Shown: piece by piece, positions 1-64,000 of the stretch | Layout: every line of letters begins with the position of its first letter | How positions within the stretch are numbered: position 1 is the stretch's first letter | Virus genome (UHGV): UHGV-0060833 | Direction: 5' to 3' (one strand) | Source of the DNA: a virus | Length of the DNA: 64,000 bases | Translations under genes and position numbers: made by a program | Notes under the pieces: model-generated | Told to the model about the DNA's origin: nothing | Database searches by the model: none | The model's input: the letters and a program-made list of their open reading frames with translations, nothing else

Positions 1-1969
1 TCTGATTACCTGCTTTATTCACGCCCGGCAGGTCGATATTGGCACTACCATCGAACGACACTCCGCCGATTGTGCGTGCTGTTTGCAGTTTTGTGGCGGT
101 GGATGCATTACCTGTCAAAGATCCACTAAGAGCCACGGCACTAAGAGACTTAACACTTACATCCTGACCCCATCCGGAAACAACAACCTGACTCCACGCT
201 GCCCAGCTTCCATTAACAACAAAGCGAACGTATATACGTTTTGTGTCGTTGCTGATCAGCGTTTGCATGTTCGCATAATCCGAAGCAGAAACTTTGCGAG
301 TCGACTCTACACGGAGCAAAAAGTTACCGTTTACGCCGTCAGGCTTGTTGGTGATATTTGCACCACCTCCAAAGGTTGGACAATAATAATATTTAATTGC
401 CCCGACATCTGAGCTGATGGTCAGGTTGTTAAGATCAACCGTCTGGTCGCCAATTTTTTCCGGCTCGATGGCTCCTGCTATCCCGGCACTGAATGTAGCA
501 GCAGCTGAAAACGCTGTCTTACCTTTGAAAGTCTGTTGAGAACTCCAGGTATTAGCTGTGCTCAACAGGGGGATCTTTTCGCCGCTGGTTCCGATTTCTC
601 TTAAACCAAGGTATTGGATAACAGCCAGTGTGCTTGTTTTAGCCAGGATATCGCGACCGACTGACGTTAAATCAGTCTGGGAAACAGTGTCTGTACCGGT
701 AAAGTACGGCAATTTATTTGCGCCTGTCGCAAGACCAGCAAGCGCGGTTAAAGTTGCATCCAGAGGCTGTTTGCCTGCCAGCGCATTTGTCATTGTTGTC
801 GCAAAGTTCGGGTCATTGCCCAGTGCTGCTGCAAGCTCATTCAGGGTATCAAGAGCTTCAGGTGATGAGCCGACCAATGCAGAGATAGCAGCTCTTACAT
901 AAGCGGTCGTAGCAATCTGCGTGTTATTCGTACCCTGTGCAGCGGTAGGCGCAGTAGGTATTCCCGTTAATGCAGGACTTGCTAAAGGAGCTTTAAGAGC
1001 CAGAGCATTGTTGATAGTTGTGCTGAAATTCGGGTCGTTATTGATCGCAGCAGCTATTTCTTTAAGCGTATCCAGAGTGCCAGGTGCACCGTTGATAAGT
1101 GCCGTTATAGCTGCCTTAACAAAGGCTGTATTTGCGATCTGCGTGCTGTTTGTACCTTGCGCTGCCGTCGGCGCGGTTGGCGTTCCTGTCAGACTCGGGC
1201 TTTCTATTGGCGCTTTGGTATCAGCCAGCTCTTTTACAGACTTAACGGCTTTAGGGGTAGCCGCCATTGTTTCGCTGTCGCTGTTAGTTGCGCTACTGAG
1301 CTGAACTAATCCCTTTTGTGTTGTGCTTGCATCCTGCGCCGTATACTTGCTTTTAGCCAGATCGTAGGCTTTTTTAACCGCCAGCGAACTTGCAGCGACA
1401 TCACTTCTGGTACTGGTTACAGAGTCGGAAATTTCAATGCCTATCGCGAGATCGATGCGGTCGGATACATCTATCATTTCCTTAGTAATAGCAGATACGC
1501 CAGCAGGGATATTCACCGTACAAACAAGCAGTTCTCCATCTCCTAACTGATATGAATCGGTATAGGTTCTGGCAACAAATTCAGCCGCATGAATATGTGA
1601 CGCGGTATTAACCTGATAAGAATCTTCTCCAAGGAGGTATCTTCCCTTCAGCACAATTGCATATTTCTTACCTGCGCTAAGTGCAAGAGAAATATCCTTA
1701 CGCTGCTGAATAGTTACCTGGTAGAATTCACCAATATTCACTGACGCCGCGCCAGCGGTTTTATCACCATCCACTGAGGTGATTAACAGGTTCATCCCAC
1801 CGCCAGGCTTAGGAAAAAAACCGGCATAAAATCCAGGGTCAACAATTCCCCTGAATTTTCGGTTTAGCGCGGCTGACAGATATGGTTCGTGGTATTGCAC
1901 ATCAGCCACCAGAGCCAACGACTCGGGTGATGGGTAAGTAACCGATGTGACAACTGTAACGTCATTCAT
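1..1969 (-). CDS. S: Tail fibre protein, N-terminal part (P1 S-like); 3' end lies beyond the window start
   Basis: Minus-strand frame from ATG at 1969 stays open to position 1. Translation (MNDVTVVTSVTYPSPESL...) has two copies of a fibre-type repeat (TG.PTAPTAAQGTN.TQIA.TA.V...LDTL.E.AAA..NDPNF). Plus-strand ORFs 83-1546 are antisense artefacts. Confidence 0.75.
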   Translation of the reverse strand, partial: MNDVTVVTSVTYPSPESLALVADVQYHEPYLSAALNRKFRGIVDPGFYAGFFPKPGGGMNLLITSVDGDKTAGAASVNIGEFYQVTIQQRKDISLALSAGKKYAIVLKGRYLLGEDSYQVNTASHIHAAEFVARTYTDSYQLGDGELLVCTVNIPAGVSAITKEMIDVSDRIDLAIGIEISDSVTSTRSDVAASSLAVKKAYDLAKSKYTAQDASTTQKGLVQLSSATNSDSETMAATPKAVKSVKELADTKAPIESPSLTGTPTAPTAAQGTNSTQIANTAFVKAAITALINGAPGTLDTLKEIAAAINNDPNFSTTINNALALKAPLASPALTGIPTAPTAAQGTNNTQIATTAYVRAAISALVGSSPEALDTLNELAAALGNDPNFATTMTNALAGKQPLDATLTALAGLATGANKLPYFTGTDTVSQTDLTSVGRDILAKTSTLAVIQYLGLREIGTSGEKIPLLSTANTWSSQQTFKGKTAFSAAATFSAGIAGAIEPEKIGDQTVDLNNLTISSDVGAIKYYYCPTFGGGANITNKPDGVNGNFLLRVESTRKVSASDYANMQTLISNDTKRIYVRFVVNGSWAAWSQVVVSGWGQDVSVKSLSAVALSGSLTGNASTATKLQTARTIGGVSFDGSANIDLPGVNKAGNQ

Positions 1970-1980
1970 CAAGCATATCC

Positions 1981-2415
1981 TTATGCTGTAGTCGTGTTTA
2001 TGGCCATAACTGCGGTATATGTTTTGCCCACATACAGCGAGTCTTCCTGGACACAAATAATGGCGATTGGCTTGTTCTCGTTATCCAGAACAACCAGAGT
2101 GTTGAATGGGTAGTTTTTCCCTTTCTGCAACTGGCTTTGATCAAGGTCCATTCGGACAGTAATTATCCCGCCTGAGTAGGTTGGGACGAGGTTGATGGTG
2201 CAAAATTTACTGGTCAGTTCTGCCAGCTCGAAAGCCTTTGGCAGTTCTCCAATCTCATAAGTGCCATCTCCTTTCTTAGTAACCAGTGAACTGGTACCGA
2301 AAACGGCCTTGCTGATTAAAAATCGAGAGCCTTTGTTAATGGACGATTCAGCGCGCCGCTGATAGTAATAGTCCAACAACTGACTCTTATAGAGGTTTGT
2401 TGAGACGTCAGACAT
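1981..2415 (-). CDS. Tail-fibre-associated protein (P1 R-like by position)
   Basis: 144-aa ORF ending 12 nt upstream of the fibre gene start; same operon and strand. Confidence 0.5.
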   Translation of the reverse strand: MSDVSTNLYKSQLLDYYYQRRAESSINKGSRFLISKAVFGTSSLVTKKGDGTYEIGELPKAFELAELTSKFCTINLVPTYSGGIITVRMDLDQSQLQKGKNYPFNTLVVLDNENKPIAIICVQEDSLYVGKTYTAVMAINTTTA

Positions 2416-2493
2416 GATTTTCCCTAATCAATGTTGTGAAGCCTCATTGTAAGAGAAGTAACTTGTCACCCCGCCCTGCGGACGGGGTGATTG

Positions 2494-3333
2494 TCAGGCG
2501 TCGCTATCCAGCAACAAATCATCTGCGCGTGTGCGATCAAACGTAGGTGTCGCTTTCACAATAGTGCCACCAGGCGTTGCGGTGATCGGGGCGCTAATCG
2601 ACGTAACTCCAGTAAGCGAAGTTGTATCCGAAGTTTCAAACCAGCAGTACGCTTTTTCGGTATCAGAAATCTCGTTCAAAGTGATCATGTCGGCCTGTTC
2701 ATTCACAACAACCGACAAATAGAGCGTAAGCCCATCAAACACTATATGCAGTGGCAGTAGAGGCTTTACGAACTGATTAAACTTTCTGAGAATTTCTTCT
2801 GTAATTGCGGACTGATCTATCGTGCCAGTAATACCCATTGTCCGGGCCAGGTCGTTTATGGGAATACTGATCATCCCTCTGGAAGTCAGAAACATCTCAC
2901 CGAATGTGCCGCCGGTAGTTTCCAGTGTGCTTTCTGGTATTAGAACTGTGCCATAGGGATGACGTTCAAGGTCCACCGGTGCATATATCGGATCCCATAA
3001 AACAGAAATACCATTAAATTCGCGGTAAATTGTCTGGTTTATAGGGCGTTCAGTCCCCTTAAAGTGAATCTCATCAAGCCGCTGTTGTAACAACATCGGA
3101 ACGGAAGATGAGTTTGAGGTTCTGATAGTAAAGAACTGGCCAAGTTCATTTGTCCTGGTCTCCAGATCCTCCTTGCTCATGGAAAAAATAGACTTCCGGT
3201 TGGTAATTCGCTCCAACCATGGGTCAACAAAGGTATCCATCATTGACTGAACCAAATCAGCCAATGATTTATAGAGCAATGACTTTTGCTTAGCTGATGT
3301 AAGCCGGTTATTAAACCAGGAACGCTGCATCAC
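2494..3333 (-). CDS. Baseplate/tail protein (P1 gene 16-like by position)
   Basis: 279-aa ORF; 4-nt overlap with the upstream gene; minus-strand late operon. Confidence 0.5.
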   Translation of the reverse strand: MMQRSWFNNRLTSAKQKSLLYKSLADLVQSMMDTFVDPWLERITNRKSIFSMSKEDLETRTNELGQFFTIRTSNSSSVPMLLQQRLDEIHFKGTERPINQTIYREFNGISVLWDPIYAPVDLERHPYGTVLIPESTLETTGGTFGEMFLTSRGMISIPINDLARTMGITGTIDQSAITEEILRKFNQFVKPLLPLHIVFDGLTLYLSVVVNEQADMITLNEISDTEKAYCWFETSDTTSLTGVTSISAPITATPGGTIVKATPTFDRTRADDLLLDSDA

Positions 3334-4763
3334 TCCTCCTCATACGAAATATTAAAGGTGGAGTTTTCTGTATCCAGATAAACGAAATCGTAAAAGCCGT
3401 TGGACTCATTCCACTCGACAAATTCCAGATAAAAGTCGCGGAAATAACCCAGCGTTTCGATAAATGCCCAAACGTCTTTTTTCTTGATCAGGATGTACTT
3501 GCCGACACCGTTCGGATCAAAGAAATTTGAGTCGCGCCCAAATTTTGTTTCCAGCGCCGACTTCAGCTCATCAGTCACGTTCTCAATGGTCAGGCTTGCC
3601 GATATCCGCCCGGTGATGGTGATCTTAAAGGGTAGTTTTCTGACCTCTTTATACGAGAATTTCTTGTTCAACTCATTCGGCACCTTCTTAAAGGCAGCCA
3701 GGATCATTTCTTCAAGCTCTGACTGGCTTTTGTTTGGATGCCATCCTGAAATAAATATCTTATTGATATTCCGGACATTATAAGCACCATCTAATTTCTC
3801 TTGCTGGCCTTCGCCCCATGCCTTTACCCAGGACAGTCCCGGGATGTTACGCACCAGAAAATACGTATAGTCCCCGCCCCATACGACCTGATCATCATAG
3901 GCAAGGTAATATTGTGCACGATTACGTGTGATCTCCGTTGTTTCGGCATCGGTACCTGCGGTTATGGGTGTCGTTGTCTTAACTGAAATCAAATTAGCTA
4001 AATTAGCCGCAGAATCGACAGGCGTCAGATTTTGGCCAGCAACCAAGGTTATATCTCCGTTGGTGCACCATACCTTAAGTGTAATGGTCGAGCCTTCTGG
4101 CGGTATTTGCCCAATTAGCCCATCACCGAATCGAACCCCCAACTGCTCGGATGGTTTATAAAACTCAACGTAGACCTGGCTTTTACTACCGGCTAACCGG
4201 AACATAGTGCTGGAAGACCACTGCGTGGTCTTACCATCGGTCGTCACGAATACTTCCAGCTTATAGCAGACAGCAGTGAGAGCCTTTGATAACACGACTT
4301 CCAGAAATTCTTTGGCTGCCGTAACGGTATATGTCACCTCCTGGATTTCCAACTGTGCCACTTCTACCGTACCGGTGCCGTCAACCAACCTGCATACATC
4401 CATAGTCATGTAAGGGTACTGGTCGTCAGATATTAAAGGCATGTTTTTGGGGATTACCGCTGGGGCATCTTCACTTGTGGCGGTGATCTCAATCATCCCC
4501 GATGACGGTGTTGGCTTGGTACCAACGTAACTATTCGTTTCTGCCGCTGCCAAGATAGAGGAACGCCGCGTCGCGGTCGATATAAAGCCTTCAGCCAGCG
4601 CCGCATCGGCATACTGAAAGCACCTGTAGACAATCTGGGTAATAAACAATGTCAGCATCGAGACAAATTGAGAGCCGACAAACTTCGACCAGAATGAATC
4701 TTTCTCGACAAGCTCTTCAAACTCTGCACGAATACTGTCTTTAGTCGGTGTTGTTTTACTCAT
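3330..4763 (-). CDS. Baseplate protein (P1 BplA-like by position)
   Basis: 477-aa ORF; stop/start overlaps with both neighbours. Confidence 0.5.
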   Translation of the reverse strand: MSKTTPTKDSIRAEFEELVEKDSFWSKFVGSQFVSMLTLFITQIVYRCFQYADAALAEGFISTATRRSSILAAAETNSYVGTKPTPSSGMIEITATSEDAPAVIPKNMPLISDDQYPYMTMDVCRLVDGTGTVEVAQLEIQEVTYTVTAAKEFLEVVLSKALTAVCYKLEVFVTTDGKTTQWSSSTMFRLAGSKSQVYVEFYKPSEQLGVRFGDGLIGQIPPEGSTITLKVWCTNGDITLVAGQNLTPVDSAANLANLISVKTTTPITAGTDAETTEITRNRAQYYLAYDDQVVWGGDYTYFLVRNIPGLSWVKAWGEGQQEKLDGAYNVRNINKIFISGWHPNKSQSELEEMILAAFKKVPNELNKKFSYKEVRKLPFKITITGRISASLTIENVTDELKSALETKFGRDSNFFDPNGVGKYILIKKKDVWAFIETLGYFRDFYLEFVEWNESNGFYDFVYLDTENSTFNISYEEE

Positions 4764-5119
4764 AGCACCACGTCCTGTGTGATAGTTATATCCCTGATAC
4801 GAATGGATATTTTCAACTTATCAAAAGCATCTCCCTCGGCTACTGACAAGCCAGAAATCGGTATGTCAGATAAATCTACCGTCAGTTTTTGCAACAGCAT
4901 TGCCTCAACCGCAATTTGAACATGCGACAAGTTGGTCGGTTCGTGTTTAAACTGCGGTAAAACATTGCCCCATGACGGATCTCCGTATACCTCACCCTGA
5001 TAAGTGTTTAGCCACTCATATAAACGAGCGCCCCAGGCCTCCTCCTGGGACTCATACGTTTTTACGCCGGATAACTCCAGCGTCAGCAAAGGATCAATTT
5101 CGTTATTGTTGGCCATCAA
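4760..5119 (-). CDS. Small structural/morphogenetic protein (P1 PmgA-like by position)
   Basis: 119-aa ORF overlapping neighbours by 4 nt on each side. Confidence 0.45.
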   Translation of the reverse strand: MMANNNEIDPLLTLELSGVKTYESQEEAWGARLYEWLNTYQGEVYGDPSWGNVLPQFKHEPTNLSHVQIAVEAMLLQKLTVDLSDIPISGLSVAEGDAFDKLKISIRIRDITITQDVVL

Positions 5120-8100
5120 TCAACTCTCGCGTAGTCATTCATCAACGGATCATCAATTGACAGTGGTACCGTGCGCATAACGCCCGGCTGAGGCGTGCTG
5201 ACCTTTACGACAGTTCCCTGGCCTTTCGCCGAGTCTTTGGTGTGCTCTTCAATCCTGGCAAGTAATGAGGTCATCTGCGCAAACAGCCGCTTCGTTTCAC
5301 CATCAAGTGAAACGGTATTATCAGCCAACTGCATTGTCGGCTTGGCACCGGAACCACCAAGGTCACTAATAACCTGTCCGTCTATCTGCATACGACCGGT
5401 TGGTTGCTGCAAATCGTTGGCGGCAGTCGTCACCTGGGACGTGGAGGCTGGTTCAGGCGCATTATTTTTCCGCATCCCCGGCGAGTTGCGGAGTTTATCG
5501 AATAGTCCATCAATCCCCATTTGTGCGCCGAGTTGGTCAAAGTAACTTGAGTTGCTGGTCACCGGACGCGCCTCTTCAACTGGCATCGGAGTATCAACAT
5601 ACACATTGCCAGCTGCTGTTGCGGTCCCCTTCCCTCGTGCACGTTCTTCGAGCGTTCCCTGAACGACTTCCCGACGCATACCCCGGCCATTCATGAATTT
5701 GTTGACCAGATCGTTAACGCCAACAGCATTGCCGATTTTGTCTACCAGACCGCCTTTCTCAAACGGGCTATCACCAGGGGTAAACGCCAGGCCAGTAGAC
5801 TGATCGATAACAGCGTTATCAGGCAGTGGTCCCCTCACTCCATATTGCGCCCCACCCTGTGCTCCTGCTCCAGGTGTATAGATTTCACCACCTAAATAGC
5901 GAGCACGATGAGTATTGACCTTGATCGCGTACTCACGGTTTTCTTTCGATAAGTCACCTGTGCCTTTTTTCCACTTATTGATAGTGCCAAACCCAGCGTT
6001 ATATGCAGTGATGGCCTCGTTTAAGTCTCCATTGGCTTGCTTCAGATACTTGCTCATGAGAAGAGCCGCAGCTTCTGCCGATTTCACAGGATCAAACGAT
6101 TCACCTTCAGCTAAGCCAGTCTCTTCACGAGCAATCCCCGTGAACTGAAACATTCCCAGAGCACCGGTTTGGGATTTTGCATACGGATTACCACCAGATT
6201 CAGTTGCAGCAATCGCGTAAAGAGTGCCTTCTGGAAGACCATATTTATTCTCTAGTTCAGCAAAATACGGAGCCAACTTATCGAGATTTGCCTTACCTTC
6301 AGATCCAAGACTTCCGACTTTTACATCCAAGCGGCCATTGTTGTAGGTATCCGCAGCTTTCTGAATGTCATTCCTGGTGCCAGTGGTATTAAGCGACGAT
6401 GATGACGAGCTATTTTGACCAATAGCTTTATCAATTTTCTGCAACGCGCTATTGCCCGTTTCTGCGGCATTTGCATTGATAATCTGATTCGCAGTTTCTT
6501 TAACTGTTTTATTGCTATCTTTCGCCGTGTCCAGTGCCGCATTTATCACGCGGGTAACAATATTAGTCTGTTTGGCATCGGATTCAGTTTTAGAATCAGA
6601 TGTCTCCTGGTGGCTATTAACCGGAGCTTTTAACTCTGGAGCGATTTCTTTCGCATTAGCCTCGCTATTAACCGGAGCTTTTAACTCTGGAGCGATTTCT
6701 TTCGCATTAGCCTCGCCGATCGGATTGGGTATTTTTGATACAATCATTGCCGCAGGGGTATTTTTAACGGCATCAACCGCTGCATCTAATGCTTTACCAG
6801 GTAAATTTTTAACCCCATCCCAAATATTACCAGCCGCCTCTTTAATGTGTTTCCCTGGGTTCTTAATGAAATCAATTGCACTATCAATTGCATCACTGAA
6901 AACCTGTTTCAGGTTATCAACAGTAAAGAAGTCTTTGATGGCATCCAGCTTTTCAAGCAGCTTATTAGATGTATCGCTAAACCATGCTGAAACAGCATCA
7001 CCAATCTTTGCTGTGTAATCTTCGAACTTGGTAGAAATGGTGTCGCCAAGGTTAGAAATATATGTTTCTAAGTTGGTAATCCCACTATCAATGGCCTGGG
7101 CAATACTTTCCGTCGAAAATGATTGCAACATATTGCCGATATCCTCAAATCCAAGTGATTTGAGAACCTCACCAATGGCGCTGCTAATACCAGATACCAG
7201 TCCCCCCATATCAAGAACATTGGCTAACGTATAAGCGGCTTTTTGCTGGAATGATGGATCTTGTCCTGATTTAAGCCCAAACGCTCGACGTTGCGCTTCT
7301 GTATCATTCCAACCGGTTACCGCATCATAAATACCTCCAGCCACTGTGCCGACTAAGGGAATTGCGCGTAACGCCCCTTTACCAACTGCCTTTAATCCAA
7401 GTTTACCTGCTGCCCGGGCAGCCAAATCTCCACCTTCATGGGCGATAGTCTTCTTGCCACCACCGCGTAGCATTCCTACAAGTTTCTTTGCCCCCAGAGC
7501 GCCAAAAGCGAGTGCTCCAGCTTTTTTCAGCATGCCACGCCCCATTAACAACGACGCGACGCCACCGGCCCCCTTCCCTAACAGGCTAAATAGTTTGGAC
7601 AGCAAGCCGCCCTTCTTTTTCCCGGTGTTTTTGGCTATCTGATCAAGGGCGCTGAGAATCTTGTCATTGCCCTCTTTAATTTCGCTGGTCTGCTCCTGAA
7701 GTTCCTGAACTGTCCGTTTTTGGGTGTTAACCTGAACGACATCGGCACTATTTTGCGATTTACGCCTAAAAAAACCTTTTCTACGGCTGTTATCGTCATT
7801 GCCACGAATCACATCGGCAATAGACTTTCTGGCACCATTAAGCGATCCACCAACTTCTTTTGATATCCCGCCAAGCTCCTTCCCTGCTGCCCACAATGGA
7901 CCAGCAACGGCATAACCTAACGCATCAACGGCACGAGTCTCTGAAGGGTTACCTATGCCTTCAGCTACTTTTGACAGTTTTTTTAATAAACCTGATTCAG
8001 CATTTAGACGCTCATCATCCTCTTTGCGCCTGGCCTTTTCAGCACGTTCAGCACGGGCATCTTCCGCTGCGGCCTTACTCCCTGACTTTCCAATAAAACG

Positions 8101-8856
8101 ACCACGCGCATCGCGTTGGTTTTGGCTTTTTTGCGCACCGCCTTTTTGATCGAACATTTCGCGAGCGTGTTCGGCTGCTTCGGTCCGTTGCGCCTTTACA
8201 TCTTCTGTTATAGCCTTCTTGCGTCGTTTTTTACCCTTTCGCGTAGTTGATTTGGCCTGCGGTTCCTGTAGAGCAACATCCTCCTGAACTACACGAGAAA
8301 CGTCCCCTAAATTAAGCCGTTTCATTGCCTCAACAATAGGGTCCACTGATGGCGCATTGGCCACAAAGTCTGGCCGGGAATTTTCGATTGTTCGATTTAA
8401 TGCCGACACACTGCGAGATACTGGGTCAACCGTTGCAACGCGTTCCCCTTTCAAATCACGAGCGAGTTTGACCGTTTCTAACCGCTGTGCTTTAACATCC
8501 TCTGTTATTGCCTCTCTTCGTCTATTTGGGGGATTGTGCGCTGTTGGTGCAGCCTGCTGTTCACGGTTAGTGACTTTGTCCTCCCGTATACGAGAAACGT
8601 CCCCTAAATTAAGCCGTTTTATTGCGTCAACAATAGGGTCCACTGATGGCGCATTGGTCACAAAGTCAGGACGTGAATTTTCGATTGTGCGATTTAATGC
8701 CGACACACTGCGAGATACTGGGTCAACAGTTGCAACGCGTTCCCCTTTCAAATCTTCAACAGCTTCCCGAATACCTGCAAGCTCTTCCAGCTCTTTCGCG
8801 CTGGCGGTTTCAACTGTCCTTATAACATCGTCAATATTGGCGTTTTTTCTTTCCAT
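5116..8856 (-). CDS. sit: Sit-like virion transglycosylase with soluble lytic transglycosylase domain
   Basis: 1246-aa ORF; SLT motif AIAATESGGNPYAKSQTGALGMFQF; Gly/Ala/Lys-rich central region; internal repeats. Confidence 0.8.
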   Translation of the reverse strand: MERKNANIDDVIRTVETASAKELEELAGIREAVEDLKGERVATVDPVSRSVSALNRTIENSRPDFVTNAPSVDPIVDAIKRLNLGDVSRIREDKVTNREQQAAPTAHNPPNRRREAITEDVKAQRLETVKLARDLKGERVATVDPVSRSVSALNRTIENSRPDFVANAPSVDPIVEAMKRLNLGDVSRVVQEDVALQEPQAKSTTRKGKKRRKKAITEDVKAQRTEAAEHAREMFDQKGGAQKSQNQRDARGRFIGKSGSKAAAEDARAERAEKARRKEDDERLNAESGLLKKLSKVAEGIGNPSETRAVDALGYAVAGPLWAAGKELGGISKEVGGSLNGARKSIADVIRGNDDNSRRKGFFRRKSQNSADVVQVNTQKRTVQELQEQTSEIKEGNDKILSALDQIAKNTGKKKGGLLSKLFSLLGKGAGGVASLLMGRGMLKKAGALAFGALGAKKLVGMLRGGGKKTIAHEGGDLAARAAGKLGLKAVGKGALRAIPLVGTVAGGIYDAVTGWNDTEAQRRAFGLKSGQDPSFQQKAAYTLANVLDMGGLVSGISSAIGEVLKSLGFEDIGNMLQSFSTESIAQAIDSGITNLETYISNLGDTISTKFEDYTAKIGDAVSAWFSDTSNKLLEKLDAIKDFFTVDNLKQVFSDAIDSAIDFIKNPGKHIKEAAGNIWDGVKNLPGKALDAAVDAVKNTPAAMIVSKIPNPIGEANAKEIAPELKAPVNSEANAKEIAPELKAPVNSHQETSDSKTESDAKQTNIVTRVINAALDTAKDSNKTVKETANQIINANAAETGNSALQKIDKAIGQNSSSSSSLNTTGTRNDIQKAADTYNNGRLDVKVGSLGSEGKANLDKLAPYFAELENKYGLPEGTLYAIAATESGGNPYAKSQTGALGMFQFTGIAREETGLAEGESFDPVKSAEAAALLMSKYLKQANGDLNEAITAYNAGFGTINKWKKGTGDLSKENREYAIKVNTHRARYLGGEIYTPGAGAQGGAQYGVRGPLPDNAVIDQSTGLAFTPGDSPFEKGGLVDKIGNAVGVNDLVNKFMNGRGMRREVVQGTLEERARGKGTATAAGNVYVDTPMPVEEARPVTSNSSYFDQLGAQMGIDGLFDKLRNSPGMRKNNAPEPASTSQVTTAANDLQQPTGRMQIDGQVISDLGGSGAKPTMQLADNTVSLDGETKRLFAQMTSLLARIEEHTKDSAKGQGTVVKVSTPQPGVMRTVPLSIDDPLMNDYARVD
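6616..6717. repeat. Perfect-looking 51-bp tandem duplication inside sit
   Basis: attaaccggagcttttaactctggagcgatttctttcgcattagcctcgc occurs twice back to back; encodes a duplicated 17-aa unit (NAKEIAPELKAPVNSEA). Confidence 0.8.
8292..8753. repeat. Two copies of a ~165-bp direct repeat inside sit (8292-8455 and 8590-8753)
   Basis: Near-identical DNA blocks about 298 bp apart; protein shows ...KGERVATVDPVSRSVSALNRTIENSRPDFV.NAPSVDPIV.A.KRLNLGDVSR... twice. Confidence 0.75.
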
Positions 8857-8937
8857 GATCTTATCGCCTACCGTTTCGGTTTAAGTTTTTCTTCCAGTTT
8901 CTCCAACAGGAAAAACGCATAGGATTCAGTAAGCCTT

Positions 8938-9819
8938 TCAGCGTCCTGAATCGGTATACCCCCATACAAAACCAGGTTGGACACTAAGGTCTGATAGCTT
9001 TTCAATCCCCACCTGTGGAATGAAGTCGGTAGCCCGAAAGGGCACCCACAGACGGGTATATGCACCCTCTGTGGACTCCTTTTTATCCTGATTTGGGCAT
9101 TTATGCGGCGGGAGACGAAGACGCATTTCACCTTTATCGATGTAGCACGGTAAACCATGTTCGAGCTTTTCATGAGCCAGTCGGATGTGTGCCGCCAGCT
9201 TCATAAATTCAGTATCAATGGCCATCCGTTTAATCGTTTCATAACGACGCTCAGCCTGATCTTCACGAGTACCGCTAACATCGTTATAAAGCTCACACTG
9301 ATAAGCGAATTCCCAAAAACGCAAATCAACGATCGCTTCTTTGAATTCCGCGTCGTCTTCAGGTGGCAATGCTGCACGGCGCATCTCCAGCATTTCCATT
9401 GCCCAACCATCAAGCGGCACGATACGCCATTGATAAGGTACTCCCTCTACAGACACCTCAATATCGTCAATGAAAGGTTCCACTTCCAGGACCTGGATAT
9501 CTTCAGCCAGAGCATTCATATCGCAATCGTAATAATGCTCTTTACCGCAATGTTTACAGGTGTAGGTGAATGTCTCGACCGGTGTTTCACGGGAGCCGGT
9601 AAATATCCACCATAACGCGGTAATCCGGTCCTGCGCCGTCCATGTCAGGGGATCATGTTTCGCGGGTTCAGCCAGCAAGGCTTTTAAATACGCCGTTGTC
9701 TGTTGTTCTTGTTCCTCCGGTGTTATCGAGTTGAAACGCATCGCATCAGCAATATTTGGCTGACGGAACTGGATCAATTCAGTTGGCCGCGATGGTAGCG
9801 GGAAAAGAGGTAAAAGCAT
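8938..9819 (-). CDS. Hypothetical late protein (P1 PmgB-like by position)
   Basis: 293-aa ORF immediately upstream of sit, same strand; CxxC motif (CKHCGKEHYYDCD). Confidence 0.5.
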   Translation of the reverse strand: MLLPLFPLPSRPTELIQFRQPNIADAMRFNSITPEEQEQQTTAYLKALLAEPAKHDPLTWTAQDRITALWWIFTGSRETPVETFTYTCKHCGKEHYYDCDMNALAEDIQVLEVEPFIDDIEVSVEGVPYQWRIVPLDGWAMEMLEMRRAALPPEDDAEFKEAIVDLRFWEFAYQCELYNDVSGTREDQAERRYETIKRMAIDTEFMKLAAHIRLAHEKLEHGLPCYIDKGEMRLRLPPHKCPNQDKKESTEGAYTRLWVPFRATDFIPQVGIEKLSDLSVQPGFVWGYTDSGR

Positions 9820-9833
9820 CCTTGCTCCTTAAT

Positions 9834-10445
9834 TCAAAGAGAAAAGCTAAAGCCCAGAAGGGAAGCCAAAGAACTTGAGGATTGGTTAAACGTGCTGTGC
9901 AATGCGAAGGTCATTGGGAATGACTTAAATTCAGTAACCTGATCTCGCGCATAGGTGACATCGCCGGTAGTGACCGGGAATACCGTCATCTCATTTTCCA
10001 GTTTGGTTAAGCCGGAAGACAGCAACCGATAAATACGCACATTGAGCAAATATTTAGACGGTATATTCCCGGTACCGTCCGGATTGATCACCCGACTTTT
10101 TGCCGTCTTAAACCAGTCCAAAACGAGGCCATCAACGGTATCCCTGACCATCATTGTTATCTGCCCAGGCGAACGCTCCGTTGGTTGAAGGATATTCCCT
10201 CCGCCGATTTTAATCGTTTCATATTCGATGCTGTAATCGTGGTAGGTAATATCTTTGGCAAAGAAGTCTGCCCCCTCCAGTCCATCAACTTCGACAGAGA
10301 ACTGCCATCCTTGCGCGAACAGCATTTTGTTCATGATGATTGACGTCAGCTTACCAACTTCCCGTTCACCAACGCCGGAGCCAAATAATGTCGTCGTTAA
10401 TGCCGAAGATACATAAGACTTTACTGAAGCAACATTAAACCCCAT
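9834..10445 (-). CDS. Hypothetical structural protein
   Basis: 203-aa ORF, tightly packed in the late operon. Confidence 0.5.
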   Translation of the reverse strand: MGFNVASVKSYVSSALTTTLFGSGVGEREVGKLTSIIMNKMLFAQGWQFSVEVDGLEGADFFAKDITYHDYSIEYETIKIGGGNILQPTERSPGQITMMVRDTVDGLVLDWFKTAKSRVINPDGTGNIPSKYLLNVRIYRLLSSGLTKLENEMTVFPVTTGDVTYARDQVTEFKSFPMTFALHSTFNQSSSSLASLLGFSFSL

Positions 10446-10455
10446 ATCAGCCCTC

Positions 10456-11046
<591 letters not shown>

Positions 11047-11102
11047 TTAACAGATTCTACGAGTTGTCATTTGTGACAGTATGCTCGCAATCGTAGTGAT
11101 TA

Positions 11103-11642
11103 CTACCACCAACTGCTAGCTTTCTTCTCTCTAGCTTTTCCTTCGCTTTGCAGTAAATCTTTACTTCCTGTAGAAATATTTCTATTTGCATCAGCCTCAG
11201 ACTGAATTACATCTGTCTTAGCTGCTCTCTCCTTCAACTCCTGCTCTATAAAATCGTTTTCTCGCTGGACACGAGCCGCTTTTGCTTGCAGTTCGAGTTT
11301 CATGCTTTCGAGTTGCAGCTTGCGAAGCTCATCCTCATAAGCTTGATCTCGCTTCTTGTCATTTGCTAGCTCGGCTTCTCGTTTCGCTCTACGTTCATTT
11401 TCTGCAGCAACACGCTGTTTTTCGCGTGCAGCAGCGGCAGATGCTGCTTTTTCTCTTCTAATACGTTCAGCTTGTGCTTGTTGGCGAATAAGTTCTTTTC
11501 TGGCATCCTCAGCTTGCTGCTCTTTAGCTCGCCCTTCATTTTCCGCTTGAGCAATAGCAGCAATTTGACTTTGCAACGAGTTAGCCAAGGCAGTGCCTAC
11601 ACTAAACGTAGAAAAGATTAGAAATAAAATAATTTTATTCAT
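11103..11642 (-). CDS. Secreted coiled-coil protein (signal peptide plus Ala/Glu/Arg/Lys-rich helix)
   Basis: 179 aa; N-terminus MNKIILFLIFSTFSVGTALA resembles a signal peptide; rest is highly charged and helical; AT-rich codon usage. Confidence 0.55.
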   Translation of the reverse strand: MNKIILFLIFSTFSVGTALANSLQSQIAAIAQAENEGRAKEQQAEDARKELIRQQAQAERIRREKAASAAAAREKQRVAAENERRAKREAELANDKKRDQAYEDELRKLQLESMKLELQAKAARVQRENDFIEQELKERAAKTDVIQSEADANRNISTGSKDLLQSEGKAREKKASSWW

Positions 11643-11645
11643 AAA

Positions 11646-12167
11646 TTATTTCTTTTCTGGACAAGTAGCATTTGGCTGAATTCGAGTTTCATTATCTTTA
11701 GTTGAAATAAGCACAGCAAGCCCCGTTGTAAACTGGCATGCTTTACCAACTTGAGTTGAAGTGAACACCTTAGTTCCTTCTTTATAAGTCAGTGAAACAC
11801 CTTCAACAATTGTTTTATCACTAACCAAAGAACCAGCCGCTGCACCAAGAGCCGCACCACCAGTACCGCCAGCTACAGCACCCAGTGTCGATGTGCCTTT
11901 AACATTATAACCGGCAACGCCCCCAGCAACAGCTCCCAGTACCGCACCAAATGTCTGTGCCGCTTCTTTATTAGCTTTATTATCAACTTTCACTTTAGCT
12001 GGAAGCACAGAGATAATATTGACTGTCTTTGTTTCCTGCTTCGAATTCAATTGAGCGGTATCATAAACATCGGCAGCATAATCAGCACCGCTAGATTGAC
12101 ACCCAGAAAGAAGAATTGCAGATACAACAAGAGCGCATAAAGTATACTTTTTAGACATAAGAATCAT
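11646..12167 (-). CDS. Lipoprotein with glycine-zipper segments
   Basis: 173 aa; lipobox LLSGC; GAVLGAVAGGVAG / GAVAGGTGGAALGAAAG glycine-zipper stretches; 3-nt gap to the downstream gene. Confidence 0.55.
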   Translation of the reverse strand: MILMSKKYTLCALVVSAILLSGCQSSGADYAADVYDTAQLNSKQETKTVNIISVLPAKVKVDNKANKEAAQTFGAVLGAVAGGVAGYNVKGTSTLGAVAGGTGGAALGAAAGSLVSDKTIVEGVSLTYKEGTKVFTSTQVGKACQFTTGLAVLISTKDNETRIQPNATCPEKK

Positions 12168-12448
12168 CCCAGAAAAACAAAAACCGGCGAGAAGTTACCA
12201 CGAGAACGGAAAGTAAACAAGAATACTCCCATTGACTTATATCAATTAATCAACTTTTTATAAGCTATCCCTAACTTATTGTGTATAGCTGAAAAGTCAG
12301 AGACAAGTTCACCATCTGCATTATTTCTTAAGTTAATAGTTTATTGCTAACTTAATTTATGTATCGACTATTGATATCCATCTTAAAGTTACAATATCCA
12401 TCTGCATTATTTTTCATCACAAATAATATATCTATTGCACGACACTAA

Positions 12449-12465
12449 TCTGCTCTAATAAATTT
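12449..12465 (+). promoter_or_regulatory. C1 repressor operator-like site (immunity-I region, Op51-like)
   Basis: tctgctctaataaattt matches ATTGCTCTAATAAATTT at 15/17; lies upstream of the c4/icd/ant region. Confidence 0.65.
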
Positions 12466-12644
12466 GTATTTTTAAGTCGCGAATGCTATCTTTTTGCATC
12501 ATATTGACCTTTTAATCGTTCAGGCTTATAGTTTCGCCGTCGTAGCAAATTCTGCGACCGGGTTTAGCAGCCTGAATACTTACGCGGACAACCGCAGATT
12601 TCCGATATTGCGGTATTTTTGTGTCCGTAAACCACGTTACGCCC

Positions 12645-12725
12645 GAATTATGGTGGGGCGTGATGGGGAGGCTTCGGCCTGCTGGTTTCGTAAGTGCCAG
12701 TCTGCTAACCCCGTCACGTCCTGCC
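12645..12725 (+). ncRNA. c4: c4-like antisense repressor RNA (approximate bounds)
   Basis: Non-coding stretch upstream of icd with a UUCG-loop hairpin (gaggcttcggcctg). Motif ctgctaaccc (12693-12703) is complementary to gtttagcag at 12563-12571 and 12733-12741; cggcct (12673-12678) is complementary to the icd ribosome-binding region aggccg (~12766). Confidence 0.4.
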
Positions 12726-12777
12726 ACCTGTTTAGCAGCGGGTCGCAGGTTGTTTATCAACTTACGAGGCCGTAACT

Positions 12778-12999
12778 ATGGTTAATGCCAATCCTTGCGC
12801 ACGCCAAGAATTCATCTGGCGTTTCTATTCCTGCAAAAAACACCACTATCACTTCGTCATCGCAGCAACAGAAGACGAAGCACGCTCTCAATTGCCTGAT
12901 GGCCCCTGCATTTTTACTGCCCGTTTTTCAACTAACTCGCGCAATTCACTTAGTTACTGGAACCTCCCCTTCTCTGCCGACGTTCAGGGGGTTTTATGA
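12778..12999 (+). CDS. icd: Icd-like small protein
   Basis: 73-aa ORF immediately upstream of and overlapping (ATGA) the antirepressor gene; matches the P1 icd-ant arrangement. Confidence 0.7.
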   Translation: MVNANPCARQEFIWRFYSCKKHHYHFVIAATEDEARSQLPDGPCIFTARFSTNSRNSLSYWNLPFSADVQGVL

Positions 13000-14039
13000 A
13001 AAAACCTCTCGTCACCCGTAATGACATAGCCGAAGCGATCGCCCTGCATACTGCCTGTATGCCGACACGGGAGATCCCCGGCGCAATTGCCAACTATTTC
13101 ATGATAACCAGACGTTTTTATACCCGAACAGATAAGGCTGTGATCAACAGGCTACTGATAGCCGAGATCAGGGATTATTTGATTGAACAAGGACGTCTAC
13201 GTTACGCAACGGTGGCAGCAGAAATGAGAAAGGAGGCACATAGAATGACCAGTAATAATTTGAATGTTAAAAAACCAGCATCTGTTGCTTCAGCTACGCC
13301 ATCACCAGCTGTGAATGTTATCTCCAACACTGGAGACACAATCGACAGCCAGACGCTGTTAAAGATGGTCAATGAAGCGCGTAAGTTATGTGGGGAACCA
13401 GAGGTTCGGAACAACAAATTCATCAAAAAAATACTCGACGAATTAGAAGGTGAGGACGGTTACACAAAAAGTGCAACCGTGCCGCCAGGTGGCGGTACGC
13501 CTATGGTTGTCATAACCATGACCTACAAACAAGCCCTGCGAGTCGCCGCGCGCGAGTCAAAAGCAGTCCGCCGTTCGCTGATCGACAAACTGGAAGAATT
13601 GCAGCAGGCAAACTCCCCTGCCCCATCGATCCCCCAGACATTACCAGAAGCCCTACGCCTGGCTGCCGAGTTAGCAGAACAGAAAATGCAGTTGGAACAA
13701 CAGCTGGTGGCCGCAGCCCCTAAAGTCGATTTTGCCGACCGGGTATCAGTGGCCAATGGAATCCTGATCGGGAACTTTGCAAAGGTCGTTGGACTTAAGC
13801 AAAACGCCCTTTTCTCATGGTTGCGCCAGAACGGCATTCTCATGGCTTTTGGTGCGCGCAAAAACGTACCGCGCCAACAGTACATCAACGCCGGGTATTT
13901 CACAGTGAAAGAAGTGGTGCTGGATGATGAAAATGGCTACCAGATACGGCTGACGCCCCAATTAACGGGTAAAGGCCAGCAGTGGTTAACTCGCAAGCTA
14001 CTTGATGCTGGTTTGTTAAAACCAGTAGCAATAGGTTAA
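12996..14039 (+). CDS. ant1: Antirepressor Ant1 (an in-frame Ant2 start may lie inside)
   Basis: 347 aa; C-terminal ~135 aa is clearly homologous to the KilA C-terminus (PQTLPEALRLAAELAEQK...GKGQQWL..LLDAG). Confidence 0.75.
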   Translation: MKKPLVTRNDIAEAIALHTACMPTREIPGAIANYFMITRRFYTRTDKAVINRLLIAEIRDYLIEQGRLRYATVAAEMRKEAHRMTSNNLNVKKPASVASATPSPAVNVISNTGDTIDSQTLLKMVNEARKLCGEPEVRNNKFIKKILDELEGEDGYTKSATVPPGGGTPMVVITMTYKQALRVAARESKAVRRSLIDKLEELQQANSPAPSIPQTLPEALRLAAELAEQKMQLEQQLVAAAPKVDFADRVSVANGILIGNFAKVVGLKQNALFSWLRQNGILMAFGARKNVPRQQYINAGYFTVKEVVLDDENGYQIRLTPQLTGKGQQWLTRKLLDAGLLKPVAIG

Positions 14040-14117
14040 CAAAAGAAAAAAACCTGCCAGCAAACTGGCAGGTTTCTGAGCAGATCGTCCAACCCGATCT
14101 GGATCGAGTCAGAAAAA

Positions 14118-14134
14118 TTTGCTCTAATAAATTT
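14118..14134 (+). promoter_or_regulatory. C1 operator-like site upstream of kilA-repL (Op53-like)
   Basis: tttgctctaataaattt, 16/17 match to the operator consensus. Confidence 0.7.
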
Positions 14135-14203
14135 CGTTTTCTAAGTGCAAAGAATCACCATTTCGAGCTGGTGATTGAAGGTTGATGCAAATTTGGAGAA
14201 AAA

Positions 14204-15004
14204 ATGCAACAAACATTCAATGCGGATATGAATATATCAAACCTTCATCAAAATGTCGATCCTTCAACCACTCTGCCTGTTATTTGTGGTGTTGAAATTA
14301 CGACCGACCGCGCTGGCCGTTACAACCTTAATGCTCTACACAGAGCGAGCGGACTCGGTGCCCATAAAGCGCCAGCTCAATGGCTAAGAACGCTGTCAGC
14401 CAAACAGCTCATTGAAGAGCTTGAAAAAGAAACTATGCAGAATTGCATAGTTTCGTTCGAAGGCCGTGGCGGCGGCACTTTTGCACATGAATTGCTCGCA
14501 GTGGAGTACGCAGGTTGGATTTCTCCCGCGTTTCGGCTGAAGGTAAACCAGACATTTATCGACTATCGAGCTGGAAGATTACAACCTGCTATTCCGCAGA
14601 GCCTCCCAGAAGCTCTCCGTTTGGCTGCTGACCTGGCAGAGCAAAAGCAACGGCTGGAGCAAAAAATGCTGATGGATGCACCTAAAGTCGAATTCGCCGA
14701 ACGCGTTGCTACCGCCAGCGGGGTTCTAATCGGCAACTATGCCAAAGTGCTCGGCCTGGGCCAAAACTATCTCTTCACCTGGTTGCGTGATAACGGAATT
14801 CTGATCGCAACCGGTGAACGCAGGAACGTCCCCAAACAAGAATACATATCCCGTGGGTATTTCACCCTTAAAGAAACCGTGATCGATACAAGCAATGGAA
14901 GCAGGATTTCTTTCACGACTCGTATAACCGGCAAAGGTCAGCAGTGGCTGATGAAGCGATTGCTTGATGCTGGTGTGCTGGTACCTGTCGCGGCAACGCG
15001 CTAA
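14204..15004 (+). CDS. kilA: KilA (KilA-N domain plus Ant-type C-terminal domain)
   Basis: 266 aa; C-terminus paralogous to Ant1; sits between the operator and repL. Confidence 0.75.
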   Translation: MQQTFNADMNISNLHQNVDPSTTLPVICGVEITTDRAGRYNLNALHRASGLGAHKAPAQWLRTLSAKQLIEELEKETMQNCIVSFEGRGGGTFAHELLAVEYAGWISPAFRLKVNQTFIDYRAGRLQPAIPQSLPEALRLAADLAEQKQRLEQKMLMDAPKVEFAERVATASGVLIGNYAKVLGLGQNYLFTWLRDNGILIATGERRNVPKQEYISRGYFTLKETVIDTSNGSRISFTTRITGKGQQWLMKRLLDAGVLVPVAATR

Positions 15005-15033
15005 CAGACGTAGTAAGAACCACCAGCATTGTA

Positions 15034-15879
15034 ATGCTGGCTAAAGTCACTTTCCTGAGCTGTATAACGATGAGCGATTTTACTTTTTCTGGCTATGAAT
15101 TGGCTTGCTTTGTAACACACTCCGGTCTATCCCGTAGCGCCGGGCATATCCTGTCGCAATGTGCAAATCTCGCGGCAACAACCAGTGAATACTTCATTCA
15201 CAAGCCTCACCGCTTGATCGCGGCAGAAACTGGTTATAGCCAATCAACCGTCGTTCGTGCATTCCGTGAAGCTGTAAACAAAGGAATCCTGTCTGTAGAG
15301 ATTGTTATCGGCGATCACCGTGAACGTCGCGCTAACCTGTACCGGTTTACACCATCCTTTTTGGCCTACGCACAACAAGCCAAAAATGCGCTGATTGAAA
15401 GCAAATTAAAGATCTCTTCAGCCGCAACCAAGGTTAAAGCTGTTCTCGCTAAGACATTGGCTTTATTTAATTTTTTATCCACACCCCCATGTCAAAATGA
15501 TACCCCCTCCCCCTGTCAGGATGACGTGGCAATAAAGAATAAGAAGTCACAAGTTAAAAAAACAAAAAGATCAGTTTCCGGCGGTGCCGGAACGACCAGA
15601 CTCAAAAAATTGACTTCATGGATCGCTGAGGCAAAAGCAAAGGCTGACAATCTGCGGTTATCCAAAAAACGCGCTCAAAAACATGAGTTCAAGCAGAAAG
15701 TAGAGGCGGCAGCGCGGAAATATGCTTACCTGAAGAACAAGCGTTCTCCTGATATTGACGGGGTATCAAACTTCGATAATTTGCCGCATTGCATGACGGT
15801 AAACGAAGCTCTTAATGCGGTTTTAGCCAAAAATAAAGATAACGAACAATGGGGTATACCGGCAGGATTCAGAGGGTAA
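15034..15879 (+). CDS. repL: RepL lytic replication initiator (oriL expected inside the gene)
   Basis: 281-aa ORF directly downstream of kilA; N-terminal HTH-like segment; basic C-terminus. Confidence 0.75.
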   Translation: MLAKVTFLSCITMSDFTFSGYELACFVTHSGLSRSAGHILSQCANLAATTSEYFIHKPHRLIAAETGYSQSTVVRAFREAVNKGILSVEIVIGDHRERRANLYRFTPSFLAYAQQAKNALIESKLKISSAATKVKAVLAKTLALFNFLSTPPCQNDTPSPCQDDVAIKNKKSQVKKTKRSVSGGAGTTRLKKLTSWIAEAKAKADNLRLSKKRAQKHEFKQKVEAAARKYAYLKNKRSPDIDGVSNFDNLPHCMTVNEALNAVLAKNKDNEQWGIPAGFRG

Positions 15880-16047
15880 TGAATTGTTCTAATTATAACC
15901 ATGCATACTTTCAACGCCTCTAGTTTGCCATGAGGCAAACTCATAGGCGTCCTGGTAAGAGGGCACTGTTGCCAAAACTGGACGTCCCATTATTGCAATT
16001 AATAAACAACTAACGGACAATTCTACCTAACAATAAGTGGAGTTAAC

Positions 16048-16752
16048 ATGTTGAACCGAAGAACATTTAATGTATTCTGCGATGAATCCTGTCACCTACT
16101 AAATGATCATAATAAAGTCATGGTATTGGGTGCGCTTTGGTGCCCTGGCACTATCACAAAAAAAATTGCTAGAGACATCAAGGAATTAAAATTAAAACAC
16201 AATCTAAAACCTGATTTCGAAATCAAGTGGACTAAAGTATCTGCGTCCAAGGTTGAATTTTACTTAGATGTCGTAGATTACTTCTTCAGCAACCCAGCAT
16301 TGCGCTTTAGAGGTGTTGTTGTTCCTGATAAAGAGCAACTGGACCATGCTCGATTCCATCAAGATCATAATACTTTCTATTATAAGATGTTTTTTTATGT
16401 CTTAAAAAACATAATAGAAAGTAACAACACATACAATATCTACCTAGATATAAAAGATACTTTAGGTATTGAAAAAATTGAGAAATTAAGAGGAGTTCTT
16501 CACAATGATCGCTATGATTACAATCATGAGTCGATAAACAGAATTCAACATATACGATCTCATGAAGTGCAACAATTGCAGCTAACGGATCTTTTCATTG
16601 GTGCGTTAGGCTACGTTCATCGAGGAATGAATAGCAACGCGGGAAAAATCCAAGTCATAAACAGGATAAAATCACATACAAACAGGGATTTACTAAAAAG
16701 CACTCTTCCAACAGAAAGTAAATTTAATATTTTCGTGTGGGAGGCTCGCTGA
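16048..16752 (+). CDS. DUF3800-like protein (function unknown)
   Basis: 234 aa; N-terminal VFCDESCH and C-terminal QLQLTDLFIGALG motifs that I recognise as DUF3800-type; strongly AT-rich; good ribosome-binding site (aagtggag). Confidence 0.55.
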   Translation: MLNRRTFNVFCDESCHLLNDHNKVMVLGALWCPGTITKKIARDIKELKLKHNLKPDFEIKWTKVSASKVEFYLDVVDYFFSNPALRFRGVVVPDKEQLDHARFHQDHNTFYYKMFFYVLKNIIESNNTYNIYLDIKDTLGIEKIEKLRGVLHNDRYDYNHESINRIQHIRSHEVQQLQLTDLFIGALGYVHRGMNSNAGKIQVINRIKSHTNRDLLKSTLPTESKFNIFVWEAR

Positions 16753-17216
16753 TGCTTCAAATGCCAGATTTATTGTACTTCAATGGAAGTTGGCAAGAGT
16801 ATATAGACGATGTATATTATGTTGTCAGAGAAGACATTTTAATCTCTAATATAACGTTTAAGGGTCTCCCTGTTCGGTTACGTTATTCACCGGAATATGA
16901 TGGGAAAGAGTTCGGATTTTGGCATTTAGTATCAGAGGGAAAAATAGAAGAAGAACGAATACCTGATCTTGAACGGTGTAAGCGGATCCGCTGGATCGCG
17001 CATATGATAAGGAATTATAACCATTCCGATATATCATGTTGGTCTGAAAGACGAGGACCAACTGAAGAATGGGTAATCTGGAACGAGTGTGAAAACTACG
17101 TTGTTGTGCTATCCGCACGTAGAGACTATTGGCTTCTTAAAACAGCCTATGTTGTAACCTATAACAGTAAAATCAGAACACTCAAACAAAGCAGAAAAAG
17201 AGCGCTTGGGACATAA
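16752..17216 (+). CDS. Hypothetical protein, translationally coupled to the upstream gene
   Basis: TGATG stop/start overlap with 16048-16752; 154 aa from ATG 16752; AT-rich; hairpin at 17224-17253 follows. Confidence 0.5.
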   Translation: MLQMPDLLYFNGSWQEYIDDVYYVVREDILISNITFKGLPVRLRYSPEYDGKEFGFWHLVSEGKIEEERIPDLERCKRIRWIAHMIRNYNHSDISCWSERRGPTEEWVIWNECENYVVVLSARRDYWLLKTAYVVTYNSKIRTLKQSRKRALGT

Positions 17217-17382
17217 AAAAGCTGAACCCGACACATATTGCTATGTATCGGGTTCGATCGCTCTTTCTACACATGGTAGATGAGTAAGGCAAATCTAACC
17301 GATCTACTTTAGCTTTTCAATAGCTAGCTATAACTTTCCGCACATATTCTTCTGATAATTCCAGTATGGCTGTTGGGTTTTC

Positions 17383-17679
17383 TTATGCTTTTCTGCGCAG
17401 AGGTGCACATTTATTCAGCAACAATAAATGTAATTCTTTGTTATTCCTAAGTATTTCGACACACCAATATCGTAACGTGTTCACTTCAAGTGTAGCCAGC
17501 ACCTTATGTCGAAGTCCTCCCTCCCCTGCACATAACGATGACCGACATTCTGCTAAGGCACATAACCATGTATTGGCATCATAGAGAATCCAATAATGCT
17601 CCTCTGAAATAGTTTTGCATCCAATTATTTCGAATCTTCGTTCTATCGTTTCAGGAGAGTATGAAAAATCAATTTCCAT
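17383..17679 (-). CDS. Hypothetical small Cys-containing protein
   Basis: 98-aa ORF convergent with the two preceding genes; weak ribosome-binding site; terminator immediately upstream. Confidence 0.35.
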   Translation of the reverse strand: MEIDFSYSPETIERRFEIIGCKTISEEHYWILYDANTWLCALAECRSSLCAGEGGLRHKVLATLEVNTLRYWCVEILRNNKELHLLLLNKCAPLRRKA

Positions 17680-17716
17680 AATATGCTCAAAATTTCGCTA
17701 TACCAGCATAATTTAA

Positions 17717-17747
17717 GCACAAAAAAAGCTCCCGCAGGAGCTTTAAA
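17717..17747 (-). terminator. Intrinsic terminator (bidirectional shape) ending the structural operon
   Basis: aaaaaaagctcccgcaggagctttaaaa: GC hairpin flanked by an A-run and a T-rich run. Confidence 0.55.
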
Positions 17748-17763
17748 ATACAAGGGATGACTC

Positions 17764-18273
17764 TTAATCCCACTCAATCCAGTTGTAAACGATACGAAGT
17801 GACGGGCGCACAGCGGCAGTCACATCTTCGGTACTAAAGTCGATTGCATCACTGTAGATTTTGCAGTCCAACATTTCAATTGTTGTAGCAGCTTTTGTCA
17901 CAGCGTTAACCCCGGAAGATTTGGATTCAGGGGTCGCAGCCATCGTGATATCAACATAGTCCTTCGCCGCAATGCGATCTTTAATGAACTGAAGAATATC
18001 GCCTTCGATAGTCTCCACGCACTGGACCTGGATTTCCCCGGAGTTACGGATTGGACCGTGCTGGTTGAACTTCACACCATTCGGACCATAGTCCTCCACA
18101 TCCTCGCGGGTCATTTCAGGAATTTGCGACGTGCGAACCAGTACGCTGATATCTTCATGGCCTGCAAAAGTGAGCTGGAATTCAGAAGATACCAGTCGTT
18201 CGCCTTTGGCCGCGTTGGCAGTATAGCGGCCCTTAATAAATTTACGGTTTCCCTTAGTGTTATTGTGCCCCAT
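17764..18273 (-). CDS. Tail structural protein (tube or baseplate candidate)
   Basis: 169-aa ORF at the end of the structural operon, followed by the terminator. Confidence 0.45.
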   Translation of the reverse strand: MGHNNTKGNRKFIKGRYTANAAKGERLVSSEFQLTFAGHEDISVLVRTSQIPEMTREDVEDYGPNGVKFNQHGPIRNSGEIQVQCVETIEGDILQFIKDRIAAKDYVDITMAATPESKSSGVNAVTKAATTIEMLDCKIYSDAIDFSTEDVTAAVRPSLRIVYNWIEWD

Positions 18274-18284
18274 ATAAAATCCTT

Positions 18285-18866
18285 TTACTGGAACGCCCGA
18301 ACAATATCGGAGCTGTTATATATCGAAGAACCGGTCAACTGGAGGTTGACGGTGTTTTTCAGGAAATGCCCATTGCTGTCCCTGGGCGCATCGAGATCGA
18401 AACTTATGTCCTGGATAGCGACATCAATGATGTTGATCCGGCGACCAATGTTTAGCGTCACACGCTCCGGGATTCGACCACCAATACTGGCATCTTTAAG
18501 TTCCGGGCTAATCATCGCTGACAATGCGGCGATAGCTCCTGAAACCTCCGTGAATGGGTCAAACAAAGCGATGAAAGTTACTGGCAGCGTGAAAGTCGGC
18601 GGTGTTCCCCCTTCCCAAACCATTAAGCTGTTCCAACGGGCAACCGACGTTGTTTCAGTACCAACCTGCGCAAAACCACTGAAGGCACCAGCAACAGATC
18701 CCATGGACATACCGGTAAACGGCGCTTCCCAATTCTGGGCCATGTTCATTGCCGCTCCCTGGCTGATATATCCGGTAACCTGGTACTGAGAGTTCGTTAA
18801 AGTAACTTTCAGATATGGCGATACACCGTCAGCCTGGCTGTAAACCCCATAAGGTATAGGTGCCAT
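18285..18866 (-). CDS. Tail structural protein (tube candidate)
   Basis: 193 aa; composition consistent with a small beta-rich virion protein; downstream of the sheath-like gene. Confidence 0.45.
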   Translation of the reverse strand: MAPIPYGVYSQADGVSPYLKVTLTNSQYQVTGYISQGAAMNMAQNWEAPFTGMSMGSVAGAFSGFAQVGTETTSVARWNSLMVWEGGTPPTFTLPVTFIALFDPFTEVSGAIAALSAMISPELKDASIGGRIPERVTLNIGRRINIIDVAIQDISFDLDAPRDSNGHFLKNTVNLQLTGSSIYNSSDIVRAFQ

Positions 18867-18901
18867 TCAAGTTAAAGGCCGGAGTTCTCCGGCCTCCTCC
18901 T

Positions 18902-19717
18902 TTAGCCAAGGCGCTTACGGCGCAGTTTCATTGACTTTTTGCGGGCAAGTTTTGCCGCGCCGGTCTGGGCTTTTCGACGCGCTTTTTTCAGCGCCGATTT
19001 TTGAGCCGCAGTCAGACGTTTTTTACGCAGGCGTTTACGGATGAGTTTGATCTCACCGTTACGAACAACCTTCTTAAATGCTTCAGTCAGCATTTCATCA
19101 GAAGTGCCAGCAACAACAAACGCCGCTTCCAGTTCGTCGCGGTCGTCGCTATCTAAACCAGCGATAGAGGCACCAACATCAGCAGCAGCGTCGTCGTCTT
19201 CATCGTCAGCCAGTGCTTCGATCAGGTCATCATCTACACCGCATGCTGCGAGGAAGTCAGCAACATTTGCCCATGCTTCGTTATAGGCATCGTCCTGTTC
19301 TTCTGTAACTTCGGAGTCGTCGTCATCAGAGATACCAGCGATAGCCTGAACGAAACCATCAAGGGAGTCGAAAGTCAGATCACCGCTATCAGCCCAGGCG
19401 AAAACGGCGTCGGCCGCATCACTCAACGCATTCTGCATAGCACTTCGATTTGCAGCTTCCAGAATCATCTGGTGCGCCTGTTCGACGGTCCATTCTTTAC
19501 CGTCTTTCCCTTCCAGGATTTGCTCAGGAGCCGGGGCAGATGGAACGTTATCGTTAGTCTGTGCCGCCGGTTCCGGATTATTATTAATAACCGGATCTGT
19601 TGGCGGTTCGGCGCTTGCTCGGGCAGACTCCATCAGCTGCACAGGATCAGAGTTCAAAGCGAAACGGGACAGTCCATTCCCCAAAAATGCCCCGGATTGA
19701 AAAAAGTTTTTGCTCAT
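18902..19717 (-). CDS. Acidic protein with a basic C-terminal tail (scaffold or internal-protein candidate)
   Basis: 271 aa; long Asp/Glu-rich stretches and a C-terminal KKRLRKKRLTAAQK... basic segment. Confidence 0.45.
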   Translation of the reverse strand: MSKNFFQSGAFLGNGLSRFALNSDPVQLMESARASAEPPTDPVINNNPEPAAQTNDNVPSAPAPEQILEGKDGKEWTVEQAHQMILEAANRSAMQNALSDAADAVFAWADSGDLTFDSLDGFVQAIAGISDDDDSEVTEEQDDAYNEAWANVADFLAACGVDDDLIEALADDEDDDAAADVGASIAGLDSDDRDELEAAFVVAGTSDEMLTEAFKKVVRNGEIKLIRKRLRKKRLTAAQKSALKKARRKAQTGAAKLARKKSMKLRRKRLG

Positions 19718-19726
19718 TGTATTCCC

Positions 19727-21316
19727 TTACTTAATAAGCAGCGGTACGCCCTGGATACGACGGGCTACGCCAGTCGGGCAGCAGGCCCAGACTACTTCCC
19801 ATTTATCGAATTCCGCCTGCGTAACTTTCAGCACATACGGTTCTGTACCGTCAGCATCAGGATCACGAGGAGCCACCAGAGCGCCGGAGGCGACAAAGCG
19901 ATCCAAAAGTTTGGTCATCCCTTTAGTCAGACCAGCGGCAGTAATACCGTCAGGGCTATGCTTCATCTGGCGGGCTAACTGGACAAAGAAACGGCTGATT
20001 GCATTCATCAGGGATGGGACGTGCTGGAAGTGCAGATAGTTATCCTGCGTGCAGCAAGTTAAAGCATCGTCGATGATCATCTGGCCAGAGGTGCCAACAG
20101 ATACTTTATTGAGGCGGCCCTTAACCATTGCTTCTTCGTCCGGGGTATCTTCCGGATACAGCGGTTGAATTGACGCACGAGCAATGACGGCACGTTCTTC
20201 ACCAGCCGGTGAGTAATGCCAACCGCCGACATCAGAGTTTTTCTTGACGCCACGAGCTTTCGCCGCATACGCCGCGCCAGACAGACCGAAGACCACACGG
20301 GATTGGGTCCATTTGTCTTTGCAGGAGAACGGGAAGTGATAGACAGAACAGCTTACATAATCGGTACCAAGTAAACCGGTGCCCTCAACAGCTGTTAGTG
20401 CTTCTGCGTACCTTAATGTCGGTTTGACATCAAAGAAGCCATCAATCAGGCGATCTGCACAGATTTTACCTAATGCGGTGATAGCCGCATTGTCATAGCA
20501 GCCCAGGCCAAGAACAGCGGTGTACATGTACGGCGCATTGTTCAGCACCTTAACCGCACGCAGGTACGCAGCGGTTGAGATTTTCGACTGATCACCGTTG
20601 GTACCACCAGTGAACGCCAACGATTTTTTGTTTGTTACTTTCGCTGTAGAAATCAGATCTTCATTAACAACCGCGCGCAGATATTTAGAACGAGCTTCCA
20701 GAGCCGTAGGCAGATAACACAAGCGGCCCATGTCATCTTTCGCTTCTTCCGCCAAAGACACAGTGTGTGTCTCCAGGGTCGTTACCACACCAAGCGAAGT
20801 CGTCTGGGTCAGTTTTAAGATGAAGCGTTCATTACTCGCGCTGTCCGCTGTTGCAGTTTCGATGGTTAACTCACGGGTAGGTGAAATACACGGATCACCA
20901 TCATCAACGTAGATAGCAAAGGCTTCGCCGCTATCAAGTTCAATTTCAGAACCGTATGGCAACGCACTGTAAGCCGGTTCGCCTGATTCATCGAACATAA
21001 TAATCGGGAACTTCGCATCATCCGGAACAGCACGGACAACATAACCAGACGTTTGCTGAATAGCTTCGTACACATGGCGAATTGGTTCGAACTGTGAGCC
21101 GGTAGACGGCTTCAGCGGTTCGCCGAGAACATCTTCGTAATTGGATTCAGTAACCGCAAGAACAGTAAACGGCTTGCCACGCGCAAATACGCCAATACCA
21201 GCCCATAAGCTGCTATTTAATGCAACACCGGTAGATAACGTCGCATCGGCATTGATCGGGCTAACCGCGACGCCGGATGCATTACCTAATGACTGTTGAA
21301 TTGAATATTGAGACAT
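19727..21316 (-). CDS. Tail sheath-like protein (P1 gene 22-like by position and size)
   Basis: 529-aa ORF in the structural block. Confidence 0.5.
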   Translation of the reverse strand: MSQYSIQQSLGNASGVAVSPINADATLSTGVALNSSLWAGIGVFARGKPFTVLAVTESNYEDVLGEPLKPSTGSQFEPIRHVYEAIQQTSGYVVRAVPDDAKFPIIMFDESGEPAYSALPYGSEIELDSGEAFAIYVDDGDPCISPTRELTIETATADSASNERFILKLTQTTSLGVVTTLETHTVSLAEEAKDDMGRLCYLPTALEARSKYLRAVVNEDLISTAKVTNKKSLAFTGGTNGDQSKISTAAYLRAVKVLNNAPYMYTAVLGLGCYDNAAITALGKICADRLIDGFFDVKPTLRYAEALTAVEGTGLLGTDYVSCSVYHFPFSCKDKWTQSRVVFGLSGAAYAAKARGVKKNSDVGGWHYSPAGEERAVIARASIQPLYPEDTPDEEAMVKGRLNKVSVGTSGQMIIDDALTCCTQDNYLHFQHVPSLMNAISRFFVQLARQMKHSPDGITAAGLTKGMTKLLDRFVASGALVAPRDPDADGTEPYVLKVTQAEFDKWEVVWACCPTGVARRIQGVPLLIK

Positions 21317-21376
21317 AACTTTCCCTGTTATGCGCCCCGCACGGGGGCGCTATGTTAAACGGAGAACTTCCCGTGA

Positions 21377-23104
21377 TTACTCAGAGTCACCGGCATCAAT
21401 CATGTTACCGGTCAGGAAGTTAATTCCGCCATTTTTGGCCATAGTCAGAGTTACACGCGTGAAGTAGTCAGCGCCGTTACGTGGGTGCATATCGTTGATA
21501 GCCGAACCCCACAGAGTGGTTCGGTTAACTAGTGCCGGGGTGGTCGGATGCTGGAATGGGACAGCCGGGACTGCATCACCAGTTACGAAGCCCGCTTTGC
21601 CCGGATTTTCATCACGGACGTAGCACAGCACATCCATTGGGCTGAACTGGATACCGTCGGCGGTCAGGTTCGTACAAATACCTTCTGGTACTTCGAACAC
21701 TTTGACGTTGCCGAACAGATTGCCAATGTAGTGGACGTATGGGGTCTGGATGTAATCTTCTGCTGGCTGGAAGAAATCCTTCGGCAATTGTTTGAAGAAA
21801 GATGCCGCATCAGCACCGGCATACATCCCCATCGCACCAGAAGATTTAATACGCTCAATAATACCGCGATATACCGTCTGGAATTTGCCTCGAATGATGG
21901 TTGCCCACACATCAAAGGACTGGTTAGCTGGCAGTGCAATATCAAAGGAGTCGGTCGCAAGAGTTCGCCAAATCATGATACGAAGACGAAGCATATCTTG
22001 CTCATGGGACAGGTATTCCTTCAGGGTGCGGAACTGTAGGGAGCCAAGATCCAGACCAAATTCACGCTGTGCTTCATACGCCGCCTGTACCGTGTGCTCA
22101 GCCGCGATGACGAACTGGTTTGGGAACAGGGTGTAACTCTTCATTTCGTGGTTGATAAGTGGGATCAGCTCAGGAGCTGCTTCTATATTGATCTCCGCCT
22201 CAATGGCGATCTCTGTACCTTTATCTGGCGCTTTGGAGAACGACAGGACAATCTGACCAACGTTGTAATTCAAAGAGCAAGTAACAGTGATTTGTTCGCC
22301 TGCTTTGTTATTGAATGTGTGAAGCAGAGTGCCGGAGCCGTTATCAACAACAGACTTAATACGGTTAACGTAGATGTTTGTGCGACCTTTGCGAATCGGG
22401 ACATTCTGACCTTCGACATCTTCCATCTTGAAGGTTGCAGTTTTGCTGGTGCCGTCGGAGCTTGCAACCAGCACATAGCGGCGGCGCAACTGGCTGTACA
22501 CGCCAACGGATTGCATGTCCAGAACATCACCAATAGCATAAGAGCCAAAAGAAGAACCCGCTACGTTAAAGATTTCATAGATTTCGGACTTGTCACGCGT
22601 AACCGGAATGAATGTACACGCATCAGCGGTAGCTGCCCCCAACTGAACAGGCAGGATCATCGCCAGGAATAAAGGCAGACGCATAACCCCGTCAGAAACA
22701 CTCATCATCTCTGCCGCGACTGATTCCAGCATCGCTTTATTGGTGGCATCCATGCTATTGCGGGTGGACTCAATCAGGCAGTTTTCCAGCGTCTGGTGGC
22801 AGGAGGCCAGAATTTCCGGACGTGGCATAGATTTATGTGTTGCGGCGTAGTCAGCCAGTGCACTTGCCCACGCTGTAGCGATTTGAGCGGTGGCATTATC
22901 AGAGATACCCGCAAAAATTGGGTCTTTACGTGCAGCTTCAAGGATAGATGCGGCACGCGCGGCATCATCTTTAATGAATTGGTTATCAGTACCGAACTGC
23001 GCAGTGCTTGCCCAGCCAAGCACAGCTTTAGAGCGTTTTGCGATATCTGCAATACGATTCTGGTATTCGCGTAAGTTACTCAATTTACTCTTCCTTAAAC
23101 ACAA
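21377..23104 (-). CDS. Major head protein candidate (P1 gene 23-like by position and size)
   Basis: 575-aa ORF, first gene of the minus-strand structural operon, next to the par locus. Confidence 0.45.
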   Translation of the reverse strand: MCLRKSKLSNLREYQNRIADIAKRSKAVLGWASTAQFGTDNQFIKDDAARAASILEAARKDPIFAGISDNATAQIATAWASALADYAATHKSMPRPEILASCHQTLENCLIESTRNSMDATNKAMLESVAAEMMSVSDGVMRLPLFLAMILPVQLGAATADACTFIPVTRDKSEIYEIFNVAGSSFGSYAIGDVLDMQSVGVYSQLRRRYVLVASSDGTSKTATFKMEDVEGQNVPIRKGRTNIYVNRIKSVVDNGSGTLLHTFNNKAGEQITVTCSLNYNVGQIVLSFSKAPDKGTEIAIEAEINIEAAPELIPLINHEMKSYTLFPNQFVIAAEHTVQAAYEAQREFGLDLGSLQFRTLKEYLSHEQDMLRLRIMIWRTLATDSFDIALPANQSFDVWATIIRGKFQTVYRGIIERIKSSGAMGMYAGADAASFFKQLPKDFFQPAEDYIQTPYVHYIGNLFGNVKVFEVPEGICTNLTADGIQFSPMDVLCYVRDENPGKAGFVTGDAVPAVPFQHPTTPALVNRTTLWGSAINDMHPRNGADYFTRVTLTMAKNGGINFLTGNMIDAGDSE

Positions 23105-23109
23105 GGCAC

Positions 23110-23300
23110 TTGTGTGAATCCCTTTTCGGAAGAGATTTTATTGAAAGTCACTTGTTGACTTTCTCGCGAAAAGTAATTTTTTAAATTTTTTTGTGCGGGG
23201 AGGAGAACGAGTAATACAGGCGTTAAATTGTGGGAATTTCAGCCTGAAATCTTTCATGAATATTTATATATATCATGCACTTATACATGAAATCGGCGCG
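23110..23300. other. Candidate partition centromere (parS-like region)
   Basis: Downstream of parB: heptamer-like ATTTCAG/TGAAATC repeats, a palindrome gaaagtca-cttgt-tgactttc, and TGAAATCGGCGCG resembling ParB box A plus a box B variant. Confidence 0.35.
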
Positions 23301-23349
23301 GGACATTTTAGGCAGAGGAGGAGGCTAAAACCACCTCCCACCAGCTGGA

Positions 23350-24315
23350 TTATTCCCCAGCAGACATTTTCCCAATGATTTTTTTTATTGCTTCGTCAAT
23401 TTCAGTTTGCACTTCAGACGGGAGTCTGGAGAACTCGTAGGCGACTACCCGTTTTTTCGGATCAGACTTCTTTCTGGCGTATTGACGACGGTCAGAGAAG
23501 TCTCGCAGCTTCTCAACCACCACAGATTTAACCGGCGCGGGCTTCAGGCTTTTGCTTTCCGCTTTGAAGATAGCCAGTATCTTCGCTTTATCCTCTTTCG
23601 CGCCCTCAGTCTCTGCAATTCGTTCGCGCACCGTATCAACCAGCTCTTCAATAGGTACGCTTTTAGCGTTGGCATCCTCGGAGATCTGGAGCAGTAACTG
23701 GTAATCTGGCAGGGCGAGATCGCTGGCAACAGGGAAGACAGCAATCATCTCATCCGGCACCGCTGCCGCCTGGAACGCGCGCGTAACTTTAGCCTTTGAA
23801 ATGTTCTCAGCGCGGGCGATCTCTTCTTTGGTCATGCTCTTACCATACATAACCTCGAAGCGTTTACCCAGTTCGCGCAGGGTGTGTTCGCGGGCTGTCT
23901 GGATATCAATGGCCAGCTGGCGTGCATCCGCCAGGCTGATCTCATCTTTCGTCACCAGAATCTCAAATTTCGTTTCATTAAAGATACACGCAGCGCGGCG
24001 ACGTGATCCGTCCAATACCTCAATGCGCTCCCCAACCATACGACCGATAGCCGGGAAGAACTGTTGCAATTTAATGGTGCGGGAAATATCGCTTACCGAC
24101 TCAGGGGTGAGCAGAGACTGATCGCGGCCGTTAACTGCCGGGTCAACGAACGTGCGCGACTCAATCTCACCACTCAGCACAACGGTAAGCAAAAATTTAG
24201 CCTGGCGGCCAGATTTTAGGGTAAAGGTTTTGGTGCCTTCACTGCCTTCAAGCATGCGAGCAAACTCGGAGCTATTCTTGCCCAGCACTCGTCCACGGGA
24301 AACTATTTTTTTCAT
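23350..24315 (-). CDS. parB: ParB partition protein
   Basis: 321-aa ORF immediately downstream of parA with a 4-nt overlap. Confidence 0.8.
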   Translation of the reverse strand: MKKIVSRGRVLGKNSSEFARMLEGSEGTKTFTLKSGRQAKFLLTVVLSGEIESRTFVDPAVNGRDQSLLTPESVSDISRTIKLQQFFPAIGRMVGERIEVLDGSRRRAACIFNETKFEILVTKDEISLADARQLAIDIQTAREHTLRELGKRFEVMYGKSMTKEEIARAENISKAKVTRAFQAAAVPDEMIAVFPVASDLALPDYQLLLQISEDANAKSVPIEELVDTVRERIAETEGAKEDKAKILAIFKAESKSLKPAPVKSVVVEKLRDFSDRRQYARKKSDPKKRVVAYEFSRLPSEVQTEIDEAIKKIIGKMSAGE

Positions 24316-25523
24316 GCCGCCTCACCCCTAACAAACTCAATTCGATCAAACACAGCCTTAGTGAAACGCTCGGCCTCGGTTCGTGCCTTCTTCAGCGCCT
24401 CTGCGCTGCCTGGATACGATTGCGGGTTGGCACTGATTACGGTGTCGAAAGACTCGCCGCATCGCTCAAATCCATCCAGACGAGGCAGAGAAGAGTCCAG
24501 AATGTTGCTGGCGTAAACCTCACGCGCAAGGCTGTGTGATGTCTCGTGATCGCGCTTGCCGGTCATCTTCGACATAAAACCAATGCTGGCGCTTAAACGC
24601 GGTTCTACGCCTTCCTCCTCCAGTTGCTCCAGCATTTCTGGCAGACGGGTGAGATATTTCAGTGTTGAGTGGAAGTCAACCTGGGCTGGTGGGGTAGGGG
24701 TAAGCAGCAAATCGCTGGCCGCCAGACCGTTGAGCAGGAACGGATCCAGGTGTGGACCGGTATCAATAAAGATAAAGTCATAATCATCCGCAACACGATC
24801 AATGATATTGCGTCGAAGGATTTCGTACTGATTTTGTCCGGGAAGATGCTCTTCAACCAGCTCTTTCCATTGGCTGGCAACAAAGCCATCGTCGATAGAG
24901 GCTGGAATCACGTCTACGCCAGGAACGATGGTCGGACGAATCACCTCTTTGCGTAGCGTCTCCGCGTCCAGGTCGTTCAGCATCGCCTGCGCAGCGGTTT
25001 CCAGGATGGAACCAATACTGTGAGTATGGTCGAGGAACATTGTGCTGGATGCCTGAGGGTCAAGGTCAATTACCAGAATACGCAGATCGTGACGCAGTAA
25101 ATCCTGATGCACACGCAGAGCGTGCGCCAACGTGACTGTGGAAACCGTTTTGGATACGCCACCCTTCAGGTTTACGACAAAAATAACGTAAGGCGATTTG
25201 TGAATGTCGCGATATTTTGGGATCTTACGGTGGGCATAGATATCAATGACGTTCTGGATGGTCAGCGCGTACTGTTCAACGTTACCGACCTGTTTCTTGT
25301 TGAACTGGTACCCATTATCTTCCATCTCTTTGATGGCCTGCTCCACAATGCGGCGGCTCAGCTTCGGCAACTTTGCCACAGCGTTACGAGTGAACGTCTG
25401 ATAATACTCGGTCTGATTGAACTCTTTGCGCTGATCTTCAATATCCTGACTCATGGCCTTAAGTAATGCGCTTGCACGAAGAGCTATGGTGCCGACACCG
25501 CCGTAATCGCGTTTCATCATCAT
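24312..25523 (-). CDS. parA: ParA partition ATPase
   Basis: 403 aa; deviant Walker A NLKGGVSKTVSTVTLAH. Confidence 0.85.
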   Translation of the reverse strand: MMMKRDYGGVGTIALRASALLKAMSQDIEDQRKEFNQTEYYQTFTRNAVAKLPKLSRRIVEQAIKEMEDNGYQFNKKQVGNVEQYALTIQNVIDIYAHRKIPKYRDIHKSPYVIFVVNLKGGVSKTVSTVTLAHALRVHQDLLRHDLRILVIDLDPQASSTMFLDHTHSIGSILETAAQAMLNDLDAETLRKEVIRPTIVPGVDVIPASIDDGFVASQWKELVEEHLPGQNQYEILRRNIIDRVADDYDFIFIDTGPHLDPFLLNGLAASDLLLTPTPPAQVDFHSTLKYLTRLPEMLEQLEEEGVEPRLSASIGFMSKMTGKRDHETSHSLAREVYASNILDSSLPRLDGFERCGESFDTVISANPQSYPGSAEALKKARTEAERFTKAVFDRIEFVRGEAA

Positions 25524-25631
25524 CTCCTTATCATTTCGTATGAGTGAATTGTACGTTTGATTCTGCTACGTGCAACTTATTTTGATTTGTGCGTAAATTA
25601 TTGCACGTAAAAAATGGCGATGAGGCTATTA

Positions 25632-25915
25632 GATGTGTGCTGGAGGGATGATGCAGGACCAGAATGTGCGATAGAGGGAAGTCGCATTGAATTATGTGTT
25701 GTGGAGGGATCGCTGGTATCAAATATGTGCGCTGAAGGGAAAGATAGAAGATTAGATGTGCGCTGGAGGGAAACTTGGATGGTTAGATGTGTGCTGGAGG
25801 GAATGTCTGGGCAAACTGCGTGGCGCAACCCTCCAGCGCACACCAAAAACAGGAAAATGGGCAGGCATTCCCGGCAGCGCACATTTTTCAAATGCAGCTG
25901 CCCTCCAGCACACAC
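25632..25915. repeat. incA iteron array: 9 RepA-binding iterons
   Basis: Six forward copies of (G)ATGTGYGCTGGAGGGA at ~31-bp spacing (25632, 25663, 25694, 25724, 25755, 25786) and three inverted copies (25829, 25868, 25901). Confidence 0.85.
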
Positions 25916-26776
25916 TTATTCGGGAAGTTTCAGCTTTGGATTGCGAGAATGGACGATTACAAAACTTTCCCGGCCTTTCTTCTCAATTGAACAGTCGAGA
26001 TAGCCGATTGTTTTAAGCTGTTCTATCGCTTTCTTAATGATACGGTTTTGCTCGCCAACAGCTGACTGCAAAGCCAGGCGCTCACGGATTCGCGCGAACG
26101 ATAGCGGCAACGGGTTCTGCGGAAGGCTTTCGATGAAAGTGTAAATGGCTTGTGCAGCTTCTTTCTTCGGAAGGGCACGCAAGGCGTGGTGTTGCAACAG
26201 AACGCGATAATCAAGCTGGAACAGCTCCCAGAGCTTCGAATCGGCCTCCAGCTCTATCAGATCAAGGTCAGCATCAAAACGCCCGACCTTCAGCAGACCA
26301 GTCTGATAGCCGCCTTTAGCATCTTTTCCGCGCTTAAAAGCGATACCCTTGTTACGCAAGCGTCCAAGTGATTCATGAATGGTTAAACGCAGTTTCGCAT
26401 CCAGACGTTTTGAGGGGAAACCACAGGCTTTAGCGAACTCCTGAAACGATAACTGGATGGTGTTTGAAGACAAGCCGTATTTGCTGAACGCGTAGATGAC
26501 ACCGATCCACGTTTTGAAATCAGTATCCATATCGAGTCGAGGACCGGTGATTTTAATATCATCGTAACCCTCGGCTTTAGCTATCTCCAGCTGGGAAAAC
26601 GCTTTGGTGGCATCAATCTCTTTACTTTCTCCTTTGCTCTTTGATGGCTTCGGCACGAATACCCCCAAGCGCATCAACGCTACAGGCTGCACAGTGTTGT
26701 TTGAATTAACTGTTAGTTCTTTTGCCTTACTTTCAATGTCTGCGTAAAGAATATCGGAGATAAATGATTGATTCAT
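25916..26776 (-). CDS. repA: RepA plasmid replication initiator
   Basis: 286-aa ORF bracketed by iteron arrays of the P1 type. Confidence 0.85.
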   Translation of the reverse strand: MNQSFISDILYADIESKAKELTVNSNNTVQPVALMRLGVFVPKPSKSKGESKEIDATKAFSQLEIAKAEGYDDIKITGPRLDMDTDFKTWIGVIYAFSKYGLSSNTIQLSFQEFAKACGFPSKRLDAKLRLTIHESLGRLRNKGIAFKRGKDAKGGYQTGLLKVGRFDADLDLIELEADSKLWELFQLDYRVLLQHHALRALPKKEAAQAIYTFIESLPQNPLPLSFARIRERLALQSAVGEQNRIIKKAIEQLKTIGYLDCSIEKKGRESFVIVHSRNPKLKLPE

Positions 26777-26779
26777 ATT

Positions 26780-27056
26780 ACTTTTTCCGAATTATGTGGA
26801 TAGTTTTTATAAGTGGTGATAACTACCCAGGCTTTCCCGTCAGCACACATCCTATATCCCGCCAGCACACATTAGCAACCCGTCAGCACACATTTTTATC
26901 CCTCCAGCACACATCGTTTTCCCTCCAGCACACATCGCGATACACTTCTAAGCCAGACGTGGCGCGGCCTGCAACGATCAGGGATCTATATGGATCTAAT
27001 TGGGATCTGTATGGACCTAATTATTGGATCTACCCAGTGGATAATGTGGATAAGTG
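26780..27056. other. Plasmid origin oriR (iterons, GATC cluster, DnaA boxes)
   Basis: Five GATC sites between 26976 and 27030; DnaA-box matches tgtggataa (27045-27053), agtggataa (27036-27044) and tgtggatag (26795-26803). Confidence 0.7.
26834..26936. repeat. incC iteron array: 5 iterons in the origin
   Basis: Five copies of TCCC(T/G)(C/T)CAGCACACAT at ~21-bp spacing upstream of repA. Confidence 0.85.
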
Positions 27057-27093
27057 AAAAACCGGCCAACATAGCCGGTTGGAAGGAAGGGTA

Positions 27094-27486
27094 TTATTCT
27101 ACGCTTTCGATAAGAAGACCATGTTCATAACATTTAAGCTCATCGCCTTCGTACAGGAATTGGTATCCAATACCACCATTTTCATGGACATTAGGGAATA
27201 ACTCATAACTCACTGAAGAGCAAATCACACCAATGCAGCGATCAACGCCTTCTCGTCCTTCAGTGCTGAAAAAATCCTCTTCGGTAAGAACATGAGTACA
27301 TTGCTCATCAGCATAGGTCGGAAATACATGCTCGATGCAATCCGGGTGTTTTAAACCAAGCTGATCGGCAAGCTCGAAAGCATGACGGTATTGTTCAGAT
27401 CCTGGCTTGCCAACAGTGATGTGCTCAATTTTGTAGATTGAAGTCGCTTTGTTGATAGTTTGCTTTACTGTTACTTTATCAGACAT
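27094..27486 (-). CDS. Hypothetical protein
   Basis: 130-aa ORF, last gene of a minus-strand operon. Confidence 0.45.
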   Translation of the reverse strand: MSDKVTVKQTINKATSIYKIEHITVGKPGSEQYRHAFELADQLGLKHPDCIEHVFPTYADEQCTHVLTEEDFFSTEGREGVDRCIGVICSSVSYELFPNVHENGGIGYQFLYEGDELKCYEHGLLIESVE

Positions 27487-27497
27487 AAAAATCCCTT

Positions 27498-27830
27498 TTA
27501 GTTACCTCTGATAGCGCGGTTGTAATCATTAACGTTGCGATTCTTCCTGTTAATCCCCATCAGCATCGTTTCTGTATCGAGGATATACGCTGGCAGATCA
27601 TCAAAATATTCACTGCTAAACTCTGGCATCCTGCACATAAATGCACTTTTGGGGGCAGGGTGGTTAACCTTTGTCGGCGTCGGCGTTAAATTCGGTGATC
27701 GACTGCCGGAGCAACCGCTGAGTGTCAGCAGGAATGCGCTGGCGAACATTACCCGCCGCAACCAGTTGTTTCTGAACTTCAGCTTTTCGTTCCATTTGCC
27801 TGTCAGCATATTTGGCTTGTTCTGATTCAT
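27498..27830 (-). CDS. o-spanin-like outer-membrane lipoprotein
   Basis: Lipobox LTLSGC and Pro-rich segment PNLTPTPTKVNHPAPK; starts inside the upstream gene in another frame (start may be the internal Met at 27749). Confidence 0.45.
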   Translation of the reverse strand: MNQNKPNMLTGKWNEKLKFRNNWLRRVMFASAFLLTLSGCSGSRSPNLTPTPTKVNHPAPKSAFMCRMPEFSSEYFDDLPAYILDTETMLMGINRKNRNVNDYNRAIRGN

Positions 27831-28086
27831 TTTTCACTTCCTGGCTGTGAAAATGTTGCTCTGCTTTGTTCATCGTCTCAATGGTCTGGTTAAGATCCAT
27901 TATTGACTTATCACGTTCCTTAACAGCCTGATCAAGACTGCCAATTTTCTCCATGGCTTGCTTTAGCTGATGACGTTCCCATGCAAACCCAGCACCAACA
28001 AGTGTGCAAATCAGAACAAGAACACCAGTAGCAGCAAGTTTCTCCTTCAAAGACAAAGCTGTTTTTAACGTAGAAAAGAATGACAT
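27664..28086 (-). CDS. i-spanin-like membrane-anchored coiled-coil protein
   Basis: Strong ribosome-binding site (aggagg) before ATG 28086; N-terminal transmembrane segment ATGVLVLICTLVGAGFAW, then a charged helical region. Confidence 0.45.
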   Translation of the reverse strand: MSFFSTLKTALSLKEKLAATGVLVLICTLVGAGFAWERHQLKQAMEKIGSLDQAVKERDKSIMDLNQTIETMNKAEQHFHSQEVKNESEQAKYADRQMERKAEVQKQLVAAGNVRQRIPADTQRLLRQSITEFNADADKG

Positions 28087-28125
28087 GTCTTCCTCCTGAA
28101 GAAAAATTATCAATGAAGTCCTTTG

Positions 28126-28914
28126 TTACTGTGCCGCTTTGTTTAATTCATCAAGAACAGAATCAGGAACCAAAGCGGCAACTGCGCTGGCTGTGCTGAC
28201 CTTATTTGCTGATGCTTCCGCAAGCGCGGTACCGATAGCATGGTTATAAGCAGTTATGGCTACGTTGGCGCTTTCATTCGCTCGTTCATACTGCTGTTGT
28301 AACGCAGTTGTGGGCGCTGTTGTCTGGTTGAAAACAACCCCAAACTGTTCAGTTGCTACTTTCAGAGATTCAATTTGCTCTTCTGTTAGTGCTGGTGGGG
28401 GAGTGGCAGTGCCGCCGCCTGAACCAGAGCCTGACGAGCTTCCTGAGCCAGTGTTAAGGGTCTGGTTAATCTCCCCCATAGCAGCGACTAAACTTGATGT
28501 ATTAAGCGCGTTAACAGCGTCCTCAAGCGATTTAGTAATATTCACATCACCAATGGCAATAGAGATCGGCAGTTCTGAAACTTCTCGCTCATTAGCACGG
28601 CAGTAAACATCCCAACCAATATCGAGTTGAAGCAGCATTGACAGATCTGCATAACCAGCCAACAGGTCCGCGTGCTTAGTTGCCAGTTCTCCAATGTTCG
28701 TTAAGCCAGTTGTGGTTGTTCTGATCGTTGAAACATAGCTGGTAATAGTGTCGGGATAGACAATTGTATCCAGAATTAATCCGGTCAATTCTTCTGCAAG
28801 CAGTTTTGCTGTGTTAGCACTGTTTCGTGCCGATGTTATGGCACCAGGTGTTTTCATCCCACCGGCGGCGGCCAATTTTTTATATGCGGATAACTGGTAG
28901 TCTTTTTCCAGCAT
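28126..28914 (-). CDS. Hypothetical protein with Gly/Ser-rich linker
   Basis: Start set at ATG 28914 (aggag 8 nt upstream); contains SGSSSGSGSGGG linker. Confidence 0.45.
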   Translation of the reverse strand: MLEKDYQLSAYKKLAAAGGMKTPGAITSARNSANTAKLLAEELTGLILDTIVYPDTITSYVSTIRTTTTGLTNIGELATKHADLLAGYADLSMLLQLDIGWDVYCRANEREVSELPISIAIGDVNITKSLEDAVNALNTSSLVAAMGEINQTLNTGSGSSSGSGSGGGTATPPPALTEEQIESLKVATEQFGVVFNQTTAPTTALQQQYERANESANVAITAYNHAIGTALAEASANKVSTASAVAALVPDSVLDELNKAAQ

Positions 28915-28922
28915 GATATCTC

Positions 28923-29207
28923 CTAACTTACCTGAACCAGGCCGTCTCCGGACGCTACGGTAGATCCGCATGAAACAGGGTCACCAACGCATACGATCCC
29001 TTTACCATTGACGGTAAACCATGCCCTGGTTGATATAGCTTGCCCACCGTGCGTACTGTTTCCATCGGTATGCTGTGCATATTGCTTACCATCAACTAAC
29101 ACTTCGACTCCGTTGACTTTAAGTAGTGGTTCACTCTCTACAGGAGGCCTGGATGGGAATCCTCCGTGCCCCGAACAAATGCTGTCTTTTGTTGCAATAC
29201 TTGCCAC
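28923..29207 (-). CDS. Small PAAR-like protein (tentative)
   Basis: 94 aa with C.GHGG, HGG and VCVGDPVSCG motifs reminiscent of PAAR repeats. Confidence 0.35.
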   Translation of the reverse strand: MASIATKDSICSGHGGFPSRPPVESEPLLKVNGVEVLVDGKQYAQHTDGNSTHGGQAISTRAWFTVNGKGIVCVGDPVSCGSTVASGDGLVQVS

Positions 29208-29287
29208 GTCATCACCAATTATTTGCTCTGGTTTTCGTTATTTTAACTTAGGTTACTTGTGGTCTACATGGTGTTAACTATTAAATA

Positions 29288-29304
29288 ATTGCTCTAATAA
29301 ATAT
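29288..29304 (+). promoter_or_regulatory. C1 operator-like site in a divergent promoter region
   Basis: attgctctaataaatat, 16/17 match; between the minus-strand operon and the uhr-hrdC-dmt operon. Confidence 0.6.
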
Positions 29305-29375
29305 TGTTTTTTATGTCGTGTTTTCGGTACCATTCAGCCATCGCCCTTCAATGGGTATTTGTTTGGAGTCGTCAG

Positions 29376-29660
29376 ATGCAGATGGAGCTAATAAGCCGCA
29401 AAGAGTTCGATAGCCGTGTAACCAGCGGTGAACTCGACAACTTGCAGGCTATCAAGGTGAAAGAAGGCTTTTGCCTCATTGGGAATCAGAGCGGAACAAA
29501 TCGCGTTTTTATGCTTCGCCGTACGGATTTGAAGCCATTTGTCTGGAAGAACGAAATTGGTCCCAGCTCATACGCTCAAACTAGGGGGTGCCTCAACCTG
29601 GCCTTTTTCTACAAAAACGAGCTTTCTGTGGTTGATATTCAAGGGTTACAACATGTTTAA
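29376..29660 (+). CDS. Small protein upstream of hrdC (P1 uhr-like by position)
   Basis: ATG 29376 preceded by ggag; 94 aa; overlaps the hrdC start by 8 nt. Confidence 0.4.
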
Positions 29661-42994: not shown

Positions 42995-43573
42995 GTGTTG
43001 CGCTTTACTGAGGAAGAGTTTCAGGCTTTTAGTGAGCGCCGAAATAAGGGGCGGTCCAGGCCAAAAACCAAAAAGGATCCATTCTTATCGCTTGCGCCGG
43101 TAAAAGAAGTTTCTCCACATGCGAAGGCACTTGCAGCACTGGCAAAGAACCCAGACCTGCGCGACGGAAATTGCGAGCACTTCGAGCAGGTTTTCATTTT
43201 TGATTACTTCGAACGCAAGCACCCTGACATCTATGAGCTGTTGCATGCAACGCCTAACGGAGGGAAACGTTCAAAAGCAACCGCCGGGAAAATGAAGGCT
43301 GAAGGGCAGAAAAAAGGTTATCCGGACATGAGTCTCGATAAAGCATGCGGTATTTATCACGGCATGCGAATTGAGCTTAAAGAACCAAATGGTAAAGCCC
43401 CGACGAAAGAGCAGATCGCCTGGATGCGCAGGCTTAGAGAGGAAGGTTACTACGTCGTTCTTGCGTATGGTGCAGAACAAGCGATAACCGCCATCCTGGA
43501 ATACATGAGCCTTAAAAAGGGTGAGGCTATTGAGCATGTATTGAACGGTGACAAGTGGTTGTATGCTGCGTGA
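42995..43573 (+). CDS. VRR-NUC-like nuclease (PD-(D/E)xK fold)
   Basis: 192 aa; GYPDMSL...MRIELKEPNG core. Confidence 0.5.
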   Translation: MLRFTEEEFQAFSERRNKGRSRPKTKKDPFLSLAPVKEVSPHAKALAALAKNPDLRDGNCEHFEQVFIFDYFERKHPDIYELLHATPNGGKRSKATAGKMKAEGQKKGYPDMSLDKACGIYHGMRIELKEPNGKAPTKEQIAWMRRLREEGYYVVLAYGAEQAITAILEYMSLKKGEAIEHVLNGDKWLYAA

Positions 43574-43736
43574 AATAATAAATTAATTAGTGCATGTGTG
43601 CTCTTTGATATAGCGCACATTAACATCGGGAGAATAATCGTGTCATCCAAGGCTAATTATGAATCGCTGGCATCGATCATGCCGCGTAATGAACAGGAAA
43701 CAGATGCTGTAGTGGACCCTGTAATCGCTGAAATGA

Positions 43737-44399
43737 ATGCTCGCCTGGAGGCTGAATTTGCAGCTGAGAATGAACATACCACCCAGGGCGACTAGGACTG
43801 TTTTTTGTGTCGGTAGCGGTCCGTCACTCACTCGTGAGGACTGTGCTGCTATAGAAAAAACTGGCTGTTCAATCATCGCGGTTAACAATTCCTGGCAGAT
43901 GTTCGATGACATTTATGCCTTATACGCCGGTGATTTGTCATGGTGGAAGCAATACGGATCCACCATACCGGGAGGGAGATTCCGCAAAGTGACAGCCAAC
44001 CTGGCGGCGGCGAAATCATTTTCGTTGGAGTACAGGCGATATTGTGGACCGGCGGAAGGGGTAAATAGCGGCGCGCAGGCTATCAGTCTGGCTGCTGAAT
44101 CAGGGGCTGAAGTAGTGGTATTAGTCGGCTATGACTGTTCTCTGCAAAACGGCCTTCATTGGCATGGCGCGCACCCTCAAGCCCTACGGAATCCAACGCA
44201 GGTGTCTATTTCAAAATGGCAACAGCAGTTCCTGGATACCCGCAAAAAACACGCAGATTTACATATTTTGAATGCAAGTAGGAGCAGTGCAATTCAATGT
44301 TTCCCAAGAATAAATTTAGAGGCAGTGATCGCGTTATTATCGTCGGCAGTGGCCCAAGCGCCGCAAACTTTGTTGCGCCGCGCGGAGTGCCGATTATAG
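43737..44399 (+). CDS. GxGPS Rossmann-like protein, paralogue 1 (MAF/GT42-like, tentative; start uncertain)
   Basis: VFCVGSGPSL...IIAVNN...NSGAQAISLA...VVLVGYD; 3' end overlaps the next gene by ~100 nt in another frame. Confidence 0.4.
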   Translation: MLAWRLNLQLRMNIPPRATRTVFCVGSGPSLTREDCAAIEKTGCSIIAVNNSWQMFDDIYALYAGDLSWWKQYGSTIPGGRFRKVTANLAAAKSFSLEYRRYCGPAEGVNSGAQAISLAAESGAEVVVLVGYDCSLQNGLHWHGAHPQALRNPTQVSISKWQQQFLDTRKKHADLHILNASRSSAIQCFPRINLEAVIALLSSAVAQAPQTLLRRAECRL

Positions 44400-44923
44400 C
44401 GGTCAATGGGGCCATCGACTGGCTTAACCGCGCTTCTTATTTTTTCACACTTGATCCATCGTCAGACAATATGCGGCGCGTTGGTCGTGGCCGCCGTCGC
44501 CGTGGTGTTTGTTATTGCATGGCACTACCCGATGTTAAAGAACGTGAAGTCAGAGACGGCGTTCTGTGCTTCCGTCGTGTGGCTGAACGTGGCATGGAGC
44601 CAAAAAATACGAATTCTCCCGAGTGGTGGGCGTGGCGCTGGTCCGCACATTTCGGACTTTGCGAAGATGAGAATGAAATTGCCAGCGGCAATAGTGCATA
44701 TGGCGCTCTGAACCTGGCTTTCCATATCGGATTCAAACATGTCGCCCTGGTGGGCGTTGACGCTACACAAGAACCACGCGTTCACTCCGGCGGCACGCCA
44801 AAAAATCTAAGTCACCTGCCTTTGTTATTCCAGTCTGCGCGTGAACGGATTGACGTTGTTTCATGCGGGAAAATGGGAGGTATTCCGCAGATGACTCTTA
44901 AAGAATGGCTGAAGAATACATGA
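44297..44923 (+). CDS. GxGPS Rossmann-like protein, paralogue 2
   Basis: [10 protein letters not shown]...IIAVNG...[10 protein letters not shown]...VALVGVD, the same motif order as paralogue 1. Confidence 0.45.
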
Positions 44924-45597
44924 TGGCACCCACAATTTATCACCGTATCGACGGTACCAAATACAGGAATGTCTGGGTTGTTGGTGATCTGCATGGTTGC
45001 TACACCAGACTGATGTCCGAACTCCATCGTGTGGATTTTGACCCGGCGCAGGATTTACTGATATCGGTCGGCGACCTTATCGATCGCGGTACTGAAAATG
45101 TCGAATGTCTGGAACTATTGCAGATGCCCTGGTTCAGGGCAGTGATGGGGAACCATGAGCGGCTGATGATTGATGCGTTAAGTCCAGATGGCAACGTGAA
45201 TAACTGGCTAATGAATGGCGGACAATGGTTCTTCATGCTGGACACTGATCAGGAAATATTAGCCTGGGCGCTGGTGGAGCTGGTAAAGCGTCTGCCCTAT
45301 ATCATTGAGTTGAACACCGGGCAAGAAACTATCGTTATAGCCCATGCCGACTATCCGGATAATGAATACCAATTCGGTAAGGAGGTGCCGCTTTTCAACG
45401 TTGTCTGGGCGCGCGAGCGTATCAGTGATTCGATGGATGATATTGGTGGCGAAATTTCGGGCGCAGATCGTTTTATCTTTGGTCACACTCCGGTGAAAAG
45501 CCCGAAGACATTCTGGAATCAGCAGTATATCGACACTGGTGCCGTATTTTGCGGAAACCTGACATTGATGAAAGTGAAAGGTGATGGTGCAGCATGA
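44905..45597 (+). CDS. ppp: Ser/Thr protein phosphatase (calcineurin-like metallophosphatase)
   Basis: 230 aa; motifs GDLHG, GDLIDRG, GNHE. Confidence 0.8.
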
Positions 45598-46295
45598 AGA
45601 TTGCTTTAGTTTTTCGCTCTGGTGGTGACTATAACGCTTCCGATGTGCAGTGGCTGGTTAATCAACTGCCAAAAGGCTATGAAATTATTTGCCTGACAGA
45701 CCTGAAGCGTTTACATGTACCTGGCGTCAAAGTTGTCCCATTGATCAACCAGTGGCAAAAGTGCCGTGGCTGGTGGGCGAAAATCGAGTTGTTCCGACCG
45801 GATATAACCGATGATCTGTTCTATCTGGATTTGGACACGGTTATTGCCGGTGATATACGCCCAATCCTAGAGCATCCACCAACCAGCTTCACCATGCTTA
45901 GGGATTTTTACCATCCACAATATCGTGGCAGCGGTGCCCTGTGGATACCAAATAGTGTTAAAGCGCATATCTGGAGTTCATTCTGGCAAGATCCGGAAGG
46001 TTGGATTTCTCGTTGTGTCACTACTGAGTGTTGGGGTGACCAGGGGTTCTTACGAAAGGTTATGGGCGATGATACACCAGCATTTCAGGATCTGTATCCA
46101 GGATGGTTTGTAAGTTACAAGGCCGATGTTGTGGAACCTGGTTCAAAATATGCGAGCGCGCGTTACTCCAGGGGGAATGGGGCATTACCAAAAGACTGCC
46201 GAATAATCTTTTTCCACGGCAAACCGCGACCTCGCGAAGTGTCAGAGGATTGGCTTCCCCTTATCAGCTCATTTTTTGAGCGAGAATCAGAATAA
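45594..46295 (+). CDS. Glycosyltransferase-like protein (DxD-type, tentative)
   Basis: 233 aa; FYLDLDTV segment; coupled to ppp by a 4-nt overlap. Confidence 0.4.
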
Positions 46296-46296
46296 T

Positions 46297-46313
46297 ATTG
46301 CTCTAATAATTCC
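46297..46313 (+). promoter_or_regulatory. C1 operator-like site
   Basis: attgctctaataattcc, 14/17 match. Confidence 0.55.
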
Positions 46314-46321
46314 GTATTTTT

Positions 46322-46352
46322 AAAACGTGATGTACACTCATCACGTTTTTTA
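46322..46352. terminator. Bidirectional terminator flanked by two inverted operator copies
   Basis: aaaacgtgatg-tacact-catcacgtttttt. Confidence 0.65.
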
Positions 46353-46362
46353 TTAGAGCAAT
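46346..46362 (-). promoter_or_regulatory. C1 operator-like site (inverted)
   Basis: ttattagagcaat is the reverse complement of the ATTGCTCTAATAA core. Confidence 0.55.
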
Positions 46363-46376
46363 ATACAAGGTGCACT

Positions 46377-46595
46377 ATGTGGCCATTCCGACGGAAATAT
46401 CACTACTGGCTGATCGCCTTTGTTACGCCGACCGGCGGTATCAGGCATGTCATCACCAGGTATCGCAACAAGAGACTCACCTTAGCCAGAATTTTACAGG
46501 CTGCCATAGGTGAGGGACTGGATACAAATTGCGTAGTCCTTCCTCCTTCATACTTAGGAAAAATGACCGAAGCACAAGCTAATACGGAACTTTGA
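46377..46595 (+). CDS. Hypothetical small protein
   Basis: 72-aa ORF immediately before and coupled to the 420-aa gene. Confidence 0.4.
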   Translation: MWPFRRKYHYWLIAFVTPTGGIRHVITRYRNKRLTLARILQAAIGEGLDTNCVVLPPSYLGKMTEAQANTEL

Positions 46596-46596
46596 A

Positions 46597-47859
46597 ATGA
46601 TCACTTCAGCACAAAACCAATCAATCGAAAATGTATCTATCCCTGACGTCCTGAATGCCGGTATCCCGGCCATTATCCAGAACATCCGGGCCGCGCAACG
46701 CCGCGTTAGTTGTGATGACCTCACAGCGCGTTTTTTTGATAATGCGGTTCAGTCAGCGGAGATGCTTCACGCACAGCTTATTGATGTTTATAACGCAGAA
46801 GCTGATAGCCATAACTCCCTGGTAGATGCAGCTGAAAATATGCAGTTGGATCTCGGTCTGAAGGATAAAGAAATTGAAGAGCTTCAGCTGCAAATTGAAC
46901 ATTTGAAACGCCAGCAACAGGACGCGATCGACGATGCGACGCATGACGCCAACCAGCGTGCTGATAATGCCGAACGTATAAGCATTGAGCTGGAAACAAA
47001 ACTCAATGAAATGACCGCGATGCTTGAACTGCGGAACTCACAGATTTCAACGCTAAAATCTCAATATAAAGAGATCATGAAACTTGATCCTTTTAACCTT
47101 GAGAAACGCTATAACAAAGCTAAAAGCGAGCGACAGGAACTGCGTAAGCAGGTCGCCGACCTTAACCAACAGCTCAAAAAAACTATTAAAGATGCAAGCG
47201 AAGCGCGCGTGGCATTTGCTAATAAAAAAGCAGAGGTTACCGCGCTGGTTAATGAGAATGCCAAATTTGCGACGCTCAAGAAGGAAATGTATGGCATTAC
47301 TGAGCACCGTTTCCCTGCAAGCAAACTTCATCCGACGTTAGGGCAAATCTCCTTCTTCCCGCGTCTCCTGGCTTATGGGATCTCATCGCCTAAAGAGTTC
47401 AATAACGAGCGTCCTTATATCGTTTCTAAGCTGGACTTTGCTTATCAGTTCTGCTGCGACATGGGCTATGCCATTGATATCCGAATCAACGAATGGTTGA
47501 TGCCAAACTTCCAGCCGTTGGCAATTTTCCGCGAGTTCCAGCCGGAAGGTTGGGTAGAGTTCTTCCATGAATTGATCTGTAAAGAGATGGAAAGCCGCCG
47601 CCCGGAACTGGTCCGCCGTGTCGAGTGGGCGCAAGAGGTTATGTTGGCAGATGCAGAGCTGCCGTTCGAACCGGAATTCATTGATGATCTGGCAACTAAA
47701 GGGCTGCATACCCTGTTTGATGTGGTTACCCGCCGTCATGAGCAGTTGGTTGTCGAATTGGGTTTAGAGGAAACTGCGGCAAGAAGACTTCTCGATGTTT
47801 GCTATGCACGTAGCGATGCATGGGAAAAAGAGAACGGCGGCACTATTTACGTTCGCTGA
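46597..47859 (+). CDS. Coiled-coil protein with unknown C-terminal domain
   Basis: 420 aa; residues ~60-230 heptad-rich; terminator follows. Confidence 0.5.
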   Translation: MITSAQNQSIENVSIPDVLNAGIPAIIQNIRAAQRRVSCDDLTARFFDNAVQSAEMLHAQLIDVYNAEADSHNSLVDAAENMQLDLGLKDKEIEELQLQIEHLKRQQQDAIDDATHDANQRADNAERISIELETKLNEMTAMLELRNSQISTLKSQYKEIMKLDPFNLEKRYNKAKSERQELRKQVADLNQQLKKTIKDASEARVAFANKKAEVTALVNENAKFATLKKEMYGITEHRFPASKLHPTLGQISFFPRLLAYGISSPKEFNNERPYIVSKLDFAYQFCCDMGYAIDIRINEWLMPNFQPLAIFREFQPEGWVEFFHELICKEMESRRPELVRRVEWAQEVMLADAELPFEPEFIDDLATKGLHTLFDVVTRRHEQLVVELGLEETAARRLLDVCYARSDAWEKENGGTIYVR

Positions 47860-47881
47860 TAGTTACAGTGTCACTTTTAAT

Positions 47882-47913
47882 GCTGGTGGAGTGCGTCCCA
47901 CCAGCATTTTTTT
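47882..47913 (+). terminator. Intrinsic terminator
   Basis: gctggtgg-agtgcgtc-ccaccagc followed by attttttt. Confidence 0.7.
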
Positions 47914-47932
47914 CGTCCAATGAGGAGGGCAT

Positions 47933-48439
47933 TTGAGTATTTTCAATAAACACGCACACCAGGAACGTCCGTATATCGTCATAGTCGATATTGATGGAAC
48001 AATATCAGAGGCAACTGAAGACAGACTGCATTTGCTTCCGCCACCAGGTAAAGGTGCATTAACAAAGGACTGGAACGAGTTTAATCTCGCCTGTGACACC
48101 GATACTCCCATCACTCCAGTTATTGATATGGTGCGCCAGTTATTTAACGTTTACACGGTCTGGTTTGTAACCGGGCGCTGTGAGATCGCAAGGGATAAAA
48201 CACGAGCTTGGCTGCGGAAATACGTAACAAACGGGGCTGAGCCTTTGCTATCTATGCGTCCTGCCACCGATGACAGAAATGACGGCCCAGCAAAGATTGA
48301 TCTCCTTAAGAAAATTGGTCTAAGTAAAATCGCGTTCGCGCTGGAAGATAAGATTGAAGTGGCGCGTGTTTTCAGGAGTCACGGCGTACTTACGTTAATG
48401 GTCAGGGAGTATGAAAACGCGCTTCTCCATCAACAATAA
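47933..48439 (+). CDS. HAD-superfamily phosphatase-like protein
   Basis: TTG start after gaggag; IVDIDGT (DxDGT) nucleophile motif; 168 aa. Confidence 0.55.
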   Translation: MSIFNKHAHQERPYIVIVDIDGTISEATEDRLHLLPPPGKGALTKDWNEFNLACDTDTPITPVIDMVRQLFNVYTVWFVTGRCEIARDKTRAWLRKYVTNGAEPLLSMRPATDDRNDGPAKIDLLKKIGLSKIAFALEDKIEVARVFRSHGVLTLMVREYENALLHQQ

Positions 48440-48455
48440 TTGCTCTAATAAATCT
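48439..48455 (+). promoter_or_regulatory. C1 operator-like site overlapping the HAD gene stop
   Basis: attgctctaataaatct, 16/17 match. Confidence 0.6.
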
Positions 48456-48536
48456 TGATTTTTAAAACAGAGAAAGTGAAAATAAAAACATGCCGCAAGG
48501 CGCGGCATGTATCCAATCAATCACTGGAGCTGAAAA

Positions 48537-48626
48537 TATGAACACGGCATTCAAAATCATTATGGCCACGATCTATTTCTGGCTGTTCTCTATCACTTTT
48601 GGCGGCATCGTCGCGCATGGGTAAGG
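48537..48626 (+). CDS. 29-codon hydrophobic peptide (candidate small membrane protein)
   Basis: MNTAFKIIMATIYFWLFSITFGGIVAHG; ribosome-binding site ggag 8 nt upstream; 8-bp hairpin in the leader (48491-48511). Confidence 0.35.
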
Positions 48627-48703
48627 GGAGTATATTAGCCATTTGGAACCCCACGATCTCTTGCGGGTTTAATAAAGAACCCGCAAGAAAAACACGAATT
48701 GGG

Positions 48704-51700
48704 CTATATTTTTCCGCCTACCCCTTTAAACTTCTCAATAAACGAGACGATTTTCTGGAAAACTGCCTGTTTTTTCGTTTTATATTGCGGATTCAACGGA
48801 CTAAGTTTTGGTAATGTTTCGTTTAATTCTGTGCCATTTTCGGTGGCGTATTCGCGTTTTAAAGACGTGCGAATATAGCGTTTTGCTGCTTCTTCATTGA
48901 GATTTTCTTCTTTTATCAATGCTTCTGCCTCACGTTGCTGTTCGCGTTGAGCAAACGTAAAGAATGCGTCAATGATGCTGGCTTTGTCCGGTAAGTCATC
49001 CAGGTTCGTTTGCTGAATAAAGTCGATCACCAGGCCCTCTTTAGCACGGTTCCCCAGGCTTGAACGAATTAAGCGTTTGACCTCTTCGATCATTTCGCCT
49101 TTGCCTTTATTTTGTCTGTTGTGTTCGAAAATCAGTCCAAGGATATAATCCAGGTTTATTTCCTGAGACTTCAACAAATCGACCTCAAAAACTACGTCAT
49201 CCCAGTCAGTGGTTGATTTATCTTTTTTCTCAGCTTCTTTCTCACGGCGCTGCCAGTCACGAATATCGTTATAGGCAGAACGATAATCCTGAATCTTGCG
49301 TTCAGCAGGGAGACGAATCATTTGCAATTCAGCGAACTTTTCATCATCCACATAATGTTCTGCTTTGAATTTTTCTACCGCAACAGGATCGCTAAGATCG
49401 ATTTGTTGCAGGGCTTTCAGCGTGGCAAATTCATCATAGTTTTGCAGGATGTTCTCGGCACGCAGGTATTCACCAAACAGTTTAACGAAGTCTTTCTTCT
49501 CTTTTTCACTTTCAATACTGGCAGGGTCAGGGAACCGTTGTTCCAGTTCTGAAACTATTGCCATAAAGCCGCGCTTAGCTTCACCAGTGGCAGCATCAGT
49601 AAAGCCTTCCATATACTCTGCATAACTCTTTTCTAACACCACATTTTTGGTATTTTTATCACCAAACAGCGTTATGGCATCAATGGTTGAGCGTTCCAGA
49701 TCCCGGAAAGTGACGATGTTACCGAAGGTTTTAGTAGCGTCATAAATGCGGTTTGTGCGGGAGAATGCCTGCATCAGGCCGTGAAAACGCAAGTTTTTAT
49801 CGACGAATAGCGTGTTCAATGTTGGAGCGTCGAAGCCGGTTAAAAACATCCCAACGACAATTAACAGATCGATATCCTGATTTTTAACCCGTTGGGCTAA
49901 ATCACGATAGTAGTTCTGAAAACCGTTACTGTCGGTGCTGAAGTTAGTTTTAAAATAGCTGTTATACTCACGAATTGCAGCGTCAAGAAACTCTTTAGCA
50001 CTGCTGTCCATTGCGCTGGTATCAAAAGTTTCATCGGAAATTTCACCAATGGCATTTTGTTCTTCATTGGCGGCAAAGGAGAAGATTGTTGCAACACGCA
50101 GCGGTTTATAGGTAGCCGATTTATTAGCTGCTTCCTCTTGTAACCGTTTAAACGTCGCGTAATAGGCTTTCGCGGCATCCACGCTACTCACTGCCAGCAT
50201 GGCATTAAAGCCTTTGGAACCTGGGAAAGTACGGTGGGTCTTCTGGCGGAAGTTATTCAGAATATATTGCGTAATTTCCTGTATACGCATGGGATGAAGA
50301 AACGCCTGCTGATTTTCAGCCGCACTCAGTTTTTTCTCGTCAGTTTCTGTCTCTAAAGACTTAAACTGTGGCCGCACATCGTTGTAGTCCACCTTGAATT
50401 TGAGCACTTTTTCGTCACGAATCGCATCGGTAATTACATACGAATGCAATTCACGACCAAATACGCTGGCGGTTGTTTCTGAGCCTAAGGCGTTTTCCGG
50501 GAAAATAGGGGTGCCGGTAAAACCAAACTGATAATAGCGTTTGAATTTCTTCTTCAGGTTTTTCTGCGCTTCTCCAAACTGGCTGCGGTGGCATTCATCA
50601 AATATAAACACCACTTGCTGATTATATACAGGCAGGTCGCTTTCTGCTTTCATCAGGTTATTGAGTTTCTGAATAGTAGTGACGATAATTTTGTTATCGT
50701 CCTTATCCAGATTTCGTTTAAGGCCTGCGGTATTTTCCGAGCCGTTGACGCTGTCTGGCGAAAAACGCTGATATTCCTTCATGGTCTGGTAATCGAGGTC
50801 TTTCCTGTCGACCACGAAGAAGACTTTATCAATAAAGTCCAGCTCTGTTGCCAGACGCGCGGCTTTAAAGCTGGTCAGGGTTTTACCGGAACCCGTGGTG
50901 TGCCAGATATACCCACCGCTTTCCGGTTTTGACCAGTTCTTCGCTGTAAAGGAGCTCTTAATTTTCCACAGAATGCGCTCGGTGGCAGCAATCTGGTACG
51001 GTCGCATCACCAGTAGCGTCTGACTACTGTCAAAAACGCTGTAGTTCACCAGAACATTCAGCAGAGTATGTTTCTGGAAAAAGGTGGCGGTAAAGTCTTT
51101 GAGGTCTTTAATCAGCGTGTTGTCTGATTTCGCCCAATTCATGGTGAAGTCAAAACTGTTTTTATCGCGCTTTGTGGTGTTGGCAAAGTAACGGGTATCG
51201 GTGCCGTTAGAAATGACAAACAGTTGCAGATACTTAAACAGGGAATTTTCGCTGTTAAAACTCTCTTTGCTGTAACGATGTATCTGGTTGAAGGCCTCAC
51301 GAATCGCTACACCGCGTTTTTTCAATTCAATTTGTACCAGCGGCAGGCCATTGACCAGAATGGTGACATCGTAGCGATTGGCGTGAGAGCCTGCCTGTTC
51401 AAACTGCTGGATAATCTGCACTTTATTGCGCATGAGATTCTTTTTATCTATCAAATAGATGTTCTCAAGACGCCCGTCATCAAAAATAAAGTCGCAAATA
51501 TAATCGATATGGATTTTACGGGTCTTATCCAGAATACCATCACTCGGGTTGTCCAGATACTGCTCCGTGAAACGCCGCCACTCGCTGTCATTAAACACCA
51601 CACCATTGAGGTTCTGAAGCTGTTCCCGAACATTGGCCAGCATCGCTGACTGTGATTTTACGGATATAAATTCATAGCCCTGATTTCGCAGGTCCTGAAT

Positions 51701-51820
51701 CAGTTCCCGTTCCAGGTCCGATTCGCTCTGATAGCTGTCGCCTGTTTGCTCAGCTTTGATGTACTTATCAAGAACGATAAAGTTATTGGATTCAGCAATG
51801 GTGTGTGTTTGATGAGTCAT
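48704..51820 (-). CDS. hsdR: Type I restriction enzyme R subunit (EcoR124-like, type IC)
   Basis: 1038 aa; helicase motifs including DECHR ([11 protein letters not shown]); separate from hsdMS by a 121-bp gap, consistent with its own promoter. Confidence 0.9.
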
Positions 51821-51941
51821 AGCGCATCCTTTGTGCCGTCTGGCAAGGGCCGGAAGGGCGTTAATGGTGACTTCCAGCGTGTAAAAAATAGTCTATATAC
51901 TGACCGGGTGTTAAGGTGGCCCGGTCGGTAGCAATGGTCAA

Positions 51942-53146
<1,205 letters not shown>

Positions 53147-53150
<4 letters not shown>

Positions 53151-54709
53151 TTCTGCACCTCGCAGCCTTCAATTTCAGCCACAATCGCATCAATATCTTT
53201 GCGCAATTGGTCGATTTTGCTGACGGTGGTTTTCAGTTCGGCATTCAGTTCAGTGATATCTACAACTTCGCGGGTATCTTTGGCTTCCACATAGCTGCTT
53301 ACCGACAGGTTATAGTCATTCGCGACAACAGTCTCAAACGCAACAGATTTCGCCAGATGAGCAACATCTTCCTTGCTGGCAAATACCTGCATAATTTTTT
53401 CTATATGGGCATCGGTCAGGATATTGTTGTTAGTCTCTTTTTTGAACAGTTCGCTGGCGTCAATAAACTGAACGTTGGTATCCGTTTTATGTTTAGACAG
53501 AACCAGAATGTTTACGGCAATGGTGGTGCCAAAGAACAGGTTCGGTGCCAGTGAAATCACGGTTTCGACATAGTTATTGTCGACCAGATACTGACGGATT
53601 TTCTGCTCCGCGCCGCCACGGTAAAAAATGCCCGGGAAGCAGACAATCGCAGCACGACCTTTGGCAGAAAGATAGTTCAGCGCATGTAATACAAACGCAA
53701 AGTCAGCTTTGGATTTGGGGGCCAGAACGCCAGCCGGGGCAAAACGTTCATCGTTAATCAGCGTCGGGTCATCGCTGCCAATCCATTTCACCGAATACGG
53801 CGGGTTAGAAACGATGGCATCAAACGGTTTTTCATCTCTGAAGTGCGGCTCAGTCAGCGTATTGCCCAGCTTGATATCAAACTTGTCGTAGTTGATGTTG
53901 TGCAAAAACATGTTCATACGCGCCAGGTTATAGGTCGTATGGTTGATTTCCTGACCAAAAAAACCTTCTTCGATGATATGGTTATCAAACTGTTTTTTCG
54001 CCTGCAACAACAGCGAACCGGAACCTGCTGCCGGGTCGTAGATTTTGTTAACGTGGGCCTGGCCGTGCATTGCCAGTTGTGCAATCAGCTTAGAGACGTG
54101 CTGCGGTGTAAAGAACTCGCCGCCTGACTTACCGGCATTCGCGGCATAGTTAGAAATCAGGAACTCATAGGCATCGCCGAACAGGTCAATCTGATGTTCG
54201 TTAAAGTCGCCAAGCTTTAACCCTTCAACCCCTTTCAGAACCGCGGCCAGGCGGGCATTTTTATCCTTAACGGTGTTACCCAGGCGGTTACTGGTGGTAT
54301 CGAAATCAGCAAACAAACCTTTGATGTCAGCTTCTGAAGGGTAACCGTAAGCAGAACTTTCGATAGCAACGAAGATGCTGTTTAAATCCGCATTCAGTCT
54401 GTCATTGGTATTTGCTTTCGCAGCTACGTTGCAGAAAAGCTGACTGGGGTAGATGAAGTAGCCTTTAGTTTTGATGGCATCGTCTTTAATGTCATCAGTA
54501 ATTACGCTGTCATCCAGTTTCGCATAACAGATACTGTCATCACCGGCTTCCATATGGCTGGAAAAATTTTCGCTGATAAAACGGTAGAAAAGTGCGCCCA
54601 GAACGTATTGCTTAAAATCCCATCCATCGACCGAACCCCTGACATCGTTAGCAATTTGCCAGATTTGACGATGAAGCTCTGCACGTTGTTGAATACTTGT
54701 CATTTTCAT
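53147..54709 (-). CDS. hsdM: Type I N6-adenine DNA methyltransferase M subunit
   Basis: 520 aa; NPPY motif ([11 protein letters not shown]). Confidence 0.9.
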
Positions 54710-54854
54710 CCACTTATTTCAGGCTTATGTAATTGGCGGTGATTCTACAGCAACTTGGATGCTTTAGCAGTTCGGACATTAGGCTACGAATGATCTGCCT
54801 AGAGGTTTGTTAAGCCGCAAAGTGCTGGTGCTTTATGCCTGTGAAGTTTATAAT

Positions 54855-54878
54855 TGTGTACACATAACGAGTACACGA
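54855..54878 (+). promoter_or_regulatory. phd-doc operator/promoter palindromes
   Basis: tgtgtacaca and gagtacac palindromic half-sites immediately upstream of phd. Confidence 0.5.
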
Positions 54879-54885
54879 GGTGTTT

Positions 54886-55107
54886 ATGCAATCCATTAAC
54901 TTCCGTACCGCGCGCGGCAACCTTTCTGAAGTGCTCAACAATGTTGAAGCCGGGGAAGAGGTTGAAATCACCCGCAGAGGCCGTGAGCCAGCAGTAATTG
55001 TCAGCAAGGCTACTTTCGAAGCCTACAAAAAAGCGGCGCTGGATGCTGAATTTGCATCCCTGTTTGACACCCTGGACTCCACCAACAAGGAACTGGTTAA
55101 CCGATAA
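54886..55107 (+). CDS. phd: Phd antitoxin
   Basis: 73 aa, [49 protein letters not shown]..., recognised as P1 Phd. Confidence 0.9.
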
Positions 55108-55487
55108 TGAGGCATATATCACCGGAAGAACTTATTGCGCTTCATGATGCGAATATAAGCCGCTACGGCGGCCTGCCGGGAATGTCAGATCCGGGTAGGG
55201 CAGAGGCCATTATCGGGAGAGTTCAGGCCAGAGTTGCCTACGAAGAGATCACCGACCTTTTCGAAGTCTCCGCCACCTACCTGGTGGCTACAGCGAGAGG
55301 GCATATATTCAATGATGCCAATAAGCGTACTGCGCTAAACAGTGCGCTGCTATTTCTACGCCGTAACGGGGTGCAGGTATTTGATTCACCTGAACTGGCA
55401 GACCTTACTGTAGGCGCTGCAACTGGCGAGATATCTGTATCTTCTGTCGCCGACACGTTACGTAGATTGTATGGTTCTGCGGAGTAG
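55107..55487 (+). CDS. doc: Doc toxin (Fic-fold kinase)
   Basis: 126 aa; [11 protein letters not shown] Fic-type motif; ATG overlaps the phd stop. Confidence 0.9.
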
Positions 55488-55491
55488 ATTA

Positions 55492-55671
55492 ATGGCACGC
55501 AAATACAACAAATTGTCCCGTGAAGCGTTAAAGATGCTTCTTGATGGCGTGAGTCGCCGCAAGGTAAAGCAATACCTGGTTGGTAAGCAAATTGGTGCCA
55601 GGACCGCTATTGCTGTGTTATGCCGTCAGGAAATGGTTGTGCTTAAACAGAGAATGCCGGGCAGCAGATAA
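55492..55671 (+). CDS. Small basic protein after doc
   Basis: 59 aa from ATG 55492; Lys/Arg-rich. Confidence 0.35.
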   Translation: MARKYNKLSREALKMLLDGVSRRKVKQYLVGKQIGARTAIAVLCRQEMVVLKQRMPGSR

Positions 55672-55698
55672 AGCCCAATCAGTGATGAAAGGTGTGAT

Positions 55699-56742
55699 GT
55701 GAAAGCCGTAATTACTCCCTTTGTACAAAAAGAGCTTGGCGTCGCCACATTCAAAGTGGATCAGGAAGTCAGAAAGCTGGTGGAGGCTGGCCGTAAATTT
55801 ATTATGGAGCCGGTGCCGCGTGAGTTAATCGAGCACATGGACGACGGCCTCGTTGTTTCCGAGCAAACTATGGCAACAAATGAGGCGTTGCAGCCGTTTT
55901 TTAACAGCGATGAACTGTTTCGCCGTATTGGTGGAATTGACGCGCTGGTGGCGTGGTTGCGCAGGAAAGAGGGGCAATGCCAGGCCGCAGATCGTAGCTG
56001 GTGTGACAACCATATTGTCCACGCAGAACGAGACAATAGCGCGGTGTTGTTGTGCTGGCATCACGATAACCATTACCGGATGCGTGGTTTTAATGAGCTG
56101 AAAGTAACGCTGCATAATAATCGCGTTAACTGGATACTGGATGTCGCCCGTCAGGAAATGGGGCTTTCAGATGGCCATGATTTAAGTATTCAGGAACTGT
56201 GCTGGTGGGCTTTCATGCGCAACATGATGCACCTGATGCCGGAAGAAGTTTGCCGTATATCAATAAATAAGATGAAAGCCGCAACGCAGGATAGCGGGCC
56301 TCTGAAAGAGGCGGATATTCGCCCGTATGACGATCGCGCTACAGCATATGTTCAGATGATGGAAGAACGCGCCGCGCCGATGCGAGCAAAAGTATGCCCT
56401 GTGGATGTTGACTCCGACCCTGGCATGGCGCATTTCAAAATACCAAAACTGCAATCGCTAAAATTACCTGAGTACATGGACTTTGTTGCTTCCCGTCCAT
56501 GCTGTGGGTGTGGAGCTGCGGGAGCTGGCGCTCACATTACGCCTTATATCGTTCGTCATAGTCGATTATGCGCGCATGACATTTATGCGATTCCTCTGTG
56601 TCAGTCATGCCAGCGTGATATTGAGCGTGACCGCGATAATTGGGAGAAAACACACGGCAGGCTGGCGATGCATCAACGATTGTTCTTTGATTACGCGCTT
56701 GGAGTCGGCGCTATCACAAGTCATTCGTCGAGCGTTAGATAA
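55699..56742 (+). CDS. Cys-rich hypothetical protein
   Basis: 347 aa; GTG start; CCGCGAAGAG...CQSCQRD clusters. Confidence 0.45.
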
Positions 56743-56743
56743 A

Positions 56744-56760
56744 ATTGCTCTAATGTGTTG
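56744..56760 (+). promoter_or_regulatory. Partial C1 operator-like site upstream of the lpa-like gene
   Basis: attgctctaatgtgttg: first 11 nt match the operator core. Confidence 0.35.
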
Positions 56761-56830
56761 CTATTTCTTTAATCGAGGGTATTATATTCCACGTTGATTA
56801 GTTGACATGGGCTAATCAGTAGGTGACAGG

Positions 56831-57283
56831 ATGTTACTTAACTGGCAGGGACGCCACTTCATGGAAATAAACCACTCACGAATAACATCGTATGAGATTG
56901 CGGATTACATGATCCGCACTAAATCTCTTCTATCAGCGAAAGAACTCGCAGCAATTCTTGAAAAGGAATACCCGCATCTGGATGTCGATAAGCGCGATGT
57001 TTATCTGCGCTTAAAGGCTATCGCTGTGTCTAAGTATTCGTCTGTTTTGATTGATGACAGTACACGCCCACGTAGATTTCAGATCCACTCTCTGAATCCT
57101 GAATTCTTTCGCCGCAGCCGCGCTCCGCGCCGGTTTGATGAAAAACTCCAGAATGAACTCTATATGACGCAGGACGAAAAGGAACGCCGGGAGCACCAGC
57201 CTTGGGTAATGGCGCGTCAACTTTTCAATAAGGTGGCCCGTCAGCACCGTCATTACGGTAATGCCACATCCGCACGTATCTGA
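56831..57283 (+). CDS. lpa: Late-promoter-activator-like protein (by position; start may be ATG 56861)
   Basis: 150-aa ORF immediately upstream of pacA. Confidence 0.45.
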   Translation: MLLNWQGRHFMEINHSRITSYEIADYMIRTKSLLSAKELAAILEKEYPHLDVDKRDVYLRLKAIAVSKYSSVLIDDSTRPRRFQIHSLNPEFFRRSRAPRRFDEKLQNELYMTQDEKERREHQPWVMARQLFNKVARQHRHYGNATSARI

Positions 57284-57368
57284 TTGATTGCTTGCCCGTT
57301 CCGGGCCTTTTGACATGTGACTTTCGTTACCCTCGCGTCAAAAAGAGTTTTTACGAAAGGAAGCATAA

Positions 57369-58562
57369 GTGACCTGGGACGATCACAAGAAGAATTTTGC
57401 TCGCCTGGCGCGAGATGGTGGTTACACCATCGCACAGTATGCCGCCGAGTTTAATCTTAACCCTAATACCGCACGTCGTTATCTCCGTGCCTTCAAAGAA
57501 GACACCAGGACTGCGGACAGCCGCAAGCCAAATAAGCCAGTCAGGAAGCCACTAAAAAGCATGATCATTGATCACTCTAATGATCAACATGCAGGTGATC
57601 ATATTGCGGCTGAAATAGCGGAAAAACAAAGAGTTAATGCTGTTGTCAGTGCCGCAGTCGAGAACGCTAAGCGCCAAAATAAGCGCATAAATGATCGTTC
57701 AGATGATCATGACGTGATCACCCGTGCCCACCGGACCTTACGTGATCGCCTGGAACGCGACACCCTGGATGATGATGGTGAACGCTTTGAATTCGAAGCT
57801 GGCGATTACCTGATAGATAACGTTGAAGCGCGGAAGGCCGCGCGCGCTATGTTGCGTCGTTCCGGAGCTGATGTTCTGGAAACCACTCTTCTGGAAAAGT
57901 CTCTTTCTCATCTCCTTATGCTGGAGAACGCCCGGGATACGTGTATTCGCCTGGTGCAGGAAATGCGCGATCAGCAAAAAGACGATGATGAAGGTACTCC
58001 GCCTGAATACCGTATCGCGAGCATGCTAAACAGCTGTTCCGCGCAGATAAGCAGCCTGATCAACACCATTTACAGCATCCGGAATAACTATCGAAAAGAA
58101 AGCCGGGAGGCGGAAAAGCACGCTTTGTCTATGGGGCAAGCTGGCATTGTTAAGCTGGCATACGAACGAAAGCGTGAAAATAACTGGTCAGTGCTGGAAG
58201 CGGCTGAATTCATCGAGGCGCATGGAGGGAAAGTGCCGCCCCTGATGCTGGAGCAAATCAAAGCCGATCTGCGTGCTCCTAAGACAAATGCCGATGATGA
58301 GGAAAGGCAAACTGCCGTCGGTGGCCCTTCTCTTGAAGATCTGGACAAAGTTGCGCGAGAACGGGCCGCCAGCCGCCGCGCTGATGCCGCATTGTGGATT
58401 GAGCATCGTAGAGAAGAAATTGCCGATATCGTCGATACAGGTGGTTATGGTGATGTCGATGCGGAAGGCATATCAAACGAAGCATGGCTTGAACAGGAGC
58501 TGGACGAAGACGAGGAGGAAGACGAAGAAGTTACCCGCAAACTGTACGGGGATGATGATTAA
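57369..58562 (+). CDS. pacA: Terminase small subunit PacA (contains pac)
   Basis: 397 aa, GTG start; acidic C-terminus; pac-type GATC hexamer cluster inside the gene. Confidence 0.85.
57563..57721. other. pac packaging site
   Basis: Seven TGATC(A/G) hexamers: four at 57563-57602 and three at 57693-57721, flanking a ~90-bp core. Confidence 0.8.
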
Positions 58563-60046
58563 TGGCCAGAAGTTGCGTAACGGACCCACGTTGGCGCGAG
58601 CTGGTGGCGCTATATCGTTATGACTGGATTGCGGCCGCTGATGTGTTGTTTGGGAAGACACCAACCTGGCAGCAGGATGAGATCATTGAGTCCACGCAGC
58701 AGGACGGCAGTTGGACAAGTGTGACCTCCGGCCATGGTACTGGTAAATCGGATATGACGAGTATCATTGCAATACTCTTCATCATGTTTTTCCCCGGCGC
58801 TCGCGTCATTCTGGTCGCTAACAAAAGACAGCAAGTCCTTGATGGTATTTTCAAATACATAAAGAGCAATTGGGCTACTGCTGTTAGCAGATTCCCGTGG
58901 TTGTCGAAGTATTTCATTCTTACAGAAACGTCTTTTTTTGAGGTGACTGGCAAGGGTGTTTGGACAATATTGATAAAGTCCTGTCGCCCCGGAAATGAGG
59001 AGGCGTTGGCTGGTGAACACGCCGATCATCTCTTGTATATCATCGACGAAGCGTCGGGTGTGAGTGATAAAGCATTCAGTGTGATAACAGGTGCGCTGAC
59101 CGGTAAGGATAACCGTATTCTGCTTCTTTCCCAGCCTACGCGACCTTCAGGCTATTTCTACGATTCACACCACAGACTAGCTATTCGCCCGGGAAATCCT
59201 GATGGATTGTTTACTGCGATAATACTGAATAGTGAAGAATCTCCGCTTGTAGATGCAAAATTTATACGAGCAAAACTTGCGGAGTATGGCGGTCGTGATA
59301 ACCCCATGTACATGATCAAAGTACGTGGTGAATTTCCCAAATCTCAAGATGGCTTTCTTCTTGGTCGTGATGAGGTTGAGCGGGCGACGCGGCGAAAGGT
59401 CAAGATTGCCAAAGGATGGGGCTGGGTTGCATGTGTTGACGTTGCTGGTGGCACAGGACGAGATAAGTCCGTTATTAATATCATGATGGTGTCCGGCCAG
59501 CGAAATAAACGCCGTGTAATCAACTATCGTATGCTGGAATACACAGACGTTACAGAAACGCAGTTAGCCGCCAAGATTTTCGCAGAATGTAACCCAGAAC
59601 GGTTCCCGAACATAACCATAGCTATTGATGGCGATGGCTTGGGGAAATCGACGGCTGATCTAATGTACGAACGCTATGGCATTACCGTCCAGCGTATCCG
59701 CTGGGGTAAAAAGATGCACAGCCGTGAAGATAAAAGCCTTTATTTCGATATGCGCGCTTTCGCGAATATTCAGGCGGCAGAAGCTGTAAAATCAGGGCGT
59801 ATGCGGCTTGATAAGGGGGCTGCGACTATAGAGGAAGCATCAAAGATACCGGTAGGGATAAATTCCGCAGGTCAATGGAAGGTGATGTCAAAGGAAGATA
59901 TGAAGAAAAAACTCAACCTGCACTCACCGGACCATTGGGATACATATTGTTTCGCTATGTTGGCGAACTATGTTCCCCAAGATGAAGTGCTTAGCGTCGA
60001 AGACGAAGCGCAGGTTGATGAAGCTCTGGCATGGCTTAATGAATAA
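58562..60046 (+). CDS. pacB: Terminase large subunit PacB
   Basis: 494 aa; Walker A GHGTGKS; start overlaps the pacA stop. Confidence 0.9.
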
Positions 60047-60071
60047 CAATTTGACCATGCCGGATGGAAAA

Positions 60072-60923
60072 CTATTGCGCGCTTTCGGGGTTGCTGTTTA
60101 CTGGCTGCCCCTTCTTAGTTTTACGGCTGCGCGTAACTGATGCGGCTGATTTGACCTTTTTCTCTTCGCGAGTGATGGCAATTTGTTTTTTTACATTTTC
60201 AATATCTGCCAGGCGATATATTTTTGCCTGCGGCCAGCGGTCGCAGATGATCGGTTCTATAGAGTCATAAAGGCTAAATTTTGCTTTCTCGAATTCACCG
60301 TTGATGATGATTCCATCACGGAGAGTTTCATCGCAGATAAACACACCACACAGCGGCACATGGTAACTAACTGATTTACCATCATTGTAGTTAGGGCTAC
60401 TGGAAATGTAATGGACGCGCAACATTGTTTCGCTAAAGCCGTGTACACGCATACGGAATTTTTCATCCTCCGGGTACTGCTTCATTAGCTCTTTTGTTGC
60501 TTCCAGGTTCTCTATGTATTTCGCACTGTGCTCATTGATCCCCGCGCTTTTCTGGATGCGAATGTCCTTATCAATCAGATGAATAATGCGGCCAGCGGTC
60601 ATGTTGACGCTGTTCACAGCTTCTGTCTGATAAGTAGTAACCTTACGCACACCGCGAAGGATGTTAGGCACTGGATATAAAATAGTCTTTGGGATATTGA
60701 GGTCTGGGTACTGTTCCAGTTCCCGCGCCATTAAAGTCCATTTATCAATTTCAGCCTGAATGCTGTCCGTTTCTTTGAACGGCAGAACGACAACCGGGCG
60801 AACAGGACGACCGTCGCTGGCGGCATCAACGTGTTGGGCGCGTGCAACAGCTTTTTTTAGAAAGAGATCCCTGAAGCTGACGAACTCCTGGTACAGTTGT
60901 TCGCCGTAGACATAATTTATCAT
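60072..60923 (-). CDS. c1: C1 repressor of lytic functions
   Basis: 283 aa, MINYVYGEQLYQEFVSFRDLFLKK...; matching operator sites throughout the window. Confidence 0.9.
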   Translation of the reverse strand: MINYVYGEQLYQEFVSFRDLFLKKAVARAQHVDAASDGRPVRPVVVLPFKETDSIQAEIDKWTLMARELEQYPDLNIPKTILYPVPNILRGVRKVTTYQTEAVNSVNMTAGRIIHLIDKDIRIQKSAGINEHSAKYIENLEATKELMKQYPEDEKFRMRVHGFSETMLRVHYISSSPNYNDGKSVSYHVPLCGVFICDETLRDGIIINGEFEKAKFSLYDSIEPIICDRWPQAKIYRLADIENVKKQIAITREEKKVKSAASVTRSRKTKKGQPVNSNPESAQ

Positions 60924-61033
60924 TGATCCTCCTCCAGAATTGACATGGCCAACAACTCACAGCGGATTACACTGGGAGTTGTTGACCACCATTATAGAAG
61001 GATCCAACGAAAATAATAGATTTATTAGTGCAT

Positions 61034-61243
61034 TTATTGTGAGTCTGGCTGGTTAGTGGCCATGAGATATTCGATTGTGTCAGTGAGATCATCCAGGTCG
61101 TCTTGGGTGATGCGGTACTCCTGATTGGATATCTTTGAGTAGTGTTCAGCAATGGCGCGGGCAGCGTCGGTTTCGGCGGGGTCTACAGATAAAGCGTTAG
61201 AGCAATGTCTAACGTCGTCGATGGTTGGTGGAATGAAAGCCAT
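61034..61243 (-). CDS. coi: Coi (C1 inactivator)
   Basis: 69-aa acidic ORF immediately upstream of c1. Confidence 0.75.
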   Translation of the reverse strand: MAFIPPTIDDVRHCSNALSVDPAETDAARAIAEHYSKISNQEYRITQDDLDDLTDTIEYLMATNQPDSQ

Positions 61244-61481
61244 AATTATGCCTCACTGTATTGACAACACAGAGCCTGAAGCTCTGACCTACTGTTTCAC
61301 CCATGATCCATGCTGGGGTAATCTAACAACATTGCGCTGTGTGTAAGATGAGCAATGCATAGCTGTAATGCCGTTGTATAAGGTTTCCCTGTTTGCTCAT
61401 TTCCTTCTGAGCCGCTCTACAACGCTGAAGACACATTAAATAGTGAATCCAAAGTCGTATTACGAAACGGCGGCAAAACTA

Positions 61482-61498
61482 TAATTTATTAGAGCAAT
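61482..61498 (-). promoter_or_regulatory. C1 operator-like site (Op99-type) upstream of coi-c1
   Basis: taatttattagagcaat is the reverse complement of the operator consensus, 16/17. Confidence 0.6.
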
Positions 61499-61564
61499 TG
61501 TCAAACAACTATGAAAAACAATCCAGTTTTTGGCTGGTGGAGTGGGATTTTTCTCTCAAAATTT

Positions 61565-61581
61565 ATTGCTCTAATAATTCT
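61565..61581 (+). promoter_or_regulatory. C1 operator-like site (Op99-type)
   Basis: attgctctaataattct, 14/17 match. Confidence 0.55.
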
Positions 61582-61624
61582 TGATTTTTATGCGCAGCTG
61601 GACGTAAACTCCTCTTCAGACCTA

Positions 61625-61658
61625 ATAACTTCGTATAGCATACATTATACGAAGTTAT
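61625..61658. other. loxP: loxP recombination site
   Basis: Exact ATAACTTCGTATA-GCATACAT-TATACGAAGTTAT. Confidence 0.97.
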
Positions 61659-61846
61659 CTTAAGGGTTATTGAACATGATCAATTTACCTGTAAATCCAT
61701 ACAGTTCAATACATTACAGGTCAAATAGTGATCACTTGATCATTTGATCAAGGTTGCGCTACGTAAAATCTGCGAAATGTTGGCAGTGTTAGTGCTCCAG
61801 ATTTCGCGTAGCGCACTTAGCACCACCAATCAATCAGAGGTGAAAA

Positions 61847-62068
61847 ATGGGATATTCAGCTGCTAAAGTGTCCACTCATATTGAGCTTGAGAAAAACCGT
61901 GGTTACTGGCGGGCAAAAGGGTTTGATCGTGATAGTTGTCAACTGTCATTATCGCGCGGTGAAGAGAAAATAGAACGCACGCGCGGTCGCTGGCGTTTCT
62001 ATGACGAGAACCATAAACAGGTAAAGGCAGAGCCGATCCTGTACACTTTACTTAAAACCATTATCTGA
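61847..62068 (+). CDS. cra: Small protein upstream of cre (cra-like)
   Basis: 73-aa ORF ending 8 nt before the cre start. Confidence 0.55.
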   Translation: MGYSAAKVSTHIELEKNRGYWRAKGFDRDSCQLSLSRGEEKIERTRGRWRFYDENHKQVKAEPILYTLLKTII

Positions 62069-62075
62069 GTGTTAA

Positions 62076-63107
62076 ATGTCCAATTTACTGACCGTACACC
62101 AAAATTTGCCTGCATTACCGGTCGATGCAACGAGTGATGAGGTTCGCAAGAACCTGATGGACATGTTCAGGGATCGCCAGGCGTTTTCTGAGCATACCTG
62201 GAAAATGCTTCTGTCCGTTTGCCGGTCGTGGGCGGCATGGTGCAAGTTGAATAACCGGAAATGGTTTCCCGCAGAACCTGAAGATGTTCGCGATTATCTT
62301 CTATATCTTCAGGCGCGCGGTCTGGCAGTAAAAACTATCCAGCAACATTTGGGCCAGCTAAACATGCTTCATCGTCGGTCCGGGCTGCCACGACCAAGTG
62401 ACAGCAATGCTGTTTCACTGGTCATGCGGCGGATCCGAAAAGAAAACGTTGATGCCGGTGAACGTGCAAAACAGGCACTGGCGTTCGAACGCACTGATTT
62501 CGACCAGGTTCGTTCACTCATAGAAAATAGCGATCGCTGCCAGGATATACGTAATCTGGCATTTCTGGGGATTGCTTATAACACCCTGTTACGTATAGCC
62601 GAAATTGCCAGGATCAGGGTCAAAGATATCTCACGTACTGACGGTGGGAGAATGTTAATCCATATTGGCAGAACGAAAACGCTGGTTAGCACCGCAGGTG
62701 TAGAGAAGGCACTTAGCCTGGGGGTAACTAAACTGGTCGAGCGATGGATTTCTGTCTCTGGTGTAGCTGAGGATCCGAATAACTACCTGTTTTGCCGCGT
62801 CAGAAAAAATGGTGTTGCCTCGCCATCATCCACCAGCCAGCTATCAACTCGCGCCCTGGAAGGGATTTTTGAAGCAACTCACCGATTGATTTACGGAGCT
62901 AAGGATGACTCTGGCCAGAGGTACCTGGCCTGGTCTGGACACAGTGCCCGTGTCGGAGCCGCGCGAGATATGGCCCGCGCCGGAGTTTCAATACCGGAGA
63001 TCATGCAAGCTGGTGGCTGGACCAACGTAAATATTGTCATGAACTATATCCGTAACCTGGATAGTGAAACAGGGGCAATGGTGCGCCTGCTGGAAGATGG
63101 CGATTAG
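62076..63107 (+). CDS. cre: Cre site-specific tyrosine recombinase
   Basis: 343 aa, MSNLLTVHQNLPALPVDATSDEVRKNLMDMFRDRQAFSEHTWK..., recognised as Cre; loxP lies 420 bp upstream. Confidence 0.97.
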   Translation: MSNLLTVHQNLPALPVDATSDEVRKNLMDMFRDRQAFSEHTWKMLLSVCRSWAAWCKLNNRKWFPAEPEDVRDYLLYLQARGLAVKTIQQHLGQLNMLHRRSGLPRPSDSNAVSLVMRRIRKENVDAGERAKQALAFERTDFDQVRSLIENSDRCQDIRNLAFLGIAYNTLLRIAEIARIRVKDISRTDGGRMLIHIGRTKTLVSTAGVEKALSLGVTKLVERWISVSGVAEDPNNYLFCRVRKNGVASPSSTSQLSTRALEGIFEATHRLIYGAKDDSGQRYLAWSGHSARVGAARDMARAGVSIPEIMQAGGWTNVNIVMNYIRNLDSETGAMVRLLEDGD

Positions 63108-63125
63108 CCATTAACGCGTAAATGA

Positions 63126-63142
63126 TTGCTCTAATTCTTTGA
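63126..63142 (+). promoter_or_regulatory. Partial C1 operator-like site
   Basis: attgctctaattctttg, core 11/11 then diverges. Confidence 0.35.
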
Positions 63143-63157
63143 TATTTATGGCGACAT

Positions 63158-63469
63158 ATGAGAAAGAATTTCAACATCGACGGAAAATATGTAGTGCTGT
63201 CAGTGAGCACTAATATTCAGTCGCCAGCCGTCATTGTCACTGTAAAGCTGAGCGATAGAATGCCTGATATTGACTCAATATCCGTTGCGTTCCCTGTCAG
63301 AAGTATGCGTAGTGCTGAACATTTCGTGATGAATGCCACCGAGGAAGAAGCACGGCGCGGTTTTGCTAAAGTGATGTCTGAGTTTGGCGAATTTTTGGGG
63401 CACGTTGACAAAGCCCTCTCAATCAGTTCAGCAAGGTCCAAAGCATTAACAGCTTCCATGATGAAATAA
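63158..63469 (+). CDS. Hypothetical protein between cre and ref
   Basis: 103-aa ORF. Confidence 0.4.
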   Translation: MRKNFNIDGKYVVLSVSTNIQSPAVIVTVKLSDRMPDIDSISVAFPVRSMRSAEHFVMNATEEEARRGFAKVMSEFGEFLGHVDKALSISSARSKALTASMMK

Positions 63470-63600
63470 AAAAAGCCTGGCAAGGAGCCAGGCTGCACAA
63501 AAGAGCGGGTTTGTATTCCGCATCCAATCAATCAAGAAGGAGTATAGCACACAGGTACTGAAGTGAAAAAATGTGATTCGCGATAAACAAAATATCTACC

Positions 63601-63617
63601 ATTGCTCTAATTGATTG
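63601..63617 (+). promoter_or_regulatory. C1 operator-like site(s) upstream of ref
   Basis: attgctctaattgattg followed by an overlapping attgctataattg. Confidence 0.45.
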
Positions 63618-63715
63618 CTATAATTGAGCCGCAGTTTTTGTCAACTACGAAGACGTTGCCATTACTTAACTCCTTGACATCATTGGCGTCCATCAGGCCG
63701 CCTTTTTTTTGCCAT

Positions 63716-64000
63716 ATGAAAACAATCGAACAAAAAATTGAACAGCACCGTAAGTGGCAGAAGGCAGCCAGAGAACGAGCGATCGCTCGGCAACGGGAGA
63801 AGTTGGCTGATCCGGCCTGGCGAGAATCTCAATATCAGAAAATGCGGAATACTATCGACCGCCGTATCGCTAAACAGAAAGAGCGCCCACCAGCCAGCAA
63901 AACGTGGAAAAGCGCGGTAAAAATAAAATCTCGTGGCTTGAAGGGACGAACACCGACGGCGGAGGAGCGGCGCATAGCCAATGCTCTTGGCGCTCTCCCC
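63716..64000 (+). CDS. ref: Ref (recombination enhancement function, HNH-type), 5' part; runs off the window end
   Basis: MKTIEQKIEQHRKWQKAAREREIARQREKLADPAWRESQYQKMR..., recognised as P1 Ref N-terminus. Confidence 0.85.
   Translation, partial: MKTIEQKIEQHRKWQKAARERAIARQREKLADPAWRESQYQKMRNTIDRRIAKQKERPPASKTWKSAVKIKSRGLKGRTPTAEERRIANALGALP

Follow-up and report, generated by a model that had tools for sequence, protein, structure and literature searches.

The window, a 64,000-nt stretch of the virus genome UHGV-0060833, carries a P1-like (Punavirus) phage-plasmid in which an orthologue of P1 sit is flanked by pmgB and pmgA, all on one strand and in the same order as in the tail/baseplate operon of P1. 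The genes and the single recognisable domain of the sit product are as follows:

8938 to 9819, minus strand: pmgB, 293 aa, directly upstream of sit, assigned by its match to phrog_1854 ('PmgB-like', E = 1e-154) and by P1 synteny.
5116 to 8856, minus strand: sit, encoding a 1246-aa orthologue of P1 Sit, the structural injection transglycosylase of Punavirus, with a lytic transglycosylase domain, assigned from the open reading frame list and translation.
5938 to 6267, minus strand: SLT domain of Sit, aa 864-973 (Pfam PF01464, E = 3.5e-27), located 3' of both repeats described below.
4760 to 5119, minus strand: pmgA, 119 aa, directly downstream of sit, assigned by its match to phrog_1896 and by P1 synteny.

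Alignment of the window Sit with its relatives revealed identities of 96% to P1, 98% to P7, 92% to phi456, 88% to SJ46 and 99% to JL22, with identity to the P1 and P7 proteins spanning the whole length except at the repeat gaps. All megablast matches fell on sit of Punavirus phages, and the best PHROG match of the protein was phrog_2533 (2545 bits). The SLT domain scored 94.7 bits against a Pfam cut-off of 21.3, an AIAATESGGNP motif with its Glu-Ser pair was found in the translation, and the matches of Sit in the PDB covered the SLT domain only and were to MltC-type transglycosylases. The PHROG matches of the N-terminal part carry the label 'unknown function' only. Two plus-strand open reading frames antisense to the repeats (6512-7018 and 8357-8884) were rejected as genes, having no family match.

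P1 Sit has been described as a tape measure protein (TMP) on the basis of its detection in virions by LC-MS/MS, its size and its helicity (PMC9024508). A cryo-EM study of P1, in whose map Sit itself is invisible, also names it as the TMP and gives ring counts of 52 for the tube and 53 for the sheath (PMC12810830), and the GenBank note for the P1 protein reads 'putative tail ruler'. The gene context fits this role, as a putative tail chaperone gene and a baseplate gene lie beside sit: PmgB has been proposed as the tape-measure chaperone (PMC9024508), and PmgA of P1 belongs to the baseplate wedge (PMC9024508, PMC12810830). AlphaFold modelling of the window protein gave mostly helical structure for aa 1-420 and 600-1000, at a pLDDT of only 56 and 43, respectively. 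A comparison of Sit with the curated tape-measure families of Pfam returned no match, only SLT-type and spurious weak ones; as TMPs are very diverse, the missing profile match weakens the filing of Sit in a family by sequence and not its functional assignment. With Sit as the tape measure of P1, a change in its length has a possible phenotype.

Two in-frame tandem repeats lengthen the window Sit, with coordinates as follows:

8458 to 8754, minus strand: 99-aa unit, copy 1, aa 35-133; the extra unit, missing from P1, P7, JL22 and SJ46.
8590 to 8754, minus strand: 165-nt core of copy 1, with its partner core in copy 2 at 8293-8457.
8161 to 8457, minus strand: 99-aa unit, copy 2, aa 134-232; the orthologue of the one unit in P1 and P7.
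6664 to 6714, minus strand: 17-aa unit EANAKEIAPELKAPVNS, first copy, aa 715-731.
6613 to 6663, minus strand: 17-aa unit EANAKEIAPELKAPVNS, second copy, aa 732-748; every nucleotide identical to the first.

The perfect in-frame 51-bp tandem noted in an earlier, sequence-only reading of this DNA was recovered at 100% identity between copies (TRF score 208), and the borders of its units share a 2-nt GC microhomology. The same reading had described a dispersed direct repeat of about 165 bp; the repeat is present but is not dispersed, as it forms the core of a contiguous head-to-tail tandem of 297 nt. A repeat search placed the 297-nt copies at 8159-8455 and 8456-8752 with an overall identity of 80%. 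The 165-nt core forms the 5' part of each unit and differs at 9 positions between copies (94.5% identity), while the remainder of the unit comprises 81 nt at 56% and then 51 nt at 73% identity, so that dS between copies is 0.13 in the core and approximately 1.05 in the rest of the unit. As protein, the 99-aa units are 72.7% identical (E = 6e-42). Comparison of the sequences indicates that neither repeat can be a chance match, and a self-comparison of Sit for older repeats found no other internal ones. P1, P7, JL22 and SJ46 each have one 99-aa unit and a single 17-aa unit, and alignment with these proteins and with phi456 Sit gave clean in-frame gaps of 99 aa and 17 aa. P1 Sit, given in the earlier reading as about 100 aa shorter, is 1140 aa long and thus 106 aa shorter than the window protein by alignment. 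Both repeats lie N-terminal of the SLT domain, that is, in the non-catalytic part of the protein to which they had been assigned. The AlphaFold models, of low confidence for both repeats, give the 99-aa unit, with its 5-7 prolines, a helix-break-helix structure and place the 17-aa unit, with 3 prolines, in a coil between helices at a pLDDT of about 30.

To place the window allele among its relatives, sit was identified in 462 of 5426 complete E. coli genomes. The 297-nt junction was present in 198 of these 462 and the 51-nt junction in 68, and a 133-nt tail specific to copy 1 was found in exactly the 198 genomes bearing the 297-nt junction. In PLSDB, 37 records contained the 51-nt junction and 139 of 478 matched copy 1 at an identity of at least 80%. 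A scan of genome contigs yielded two usable loci only. The anticipated variation in length between isolates was borne out, as 84 complete Sit sequences fell into 23 length classes between 1100 and 1280 aa; a Sit of 1280 aa is that of pVPS18EC0801-3. Copy number ranged from 1 to 3 for the 99-aa unit, whose two-copy allele occurs on at least five diverged backbones, and from 1 to 4 for the 17-aa unit, which forms nine distinct array patterns among relatives, the expanded arrays being confined to one backbone cluster. This variation has the form of a tandem-repeat polymorphism: the units are in frame, their lengths are multiples of 3, and their copy number differs among close relatives. A protein search with Sit aa 1-300 returned at least 21 matches, mostly partial E. 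coli proteins, and no distant relatives of Sit were among the matches listed. In the RefSeq records looked at, the start of sit was often placed downstream of copy 1 in duplicated alleles, and the long form of Sit is thus under-reported in databases. No account of sit repeat polymorphism was found in the part of the literature searched.

Two candidates from this survey were set aside. The E. fergusonii PLSDB record H169, at 50% identity a potential distant homologue with a copy-1-like tail, proved to be a frameshifted ordinary single-copy allele, and AR435, a possible triple by its two junction places, has a sit gene with two units encoding 1231 aa. The second junction place of AR435 lies elsewhere in its linear record of 120 kb, possibly a redundant assembly.

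Since short tandem repeats can be mis-assembled, one or both repeats might be single-copy units falsely expanded in the assembly. The same junctions nevertheless occur in 68 (51-nt) and 198 (297-nt) independent complete E. coli genomes, in 37 and approximately 139 PLSDB plasmids, and in IMG/VR contigs that include an identical A-A array (L015), while the two-unit junction is also present in the plaque-forming phage phi456 and the 102-nt array would fit within a normal Illumina read. Because the repeats recur in so many independent complete assemblies, the concern is answered at the population level and an artefact is highly improbable.

The expectation that the repeats are prone to recombination was supported by the identification of both products of an unequal crossover. 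L027 has a chimeric single-copy 99-aa unit, and the plasmid pEC15-3 has three 99-aa units, of which the middle one is a hybrid, and differs from its sister plasmid pEC18-3 by exactly 297 nt. Judging by this unit structure, L027 and pEC15-3 represent the two reciprocal outcomes of unequal crossing-over within the 165-nt core. The core divergence between paralogous copies is similar to the allelic core divergence, and exchange between copies would keep the 165-nt cores alike; the cores in turn serve as the substrate for the unequal homologous recombination that generates 1-, 2- and 3-copy alleles. The sequence-only reading had proposed a recent expansion of the N-terminal, non-catalytic part through the repeats, which fits the 51-nt unit and not the 99-aa unit. 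The 51-nt expansion can be dated as recent because its copies are identical and its expanded arrays are limited to a single cluster of backbones. This unit was probably duplicated at the 2-nt microhomology via slippage or illegitimate recombination. It lies in a segment predicted to be coil, with about 115 aa between it and the SLT domain further downstream, and the array now behaves as a minisatellite that moves between 1 and 4 copies and shuffles its T and A unit variants. The duplicated 99-aa unit near the N-terminus is instead a common allele (198 of 462), present on at least five backbones and with a tail dS of about 1, and appears to be older and widespread.

The origin of copy 1 is a separate question. 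It is plausible, at clearly less than even odds, that all of copy 1, or no more than its 132-nt tail, was imported by unequal or illegitimate recombination from a much more diverged Sit homologue outside the sampled set, with homologous recombination later distributing it among P1-like plasmids. Such an import would fit the tail dS of about 1.05 between copies alongside a copy-1 tail that is near-invariant (dS at most 0.03) in 21 duplicated alleles on at least five backbones, when orthologous copy-2 tails differ by a dS of about 0.10. It would also fit the mosaic structure of the window allele, whose copy-2 tail is of the JL22 type and unlike that of most other duplicated alleles. However, no single-copy allele with a copy-1-type (IREDKVTNREQQAAPTAHNPPNRRRE-type) tail was found, copy-1-specific sequence and the tandem junction occur in identical sets of genomes (198 and 198), and every copy-1-type PLSDB record among the matches listed contains two places. 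The 99-aa unit moreover matched only 3 clusters among 1.84 billion representative proteins in a phmmer search, which found no external donor for copy 1. Two of these three clusters look like P1-type Sit by length and match position.

We next considered what the repeats may mean for the tail. Through the two repeats, the non-catalytic part of the window Sit is 116 aa longer than that of the P7/JL22 type (1130 aa). P1 has about 21 Sit residues per tube ring, a scaling that is uncertain because a pure alpha-helix of 1140 aa at 1.5 Å per residue (171 nm) is shorter than the span of 52 rings at the usual ring rise of about 4 nm. The P1 tail itself has been quoted as 120 nm (PMC9024508). On this scaling, the extra 99 aa would correspond to approximately 4-5 more tube and sheath rings (15-19 nm) and each 17-aa unit to somewhat less than one ring. 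Given that tails of lambda, T4 and TP901-1 take their length from the TMP, and with about 21 residues per ring in P1, the tail of the window phage is likely to exceed the P1 and P7 tails by about 4-6 rings, and we infer by the same analogy that natural P1-like phages would differ in tail length. No tail-length figures for P1-like phages with long Sit were found in the part of the literature searched or in the phi456 paper. Taken together, our analysis suggests, with a probability of roughly 0.72, that the window holds a P1-like phage-plasmid whose sit gene carries two in-frame repeats, one a recent minisatellite and the other an older recombining allele, with a consequent effect on tail length expected by analogy.

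That the repeats are real but phenotypically silent, lying outside the segments by which the tail is measured, is a serious possibility to which we assign only a little less than an even chance. The 99-aa repeat could belong to an N-terminal module near the head that has a basic patch and binds, for example, a chaperone, the terminator or a DNA end, and the 17-aa array could act as a flexible linker preceding the SLT domain, with copy number drifting neutrally and at most altering the reach of the muralytic domain. The prolines and the coil or interrupted-helix models of both units (3 prolines and a pLDDT of about 30 for the 17-aa unit; 5-7 prolines and a low-confidence model for the 99-aa unit) are consistent with this, as are a 17-aa step smaller than one tube ring and the coexistence of many length classes at appreciable frequency, as near-neutral variation would give. 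On the other hand, it is established for lambda gpH, T4 gp29 and the TP901-1 TMP that tail length shifts proportionally when segments are deleted or duplicated in frame almost anywhere in the protein, and the N-terminal 420 aa or so of Sit otherwise hardly differ from allele to allele, which argues for constraint. The 17-aa array is improbable as a contingency locus in which copy number is selected to tune infection, for instance through tail or needle reach across O-antigen, capsule or periplasm of differing thickness. Nine array patterns within a single cluster of closely related backbones do point to frequent change, and nucleotide-identical units to recent events, but recombination alone accounts for the array patterns, and the long unit is always in frame and present in low copy number (1-4), so that on/off switching would not result. 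Phase-variable contingency loci combine a short unit in many copies with a shift of frame or promoter, whereas the sit units are 51 and 297 nt long, occur in 1-4 copies and remain in frame. Broader, and in our view unlikely, is the proposal that P1-like phage-plasmids in E. coli are polymorphic for tail length in quantised steps (Sit of 1100-1280 aa, at most about 8 tube rings) through unequal recombination at the two loci, with the two-unit form kept at approximately 40% because tail reach matters on differing host surface layers.

P1 is a staple of transduction work, and its relatives are phage-plasmids with a wide distribution and a cargo of resistance genes. The sit alleles, with 1-3 units of 99 aa and 1-4 units of 17 aa, some on otherwise near-identical backbones, constitute a natural series that could be used to test the ruler model of a long myophage tail without engineering, and the 297-nt and 51-nt differences could serve as typing markers for P1-like plasmids.

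Among known systems, the closest are the Sit proteins of P1 (YP_006507.1, 1140 aa) and P7 (AAQ07509.1, 1130 aa), which share synteny, SLT domain and C-terminus with the window Sit; relative to both, the window protein is extended by an additional 99-aa unit following residue 34 and by an additional 17-aa one, and it is without the 10-aa insertion that P1 has in the SLT domain. Sit of the Escherichia phage phi456 (WNL49372.1, 1231 aa) has the 99-aa tandem duplication in common with the window Sit and differs in its mid-protein backbone (92% identity) and in a diverged, unexpanded 17-aa segment. As phi456 is viable and forms plaques with two 99-aa units, a duplicated allele is functional. Lambda gpH, T4 gp29 and TP901-1 TMP resemble Sit in being long and encoded in tail clusters and are largely helical, as the low-confidence models predict for much of Sit, but have no detectable sequence relation to it, and the proportionality shown for them would extend to Sit by analogy. 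Tandem repeats are known to contribute to differences in TMP length (PMC13585406, citing Belcaid 2011, Katsura & Hendrix 1984 and Abuladze 1994), and copy-number variation of the sit repeats is an ordinary kind of tape-measure variation. Mycobacteriophage TMPs (Belcaid et al. 2011, cited in PMC13585406) gain and lose in-frame units in tandem among related phages, like sit; compared with them, sit has just two repeat loci at low copy number (1-3 and 1-4), and its variation is a within-species polymorphism of a contractile-tailed phage-plasmid in which recombination intermediates are caught directly. Finally, mycobacteriophage TM4 Tmp and T5 Pb2 (references 55 and 56 of PMC9024508) combine ruler and peptidoglycan hydrolase in one polypeptide, as does Sit, in which the domain is of the SLT type (PF01464) and the repeats lie outside it.

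Both repeats lie in a single open reading frame whose product is the orthologue of P1 Sit, as judged by identity and synteny. Among phage records, Punavirus sit (P1, P7, RCS47, JL22, phi456, and SJ46) was the sole megablast target, at 91-98% nucleotide identity, and the window protein is 96%, 98%, and 99% identical to Sit from P1 (1140 aa), P7 (1130 aa), and JL22 (1130 aa), respectively. Matches to solved structures were restricted to the SLT lytic transglycosylase domain, and the flanking genes are arranged as in P1:

5116..8856, minus strand: sit, 1246 aa, holding both repeats
Sit aa 864-973: SLT domain (PF01464, E = 3.5e-27)
8938-9819: pmgB (phrog_1854), flanking sit
4760-5119: pmgA homologue, 119 aa, flanking sit

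The P1 GenBank note labels Sit a 'putative tail ruler'. The protein has been found in P1 virions by LC-MS/MS and was assigned as the tape measure protein (TMP) from its size, N-terminal helicity, and gene position, with PmgB proposed as its chaperone (Gonzales et al. 2022, PMC9024508), and a 2026 cryo-EM study of P1 gives Sit as the TMP, not resolved in the structure (PMC12810830).

A repeat search and Tandem Repeats Finder (score 208) confirmed the perfect in-frame 51-bp tandem noticed in the sequence-only reading, with copies at 6613-6663 and 6664-6714 that are 100% identical. On the coding strand the unit, GAGGCTAATGCGAAAGAAATCGCTCCAGAGTTAAAAGCTCCGGTTAATAGC, encodes the 17-aa peptide EANAKEIAPELKAPVNS, which occupies Sit aa 715-731 and 732-748. 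The dinucleotide GC stands just before the array and again at the end of every unit, giving 2-nt microhomology at the borders. When aligned to the window protein, all five relatives (P1, P7, JL22, phi456, and SJ46) are gapped opposite the extra unit, by 17 aa in P1, P7, and JL22 and by slightly more in phi456 and SJ46, where the segment has diverged. Two versions of the unit, ITPELK (T) and IAPELK (A), make up the nine array patterns seen across the window and its relatives.

Patterns of the 17-aa array in Sit (L-numbers are sit loci from plasmids, phages, and contigs)
T: P1 and others
A: L016, L017
A-A: this window, L015
T-A: L020
T-A-A: L008
T-A'-T: L009
T-A-T: L048
A-A-T: L078
T-A-A-T: pVPS18EC0801-3 (Sit of 1280 aa)

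In a survey of 84 loci with a complete sit gene (phage records, plasmids, IMG/VR contigs, and two species-representative genome contigs), arrays of at least two units were confined to the window's own backbone cluster and always accompanied the 99-aa duplication. Given this restriction and the nucleotide identity of the copies, the array fits a history of recent, repeated expansion and contraction.

The second repeat consists of 297-nt copies arranged head-to-tail at 8159-8455 and 8456-8752 with 80% identity; in frame, the units span 8161-8457 (aa 134-232, copy 2) and 8458-8754 (aa 35-133, copy 1) and are 72.7% identical as protein (E = 6e-42). Similarity between the copies varies with position, with 9 mismatches in the first 165 nt (94.5% identity), 56% identity over the following 81 nt, and 73% over the final 51 nt. 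The ~165-bp repeat described as dispersed, with two occurrences spaced by ~300 bp, thus corresponds to the conserved core of two tandem 99-aa units; the repeat is there, and it is not dispersed. Self-comparison of the window Sit yielded no internal repeat beyond the 17-aa and 99-aa tandems. In P1, P7, JL22, and SJ46, window residues 35-133 are missing as a single clean 99-aa gap, and phi456 Sit has both 99-aa units with an unexpanded 17-aa segment. At 106 aa less than the window protein, P1 Sit agrees with the difference of about 100 aa given in the sequence-only reading.

The frequency of each tandem was examined using 50-nt queries centred on its junction; as each half is 25 nt and the megablast word 28, a single-copy allele cannot seed a match. 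Of 5426 complete E. coli genomes, 68 carry the 51-nt junction (as many as 3 times in one record), 198 the 297-nt junction, and 462 the sit 3' end; the 51-nt junction was also detected in 37 PLSDB plasmids. The 99-aa duplication is thus present in ~43%, and an expanded 17-aa array in ~15%, of sit-carrying complete E. coli genomes. A tblastn search of PLSDB with copy 1 returned 478 records, 139 of which match at ≥80% identity, and both units are present in every copy-1-type plasmid among the matches listed. Both repeats are common and are not artefacts, and by analogy the same probably holds for the window's own isolate. Among the proteins encoded by the 84 loci, 76 are distinct; they fall into 23 length classes between 1100 and 1280 aa, bearing out the expectation that Sit length varies between isolates.

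Two further indel hot spots were observed in sit. Alleles of the phi456/SJ46 type have 8 extra residues, KLATKGLG, in a Gly/Lys/Ala-rich stretch at 7408-7488 (aa 457-483), and those of the P1 type have a 10-aa insertion, TLTRSPNGKL, within the SLT domain at ~6172 (aa 895). In duplicated alleles, RefSeq/PGAP often places the sit start 3' of copy 1, as in L008 (NZ_CP010173.1), annotated at 1157 aa versus a 1273-aa open frame from MERKNANI, and many E. coli genome records have the annotation 'none' under the 297-nt junction; the long form is therefore under-annotated.

Tandem repeats were also observed elsewhere in the window. A perfect 12-nt x 3.3 tandem at 52613-52652 encodes a TAEL-type peptide repeat inside a 402-aa ORF (51942..53150, minus strand) that sits between 1038-aa and 520-aa ORFs, and the 1038-, 402-, and 520-aa trio resembles a type IC hsdR/hsdS/hsdM restriction-modification system. 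The EcoR124I/EcoR124II specificity switch is a matter of two versus three TAEL copies. Iteron-like tandems at 25725-25803 (31 nt x 2.5) and 26833-26937 (21 nt x 4.9) surround a 286-aa ORF (25916..26776), an arrangement that looks like P1 repA with its incC/incA iterons. ARAGORN detected three tRNA genes (Asn, Thr, and Met) at 33493-33646 and 35078-35153.

The two 99-aa units have a mosaic history. Between copies 1 and 2, the 55-codon core has a dS of 0.13 and a dN of 0.025, versus a dS of ~1.05 and a dN of 0.43 for the 44-codon tail. Across the 84 loci, the median paralogous dS of the core (0.20) is not above allelic divergence (0.19), and the duplication may be ancient, with its cores homogenised by exchange. 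Alternatively, the copy-1 tail, which is near-invariant in 21 duplicated alleles (dS ≤0.03) and stands at a dS of ~1 from every copy-2 or single-copy tail, may derive from an unsampled diverged relative, the resulting allele then spreading by recombination; duplicated alleles occur in at least five backbone clusters that, with the repeats set aside, share 80-98% identity with the window. A 133-nt stretch specific to copy 1 was found in exactly the 198 E. coli genomes with the 297-nt junction, and searching 1.84 billion representative proteins with the 99-aa unit matched three clusters, two of which look like P1-type Sit from their length and match position. The proposal of recent expansion therefore stands for the 51-nt unit, with its identical copies in one backbone cluster, and fails for the 99-aa unit, given its tail dS of ~1 and its spread over backbones. 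The window's copy-2 tail is of the JL22/common single-copy type and differs from that of most other duplicated alleles, indicating that its sit allele is itself recombinant.

This mosaic history is accompanied by both products expected of unequal crossover in the 165-nt core. In L027, a single-copy allele, the unit is chimeric, with copy-1 core markers (VTNAP and IVDAIK) and a copy-2 tail. Plasmid pEC15-3 (L096, NZ_CP060921.1) carries the unit three times, with the reciprocal hybrid of copy-2 core and copy-1 tail in the middle. Its sister from the same study, pEC18-3 (L097, NZ_CP060916.1), has two units in an otherwise identical sit, and the plasmids (91,360 versus 91,063 bp) differ by exactly 297 nt, or one unit. 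In both plasmids sit is frameshifted and annotated as a pseudogene, which may reflect defective elements or sequencing error. Frameshifts or premature stops in sit were also seen in P1-like L004, L050, L052, L082, L092, L093, and L095, and disruption by IS2 or IS26 has been published (PMC6906374); on these grounds, many P1-like phage-plasmids may be tail-defective.

According to cited literature on lambda gpH, T4 gp29, and TP901-1, in-frame changes in TMP length change tail length proportionally. The P1 tail has 52 tube and 53 sheath rings (PMC12810830), and dividing 1140 Sit residues by the 52 tube rings plus two tube-like baseplate rings gives ~21 residues per ring. On this scale, or at 1.5 Å per helical residue, 99 aa would correspond to ~15-19 nm, or 4-5 rings, and each 17-aa unit to ~0.6-0.8 ring. 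By analogy, a tail built with the window Sit would exceed the P7/JL22 type by ~5-6 rings. Tube rings usually rise by ~4 nm. At that rise, 52 tube rings (PMC12810830) come to about 210 nm, versus the 120 nm quoted for the P1 tail in PMC9024508, and this disagreement between two P1 structure papers affects any residues-per-nm scaling of Sit. Single-sequence AlphaFold models were weak, with interrupted helices for aa 1-420 (pLDDT 56) and coil between helices for the 17-aa array (pLDDT about 30), and it is therefore possible that one or both segments lie outside the measuring part of Sit. As phi456, whose 1231-aa Sit has two 99-aa units, forms plaques, the duplicated protein is functional.

A literature search of incomplete coverage found no description of sit repeat polymorphism in P1-like elements. 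The main value of these alleles is as a natural series with which the determination of P1 tail length could be tested. The two length polymorphisms are themselves ordinary and of a kind already described for TMPs, tandem repeats being acknowledged as one way in which TMPs come to differ in length (PMC13585406, citing Belcaid 2011).

Follow-up and report, generated by a model that had tools for sequence, protein, structure and literature searches.

Two adjacent genes at the immunity border of a P7-type, P1-like phage-plasmid are, by sequence, paralogues of the core Escherichia coli operon yfgH-yfgI. They occupy the slot that P1 fills with simA-simB-simC. We read them as a mobile, anciently diverged copy of yfgH-yfgI that could serve as a lysogenic-conversion module remodelling or stabilising the cell envelope, an explanation that we prefer and to which we give an even chance. 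The pair lies in a 64,000-nucleotide stretch of UHGV virus genome UHGV-0060833 (the window, in whose coordinates all positions are given), which is 97.9% identical in nucleotide sequence to P7 across the region. In P7 the two genes are upf50.5 (the lipoprotein) and upf50.0 (its partner), to which the P7 annotation assigns no function. The features of the locus are as follows.

11054..11072, minus strand: LPsit, late promoter of the pmgC-tub-sit operon, directly downstream of the pair (gap-free alignment to annotated P1 and P7).
11075..12450, no strand: exchangeable cassette that replaces P1 simA-simB-simC (blastn against P1; P1 and P7 annotation).
11103..11642, minus strand: upf50.0-type gene for a predicted Sec-exported periplasmic DUF5384 (YfgI-like) protein forming one long charged helix (Pfam, AlphaFold).
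11646..12167, minus strand: upf50.5-type gene for a predicted outer-membrane lipoprotein of the YfgH/SlyB family (ORF, identity to P7, profile, Foldseek).
12168..12450, minus strand: AT-rich upstream region, part of the cassette, with presumed promoter and regulatory sites (33-35% GC).
12232-12245: palindrome TTGATATAAGTCAA in the upstream region.
12312-12326 and 12398-12412: two copies of a 15-nt direct repeat in the upstream region.
12434..12406, minus strand: weak sigma-70-like site (9/12 match).
12449..12465, plus strand: Op(c4), C1 repressor operator and right-hand border of the cassette, sequence TCTGCTCTAATAAATTT (P7/P1 annotation transferred by alignment).

Blastn against P1 aligned only window positions 10400-11074 and 12451-12900, with homology stopping at about 11075 and restarting at 12451. 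In P1, the interval from LPsit to the c4 operator is annotated as simA-simB-simC; the pair replaces simABC exactly, with the late promoter LPsit on one side and the C1 operator of c4 on the other. The adjoining immunity locus comprises the C4 RNA (12646-12731) and the a1b1 targets (12526-12578), then icd, ant1 and kilA, and the first-pass annotation had correctly placed both minus-strand ORFs, with their coordinates, beside it. Its description of the genes as AT-rich holds moderately for the coding sequences (42-43.5% GC against 47.4% for the window) and strongly for the upstream spacer. P1-like plasmids are already known to have eight variable, low-GC regions, and this is one of them (PMC9603915).

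The lipoprotein ORF encodes 173 amino acids; a start at the second ATG (12158) would give 170, and this is probably the true start, since RefSeq uses it for an identical copy on a plasmid and the family alignment agrees. The protein is 100% identical to P7 Upf50.5. As had been noticed from the sequence, it combines a lipobox (L-S-G-C after a hydrophobic N-terminus, LLSG preceding Cys23) with a glycine zipper, here a run of overlapping small-xxx-small motifs over residues 70-112. Gln follows Cys23, and under the Lol sorting rule Gln at +2 directs a lipoprotein to the outer membrane; we therefore infer that this one is sorted there. A profile of the YfgH family searched against PDB sequences found SlyB (7ojf/7ojg, E = 1.2e-9, positions 9-163 against 6-154), and Foldseek with the lipoprotein model likewise gave SlyB as its best match (7ojf_A, E = 1e-6, TM 0.50/0.59). 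The model has the order beta, helix-helix, beta, with helices at 64-88 and 94-113; as it is of low confidence (pLDDT 57.7), the fold assignment leans mainly on the sequence profile. Single-sequence searches of PDB sequences returned nothing useful for the lipoprotein or its partner, and Pfam glycine-zipper families matched the lipoprotein below their cut-offs only. The protein has a SlyB-type architecture, in which the lipidated Cys is followed by a short beta segment, a helical hairpin with the glycine zipper and, at the C-terminus, a beta domain. PHROG labels its family (phrog_1277) 'DNA methyltransferase', a mis-annotation for a SlyB-family lipoprotein.

E. coli SlyB (PDB 7OJF, 7OJG) is homologous to the phage lipoprotein over the full length and is likewise lipidated, with a small beta domain after its glycine-zipper hairpin, but identity is only about 25% and slyB has no DUF5384 partner gene. 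Within the family alignment, C23, C144, C169 and an NETRIQPN motif are invariant (Cys23 in 52 family members), and the phage protein retains all family-invariant residues. The two cysteines and the NETRIQPN motif of the C-terminal domain mark the YfgH family as against SlyB.

The partner ORF encodes 179 amino acids. It begins with a signal peptide of the cleavable type, MNKIILFLIFSTFSVGTALA, which has an AXA site and ends in ALA before the N of the following NS. The mature part has 159 residues, 41% of them charged. The protein matches Pfam DUF5384 (PF17358) with E = 3e-43 and 147.8 bits against a cut-off of 25, over profile positions 4-145 of 145; a profile of the partner found no match among PDB sequences. 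AlphaFold models a single continuous helix over residues 3-178 (pLDDT 86.8). The first-pass annotation had called it a secreted coiled-coil protein. The signal peptide and the charged helix stand, and both products are envelope proteins as claimed, one with a lipoprotein signal peptide and the other with a Sec-type one; the coiled coil holds only in part, a heptad-type hydrophobic pattern being confined to about residues 91-125.

Both ORFs are real genes rather than chance ORFs, as judged from Pfam, PHROG, dN/dS and their spacing. Only 3 nt separate the lipoprotein stop from the partner ATG, and translation of the partner is probably coupled to that of the lipoprotein. The two proteins match PHROG families with E = 2e-83 and 2e-94. 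In 76 of 79 species-representative DUF5384 loci a YfgH-like ORF lies directly upstream on the same strand. Between diverged alleles in the same slot of P1-like backbones, dN/dS is 0.04-0.12 and pS about 0.6-0.8, and PmgC beside one such allele has a few substitutions among its 188 residues. These substitution patterns indicate strong purifying selection on the pair, with synonymous sites near saturation. Every locus that was read or translated has the pair intact.

Nearly every E. coli already carries a related operon: a copy of about 69% nucleotide identity was found in 5420 of 5426 complete genomes, and the 25 places among the matches listed all carry the annotation yfgH or yfgHI. In the one chromosome inspected, guaA and yfgG flank the copy. 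E. coli YfgH and YfgI are colinear with the phage proteins at 67% and 47% amino-acid identity, and the two loci agree in gene order, orientation and near-equal protein lengths (172 and 179 amino acids in the chromosomal pair), as well as in the lipobox, the glycine zipper, the cysteine pair and the C-terminal half of DUF5384. They differ in location, the phage pair being on a phage-plasmid; in GC content, which is 47-49% for chromosomal yfgH-yfgI and lower in the phage pair; and in the N-terminal half of the partner, which has strongly diverged from YfgI (pN 0.47). In a simple neighbour-joining tree, built without bootstrap, the phage pair joins other mobile copies, not the Escherichia chromosomal clade.

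Those mobile copies are found in several backgrounds. Diverged copies of the pair occupy this slot in P1-like plasmids of E. albertii and E. coli, and others lie at the end of a P2-tail-type prophage that is inserted at two chromosomal sites, in a Salmonella prophage and, to judge from neighbouring genes, probably in an SSU5-like phage-plasmid. A tail-fibre-assembly-like gene adjoins it in two prophage types. Matches in IMG/VR (66-69% identity) were set aside as host flank rather than cargo, since they lie at the extreme ends of prophage contigs, with the identity expected of chromosomal yfgH; the match in phage TL-2011b was read likewise.

Across 506 P1-like plasmids the slot held the pair in about 188, sim in about 140 and a third cassette in about 82 and, in diverged form, about 100. 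The pair is in about a third of them, many from clinical or animal isolates. The first-pass annotation had placed a P1 sim function near this location, and P1 indeed holds simA-simB-simC at exactly this position, on the same strand and between the same borders, with signal peptides on all products. The sim cassette nevertheless differs in gene number and sizes and is more AT-rich (33% GC), and the pair is not the sim genes themselves: BLASTP against SimA, SimB and SimC gave a best E of 0.07, over 30 residues. The third cassette (gp35 and gp34 of phage vB_EcoM-Ro157c2YLVW) shares the slot, the orientation and the coding of two exported proteins; its sequences, compared by reading alone, bear no resemblance to the pair. 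Its first protein (215 amino acids) starts with the sequence of P1 SimA, from which we take P1 SimA to be a truncated remnant of that protein. The P1 slot alternates among three unrelated cassettes, all of which encode exported, signal-peptide proteins.

The upstream region is part of the cassette. Four alleles, although close to synonymous saturation in their coding regions, all retain its palindrome at -77 to -89 from the ATG; upstream of chromosomal yfgH it matches weakly (8/10) and at a different distance. A promoter search of the region found the 9/12 site as the sole sigma-70-like match on the right strand, with matches as numerous as expected from shuffled sequence, and a conserved TTGAYA element had no spacing to a -10 that fits a standard promoter. 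An FNR-type box is conserved in position in the four alleles. The window shows no enrichment of such boxes, and a match of at least 9/10 arises in about 5% of shuffled 400-nt spacers; we give it as a side observation only. The pair would be transcribed from this AT-rich region of its own and not from the late promoter.

What such a module would do is suggested by the host proteins. YfgH has been described as an outer-membrane stabilising lipoprotein with AlphaFold3-predicted SlyB-like rings (bioRxiv 10.64898/2025.12.22.696046); its deletion causes SDS/EDTA sensitivity, and its overexpression rescues knockdowns of outer-membrane biogenesis (bioRxiv 10.64898/2025.12.22.696046; PMC3219608). By analogy, the hairpin of the phage lipoprotein would insert in the outer membrane and the protein may oligomerise into rings like those of SlyB, enclosing lipids and outer-membrane proteins in the manner suggested for YfgH of the host, with the helical partner presumably working alongside it in the periplasm. 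If the pair is transcribed from its own upstream region, the lysogen would have, beside the host's own, a divergent YfgHI system for remodelling or stabilising its outer membrane (a 'moron' function), and any effects on incoming phages would follow from this remodelling. Because almost all E. coli hosts possess yfgHI already, a benefit from more of the same is not obvious; it is plausible that the phage puts the same scaffold to a different use of its own. The location in the sim slot counts against the envelope-module explanation and points towards exclusion.

Superinfection exclusion, which the first-pass annotation had proposed, would make the pair a functional replacement of Sim: its lipoprotein rings and periplasmic helix would stop incoming phages after they adsorb but before their DNA has entered, or would mask outer-membrane receptors. 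We regard this as possible but the less probable course. It draws on the exact occupation of the sim slot, on the signal peptides shared by all three alternative cassettes, on carriage by several temperate phage lineages, on the adjoining tail-fibre-assembly-like gene in two prophage types and, in one of these, on the prophage-end position, a typical place for exclusion or conversion genes. The mature partner helix would also be about 24 nm long if straight, roughly the width of the periplasm. Pfam, besides, finds a weak likeness of the lipoprotein to TraT, which acts in exclusion, but this is below threshold and absent from the family profile and the fold comparison, and neither protein resembles Sim. 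Selection is purifying, not diversifying, and the closest homologue that has been characterised is a housekeeping factor for envelope integrity. P1 plates on P7 lysogens, and sim is known to show a phenotype only from multicopy clones; both points weigh against exclusion. PADLOC-DB 2.0 returned no family for either protein at E up to 1, and in the parts of the Mutalik 2020 supplementary tables consulted, read without assigned columns, the host paralogues yfgH and yfgI have small scores only, which is incomplete evidence. The stronger proposal, that phage YfgH/YfgI form an unrecognised class of envelope-level exclusion systems, in which a ring and a helix of about 24 nm obstruct genome delivery or enclose receptors and which are swapped with Sim and the third cassette at a dedicated slot, we consider unlikely. 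A literature search found nothing on upf50 or DUF5384, on phage SlyB-like exclusion or on P7 exclusion.

TraT of F-like plasmids (PDB 9FS5, 9FSM, 9E2V) is also a mobile-element outer-membrane lipoprotein with a helical membrane-inserted segment. Membership of its family was rejected: PF05818 scored 23.1 bits (residues 59-145, E = 7e-5), below the gathering score of 31, the family profile did not match, and Foldseek gave E = 0.5-1 with TM of about 0.2-0.3. A TraT/Bor-type conversion factor, by which lysogens resist complement, bile, colicins or antimicrobial peptides with no general housekeeping role, would suit the outer-membrane lipoprotein architecture, the carriage of the pair by phage-plasmids from clinical and animal isolates and the behaviour of the S. 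Typhi yfgHI-type locus srgIL, which is induced by SdiA and AHL with other horizontally acquired surface factors (PMC11619404). We think it improbable as a separate reading, since it overlaps the envelope-module explanation and differs only in the relevant stress. Still less probable is a neutral passenger, a captured host operon of no benefit to the phage: a host-operon copy in a known variable, low-GC region (PMC9603915) would fit, but near-saturated synonymous sites at a dN/dS of 0.04-0.12, intactness wherever the pair was read or translated, and presence both in other temperate phage lineages, several in number, and in about one P1-like plasmid in three do not. We give least credence, very little indeed, to a lysis accessory resembling a two-component spanin, in which an outer-membrane lipoprotein and a periplasmic helix disrupt the outer membrane at lysis. 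The architecture is superficially alike, the pair lies directly upstream of the late operon with no terminator-like site found between it and LPsit by a terminator scan, and PHROG gives very weak matches, to Rz-like spanin and to Cor (E 0.02-0.04; spanin E 0.038). These matches were discounted, being limited to the N-terminal third with the signal peptide included. The partner has an AXA signal-peptidase site and not a membrane anchor, the lipoprotein is a 150-residue SlyB-type protein and not a short spanin, homologues occur in nearly every E. coli genome, and the location is the immunity border, outside the lysis cassette. The pair is, moreover, interchangeable with sim, whose genes P1 does not need to form plaques (PMC10695390). 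Clear homology to structural or lysis proteins, which the first-pass annotation had named as evidence against exclusion, was not found.

Without a phenotype, the pair would be an ordinary accessory cassette of a known family. Should it have one, this would give a function to a module that roughly one in three P1-like plasmids of the collection carries, and to DUF5384/YfgI as well. It would also give a purpose to the variable sim slot, which appears to hold exported proteins only, and, with diverged alleles beside the host copy, would provide a natural gain-of-function handle on YfgH/SlyB-type lipoproteins.

Two minus-strand ORFs fill the interval that the first-pass annotation had proposed as a candidate superinfection-exclusion pair, and the immunity region it described next door is indeed there, with C4 RNA and its a1b1 targets, and with icd, ant1 and kilA next in the locus. 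The features of the region are:

11103-11642, minus strand, partner gene (upf50.0-type), 179 aa, starting 3 nt beyond the lipoprotein gene stop
11646-12167, minus strand, lipoprotein gene (upf50.5-type), 173 aa, N-terminus MILMSKKYTLCALVVSAILLSGC
12232-12245, minus strand, palindrome TTGAY-N4-RTCAA, here TTGATATAAGTCAA
12312-12326 and 12398-12412, 15-nt exact direct repeat CCATCTGCATTATTT in the AT-rich spacer, copies 86 nt apart
12374 and 12394, 10-nt repeat ATATCCATCT in the AT-rich spacer
12526-12578, a1b1 targets of C4 RNA
12646-12731, C4 RNA

The lipoprotein has a hydrophobic signal segment, then a lipobox (L-S-G-C, with Gln at +2), overlapping small-xxx-small motifs downstream at aa 70-112, and two cysteines in its C-terminal part. 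Translation is likelier to start at the second ATG (12158), given GGGA 8 nt before it, the RefSeq choice on an identical plasmid copy and the fit to the family alignment. A profile built from 52 relatives gave a full-length match to SlyB (E 1.2e-9). AlphaFold models the lipoprotein with low confidence (pLDDT 57.7), but the secondary structure of the model is consistent with the SlyB plan, and its sole significant PDB match in fold comparison was SlyB (7ojf_A, E 1e-6). TraT was rejected: its Pfam match was sub-threshold, profile search gave no confirmation and fold comparison returned E 0.5-1. The label 'DNA methyltransferase' of phrog_1277 looks wrong for the product of 11646-12167, as do the names 'minor tail protein' and 'tail tip protein' used for the pair in phage phi456. 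The methyltransferase label is also on the lipoprotein in RefSeq phage records NC_050152, NC_031129, NC_042128 and NC_019445 (OR339795 listed alongside).

The partner, a DUF5384 protein (Pfam, E 3e-43), has a signal peptide (MNKIILFLIFSTFSVGTALA, ending before NS) and a mature part of 159 residues, 41% charged and 19% alanine, which AlphaFold predicts with good confidence (pLDDT 86.8) as a single unbroken helix, about 24 nm long if fully extended. The earlier description as a coiled coil fits the protein only in part, since a heptad pattern is confined to aa 91-125 or so; the C-terminal half is conserved and residues 41-95 are variable.

Both genes have chromosomal counterparts in the host. 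A sensitive DNA search found a copy about 69% identical in 5420 of 5426 complete E. coli genomes, annotated yfgH or yfgHI in 25 of 25 among the matches listed, and a near-identical copy in 182 genomes, mostly plasmid-borne. In the one chromosome examined, the counterpart is the operon yfgH-yfgI, flanked by guaA and yfgG. Protein identity is 67% to YfgH and 47% to YfgI, full-length and colinear, with gene order kept. The two genes form a module: among 79 loci from different species that encode a DUF5384 protein, 76 have a YfgH-like ORF immediately upstream in the same orientation. Host YfgH acts in outer-membrane integrity: cells lacking it become sensitive to detergent and EDTA and lose outer-membrane proteins under stress, its overexpression rescues outer-membrane biogenesis knockdowns, and AlphaFold3 predicts SlyB-like rings for it (bioRxiv 10.64898/2025.12.22.696046); its genetic interactions with lptD are aggravating (PMC3219608). 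A yfgHI-type locus of S. Typhi is induced by SdiA plus AHL (PMC11619404).

Over this region, identity to P7 and to further P7-type members of Punavirus is 97.9-99.6%. Homology to P1 ends at 11074 and restarts at 12451; in P1 the same interval, with the late promoter LPsit on one side and the C1 operator of c4 on the other, carries simA, simB and simC in the same orientation. The first-pass placing of sim near this location was therefore exactly right as to position. Alignment to SimA, SimB and SimC gave no similarity (best E 0.07), and the pair is not sim. The P1 sim genes are not needed for plaque formation (PMC10695390). A comparative study (PMC9603915) counts simABC among eight low-GC regions that vary between P1-like plasmids; its available passages do not describe what takes the place of simABC. 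Here the GC content of the two genes is 42% and 43.5%, against 47.4% for the window. With PmgC at at least 95% identity as the marker of a P1-like backbone (506 plasmids), the collection held the lipoprotein (at least 80%) in 188 plasmids, SimC (at least 95%) in 140 and a protein of a third cassette (at least 90%) in 82, with diverged versions of the latter in about 100.

The third cassette, found in phage vB_EcoM-Ro157c2YLVW, encodes two signal-peptide proteins. The first (215 aa; L099 1710-2357) begins with the exact sequence of the 52-aa P1 SimA (L002 4459-4617), so SimA looks like a truncated remnant of the longer protein, left by an older cassette exchange. SimA, SimB and SimC all have signal-peptide-like segments at their N-termini. 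Since such segments or signal peptides occur in all three cassettes, the slot seems reserved for exported proteins, which is the best argument for cargo acting at the envelope to the phage's benefit. Cargo can be composite: an E. albertii P1-like plasmid (L005 7175-9298) has the pair, then third-cassette fragments (one of 118 aa, and a YfjT-like ORF of 137 aa without signal peptide), then a protein of 394 aa that matches SH3_3 weakly.

Diverged alleles occupy the sim slot of E. albertii (88% aa identity) and E. coli (83%) P1-like plasmids. Others lie in a Salmonella prophage, adjoining a tail-fibre-assembly-like gene; in a contig of about 102 kb from Salmonella with a Rep3-type replication gene, a helicase and small ORFs, whose size and gene content suggest an SSU5-like phage-plasmid; in a 115-kb Enterobacter contig with small ORFs; and in a chromosomal island rich in insertion sequences. 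The pair also moves with a P2-tail-type prophage, as it is present at the prophage end at two chromosomal sites, beside torT and beside aspS/yecD. At the torT site, in E. coli, it adjoins a gene for a PLD-domain protein (ORF of 479 aa, gene call of 424 aa; L010 4104-5543) that may be a further accessory or defence gene. In a simple neighbour-joining tree without bootstrap, P1-like, P2-tail-prophage and Salmonella-prophage copies group together, outside the Escherichia chromosomal clade. Dozens of IMG/VR prophage contigs (L032-L093) match the lipoprotein in their first or last few hundred bases, at 66-69% aa identity, the level of chromosomal yfgH, as does phage TL-2011b; this suggests an integration site often used beside yfgHI, or over-wide prophage boundaries.

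Between P1-like alleles, pS is near saturation (0.63-0.77), dN/dS is 0.04-0.12 and change is free only in the signal peptides; PmgC of the E. albertii allele's backbone differs at a handful of 188 residues. Judged by these sequences, the alleles are old and entered one and the same slot of P1-like backbones by recombination, with function retained, and it is unlikely that the pair is a neutral passenger. The spacer upstream has a GC content of 33-35%. In four alleles with coding regions near synonymous saturation (window, L098, L005, L007), the palindrome keeps a constant distance from the lipoprotein gene, -77 to -89 from the start codon. It is perfect in L098 (TTGAT-N4-ATCAA, the FNR consensus) and could be a CRP/FNR-family regulator site or part of a promoter; boxes of this type are not enriched across the whole window. 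An Rfam isrK match (12539-12620, plus strand) scores 47.9 bits, slightly below the gathering threshold of 50; it overlaps the c4 a1b1 targets, which lie upstream of C4 RNA.

We rank first, at about an even chance, a conversion function that remodels or stabilizes the envelope, on the basis of the sole characterized homologue and because every residue invariant in the family is retained. The pair would be expressed from the cassette's own upstream region, and the lipoprotein, sorted to the outer membrane, would form rings and cooperate with the partner to remodel or stabilize the lysogen's envelope. Superinfection exclusion, ranked second, is possible but doubtful: slot equivalence with sim and moron-like positions favour it, but a defence-database search (PADLOC) gave no match, selection is purifying rather than diversifying and, as weak and incomplete evidence from the accessible part of a genome-wide phage-resistance screen, host yfgH and yfgI score unremarkably. 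Envelope remodelling is compatible with exclusion, as a SlyB-type ring enclosing outer-membrane proteins could serve both. That these two exported proteins instead act in lysis, in the manner of spanins, is unlikely.

Both genes were already known from P7, whose annotation calls upf50.5 an 'outer membrane lipoprotein of unknown function' and upf50.0 a 'membrane protein of unknown function' and notes similarity of both to E. coli K-12 proteins; our literature search found no mention of upf50 or DUF5384. Assignment to the YfgH/SlyB and DUF5384 families is ordinary, and the findings on the pair do not show a new kind of system. What appears undescribed is that several lineages of temperate phages carry this one module, kept under strong constraint, that the sim slot alternates among three exported-protein cassettes, and that SimA would be the remnant of a longer protein.

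Follow-up and report, generated by a model that had tools for sequence, protein, structure and literature searches.

The closest described systems are the c4 RNAs of the phages P1 and P7. The P1 c4 antisense RNA was reportedly characterised by Citron and Schuster in 1990 and 1992. P4 CI RNA resembles it in being a small immunity RNA that RNase P excises from the leader of its own target operon, with short complementary sites on the same transcript, but its sequence family is unrelated and it acts by premature transcription termination rather than primarily by occlusion of a ribosome-binding site. In the GenBank records of P1 (AF234172) and P7 (AF503408) the order of elements is C1 operator, two promoters, a1, b1, the 77-nt c4, a2, b2, icd and ant1/ant2. 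In both phages, c4 is cut by RNase P from a longer transcript at GGU to give an RNA of ~77 nt (PMC5320573, PMC2190699). The b′ loop of this RNA blocks part of the ribosome-binding site, and a′, which binds a sequence upstream, adds specificity (PMC5320573), and a 4-nt difference between P1 and P7 suffices to prevent cross-reaction (PMC5320573, PMC2190699). The outcome is repression of Ant1/Ant2 antirepressor synthesis; the antirepressor otherwise inactivates C1 (PMC8546580, PMC8198154).

We analysed a stretch of 64,000 nucleotides from the virus genome UHGV-0060833 (hereafter the window), for which a preliminary description had proposed a c4-type antisense RNA upstream of icd, at about 12645-12725. 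A scan of the whole window against Rfam yielded a full-length match to C4 (RF01695) at 12646-12731 on the + strand, scoring 70.8 bits against a gathering score of 45 (E = 8.7e-12). Alignment with P1 c4, which the same description had suggested as a check, was extended to a three-way alignment with P7; the annotated P1 and P7 sites transfer to the window unambiguously, column for column, and c4 falls at 12652-12728. Both the type of RNA and its approximate position were thus borne out.

The 600 nt around c4 share 98.5% identity with Salmonella phage SJ46, 95.5% with P7 and 93.7% with P1, and several E. coli plasmids, NZ_MN510446, NZ_AP027786 and AP027478 among them, match at 100%. A 275-nt core (12520-12794) is present in 537 of 5426 complete E. 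coli genomes, nearly all on plasmids, and 125 E. coli records match it at 99% or better. Because of these identities and plasmid matches, the window is, as judged from its sequence, a P1/P7-like plasmid prophage with c4 lying within its immI (secondary immunity) region. The elements of the operon are as follows.

12449-12465 (+), C1 repressor operator, homologue of Op51/Oc4, TCTGCTCTAATAAATTT; placed by alignment to the annotated operators of P1 (L001 1499-1515) and P7 (L002 1549-1565), and the same sequence as in P7
12463-12492 (+), promoter, homologue of P1 P2c4 (former P51a), with the -35 at 12463-12469 and the -10, TATCTT, at 12487-12492; placed by alignment to the annotated P1 promoter
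12504-12532 (+), promoter, homologue of P1 P1c4 (former P51b), TTGACC, 17-nt spacer, TATAGT; consensus scan 10/12 and alignment to the annotated P1 promoter
12526-12578 (+), c4-a1b1 leader motif, which presents the upstream targets; Rfam RF03163, 55.3 bits against a gathering score of 46.7, E = 2.9e-11
12652-12728 (+), mature c4 antisense RNA, 77 nt; homology to the annotated c4 misc_RNA of P1 and P7, within the Rfam span 12646-12731
12778-12999 (+), icd, 73 aa, the first regulated gene; from the open reading frame list, 96% identity to P1 Icd
12996-14039 (+), ant1/ant2 antirepressor, its start overlapping the icd stop; 93% identity to P1 Ant1, Pfam ANT/KilAC domain at E = 1.2e-30

The C1 operator and promoters therefore stand 5′ of c4, and icd-ant1/2 stand 3′ of it. 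The consensus promoter scan missed the P2c4-homologous promoter at 12463-12492. The ANT/KilAC domain also occurs in kilA, the gene next after ant1. Taken together, the region very probably represents the 5′ portion of an immI operon in a P1/P7-like plasmid prophage, with a c4 antisense RNA repressing icd-ant. This confidence is based on the family match, the fold, the accessibility of a′ and b′, the complementarities, the covariation and the operon context established in this analysis.

Immediately 5′ of immI the window carries, on the - strand, homologues of P7 upf50.0 (DUF5384; 11103-11642) and of P7 upf50.5 (11646-12167), the latter a lipoprotein whose weak resemblance to TraT stays under the Pfam cut-off; in P1 this place is taken by the simABC superimmunity genes. 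Three tRNA genes are found on the + strand at 33493-33565, 33571-33643 and 35078-35150 (Rfam tRNA, 64.7-72.9 bits), which fits P1-like phages, since these bring tRNAs of their own. An Icd 97% identical to that of the window is encoded on a 2.9-kb contig assigned to a ‘Bacillota bacterium’ metagenome-assembled genome (JAFAFU010000019.1; L125), which is most likely mis-binned enterobacterial phage-plasmid DNA.

As an RNA, c4 of the window is a textbook antisense RNA in its usual operon and is already known, through the Rfam family, annotated orthologues and identical plasmid copies. The RefSeq E. coli records with a 100% identical region list only an Icd-like protein under the match, and annotation of c4 and its targets appears to be lacking from RefSeq E. 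coli plasmids, hundreds of which carry them. The 77-nt RNA has a predicted minimum free energy of -45.7 kcal/mol (z = -5.2; none of 200 shuffles is equally stable), and the minimum free energy and centroid structures agree. A 17-bp closing stem surrounds two hairpins, and the minimum free energy fold leaves only a′ and the b′ loop unpaired, at predicted opening energies of 0.08 kcal/mol for a′ and 0.48 kcal/mol for b′. The 5′ processing context, AUUAU followed by GGUGGGG, is the same as in P1 and P7; by homology, RNase P would generate the 5′ end of a 77-nt RNA beginning with GGU. The parts of the fold are these.

12669-12680 (+), hairpin 1, AGGC-UUCG-GCCU; from the fold, invariant in 51 sequences, and containing the cggcct singled out in the preliminary description
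12681-12701 (+), hairpin 2, a 6-bp stem (12681-12686 with 12696-12701) and a 9-nt loop, UUCGUAAGU; from the fold
12689-12695 (+), b′ recognition element, CGUAAGU, in the hairpin 2 loop; from the fold, covaries with b1 and b2
12702-12708 (+), a′ recognition element, CUGCUAA, the unpaired 7-nt joint between hairpin 2 and the closing stem; from the fold, covaries with a1 and a2

Each recognition element has an exact 7-nt complement on either side of c4, at 12564-12570, 12578-12584, 12732-12738 and 12760-12766, the last of them at the icd ribosome-binding site.

12564-12570 (+), a1 target, UUAGCAG (P7 type); complement of a′, aligns with the annotated P1 a1
12578-12584 (+), b1 target, ACUUACG (D6 type); complement of b′, aligns with the annotated P1 b1
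12732-12738 (+), a2 target, UUAGCAG, just 3′ of c4; complement of a′, P1 alignment, covariation
12760-12769 (+), b2 target, ACUUACG (12760-12766(7)), merging into the icd Shine-Dalgarno GAGG (12766-12769); complement of b′, P1 alignment, covariation

The first of the two elements in the preliminary description, ctgctaaccc, is real and corresponds to a′, with targets a1 and a2 on the two sides; its position is 12702-12711 and not 12693-12703. The targets named for it, GTTTAGCAG, do occur on both sides of c4, at 12562-12570 and 12730-12738 instead of 12563-12571 and 12733-12741. Contiguous Watson-Crick complementarity of a′ is limited to 7 nt (CUGCUAA with UUAGCAG), and the CCC of ctgctaaccc stays unpaired in this register because the targets have an extra U. 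The window holds three copies of GTTTAGCAG, against 0.64 expected, two of which flank c4. The third, at 27613-27621 on the - strand, was rejected as an extra target; neither ACTTACG nor another b site is near it, and 0.64 copies are expected by chance.

Concerning the second element, the preliminary description had proposed cggcct, in the UUCG hairpin, as complementary to the icd ribosome-binding region. The hexamer is indeed there, at 12675-12680 instead of 12673-12678; AGGCCG, its complement, occupies 12767-12772, beside the icd start. Overall, the coordinates given there were shifted by 1-9 nt, and the complementarity of CGTAAGT (12689-12695) with ACTTACG at 12578-12584 and 12760-12766 was missed. 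Interaction prediction, which had also been put forward as a check, returned -10.0 kcal/mol for b′/b2 and -9.9 kcal/mol for the CGGCCU duplex, whose opening cost within c4 is ~3.0 kcal/mol. The CGGCCU pairing is thus energetically compatible with the second element, and since energetics did not discriminate, comparative evidence was used instead.

To this end, 120 related loci were collected from IMG/VR with hairpin 1 as the anchor, giving 115 usable copies and, for counting covariation, 51 distinct sequences (alignment A3). In these 51 relatives, the upstream pairings (a1/a′ with b1/b′) and the downstream pairings (a′/a2 with b′/b2) are each formed in 100% of 714 cells, while control registers slid by 1-3 columns pair in 27-51% of cells. 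Two-sided changes were seen at 8 of the 14 a/b pairs: the a1/a′ pairing holds in 51/51 sequences with two positions altered on both sides, and six of the seven b1/b′ pairs covary. The covariation score is 0.593, compared with 0.214 in shuffles, and none of 500 shuffles reaches 0.593. The three phage-type alleles illustrate the pattern, as the hairpin 2 loop reads CACUAAC in P1, CACAAUC in P7 and CGUAAGU in the window, b1 reads GUUAGUG, GAUUGUG and ACUUACG, respectively, and b2 changes to match.

CGGCCU and AGGCCG, on the other hand, are invariant on both sides in the 51 relatives, so that there is no covariation and this set gives the pairing no support. The hexamer is identical in P1, P7 and the window while the hairpin 2 loop differs. 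With 32 occurrences of AGGCCG in the window and 25.5 expected, the match alone is no better than chance. Two loci with the same hairpin 1 and a different ribosome-binding site, L063 and L105, have lost AGGCCG, yet L105 keeps both a and b matched and L063 keeps a. In the P1 annotation, b2 is at the ribosome-binding site, and its complement is the hairpin 2 loop, not CGGCCU. A scan based on Icd, with one genome per species, gave four loci, three of them near-identical to the window, and was unusable for covariation of hairpin 1.

More distant c4 loci were gathered by a DNA-pattern scan followed by a fold filter; the majority of raw hits to the pattern, being chance matches, were dropped, leaving 24 distinct loci. 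Members of the C4 family (RF01695) from other phages and Proteobacteria share with the window the closing stem, a tetraloop hairpin 1, a variable-loop hairpin 2, the 7-nt joint and matching upstream and downstream targets; distant members, as found by this search pattern, differ in having CUGCCAA-type a′ elements and other hairpin 1 sequences. The complement of a′ is present upstream in 24/24 of these loci and just downstream in 17/24, and a complement of at least 6 nt to the hairpin 2 loop lies 28-53 nt downstream in 21/24. The hairpin 1 hexamer equivalent to CGGCCU, by comparison, has a downstream complement in only one of the 24, whose hairpin 1 sequences are different. We conclude from the three-way covariation and the a/b annotation of the P1 record that b′ (12689-12695), rather than cggcct, is the element that covers the icd ribosome-binding region; a role for CGGCCU as the second element is very improbable.

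In the distant c4 RNAs (24 loci, L128-L247 subset), the b′ loops often include CCU or UCC motifs resembling an anti-Shine-Dalgarno sequence, with complements 28-53 nt downstream of c4; these loops support occlusion of the ribosome-binding site as a family-wide feature. The divergent L063 locus (positions 478-752 of IMG/VR contig 3300010935_000281) has a third a type, with a′ CGACUAA and UUAGUCG at both a1 and a2, a longer hairpin 2 loop and a different downstream gene start.

The same comparisons bear on whether the c4 repressor might be a protein. Open reading frames 54-93 aa long run across the region (12494-12775, 93 aa, +; 12621-12785, 54 aa, +; 12512-12760, 82 aa, -), and in the early P1 GenBank record X15639 c4 is entered as a CDS. 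Each of these candidate frames nevertheless contains single-base indels between close relatives, for example CCGT-AAACC versus CCGTAAAACC at ~12628-12631, that would shift the frame. What varies are precisely the positions that maintain RNA-RNA complementarity between three separate sites. The region also scores as structured RNA under the covariance model, and c4 is entered as an RNA in the current records of P1 and P7. Because of the frame-shifting indels and the RNA-compensatory variation we rejected a protein-coding c4, to which we assign almost no probability.

With all sequence features needed by the P1/P7 model present and conserved in the window, a working scheme for the antisense RNA can be proposed. 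Transcription would start at the promoters beside the C1 operator and yield a precursor with a1, b1, c4, a2, b2, icd and ant in this order. Host RNase P would, by homology, cut before the GGU at 12652, releasing the 77-nt c4 (12652-12728), which is predicted to fold into the long closing stem and two hairpins with b′, in the hairpin 2 loop, and a′, in the 7-nt joint, left free. Acting in trans, a′ would pair with a2 and b′ with b2 on the icd-ant mRNA, and the b′/b2 helix would extend into the icd Shine-Dalgarno and block icd translation. Since ant expression depends on icd translation, antirepressor synthesis would be off and C1 repressor would stay active, maintaining lysogeny and conferring immunity to phages with matching a2/b2. 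In this scheme RNase P processing, trans action, translational coupling and the immunity phenotype are taken from the P1/P7 literature, and repression of icd/ant in trans and superinfection immunity, carried over from P1/P7 genetics, would apply to the window by analogy.

The predicted b′/b2 helix can extend to 10 bp, including two G-U pairs, between the loop sequence UUUCGUAAGU and ACUUACGAGG, with the predicted energy of -10.0 kcal/mol given above, and therefore covers the icd Shine-Dalgarno directly. The predicted fold of the icd 5′ UTR partly sequesters b2, at an opening cost of ~6-9 kcal/mol, so simple thermodynamics alone is no guarantee of c4 binding. A predicted hairpin in this UTR, AGGUUG-UUUAU-CAACUU (12747-12763), overlaps the first 4 nt of b2, whereas the corresponding hairpin of P1 and P7 (AGGUU-GUUA-AACCU) stops before b2. 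The flanking sequence here varies in step with b types starting with ACTT (the window, D6 and L052).

The six sites could also act mainly in cis, with a1/b1 pairing to a′/b′, or a′/b′ to a2/b2, within one precursor as a leader switch. All six lie on one transcript within 210 nt, and a1/b1, whose role as targets is putative even in the P1 annotation, are conserved in distant loci too (a1 in 24/24). P1/P7 genetics, however, describe c4 as trans-acting and as the determinant of heteroimmunity (PMC8546580, PMC5320573), and both the high stability of the c4 fold and its RNase-P-type 5′ end hint at an RNA that is released. Predominantly cis action is accordingly unlikely in our view, although cis pairing is a partial and non-exclusive rival that could coexist with the trans action of a released c4.

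Comparison of the a and b elements sets the window apart from each of its named relatives. P7 c4 (AF503408, misc_RNA 51057-51133) shares with the window the operon order, a′/a1/a2, the C1 operator and both hairpin stems, all identical, at the 95.5% identity over 600 nt noted above; its b differs, with CACAAUC and GAUUGUG targets in place of CGUAAGU and ACUUACG, that is, at 5 of 6 variable positions. P1 c4 (AF234172, misc_RNA 48343-48419) has the same 77-nt architecture and all annotated site positions, at 93.7% identity, but both its a (CUGUCAA) and its b (CACUAAC) differ. The D6 c4 region (MF356679) shares b′, b1 and b2 (ACUUACG type) and the flank TATCAACTTACG in the icd 5′ UTR; its b is thus identical to that of the window, whereas its a is of the P1 type (GACAG, versus AGCAG), and the antirepressor encoded downstream is another protein, described as HK97 Roi-like. 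The allele of the window combines a P7-type a with a D6-type b, and its predicted specificity is therefore unlike that of P1, P7 or D6. Predicted b′/b2 duplexes fit such discrimination, with ~-10 kcal/mol for cognate pairs, -0.9 to -7 kcal/mol for non-cognate pairs, and -0.9 to -1.7 kcal/mol for the window type against P7 and P1 partners.

Among the 115 loci there are two main a types, AGCAG (P7) and GACAG (P1), plus AGUCG in the one divergent locus; the b types number at least seven (GATTGTG, ACTTACG, GTTAGTG, ACGAATG, GTACATG, ACTTGTG and GTTCAAG). Of the 14 ways to combine a main a type with one of these seven b types, 12 are represented. At all loci but L063, the three copies of an element agree with one another; in L063, a is matched and b only approximately so. 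The combination found in the window is the second commonest in the IMG/VR sample (17/115) and is common in sequenced E. coli plasmids. Since the sites are interleaved in the order a1-b1-b′-a′-a2-b2, a swap of b with a kept needs at least two replaced segments (b1 through b′, and b2), and this need for several coordinated exchanges to re-assort a against b would imply strong selection for matched sets.

These population-level matched a/b alleles are the sole mildly new aspect of the analysis. A search of the searchable literature, outside which the key D6 and P1 genome papers fell, returned no description of the combinatorial a/b pattern, which may already be known. It is conceivable, though we place it somewhat below an even chance, that c4 of P1-like plasmid prophages is a natural two-part specificity code, in which case the allele of the window would define an immI group distinct from those of P1, P7 and D6.

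For the window itself, the analysis confirms a P1/P7-like phage-plasmid with an intact immI module and fixes the coordinates of c4 and its targets. Many P1-like phage-plasmids carry resistance genes, and the a/b alleles could serve as a simple sequence predictor of mutual immunity among them.

Follow-up and report, generated by a model that had tools for sequence, protein, structure and literature searches.

Proteins with the DUF3800 domain (PF12686) are recognized by two hallmarks, an N-terminal DE motif and a C-terminal QxxD motif (Mestre et al. 2020). One of them is the associated protein of type VII retrons, where it is the retron's own predicted nuclease and not an inhibitor. Likewise, TPR-DUF3800 proteins are accessories of Cas12a2, Cas12a3, and Cas13 loci. 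Genes of this domain also adjoin eleven non-coding RNA motifs (DUF3800-I to XI, with drum and skipping-rope among the associated motifs). Our literature search found no biochemical activity or phenotype reported for DUF3800, and no experimental characterization of PDC-M04, of PF12686/DUF3800 defence, or of RNase H-like systems embedded in restriction-modification operons. PDC-M04 is a two-protein family of the PADLOC collection, and it is a computational candidate only. Among the systems embedded in type I restriction-modification (R-M) operons, the two-gene TgvAB was shown to be a defence system. In EcoprrI, prrC is placed between hsdS and hsdR, as RlfAB is at some of the loci surveyed in other bacteria.

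The window (the whole stretch of 64 kb that was analysed) is a P1-like phage-plasmid. Its repL-bplB segment is 100% identical to the E. coli plasmid NZ_AP027786.1. Positions 15900-17800 share 96.5% nucleotide identity with positions 51592-53490 of P1 (NC_005856), and the three genes found there are P1 rlfA, rlfB, and pmgF. The islet corresponds to a region already known from P1-like phage-plasmids, rlfA-rlfB-pmgF. A preliminary description had placed three ORFs downstream of repL, the third convergent on the other two, and had matched them by position to P1 rlfA/rlfB. Its coordinates and its match were both borne out (Table 1).

The GC content is 37.3% across the islet (16048-17679), with 35.0% in rlfA, 38.9% in rlfB, and 38.7% in pmgF. 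The 300-nt minima inside it are 31.7-32.3%. The flanking 5 kb present 45.3% on the left and 50.1% on the right, and the 64-kb window as a whole 47.4%. No other 1.6-kb stretch of the window is lower, and only 0.3% of the 1632-bp windows are equally low. The sharp drop described at first is real. The 30-35% estimated by eye is right for rlfA and slightly low for the whole block.

Table 1. Features of the repL-bplB interval, in window coordinates.
Feature	Position	Strand	Details	Basis
Remnant of C1 operator Op55/Orlf	15883..15899	+	ATTGTTCTAATTATAAC; backbone/cargo junction	P1 GenBank annotation; variant alignment
Exchangeable low-GC cargo of the repL-bplB hotspot	15895..17718	.	rlfA, rlfB, pmgF, and non-coding flanks	breakpoints from variant alignments; megablast coverage agrees; GC
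rlfA-leader hairpin	15922..15941	+	AGTTTGCC-ATGA-GGCAAACT; 8-bp stem, no T-run	fold/hairpin scan
PrlfA, weak predicted sigma-70 promoter	15993..16021	+	TTGCAA, 17 nt, GACAAT	P1 annotation transferred, coordinates shifted by 12399
Predicted hairpin at the rlfA Shine-Dalgarno	16020..16043	+	UUCUACC paired with Shine-Dalgarno GUGGAGU	MFE and centroid fold, 153-nt leader, z = -3.4
rlfA, DUF3800 / PDC-M04A, predicted type-2 RNase H-like nuclease	16048-16752	+	234 aa	Pfam, PADLOC HMMs, homologue alignment, fold
rlfB, PDC-M04B, obligate small partner	16752-17216	+	154 aa	PADLOC HMM, locus survey
Predicted intrinsic terminator closing the pmgF unit	17224..17255	-	14-bp hairpin, then T-run	terminator/hairpin scan
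pmgF, bplB-side slot of the hotspot	17383-17679	-	98 aa, 6 Cys	ORF list, homologue searches
Predicted intrinsic terminator of bplB	17725..17744	-	conserved backbone, right cargo edge	terminator scan; variant alignment

We located the edges of the cargo from alignments to P1-like elements in which the block is absent (the hokD, 198-aa, Ail/Lom, RCS47, and phi456 variants). On the left, similarity stops at about 15894, past the first 11 nt of Op55 (ATTG[C/T]TCTAAT) and 14 nt 3' of the repL stop. This conserved half of the operator is backbone and was retained in every cargo variant aligned. The 11-mer with T at position 5 is present as a single copy in the window, and the Op55 site has 6 mismatches to the 17-bp consensus. 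On the right, similarity restarts at about 17718, at the bplB terminator.

The block is optional. The repL/bplB backbone is matched by 680 PLSDB plasmids at 95-99% identity, and only 98 of them reach a query coverage of at least 80%. With tblastn, RlfB was found in 103 plasmid records (about 101 P1-like) and PmgF in 100 full-length copies. The rlfAB pair is present in 98-103 of the 680 backbone-bearing plasmids, without regular co-occurrence with repL/oriL. The remaining P1-like plasmids (~85%) have a repL 97-99% identical, no rlfAB, and unrelated cargo instead. More precisely, the same slot holds an 81-aa ORF with hokD, an 81-aa ORF with a 198-aa minus-strand gene, an Ail/Lom gene with the 198-aa gene, or IS elements. 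This agrees with the literature, where rlfA-rlfB-pmgF is the low-GC "variable region 5" of P1 and is replaced in pSvP1 and pTZ20_1P. The early proposal of a laterally acquired cassette gains from both observations, a frequency of ~14-15% on a shared backbone and a published low-GC variable region. Universal conservation with a housekeeping role, which would have spoken against it, was not found: the presence is patchy, and the genes are scored as non-essential for P1 plaque formation. In the published CRISPRi knock-down of P1, the efficiency of plaque formation (EOP) was 1.3 for rlfA, 0.88 for rlfB, and 1.2 for pmgF.

These results bear on the name of the genes. The labels rlf and, in P7, rap suggest a link with replication, in which RlfA, helped by RlfB, would process the transcript or R-loop that activates oriL, an origin inside repL. 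The model for it is the ColE1 primer, which is made by RNase H. The pair directly follows repL/oriL, with which it probably shares a transcript, and early in P1vir infection the two are co-regulated. RlfA has an RNase H2-like fold, and in the P1 record the wording is "possibly associated with lytic replication". Nevertheless, most P1-like plasmids keep a nearly identical repL without the pair. The knock-down of rlfA or rlfB caused no plating loss and revealed no requirement for lytic growth. Moreover, the 79 loci found elsewhere are R-M operons, ICEs, satellites, and islands. No repL-like family appears there among the 25 most frequent Pfam families of the immediate neighbours. We consider a replication role highly unlikely. 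The rlfAB pair is probably a defence module rather than a replication function.

The preliminary description had read DUF3800-type motifs in the first ORF. Pfam returned DUF3800 as the sole match of RlfA, above the gathering score (E=3.6e-14, 54.1 bits with a cut-off of 21, profile positions 1-148 of 149), and no RNase H family. The invariant residues of RlfA include D12-E13, D134/D137, and Q178..D181; D12-E13 and Q178-L-T-D181 are invariant across 28 homologues. Both DUF3800 motifs, DE and QxxD, are therefore present. The predicted structure has the RNase H-like fold of DUF3800 and is RNase H2-like. In it, the invariant D12, E13, D134 (or D137), and D181, compared at the level of secondary structure, lie where the residues of a four-carboxylate (DEDD) site would be expected, and they are a candidate for such a site. 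A sequence search against PDB chains gave nothing significant. With neither a Pfam RNase H match nor a PDB sequence match, RlfA does not belong to the type 2 RNase H (RNase HII/H2) sequence family. NCBIfam showed no match for RlfA, RlfB, or PmgF. On the predicted structure, RlfA would be the subunit that performs catalysis, a metal-dependent nuclease of the RNase H2-like type whose acidic active site is intact.

The start of rlfB is the ATG at 16752; the mechanical ORF list opens at an upstream GTG (16737). The TGATG overlap noticed earlier as a sign of coupling is present. The TGA of rlfA (16750-16752) and the ATG of rlfB (16752-16754) share 1 nt, and a GGAGG Shine-Dalgarno sequence (16740-16744) lies 7 nt upstream of the rlfB start. 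RlfB is an alpha+beta domain with a weak resemblance to RelE/colicin-D (BECR) RNases. Searches of RlfB against Pfam, NCBIfam, and PDB profiles gave no match, and the best PDB hit (E=1.2) was an antitoxin. The labels "replication protein" (PHROG, RefSeq) and "oxidoreductase" (RefSeq) appear to be inherited and unsupported. A second explanation is a toxin-antitoxin or addiction module that stabilizes the plasmid prophage or acts by abortive infection. RlfB would be a RelE/colicin-D-like toxin checked by RlfA, or the reverse. We regard it as unlikely. In the defence reading, the translationally coupled RlfB would most likely form a complex with RlfA and contribute the sensing of a trigger, a regulatory function, or a second activity of RNase type.

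The two genes form one conserved module with obligate pairing. In PADLOC, RlfA matches PDC-M04A (E=1.2e-95) and RlfB matches PDC-M04B (E=9e-52), adjacent and co-directional. When a single genome of each species was searched by a pattern scan, relatives of RlfB came up in 477 species of many phyla. In 79 of the 80 RlfB loci fetched, an RlfA homologue lies directly upstream on the same strand, usually overlapping; the remaining locus is cut by a contig end. The same layout recurs for three more RlfA homologues, those of a Bacteroidota metagenome, Burkholderia, and E. coli, each with a 4-nt overlap to a downstream gene of 157-169 aa. The "RlfA phagic protein" of Bifidobacterium phage Bbif-1 likewise has an unannotated partner gene downstream. 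The identities of RlfA and RlfB to their counterparts in the window are correlated (r=0.71); of 75 loci, 72 have RlfA as the better conserved protein. HMMER recovered 1791 RlfB cluster representatives at E<=1e-3; the best 150 of them are nearly all stand-alone proteins of 150-190 aa.

Selection was estimated across the P1-like alleles. The pN/pS values were 0.0-0.25 for rlfA and 0.06-0.21 for rlfB, which means purifying selection. Six independent alleles all preserve the three ORFs undamaged, with pN/pS of 0.14-0.34 for pmgF, and the predicted catalytic residues of RlfA are intact. The optional and non-essential character of the block could also fit decaying junk cargo without current function in P1-like elements. 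The purifying selection largely refutes this reading, and we find it hardly credible.

The genomic context was surveyed through the Pfam families of 112 immediate neighbours of the pair at 56 loci. We found 16-17 type I specificity subunits and 11-13 HsdR proteins, so ~30% of the surveyed pairs sit between hsdS and hsdR. TIR, AAA_15, SymE, RhuM, and T5orf172 are further neighbours. Single loci show the order HsdR-MazE-PIN-RlfA-RlfB-HsdM-HsdS, a pair in a P4-like satellite, and RhuM with SymE near a pair beside tRNA-Sec. In ICEs and islands, the pair adjoins an integrase. Another locus reads HsdMS-reverse transcriptase-RlfA-RlfB-HsdR, near a pAgo gene. Fusions occur at two independent loci, where a DNA methyltransferase of the N6/Eco57I/MmeI type (1556 or 1838 aa) ends in the RlfA domain and RlfB stays as a separate downstream gene. 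One of these loci adjoins SNF2/MZB helicase and Cas13a genes. The methyltransferase fusions and the R-M embedding point to a DNA-restriction setting. The RNase H fold and the reverse transcriptase (RT) and Cas13 neighbours leave open RNA-DNA hybrids or RNA as the target.

The defence or anti-defence role suggested as plausible from the window gains substance from the PADLOC matches and from the defence-island and R-M-embedded contexts in other bacteria. We favour, with some reserve, a reading in which rlfA-rlfB is prophage cargo that encodes a two-protein nuclease for defence. RlfA would be the catalytic protein, RlfB its obligate partner, and the target an invader-associated nucleic acid. The self-contained and horizontally mobile pair (PDC-M04) is optional cargo in the repL-bplB hotspot. 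Its products would most likely cut invader-associated nucleic acid and so guard the lysogen and its prophage against competing phages or plasmids.

Such a guard would have to be expressed in lysogens, and expression is where the defence reading is weakest in P1. Upstream of the pair are the kilA-repL operon, controlled by C1, and an annotated C1 operator, and P1vir RNA-seq reported the pair with the early lytic genes, co-regulated with repL. However, the conserved half of that operator is backbone common to all cargo variants, and in the window the site departs from its consensus at 6 of 17 positions. The early-lytic-looking position and expression suit another explanation, in which the proteins act in the lytic phase as counter-defence or take-over functions. 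They would destroy RNA-DNA hybrid immune molecules of the host (retron msDNA, DRT products) or host RNAs. The RNase H-like fold would suit hybrid substrates. DUF3800 is also linked to RTs, both in type VII retrons and at the RT-containing locus above. However, most members of the family are chromosomal, within host R-M operons or defence islands and not in phages. Across 50,697 phage records, RlfB was found only in P1/P7-type phages and one Bifidobacterium prophage. Besides, the DUF3800 protein of type VII retrons belongs to the retron itself. We judge counter-defence decidedly unlikely.

The three genes had been described as one block. Inside P1-like plasmids, this holds: pmgF travels with rlfAB (100 against 103 tblastn matches). 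It does not hold for a functional unit, as the rlfAB pair occurs without pmgF across phyla. Absent beside the pair outside P1-like elements, pmgF is not part of the rlfAB module. It is a small piece of cargo in its own right, independent of rlfAB and with a terminator of its own. The homologue search returned only two near-identical clusters, and distant relatives were found by tblastn. The 198-aa protein that occupies the bplB-side slot in other P1-like plasmids has an N-terminus with 42% identity to residues 1-65 of PmgF. Over the full length, PmgF shares 38% identity with a 106-aa protein from a different phage-plasmid lineage. PmgF had no Pfam or NCBIfam match, and its PHROG has no assigned function.

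Two ideas about pmgF were discarded. Its protein identity looked low compared with its DNA identity, as for a non-coding stretch; the pN/pS values and the ORF intact in six alleles ruled this out. The preliminary description had called the convergent ORF Cys-containing. It has six cysteines in the window, but they are not conserved in the relatives, and a Zn-binding role was rejected on their lack of conservation in the 106-aa homologue. As a side observation, this homologue is labelled "transcriptional regulator" without domain support.

The hairpins said to bound the block all exist. The one after repL, first given at 15905-15930, lies further to the right; as it has no T-run, it is, on its sequence, no canonical terminator. 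The second (first given as 17224-17253) is slightly longer, and the third (17717-17747) is the bplB terminator of the minus strand. On the plus strand, the second hairpin lies 8 nt past the rlfB stop, and this predicted terminator may be bidirectional. The two minus-strand terminators bracket pmgF. The weak PrlfA is the only promoter proposed within the cargo, and it fell below the threshold of a consensus promoter scan requiring 9 of 12 positions.

We also looked for RNA partners. At Rfam gathering scores, the window and 18 RlfAB loci returned only tRNA-type genes, tmRNA, C4, and AsdA, a negative for drum, skipping-rope, and the DUF3800 motifs that presumes their inclusion in Rfam 15. A permissive E-value scan of 15500-18000 gave nothing relevant. 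Therefore, in the DUF3800 subfamily of RlfA, a protein seems to stand as the partner in place of the RNA or RT of other subfamilies. A bolder proposal can be built on this. RlfAB might be an all-protein DUF3800 system, with RlfB, taken as an RNase-fold protein, in place of the non-coding RNA or RT. It might act as a guard nuclease wired to R-M like PrrC in EcoprrI, firing when a phage disables the R-M system or exposes an RNA-DNA hybrid intermediate. We hold this proposal to be rather improbable. If true, P1 would offer a ready E. coli genetic system for the targets and triggers of DUF3800 nucleases.

Neither the genes nor the variable region nor the PDC-M04 family is new to the record. The present work ties P1 rlfAB explicitly to PDC-M04, describes the repL-bplB hotspot in numbers, and adds the frequent hsdS-hsdR embedding with the methyltransferase fusions, and the structural assignment. 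The 20-year-old P1 labels ("replication-linked"; "replication protein" and "oxidoreductase" in RefSeq) are unsupported by the present evidence. The family to which the P1 pair belongs is one of defence islands, and type I R-M operons often enclose it. The DUF3800 domain, with its RNase H fold, is widespread and is found near eleven orphan RNA motifs, in type VII retrons, and at RNA-targeting Cas12a2/Cas13 loci. P1 and E. coli are tractable and rlfAB is dispensable, so the question is directly testable. A negative result for defence would leave an ordinary, correctly identified cargo block of a well-studied phage. The locus is ordinary as a genome feature and a convenient route to the role of DUF3800 nucleases.

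Compared with the known systems, RlfA has no detectable sequence similarity to the type 2 RNases H (RNase HII/H2A and RNase HIII), and it has extra invariant residues of its own (CDESCH, FEIKWTK, YYKM). The likeness to RelE/ParE, colicin D, and CdiA-CT (BECR fold) RNases concerns RlfB only. It is a weak fold resemblance with no sequence-family match. TgvAB occupies the hsdS-hsdR position that RlfAB takes in ~30% of the surveyed loci. Its proteins (DUF262/DUF1524) are unrelated, and we did not count it as an experimental characterization of the family. PrrC, an ABC-ATPase anticodon nuclease, is likewise unrelated. Unlike the R-M-embedded defence genes (PrrC, TgvAB, Campylobacter rlo), P1 rlfAB lies away from the res-mod genes of the phage. 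As cargo, rlfA-rlfB-pmgF is typical of the hotspots or morons of temperate phages and phage-plasmids, which are low in GC, bounded by backbone, swapped, and bracketed by terminators. PDC-M04 is matched by both proteins in the same gene order and orientation, and its distribution in defence islands and R-M operons is that of the rlfAB relatives; in P1, however, the pair occupies a cargo hotspot of a phage-plasmid instead of a chromosomal island. With the other DUF3800 proteins, RlfA shares the domain, the DE and QxxD motifs, the RNase H-like fold, and the association with immunity. In contrast with them, it stands alone and is fused to neither an RT nor a TPR domain. The Q of QxxD, missing from the type VII retron proteins, is retained in RlfA, and it is always accompanied by a protein partner, RlfB.

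The boundary between backbone and cargo in the slot between repL and bplB falls inside Op55/Orlf, the annotated C1 operator at the left junction. Consequently, the first 11 nt of the operator alone are kept in every cargo variant. The copy in the window (15883-15899; ATTGTTCTAAT) presents a C to T substitution at position 5. Among the eleven window copies of its 11-mer, this one alone carries the change.

Other genomes fill the slot with different genes (see the table). The hokD variant is apparently the commonest cargo among the 60 rows sampled. The 198-aa gene gives a weak GNAT match (E=0.05).

Alternative cargos of the repL-bplB slot and large proteins with a DUF3800 domain, by locus
Feature	Locus and coordinates	Remark
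81-aa ORF + hokD	L011:1197-1779	Alternative cargo
81-aa ORF + 198-aa minus-strand gene	L012:1197-2221	Alternative cargo
Ail/Lom + 198-aa gene	L013:1239-2844	Alternative cargo
Giant methyltransferase-DUF3800 fusion protein	L010:3321-7991	
Giant methyltransferase-DUF3800 fusion protein	L083:2440-7956	
1045-aa protein	L065:4818-7955	C-terminal DUF3800

The 153-nt leader of rlfA (15895-16047, plus strand) has an MFE of -40.9 kcal/mol and folds more stably than its shuffled versions (z = -3.4). In the predicted fold, its last hairpin pairs the rlfA Shine-Dalgarno GUGGAGU with UUCUACC. Such pairing may restrain the translation of RlfA, a predicted nuclease.

About 127 nt separate the stop codon of pmgF from the terminator of that gene. 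Folded as minus-strand RNA, the 3' region of pmgF (17217-17382) shows strong structure (z = -4.1), and no Rfam family matches it. PmgF has a 106-aa relative (L103:2486-2806; full-length, 38% identity) in a different phage-plasmid lineage, with Ref and Icd-like genes nearby. PGAP labels this protein a 'transcriptional regulator', although it has no domain match in Pfam.

A second low-GC stretch of the window (12000-12600, GC 30-37%) lies directly upstream of the C4 antisense RNA (12646-12731) and its a1/b1 target element (12526-12578). It is probably the sim region, also given as variable in the literature.

RefSeq and PHROGs name the RlfB relatives (P0002, P0007, P0008, P0010, P0016; phrog_16230) 'oxidoreductase' or 'replication protein'. 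These names look propagated, because we found neither domain nor experimental support for either.

Beyond the slot, RlfB also accompanies much larger DUF3800 proteins, as a separate gene 3' of each (L010, L083, L065). In two of them (L010, L083), a methyltransferase of N6_Mtase/Eco57I/MmeI type carries an RlfA-type DUF3800 domain at its C-terminus. The L010 fusion adjoins a DISARM-like helicase (SNF2/MZB) and a pair of Cas13a genes. The N-terminal part of the third (L065) matches no Pfam family.

Among 50,697 phage records, Bifidobacterium phage Bbif-1 (GQ141189) is the sole one of non-P1 type with an RlfA-RlfB pair. Its unannotated RlfB homologue (L102:3001-3468, 28.6% identity) lies immediately 3' of a gene annotated 'RlfA phagic protein'. 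Chromosomal RlfAB islands adjoin tRNA-Sec, tmRNA and tRNA genes (L004:5774-5864, L035:8859-9250, L029, L080), which are typical integration sites of mobile islands. A Bacteroidota metagenome island (L098:2183-12708) presents, in order, an HsdM/S fusion, a reverse transcriptase (RVT_1), RlfA, an RlfB-like protein of 169 aa, HsdR, one more gene and a Piwi-domain protein. Its adjacency of reverse transcriptase and DUF3800 is reminiscent of retron type VII.

Follow-up and report, generated by a model that had tools for sequence, protein, structure and literature searches.

The overlapping ppfA and mlp genes of a P1-type phage genome as a predicted two-component spanin encoded away from the lysis genes

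Two overlapping open reading frames in a 64-kb stretch of the viral genome UHGV-0060833 (the window) raise the question of whether they encode the inner- and outer-membrane subunits of a spanin at a site removed from the genes for holin and endolysin. The original prediction placed such a pair at positions 27498 to 28086, and both frames are indeed found there on the minus strand (Table 1). Comparison with reference phages identifies the locus: the window has 95 to 98% nucleotide identity to P1-type phage and is colinear with P1 along its whole length (P1 positions ~35.9 kb through the map end to ~2.4 kb), the 2 kb surrounding the pair has 95.5 to 99% nucleotide identity to P1, P7, and other P1-like phages, and the gene order repA-upfA-mlp-ppfA-upfB-upfC is the same in the window and in P1. 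The product of the longer frame is the ortholog of P1 PpfA (P1_gp064; 97% amino acid identity) and that of the shorter frame is the ortholog of P1 Mlp (P1_gp063; 96%); this high identity, together with synteny from repA/oriR to upfB-upfC, places the pair in the ppfA/mlp orthologous group of Punavirus and P1-like plasmid prophages. Gene lengths, starts, ribosome binding sites, the 167-nt overlap, and the flanks (repA-upfA on one side and upfB-upfC on the other) are identical in kind to those of P1 and P7. Between the window and P1 there are four substitutions in PpfA (T28A, M45I, Q128E, and T131S) and four in Mlp (N7S, A32V, P46A, and R108S), all eight of which spare the lipobox, Mlp Cys66, and the invariant positions of PpfA. 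The backbone of the window is mosaic: its parAB genes are of the P7 type, and where P1 has sim it carries a non-P1 module. We consider it very probable that these genes, in what is a P1-type temperate myophage, correspond to the catalogued ppfA/mlp pair and encode a two-component spanin of the overlapped class.

Table 1. Coordinates of the ppfA/mlp locus and its flanking features, in window positions.
Feature	Positions	Strand	Basis or remark
upfC, PAAR-like spike tip	28923..29207	-	Upstream of upfB, co-oriented
upfB, baseplate "tripod"	28126..28971	-	Directly upstream of ppfA; 39-nt gap
ppfA Shine-Dalgarno, AGGAGG	28092..28097	-	6 nt upstream of the ATG; same site given for P1 gp064 in Kongari 2018
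ppfA, predicted i-spanin, 140 aa	27664..28086	-	ATG 28086 to TAA 27664; ORF and Shine-Dalgarno; P1 PpfA 97%; phrog_89; AF2 model; listing in Kongari 2018
PpfA predicted transmembrane segment, residues 17-35	27982..28038 (codons)	-	LAATGVLVLICTLVGAGFA; mean Kyte-Doolittle 2.2
PpfA helix break/hinge, A111-P119, with invariant G112 and P119	27730..27756 (codons)	-	Alignment and AF2 model
mlp Shine-Dalgarno, AGGAAGTG	27835..27842	-	Within ppfA codons Q-E-V-K; AGGA given for P1 gp063 in Kongari 2018
mlp, predicted o-spanin, 110-aa lipoprotein precursor, 71-aa mature	27498..27830	-	ATG 27830 to TAA 27498; ORF, lipobox, and frame; P1 Mlp 96%; PHROGs; P2 LysC
Dual-coding overlap, 167 nt	27664..27830	-	Last 55 ppfA codons and first 55 mlp codons (signal peptide and 15 mature residues)
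Mlp lipobox, L37-S38-G39-C40 (LTLSGC)	27711..27722 (codons)	-	Cys40 is the predicted lipidated mature residue 1
Mlp Cys66 codon, motif FMCRMPE	27633..27635	-	Sole periplasmic Cys of the pair; invariant across lineages; candidate for a homotypic disulfide
upfA	27094..27486	-	11 nt downstream of mlp; final gene of the string
Intrinsic-terminator-like hairpin and T-run	27060..27080	-	Just past upfA; likely end of the transcription unit

The pair is already published and catalogued as the predicted spanin genes of P1, and in that sense the finding is an ordinary one. As related in the account of P1 lysis by Bednarek et al. (2022; PMC9025707), ppfA and mlp were identified as the P1 equivalents of Rz and Rz1 by Summer et al. 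(2007) from predicted features; the 2022 paper describes them as partly overlapping genes whose operon is not linked to the remaining lysis genes, and explicitly calls their spanin function an unverified prediction. Its labels are swapped, with ppfA given as the o-spanin and mlp as the i-spanin, where the sequence says the reverse. In Kongari et al. (2018; PMC6139136), the P1 genome (NC_005856.1) appears in Additional files 2 and 6 under family "P1" and architecture "ovl," with gp064 as i-spanin and gp063 as o-spanin; the starts and ribosome binding sites in that entry match those read here, and it counts no periplasmic Cys in the i-spanin ("one in TMD"). Several GenBank records name the pair Rz/Rz1, and RefSeq calls mlp an "Rz-like spanin." The original prediction of an overlapped spanin architecture thus matches the published P1 assignment and the class in the Kongari 2018 files, as well as the profile labels and the similarity to phage P2 described below.

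By the criteria of Summer 2007 and Kongari 2018, an i-spanin is small, sits in the inner membrane as a type II protein by way of a single N-terminal transmembrane segment, and has a periplasmic domain that is largely alpha-helical; PpfA has these features. A short cytoplasmic N-terminus, which, somewhat oddly, is conserved at 81 to 88% in divergent relatives (against 21 to 32% for the transmembrane segment), is followed by the single membrane segment and then by a predicted periplasmic part of 105 residues that is 34% charged (18 acidic and 18 basic) and has no Cys. An AF2 model built from a 13-sequence alignment, with a modest pLDDT of 67, contains one helix spanning residues 13 to 110 (the membrane segment and a periplasmic rod), a break at 111 to 119, and a second helix at 120 to 137. 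Of the N-terminal membrane segment and charged coiled-coil domain that had been proposed for this frame, the membrane segment and the charged domain are borne out, and the coiled coil is plausible rather than proven, since the hydrophobic a/d heptad periodicity of residues 37 to 110 is only moderately above that of shuffled sequences (p ~0.01 to 0.04). In the mechanical ORF list ppfA is extended to a TTG codon at 28113 that lacks a Shine-Dalgarno sequence.

Mlp correspondingly resembles an o-spanin: it is a small predicted outer-membrane lipoprotein whose lipobox, with the Cys as first mature residue, reads as originally predicted, and this Cys is conserved in all relatives compared. The +2 residue is Ser, and Mlp therefore has no Lol-avoidance Asp. 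Counted from the conserved ATG, the signal peptide is 39 residues long, which is atypical and exceeds the standard (PROSITE-like) lipoprotein pattern. In some relatives of Mlp the -2 position of the lipobox is Asn, which is unusual. The mature protein begins CSGSRSPNLTPTPTKVNHPAPKS, a Pro/Thr-rich start in which 5 of the first 25 residues are Pro (7 of the full 71), so that the predicted Pro-rich segment is present, if modest. A structure model of low confidence (pLDDT 55) has a helix for the signal peptide, then a Pro-rich stretch without structure, and short helices toward the C-terminus. The periplasmic Cys that a homotypic disulfide calls for is Cys66; this candidate bond would be the only one possible in the pair because the periplasmic part of PpfA has no Cys.

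The shorter frame begins inside the longer one, as had been noted, and lies in its +1 frame; it runs 166 nt beyond the ppfA stop codon, giving an o-spanin gene that starts in the i-spanin gene and continues downstream of it, the overlapped type. With this arrangement the pair shows the full set of sequence-level hallmarks expected of a two-component spanin. Such a frame could in principle be a chance opening in and after ppfA rather than a gene, and automatic annotation might seem to favor this: the frame is called as a 44-residue fragment in Cronobacter phage JK004, as 52 residues in L007, and not at all in L008, and protein databases hold few full-length Mlp entries. Conservation argues otherwise. 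Homologs of PpfA in a large protein collection, down to 58% identity, came only from P1-type elements on contigs of ~90 to 100 kb from Escherichia coli, Salmonella, Cronobacter, and Klebsiella. In all three divergent relatives compared (JK004 and two contigs, one from Salmonella and one of Klebsiella type) the +1 frame is open for 109 to 110 codons, its ATG lies within one codon of that of P1, and a Shine-Dalgarno sequence is kept within PpfA codons Q-E-V-K (AGGAGGTG in JK004). The same three relatives retain the hydrophobic region LASAFLLTL, the lipobox Cys, LTPTP, the second Cys in FMCRMPE, and a C-terminal block (SEYFDDLPAYILDTETML..INRKNRNVN.YN.), and the dual-frame arrangement is retained in four lineages with PpfA at just 58 to 62% identity. 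The nonoverlapping part of mature Mlp is 75 to 80% identical across these lineages, more than PpfA as a whole. Inside the overlap the PpfA frame is conserved at 65 to 75% and the n-region of Mlp at 32 to 36%, and the latter is expected if this stretch of Mlp serves solely as a basic signal-peptide n-region. The retention of the open frame, start, Shine-Dalgarno sequence, both Cys residues, and C-terminal block indicates an arrangement beyond chance, with both frames appearing to be under purifying selection. Together with the significant similarity of Mlp to P2 LysC, these data effectively rule out a chance frame, to which we assign next to no probability.

Beyond P1 and P7, the pair is a distant relative of LysB/LysC of phage P2. 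Mlp matches phrog_30284 (E = 1e-75) and phrog_456 (3.3e-5), labeled "Rz-like spanin"; P2 LysC scores strongly against phrog_456 (1.7e-31) and weakly against Mlp's own family. By BLASTP, Mlp residues 24 to 90 align with LysC at E = 4e-7 (35% identity over 68 residues), an alignment that takes in the signal peptide as well as the TPTP stretch and the C-x-M-P motif, whose Cys aligns with Cys66; P1 mlp carries a GenBank note that names the same span ("possibly involved in regulation of lysis (by homology)"). PpfA matches phrog_89, also labeled "Rz-like spanin" (5.9e-25), of which P2 LysB is a strong member (5.8e-61); the PpfA-LysB link is made solely through this broad profile, which may itself contain P1-type sequences. 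Direct PpfA-LysB homology was rejected (BLASTP E = 62; hhalign with the 13-sequence PpfA profile, E = 0.04 and probability 1.3%). Scores with the NCBIfam equivalog models fell well short of the curated thresholds: 18.2 bits for TIGR03495 (LysB; cut-off 92.75) and 12.8 bits for NF038368 (LysC; cut-off 27). On these comparisons, PpfA and Mlp appear to be distant relatives of LysB and LysC, not equivalogs. LysB and LysC are likewise overlapped and of similar size (141 and 96 residues), but their genes form the distal end of a canonical cassette after holin Y, endolysin K, and lysA, whereas the P1 pair is unlinked to such genes; by their position beside Y and K, the P2 genes supply the lysis-cassette association that is absent in P1. 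A search for distant homologs within lysis cassettes (tblastn and a word-indexed protein search) found none, returning P1-type elements only.

Homology to lambda Rz/Rz1 was tried and rejected (nonsignificant BLASTP E values of 0.26 and 0.042), and no Pfam spanin domain was found in PpfA or Mlp at E <= 0.1. The lambda proteins belong to other PHROGs (phrog_13 and phrog_3198) and share weak matches with the window pair to phrog_739, phrog_214, and phrog_456. The predicted topology is nevertheless the same, with a type II inner-membrane protein carrying a helical periplasmic domain and a hinge, and a +1-frame outer-membrane lipoprotein that contains a Pro-rich segment as well as a periplasmic Cys; the pair is an analog of Rz/Rz1 and not a member of that family. 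The differences are that Rz1 is fully embedded in Rz whereas mlp is overlapped, that mature Rz1 has ~40 residues against 71 for mature Mlp with its conserved C-terminal block, and that Rz/Rz1 close the S-R-Rz cassette whereas ppfA/mlp are not part of a lysis cassette. Lambda Rz also has two periplasmic Cys. For spanin genes distant from holin and endolysin genes there is a parallel in T4 pseT.3/pseT.2, described in the legend to Fig. 8 of Kongari et al. (2018; PMC6139136), but these are of the separated, nonoverlapping architecture.

The original prediction had also remarked on the distance from any obvious holin or endolysin, and this holds across the window: tblastn with the six P1 lysis proteins (the products of lyz and lydA to lydE) found zero homologs in the 64 kb. 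The distance is a known peculiarity of P1, where lyz, lydD, and lydE lie at 20.0 to 20.9 kb, lydA, lydB, and lydC at 30.4 to 31.5 kb, and mlp/ppfA at 63.4 to 63.9 kb, putting the endolysin and holin genes 32 to 43 kb from the pair and outside the window. Late expression at the distal end of a lysis cassette is typical of spanin genes but not obligatory. A rival candidate for the spanin role, a membrane-protein/lipoprotein pair at 11103..12167, has a weak TraT/glycine-zipper signal and a DUF5384 match; it was rejected because it lacks a spanin-family signal, has the reverse gene order, and does not overlap.

Directly upstream of ppfA are two co-oriented baseplate genes. According to a 2026 cryo-EM study (PMC12810830), UpfC is the PAAR-like tip of the spike, and the trimeric "tripod" that sits on it is UpfB. 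No terminator-like site was found between upfC, upfB, ppfA, mlp, and upfA, and because these genes are co-oriented without an internal terminator and are followed by a clean hairpin and T-run after upfA, we infer that they form one transcription unit shared with late structural genes. The last gene, upfA, is variable among relatives, being replaced or absent in L007 and L008. With a position weight matrix built from the 7 annotated P1 late promoters, a 14.3-bit site was found on the minus strand at 29258..29240, which is 33 nt ahead of upfC; we do not claim it as a late promoter because chance alone predicts ~0.75 such matches per window, the corresponding site of the P1 reference reaches 9.7, and no such site occurs in JK004.

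If ppfA and mlp are a spanin pair, a reading that is supported by the predicted features of both products and remains a prediction, their action can be sketched on the lambda and P2 paradigm. Probable cotranscription with upfC and upfB, the baseplate genes that precede the pair, would have both proteins made late in infection. PpfA would be anchored in the inner membrane, and Mlp, with its lipoprotein signal, Cys40, and Ser at +2, should be lipidated and Lol-sorted to the inner leaflet of the outer membrane, where Cys66 may form a homotypic intermolecular disulfide to give an Mlp dimer. By analogy with lambda and distant homology with P2, the C-terminal parts of the two proteins would bind across the periplasm, threading the peptidoglycan meshwork. 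Degradation of the murein by the SAR-endolysin Lyz, under control of the LydA/LydB holin-antiholin, would then free the PpfA/Mlp complexes, which may oligomerize and change conformation so as to fuse or disrupt the inner and outer membranes and complete lysis.

Functional evidence comes from a genome-wide CRISPRi screen on plates with 5 mM Ca2+ and 5 mM Mg2+, in which knockdown of ppfA gave an efficiency of plating of 1.3/1.2 and knockdown of mlp gave 0.24/0.19, both genes being scored as nonessential, whereas lambda Rz was essential in the same study (5e-4/0.15). This result weakens the spanin reading of ppfA/mlp without overturning it. It is not decisive because knockdown in the operon may have been weak, upfB and upfC were nonessential as well, and spanin phenotypes are conditional. 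It could also mean that PpfA/Mlp are not required for disruption of the P1 outer membrane, or are not its sole route, which we consider unlikely; if true, this would explain the intact plaque formation under conditions where knockdown of lambda Rz impairs it, and either the unusually complex P1 lysis system (Lyz and LydA to LydE) would bypass spanins or the pair would have gained another envelope role linked to its position beside the plasmid replicon and the spike-tip operon.

A different function for the pair altogether has to be weighed against the same observations. The genes might form a prophage-expressed envelope module, serving surface or superinfection exclusion, serum resistance, or another form of lysogenic conversion, and be transcribed from sigma-70 promoters beside the plasmid replicon. 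In the P1 record the promoters annotated upstream of ppfA (P1ppfA and P2ppfA) are all predicted sigma-70 promoters and none is a late promoter, the pair adjoins repA/oriR and is distant from the lysis genes, and the CRISPRi knockdown produced no strong plaque defect under conditions that make lambda Rz essential. Phage lipoproteins with nonlysis roles are also known, lambda Bor among them, and a TraT-like lipoprotein is encoded elsewhere in the window. Set against this, an inner-membrane type II helical rod with a +1-overlapping, Pro-rich outer-membrane lipoprotein and a conserved Cys is the signature of a spanin, Mlp is homologous to a member of the P2 lysis cassette, two co-oriented virion structural genes directly precede the pair with no terminator between, and the P1 entries of Kongari 2018 and the P1 lysis account in PMC9025707 name ppfA/mlp as the P1 spanin genes; we therefore regard an envelope module as quite improbable.

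The apparent transcription unit common to ppfA/mlp and upfC/upfB, whose products form the "membrane-piercing apparatus" of the tail tip (PMC12810830), could likewise be taken to mean that PpfA and Mlp work with UpfC and UpfB in infection or virion assembly, as envelope factors for that apparatus rather than in lysis. The membrane anchor of PpfA and the lipoprotein signal of Mlp, however, would put both products in the envelope of the producing cell, whereas tail assembly is cytoplasmic, and the cryo-EM study has zero mentions of ppfA or mlp among the virion proteins. The tail linkage is itself no evidence of a tail function, since P2 lysB/lysC also lie directly upstream of tail genes, R and S. 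A role in the tail apparatus accordingly seems highly implausible to us, and the overlapped i-spanin/o-spanin pair remains the preferred reading of the locus.

The importance of this result beyond the correct annotation of ppfA and mlp is small. The P1 spanin assignment of 2007 is a prediction, and in the sources consulted the sole functional data, those of the CRISPRi screen, show no strong phenotype; the gap concerned is thus a small one in what is known of a model phage. The overlapping mlp frame is still overlooked or shortened by automatic gene callers and in several GenBank records, and the overlapped spanin pair was recognizable from the raw sequence at the first stage of reading.

The Introduction of PMC9025707, which names ppfA and mlp as the P1 spanin genes, calls ppfA the o-spanin and mlp the i-spanin; judged by sequence, these labels are swapped, because the transmembrane domain (TMD) and helical rod are predicted in PpfA and the lipobox lies in Mlp. 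The first 16 residues of PpfA, its cytoplasmic N terminus, are 81 to 88% conserved in relatives whose TMDs are only 21 to 32% identical, and this conservation next to a diverging TMD suggests a specific interaction at the cytoplasmic face or a membrane insertion signal. Lambda Rz is almost without a cytoplasmic segment. In a PpfA variant with 82% identity on an E. coli contig, unrelated sequence substitutes for the first ∼23 residues, with loss of the cytoplasmic segment and half of the TMD; mlp is intact, and the variant probably marks the junction of a rearrangement or an insertion.

Positions of the features discussed in the UHGV-0060833 window and in related contigs
Feature	Sequence	Position	Strand	Remarks
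Two-gene module	Window	11103..12167	minus	Occupies the place of the P1 simABC superimmunity genes
Partition region (parA/parB/parS side)	Window	23200..25700		P7 type
Codons for PpfA cytoplasmic N terminus	Window	28039..28086		Residues 1-16, MSFFSTLKTALSLKEKL
P1 late-promoter-like motif	Window	29240..29258	minus	33 nt upstream of upfC start (29207)
mlp ortholog	L006	4260..4592		Cronobacter phage JK004
mlp ortholog	L007	about 3260..3589		Salmonella contig
mlp ortholog	L008	about 3260..3589		Klebsiella-type contig
Region after mlp	L007	3600..3953		Phage_gp49_66-family gene in place of upfA (Salmonella element)
Region considered for upfA	L008	3424..3977		upfA absent (Klebsiella-type element)
PpfA variant	L010	59..481		E. 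coli assembly GCA_902825495.1, 4.6-kb contig

The mlp orthologs of the three more distant relatives are wrongly annotated or lack a gene call in public data: for JK004, solely a 44-amino-acid (aa) fragment (gene_24) is annotated; the call in the Salmonella contig is 52 aa long, and in the Klebsiella-type contig nothing is called. Two of these three lineages carry Asn at lipobox position −2 (LNGC, LNAC), outside the usual consensus. The next gene after mlp, upfA, varies as a partner across relatives, and its replacement in one and absence in another make it an unlikely contributor to the spanin function.

A late-promoter-like motif (AAGTAACCT-aagt-TAAAAT) is positioned suitably to drive upfC-upfB-ppfA-mlp-upfA. 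It scores 14.3 bits versus 18.8 to 24.4 for true late promoters and ranks 8th best in the window. It is not proposed as a late promoter: chance alone would yield ∼0.75 matches as good, the P1 reference carries a weaker form (9.7 bits), and JK004 has no counterpart.

The module replacing simABC is common to SJ46, phi456, and other P1-like phages (99.7 to 99.9%). Its first gene encodes a 173-aa lipoprotein with an LLSGC lipobox, a glycine-zipper region, and a weak, subthreshold TraT-like match; the product of its second, 179 aa long, combines a hydrophobic segment at the N terminus with a DUF5384 domain (3e-43) that is charged and helical. A spanin identity was set aside, and an exclusion or envelope module is judged probable instead. 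The lipoprotein's family, phrog_1277, is labeled “DNA methyltransferase” in PHROG, which looks like an annotation error.

The partition region has 98.6% identity to P7, and neither megablast nor blastn recovered a P1 alignment across positions 23253 to 25629. By these sequence relationships, the window is a P1/P7-type mosaic, P1-like around ppfA/mlp and with a P7 partition/incompatibility module.

Follow-up and report, generated by a model that had tools for sequence, protein, structure and literature searches.

Bacteriophage P1 is a classic model phage, in which about a dozen 'pmg' (putative morphogenetic) genes are without an assigned function. Glycosylation of phage particles is, to our knowledge, so far known mainly from mycobacteriophages, where gene sets of glycosyltransferases and methyltransferases have been reported to decorate virion proteins. 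Among bacterial enzymes, Maf proteins are linked to flagellin genes, and the acceptor of the GT42 enzyme CstII is lipooligosaccharide. Ser/Thr residues are O-glycosylated by Maf enzymes, for which CMP-Kdo can serve as donor in E. coli; acidic, Ser and acidic residues are required, i.e., E324 and D415 in MmMaf and D272, S334 and D357 in CbMaf.

The pmgO-pmgQ block of a P1-type phage

The window analyzed here, 64,000 nucleotides of the virus genome UHGV-0060833, belongs to a P1/P7-type phage (98-99% identity). Its block 43737-46295, for which the first-pass annotation had suggested a glycosylation or modification module, corresponds to the P1 genes pmgO, pmgP, ppp and pmgQ, named hdmB, hdmC, ppp and hdmD in P7. 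The four open reading frames were confirmed with the positions and lengths listed here, together with the surrounding features.

dbn, 36804..37802, plus strand: directly after ban, ~6 kb upstream of the block; putative GT-B (GT4-like) glycosyltransferase
Late promoter LPpmgL, 42640..42658, plus strand: can drive pmgL through pmgQ; identical to the P1-annotated promoter
C1 repressor operator Oppp (formerly Op83), 43580..43596, minus strand: immediately upstream of pmgN-pmgO; identical to the operator in P1 record AF234172
pmgN, 43598..43795, plus strand: small open reading frame overlapping the pmgO start; phrog_2350; annotated in P1 and P7
pmgO, 43737..44399, plus strand, 220 aa: DUF115/MptE-like (Maf/GT42-type) putative glycosyltransferase, paralogue 1
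pmgP, 44297..44923, plus strand, 208 aa: DUF115/MptE-like putative glycosyltransferase, paralogue 2; phrog_2111, E 1.6e-131
ppp, 44905..45597, plus strand, 230 aa: lambda-type Ser/Thr protein phosphatase
pmgQ, 45594..46295, plus strand, 233 aa: GT8-like DxD (GT-A fold) putative glycosyltransferase; own family phrog_1962

PmgO is identical to P1 PmgO, while PmgP, Ppp and PmgQ are each 3-5 residues off their P1 counterparts. The true start of PmgO is possibly ATG 43770 (M12), as suggested by the start positions of its homologues. None of the four genes is required for plaque formation, and a literature search for published work on pmgO/P/Q and hdmA-D returned essentiality data and no functional study. 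The block is made up of already known and named P1 genes that are functionally uncharacterized.

The reported overlap of pmgO and pmgP in different frames was reproduced (103 nt, 44297-44399). When this stretch was inspected for a sequencing frameshift, P1, P7 and two independent E. coli assemblies were all free of indels. With these four independent relatives in agreement and both protein families conserved up to the junction, a sequencing error could be ruled out. O-P pairs elsewhere overlap too; among seven that were measured, the overlap ranged over 7-133 nt and pmgP was always, as here, in the -1 frame with respect to pmgO, a constant relation that we attribute to ancestral start/stop coupling. 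The overlap contains the heptamer A_AAT_TTA in the pmgO frame (44312-44318). However, a programmed -1 frameshift generating an O-P fusion is regarded as a minor possibility at most, as the heptamer is missing in 3 of the 7 comparisons with other loci. The 4-nt overlaps said to couple the genes depend, for pmgP and ppp, on the start codon chosen: with the annotated ATG 44905 the overlap amounts to 19 nt, and a 4-nt ATGA results only if ppp starts at ATG 44920.

Folds and families of PmgO, PmgP and PmgQ

The two GxGPS proteins had been described as paralogues, and they truly are, though distant ones. In a pairwise BLASTP comparison, the match is confined to the GSGPS...AVN stretch (E 0.004). Alignment of the two family profiles, built without the natural O-P fusion protein, covered 161 columns with an hhalign probability of 98% (E 1.7e-13). 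Both families share the motif order GxGPS / AVN / D / NS(G/A) / (L/V)G.D, and in PmgP the residues D53, G131-N-S133, G153-x-D155 and H173 are invariant. The most conserved gene of the module is pmgP, for which we found 327 homologues and, in a search of 1.84 billion proteins, 651 clusters at 50% identity. A scan of viral contigs with the PmgP alignment returned near-identical P1 copies only; the diverse loci came from a scan of genomes and from contigs that encode exact protein matches. The matches in a BFVD search were unannotated phage proteins of the same fold and nothing else.

Both proteins are predicted to adopt a Rossmann-like alpha/beta fold with an N-terminal GxGPS nucleotide loop, common to Maf, MptE and CstII. 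The closest structural match is Maf, and the best sequence matches are CstII and CstI. Using a merged O+P profile, CstII was the best PDB sequence match over nearly its full length (E 0.002), with GxGPS, AVN, (N/T)SG and G.D aligned to the corresponding CstII motifs. The single-family profiles reached E 0.1-0.4 (PmgO) or gave no match (PmgP) against CstII-type GT42 enzymes. The alignment stops before the lid of CstII, and in the putatively equivalent loop each protein has invariant His residues, H141/H143 in PmgO and H173 in PmgP; CstII His188, Tyr156 and Tyr162 presumably have no alignable counterparts in PmgO/PmgP. As judged by motif position, the invariant residues D66/S111/D133 of PmgO and D53/S133/D155 of PmgP lie in the motifs that match Maf, and the Ser-to-Asp spacing is 22 residues compared to 23 in CbMaf. 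The sequence similarity to Maf is not significant (E 0.57). The resemblance to Maf and GT42 enzymes pointed out from the sequence finds partial support in the structural match and in the marginal match of the merged profile. PmgO (23.4 bits) and PmgP (21.1 bits) both miss the gathering threshold of PF01973 (34.6 bits). Some homologues exceed it, including the O-P fusion protein P0051 (44.6 bits) and several with precomputed matches. The O-P fusion protein also carries a faint precomputed WaaZ label.

The protein with the DLDTV segment, PmgQ, proved to be GT8-like. Its predicted fold is GT-A, nearest to GT8 structures, and its family profile matches the GT8 enzyme AgtA (E 1.5e-6). Across 29 homologues, D79-L-D81-T, H208-G209, P211 and P213 are invariant; by analogy with GT8 enzymes, the DxD is a putative metal-binding site. 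The C-terminal His motif (HxxGxxKPW type) aligns with NPKPWE of AgtA. Significant sequence matches of PmgQ are AgtA and GlyE, GT8 enzymes that extend glycans on proteins, compared to an hhalign probability of just 33% for the LPS enzyme WaaJ. The Pfam family Glyco_transf_8 (PF01501) did not match PmgQ, and one homologue reached E 0.31.

Linkage, neighbors and timing of the gene set

O, P and Q genes co-occur in most of 34 loci from Gamma-, Beta- and Alphaproteobacteria, Bacteroidota and Gemmatimonadota, and all identified hosts are diderm. Natural fusions were found as O-P (P0051), P-Q, Q-P and Q-P-methyltransferase. Inside or adjoining the module lie methyltransferases (FkbM, TylF-like, class I SAM) and extra GT2-, GT4- and GT-A-like genes. 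In jumbo phage XacN1 the module adjoins ribonucleotide reductase genes, and in a conserved non-phage island the O, P and Q genes are interleaved with Big_1/invasin adhesin genes, as in Pseudescherichia. Neither nucleotide-sugar synthesis genes, in the neighborhoods listed, nor flagellar or NeuB/NeuA-type genes, in any neighborhood, were found. A search with PADLOC gave no match for PmgL, PmgM, PmgO, PmgP, Ppp, PmgQ or Dbn, and the idea of an anti-phage defence system was dropped on this result. In alphaproteobacterial prophages, collagen-like proteins are encoded upstream of the module; these were viewed as candidate acceptors and are poor in Ser/Thr.

The Dbn protein scores 25.1 bits against PF00534 (cut-off 26.4). 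In phage IME392, a gene flanked by the homologues of pmgP and pmgQ encodes a protein 51% identical to it (E 2e-100), and a gene 3 kb from a Q-P pair in a Buttiauxella prophage encodes one with 38% identity (E 2e-70). Judging from these relatives, Dbn is probably a fourth enzyme of the O-P-Q set. What is new here is the linkage of O, P and Q across phyla, their natural fusions, the company of methyltransferases and glycosyltransferases, and dbn as a likely fourth enzyme.

The proposal of a glycosylation module is supported for O, P and Q by this linkage and the fusions, but it does not extend to the phosphatase, the TraR-like protein or the VRR-NUC protein that had been grouped with them. Ppp is a clear metallophosphatase, as had been recognized: it scores 59.3 bits against Pfam Metallophos (cut-off 21.5), matches the NinI-like phrog_246 (E 5e-113) and a PphA-like model (E 3e-81), and GDLHG, GDLIDRG and GNHE can be read in its translation. 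In the P1 record, Ppp is described as 64% identical to lambda PP, and it has the motifs of the lambda phosphatase (NinI) and of E. coli PphA/PphB and nothing unusual beyond them. Among the 34 loci, it is confined to those of P1 type (L086-L088). The P1 relative D6 matches our query over ppp only, and PmgP finds no match in D6. In phage IME392, the slot between pmgP and pmgQ that Ppp occupies is taken by the dbn-type glycosyltransferase gene. Judged by this distribution, Ppp is an enzyme in its own right that entered the operon in the P1 lineage and stands outside the module core. Upstream, PmgL is indeed a DksA/TraR-type zinc finger protein and PmgM is VRR-NUC-like, but neither accompanies the module in the other genomes examined, and both are unrelated neighbors. 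The small pmgN shares the operon and was not found with the module elsewhere.

In other genomes, the module follows the major capsid gene or lies within a group of head-tail connector genes, and 10 of 22 loci have TerL no more than 6 kb upstream; elsewhere it is found next to a Q antiterminator or a lysis cassette. P1's own module is not among head genes. Behind its C1 operator, the P1 module should be silent in lysogens. An effect visible in a lysogen as compared to a cured strain, as had been envisaged, is therefore not supported: given the P1-identical C1 operator and the late-operon setting of the relatives, such a comparison would probably show nothing.

Candidate acceptors and comparison with known enzymes

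We favor, tentatively and at somewhat less than an even chance, that O, P and Q build glycans in the cytoplasm as a soluble module of the lytic phase, probably with Dbn as a further member, and that a protein is the likeliest acceptor. In the mechanism we infer, PmgO and PmgP would be paired single-domain enzymes of the Maf/GT42 type, most likely catalytically active as a heteromer, that transfer a CMP-activated ulosonic acid; the only such donor expected in E. coli K-12 would be CMP-Kdo. A host-derived donor is in keeping with the lack of nucleotide-sugar synthesis genes in the neighborhoods listed and with the diderm nature of the identified hosts. The laboratory host of P1 is not known to make sialic acid. 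PmgQ would act as a Mn2+/DxD, GT8-type retaining hexosyltransferase using UDP-hexose, Dbn may add a further sugar, and together they would make a short O-linked glycan. The predicted acceptor is a virion protein or another late phage protein, and surface adhesins in one chromosomal lineage. A protein acceptor is favored because of the adhesin island, the PmgQ matches to AgtA and GlyE and the Ser/Thr O-glycosylation by Maf. Against it, a cryo-EM study of P1 at ~3 Å contains neither "glycan" nor "glycosylation", and PmgO, PmgP and PmgQ are absent from the virion proteins that it names; the fibres, UpfB and Sit are unresolved in that structure. As the four genes are dispensable for plaques, a virion modification, if there is one, would be unnecessary under laboratory conditions. 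The full version of this proposal, which we consider unlikely as it stands, would be that P1 and many other tailed phages of Gram-negative bacteria attach to their late or virion proteins, by O-linkage, a short Kdo-containing, sometimes methylated glycan, by means of a PmgO-PmgP heteromer, PmgQ, Dbn and host CMP-Kdo and UDP-hexose. If true, this would represent a virion modification system new for Gram-negative phages and a natural Ser/Thr-O-Kdo protein glycosylation.

LPS is a serious alternative acceptor because LOS/LPS enzymes (CstII, LgtC, WaaZ-type) are among the closest characterized relatives. The same enzymes might add Kdo and hexose to the lipid A-core of new LPS at the cytoplasmic face during lytic growth. 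The LPS core is P1's own receptor, and an altered or truncated core would mean that fewer progeny or competing phages adsorb to the dying cell or to its debris. We regard this as possible but rather doubtful: late, C1-repressed expression leaves little time to replace surface LPS, and the recurring position in head-gene clusters as well as the adhesin island would be left unexplained. Membership in the WaaZ family was rejected, with hhalign probabilities of 10-17% and, for the NCBIfam model (TIGR04437 / NF007333), 11.9 bits for PmgP against a cut-off of 200 and no match for PmgO. It is also conceivable, and in our view improbable, that PmgO and PmgP are MptE/TPK-like pyrophosphokinases or other nucleotide-dependent enzymes acting on a small molecule or sugar, which would leave PmgQ as the sole glycosyltransferase. 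However, the best structural and sequence matches (Maf; CstII and CstI) are glycosyltransferases, and the constant partners of O and P are glycosyltransferases and methyltransferases, some of the latter of sugar-modification types (TylF, FkbM), including directly fused GT8 domains.

DNA, which had been listed among the possible targets, is a very improbable acceptor. Phage glycosyltransferases adding hexose, heptose or Kdo to 5hmC have been described, and hypermodification against restriction enzymes would fit the ribonucleotide reductase genes beside the XacN1 module. However, the P1 block is without a gene for a modified base such as 5hmC, the described Kdo/heptose DNA enzymes have a T4 beta-GT-like GT-B fold rather than the DUF115/GT8 type, and the module usually neighbors genes for the head or for lysis rather than for replication. 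Restriction enzymes routinely cleave P1 DNA, and in sequencing it behaves as ordinary DNA. Finally, dispensability for plaques and the unrelated Ppp would be expected if unrelated accessory genes, possibly in decay, had come together by accident and shared no function. For O, P and Q, such an origin is contradicted by conserved synteny and repeatedly arisen fusions; in addition, residues of catalytic type are invariant across phyla and independent P1-type sequences show no frameshift or indel, and we give this explanation hardly any credence.

The genes pmgO, pmgP, pmgQ and dbn now constitute a concrete, testable pathway, whose three-enzyme core is found again in late operons of phages from several bacterial phyla, in jumbo phages and in a single adhesin island of bacteria. 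Should a virion protein be the target, phage particle glycosylation would be extended to Gram-negative hosts, with consequences in therapy for the immunogenicity, stability and host range of phages. If it is LPS, a new lytic-phase mechanism of receptor masking would result. In either case, small soluble Maf/GT42-like enzymes could serve glyco-engineering in E. coli.

Mycobacteriophage virion glycosylation sets resemble the favored reading in pairing phage-encoded glycosyltransferases with methyltransferases, but the enzyme families are different and the hosts there are actinobacterial; no glycan has been seen on a virion with the O-P-Q module. A conversion cassette of the gtrABC/oac type, with a membrane-embedded flippase, bactoprenol glycosyltransferase or acyltransferase expressed from the prophage, is not apparent, as PmgO, PmgP and PmgQ are without visible hydrophobic segments and matched no such Pfam families, and the operon is preceded by a C1 operator and a late promoter. 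PmgQ is shorter (233 residues) than the known GT8 enzymes (AgtA/GlyT of Dictyostelium Skp1, GlyE, LgtC, glycogenin and WaaJ) and forms the separate family phrog_1962. PmgO and PmgP resemble WaaZ, the KdoIII transferase of E. coli, in their sub-threshold MptE-like Pfam match and a similar domain size. From the Campylobacter GT42 enzymes CstI and CstII they are set apart by marginal E-values and by the loop, which reads HWHG.H in PmgO and LSHLP in PmgP. Maf enzymes (M. magneticum PDB 5mu5, GkMaf and CbMaf) comprise ~600 residues, with solved chains of 632-666, and possess flanking domains, whereas PmgO and PmgP are bare single catalytic domains of 208-220 residues that occur as a paralogous pair in phages.

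The pmgO-pmgQ block and its overlapping paralogues

The window region 42700-48500 shares 98-99% identity with phages SJ46, P1 and P7. All reading frames claimed for the block by the first-pass annotation are present as it gave them, and the P1 and P7 records name them as follows:

43737-44399, pmgO (hdmB in P7)
44297-44923, pmgP (hdmC in P7)
44905-45597, ppp (ppp in P7 too), Ser/Thr phosphatase
45594-46295, pmgQ (hdmD in P7)

The P7 record labels the hdm genes as putative 'head morphogenesis' genes. The block is flanked by pmgL, pmgM and pmgN upstream and by pmgR, pmgS and pap downstream. PmgO is identical to its P1 counterpart, and PmgP, Ppp and PmgQ each differ from P1 by 3-5 residues. Plaque formation does not require pmgO, pmgP, ppp or pmgQ according to a genome-wide CRISPRi screen and an earlier deletion survey (PMC10695390); a functional study of these genes was not found in the searchable literature. 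Among the neighbours, pmgS (46597-47859, +) has a match to a head morphogenesis PHROG and encodes a long coiled coil, and pap (47933-48439, +), generically named 'acid phosphatase', encodes a phosphatase of the HAD type that belongs to the polynucleotide kinase-phosphatase family (PF25109, E 8e-12). The translated gene 25 product ('tail stability'; 40996-42213, -) shows by eye a SWIM-type zinc finger-like C-x-C...C-x-H pattern (CDCGRHQYWYRY...CKHVLHA).

PmgO and PmgP had been proposed to be paralogues sharing a GxGPS motif. BLASTP detected the N-terminal motif alone (E 0.004). Comparison of the two family profiles, from which the O-P fusion protein was left out, aligned 161 columns with 98% probability (E 1.7e-13), demonstrating that the proteins are paralogous, though distantly. 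The joint alignment revealed a common order of GxGPS, AVN, D, NS(G/A) and G.D. The 103 nt overlap of both genes, which the first-pass annotation wanted checked for a sequencing frameshift, is genuine: it shows no indels in P1, P7 and two further assemblies, and homologous O-P gene pairs of other genomes overlap too. PmgO probably starts at 43770. For pmgP/ppp, the suggested 4-nt coupling (ATGA) would require Ppp to start at 44920; with the annotated start, the overlap amounts to 19 nt. Within the O/P overlap, a heptamer A_AAT_TTA (44312-44318, +) is read in the pmgO frame, relative to which pmgP is shifted by -1. Slippage by -1 at this site would generate an O-P fusion of ~390 residues, like the natural fusion P0051. 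As the heptamer is not conserved at other loci, chance is its likelier source.

Composition of the O-P-Q module

Family HMMs were run on 34 loci, drawn from phage records, contig look-ups and a genome scan at species level. PmgO, PmgP and PmgQ homologues cluster in variable gene order in Gamma-, Beta- and Alphaproteobacteria, Bacteroidota and Gemmatimonadota, as well as in phages phiNP and IME392 and the jumbo phage XacN1. The PmgP family comprises 651 clusters (50% identity) in 1.84 billion proteins. Natural fusions tie the three families together, joining O-P (P0051), P-Q (P0220, P0289), Q-P (P0300), Q-P-methyltransferase (P0274) and methyltransferase-P (P0301). Variable extras in or beside the module include FkbM, TylF-like and class I methyltransferases, GT2-like and GT-A-like genes and a GT4-like gene. 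SAM methyltransferase domains (TylF-like, Methyltransf_23/24) are fused to PmgQ- or PmgP-type domains in XacN1 ORF373 (L114 6630-7946), P0274 and P0301. In this Xanthomonas phage, the gene following ORF373 encodes 1088 residues with a sub-threshold match to a PKD-type Ig-like domain.

In IME392, the P and Q homologues flank the GT4-like gene, which takes exactly the place that ppp has in P1. The product of this gene shares 51% identity (E 2e-100) with P1 Dbn (window 36804-37802, +), which carries a near-threshold GT-B Glycos_transf_1 signature. On these grounds, Dbn is probably a fourth glycosyltransferase of the pathway.

Ppp is an ordinary lambda-type phosphatase, in line with the earlier metallophosphatase call. 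Its assignment to the module was not borne out: among the 34 loci, Ppp adjoins O-P-Q solely in the P1-type loci L086-L088, and the P1 relative D6 shares only the ppp stretch with the query and has no PmgP match. PmgL (DksA/TraR-like) and PmgM (VRR-NUC) were never found beside the module outside P1-type loci among those examined. Neither Ppp, PmgL nor PmgM matched known defence systems.

Genomic setting

In P1, the C1 operator Oppp and the late promoter LPpmgL precede the operon, and the window carries both sequences unchanged. The predicted sigma-70 promoter PpmgN (43541-43567, +) differs from P1 at two spacer positions, next to an identical C1 operator. Elsewhere, the module directly follows the major capsid gene in prophages of Pseudomonas and Zhongshania, or is located among head-tail connector genes, after portal-associated genes (alphaproteobacterial prophages) or beside the Q antiterminator or lysis cassette (lambdoid prophages). 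Of 22 diverse loci, 10 have TerL upstream at a distance of no more than 6 kb, and gene overlaps suggest co-expression with structural neighbours. These settings are of the lytic-phase and not the lysogenic-conversion type. In alphaproteobacterial prophages (L105 4258-5091, L106 5617-6672, L109 5782-6285), the gene ahead of the module encodes a conserved protein that may be a head fibre. It starts with a helix, continues with a collagen-like GXY spacer whose length varies, and has the sequence YRGVF...GD.VT.GGS.W in its C-terminal domain.

Candidate donors, acceptors and known relatives

Nucleotide-sugar synthesis genes were absent from all module neighbourhoods listed, and all identified hosts are diderms. 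To our knowledge, these share one CMP-ulosonic acid, CMP-Kdo. Transfer of Kdo onto Ser/Thr by Maf enzymes was shown in E. coli BL21 (bioRxiv 10.1101/2020.06.03.131540). Taken together, the most economical guess is that PmgO and PmgP would use host CMP-Kdo; PmgQ would use UDP-hexose.

Regarding the acceptor, single O, P and Q genes occur amid large Big_1/invasin adhesin genes in one lineage outside phages, represented by Pseudescherichia and a related MAG. This island (L112 1-18600 on the Pseudescherichia chromosome; also L090-L094) contains pmgO-, pmgP- and pmgQ-like genes in differing orientations and five such adhesin genes, one encoding an inverse autotransporter, an arrangement kept in five genomes. 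The island hints at adhesin glycosylation and, as Maf enzymes are protein-directed and the GT8 relatives AgtA and GlyE act on protein glycans, we favour a protein acceptor. The LPS core stays a strong rival: it is the P1 receptor, and LOS/LPS is what the relatives CstII, LgtC and WaaZ modify. The cryo-EM study of P1 at ~3 Å also counts against a protein acceptor: the words glycan and glycosylation are absent from it, and PmgO, PmgP and PmgQ are not among the virion proteins named (PMC12810830). Fibres, UpfB and Sit are unresolved in that study.

The glycosylation reading of the first-pass annotation is largely right for three of its four genes, pmgO, pmgP and pmgQ, with putative activity, and does not extend to Ppp. 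The genes themselves were already known, and database labels hint at glycosyltransferases; newly defined here is a conserved O-P-Q module linked by fusions, with Dbn as probable addition, and its late-phase setting and the removal of Ppp from it are likewise new. The module represents a putative phage-encoded glycosylation pathway that is directly testable in a model phage.

Comparison with known enzymes places PmgQ among GT8-type proteins. Its predicted structure is very confident (pLDDT 94.3), and the seven best structural matches are all GT8-type, among them AgtA (16.8), LgtC (16.5), GlyE (16.5) and glycogenin (16.5). The family profile matches AgtA with E 1.5e-6 and GlyE with E 0.005, whereas alignment to the LPS enzyme WaaJ is weak (33%). 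Residues D79-L-D81-T, H208-G209, P211 and P213 of PmgQ are invariant among its homologues.
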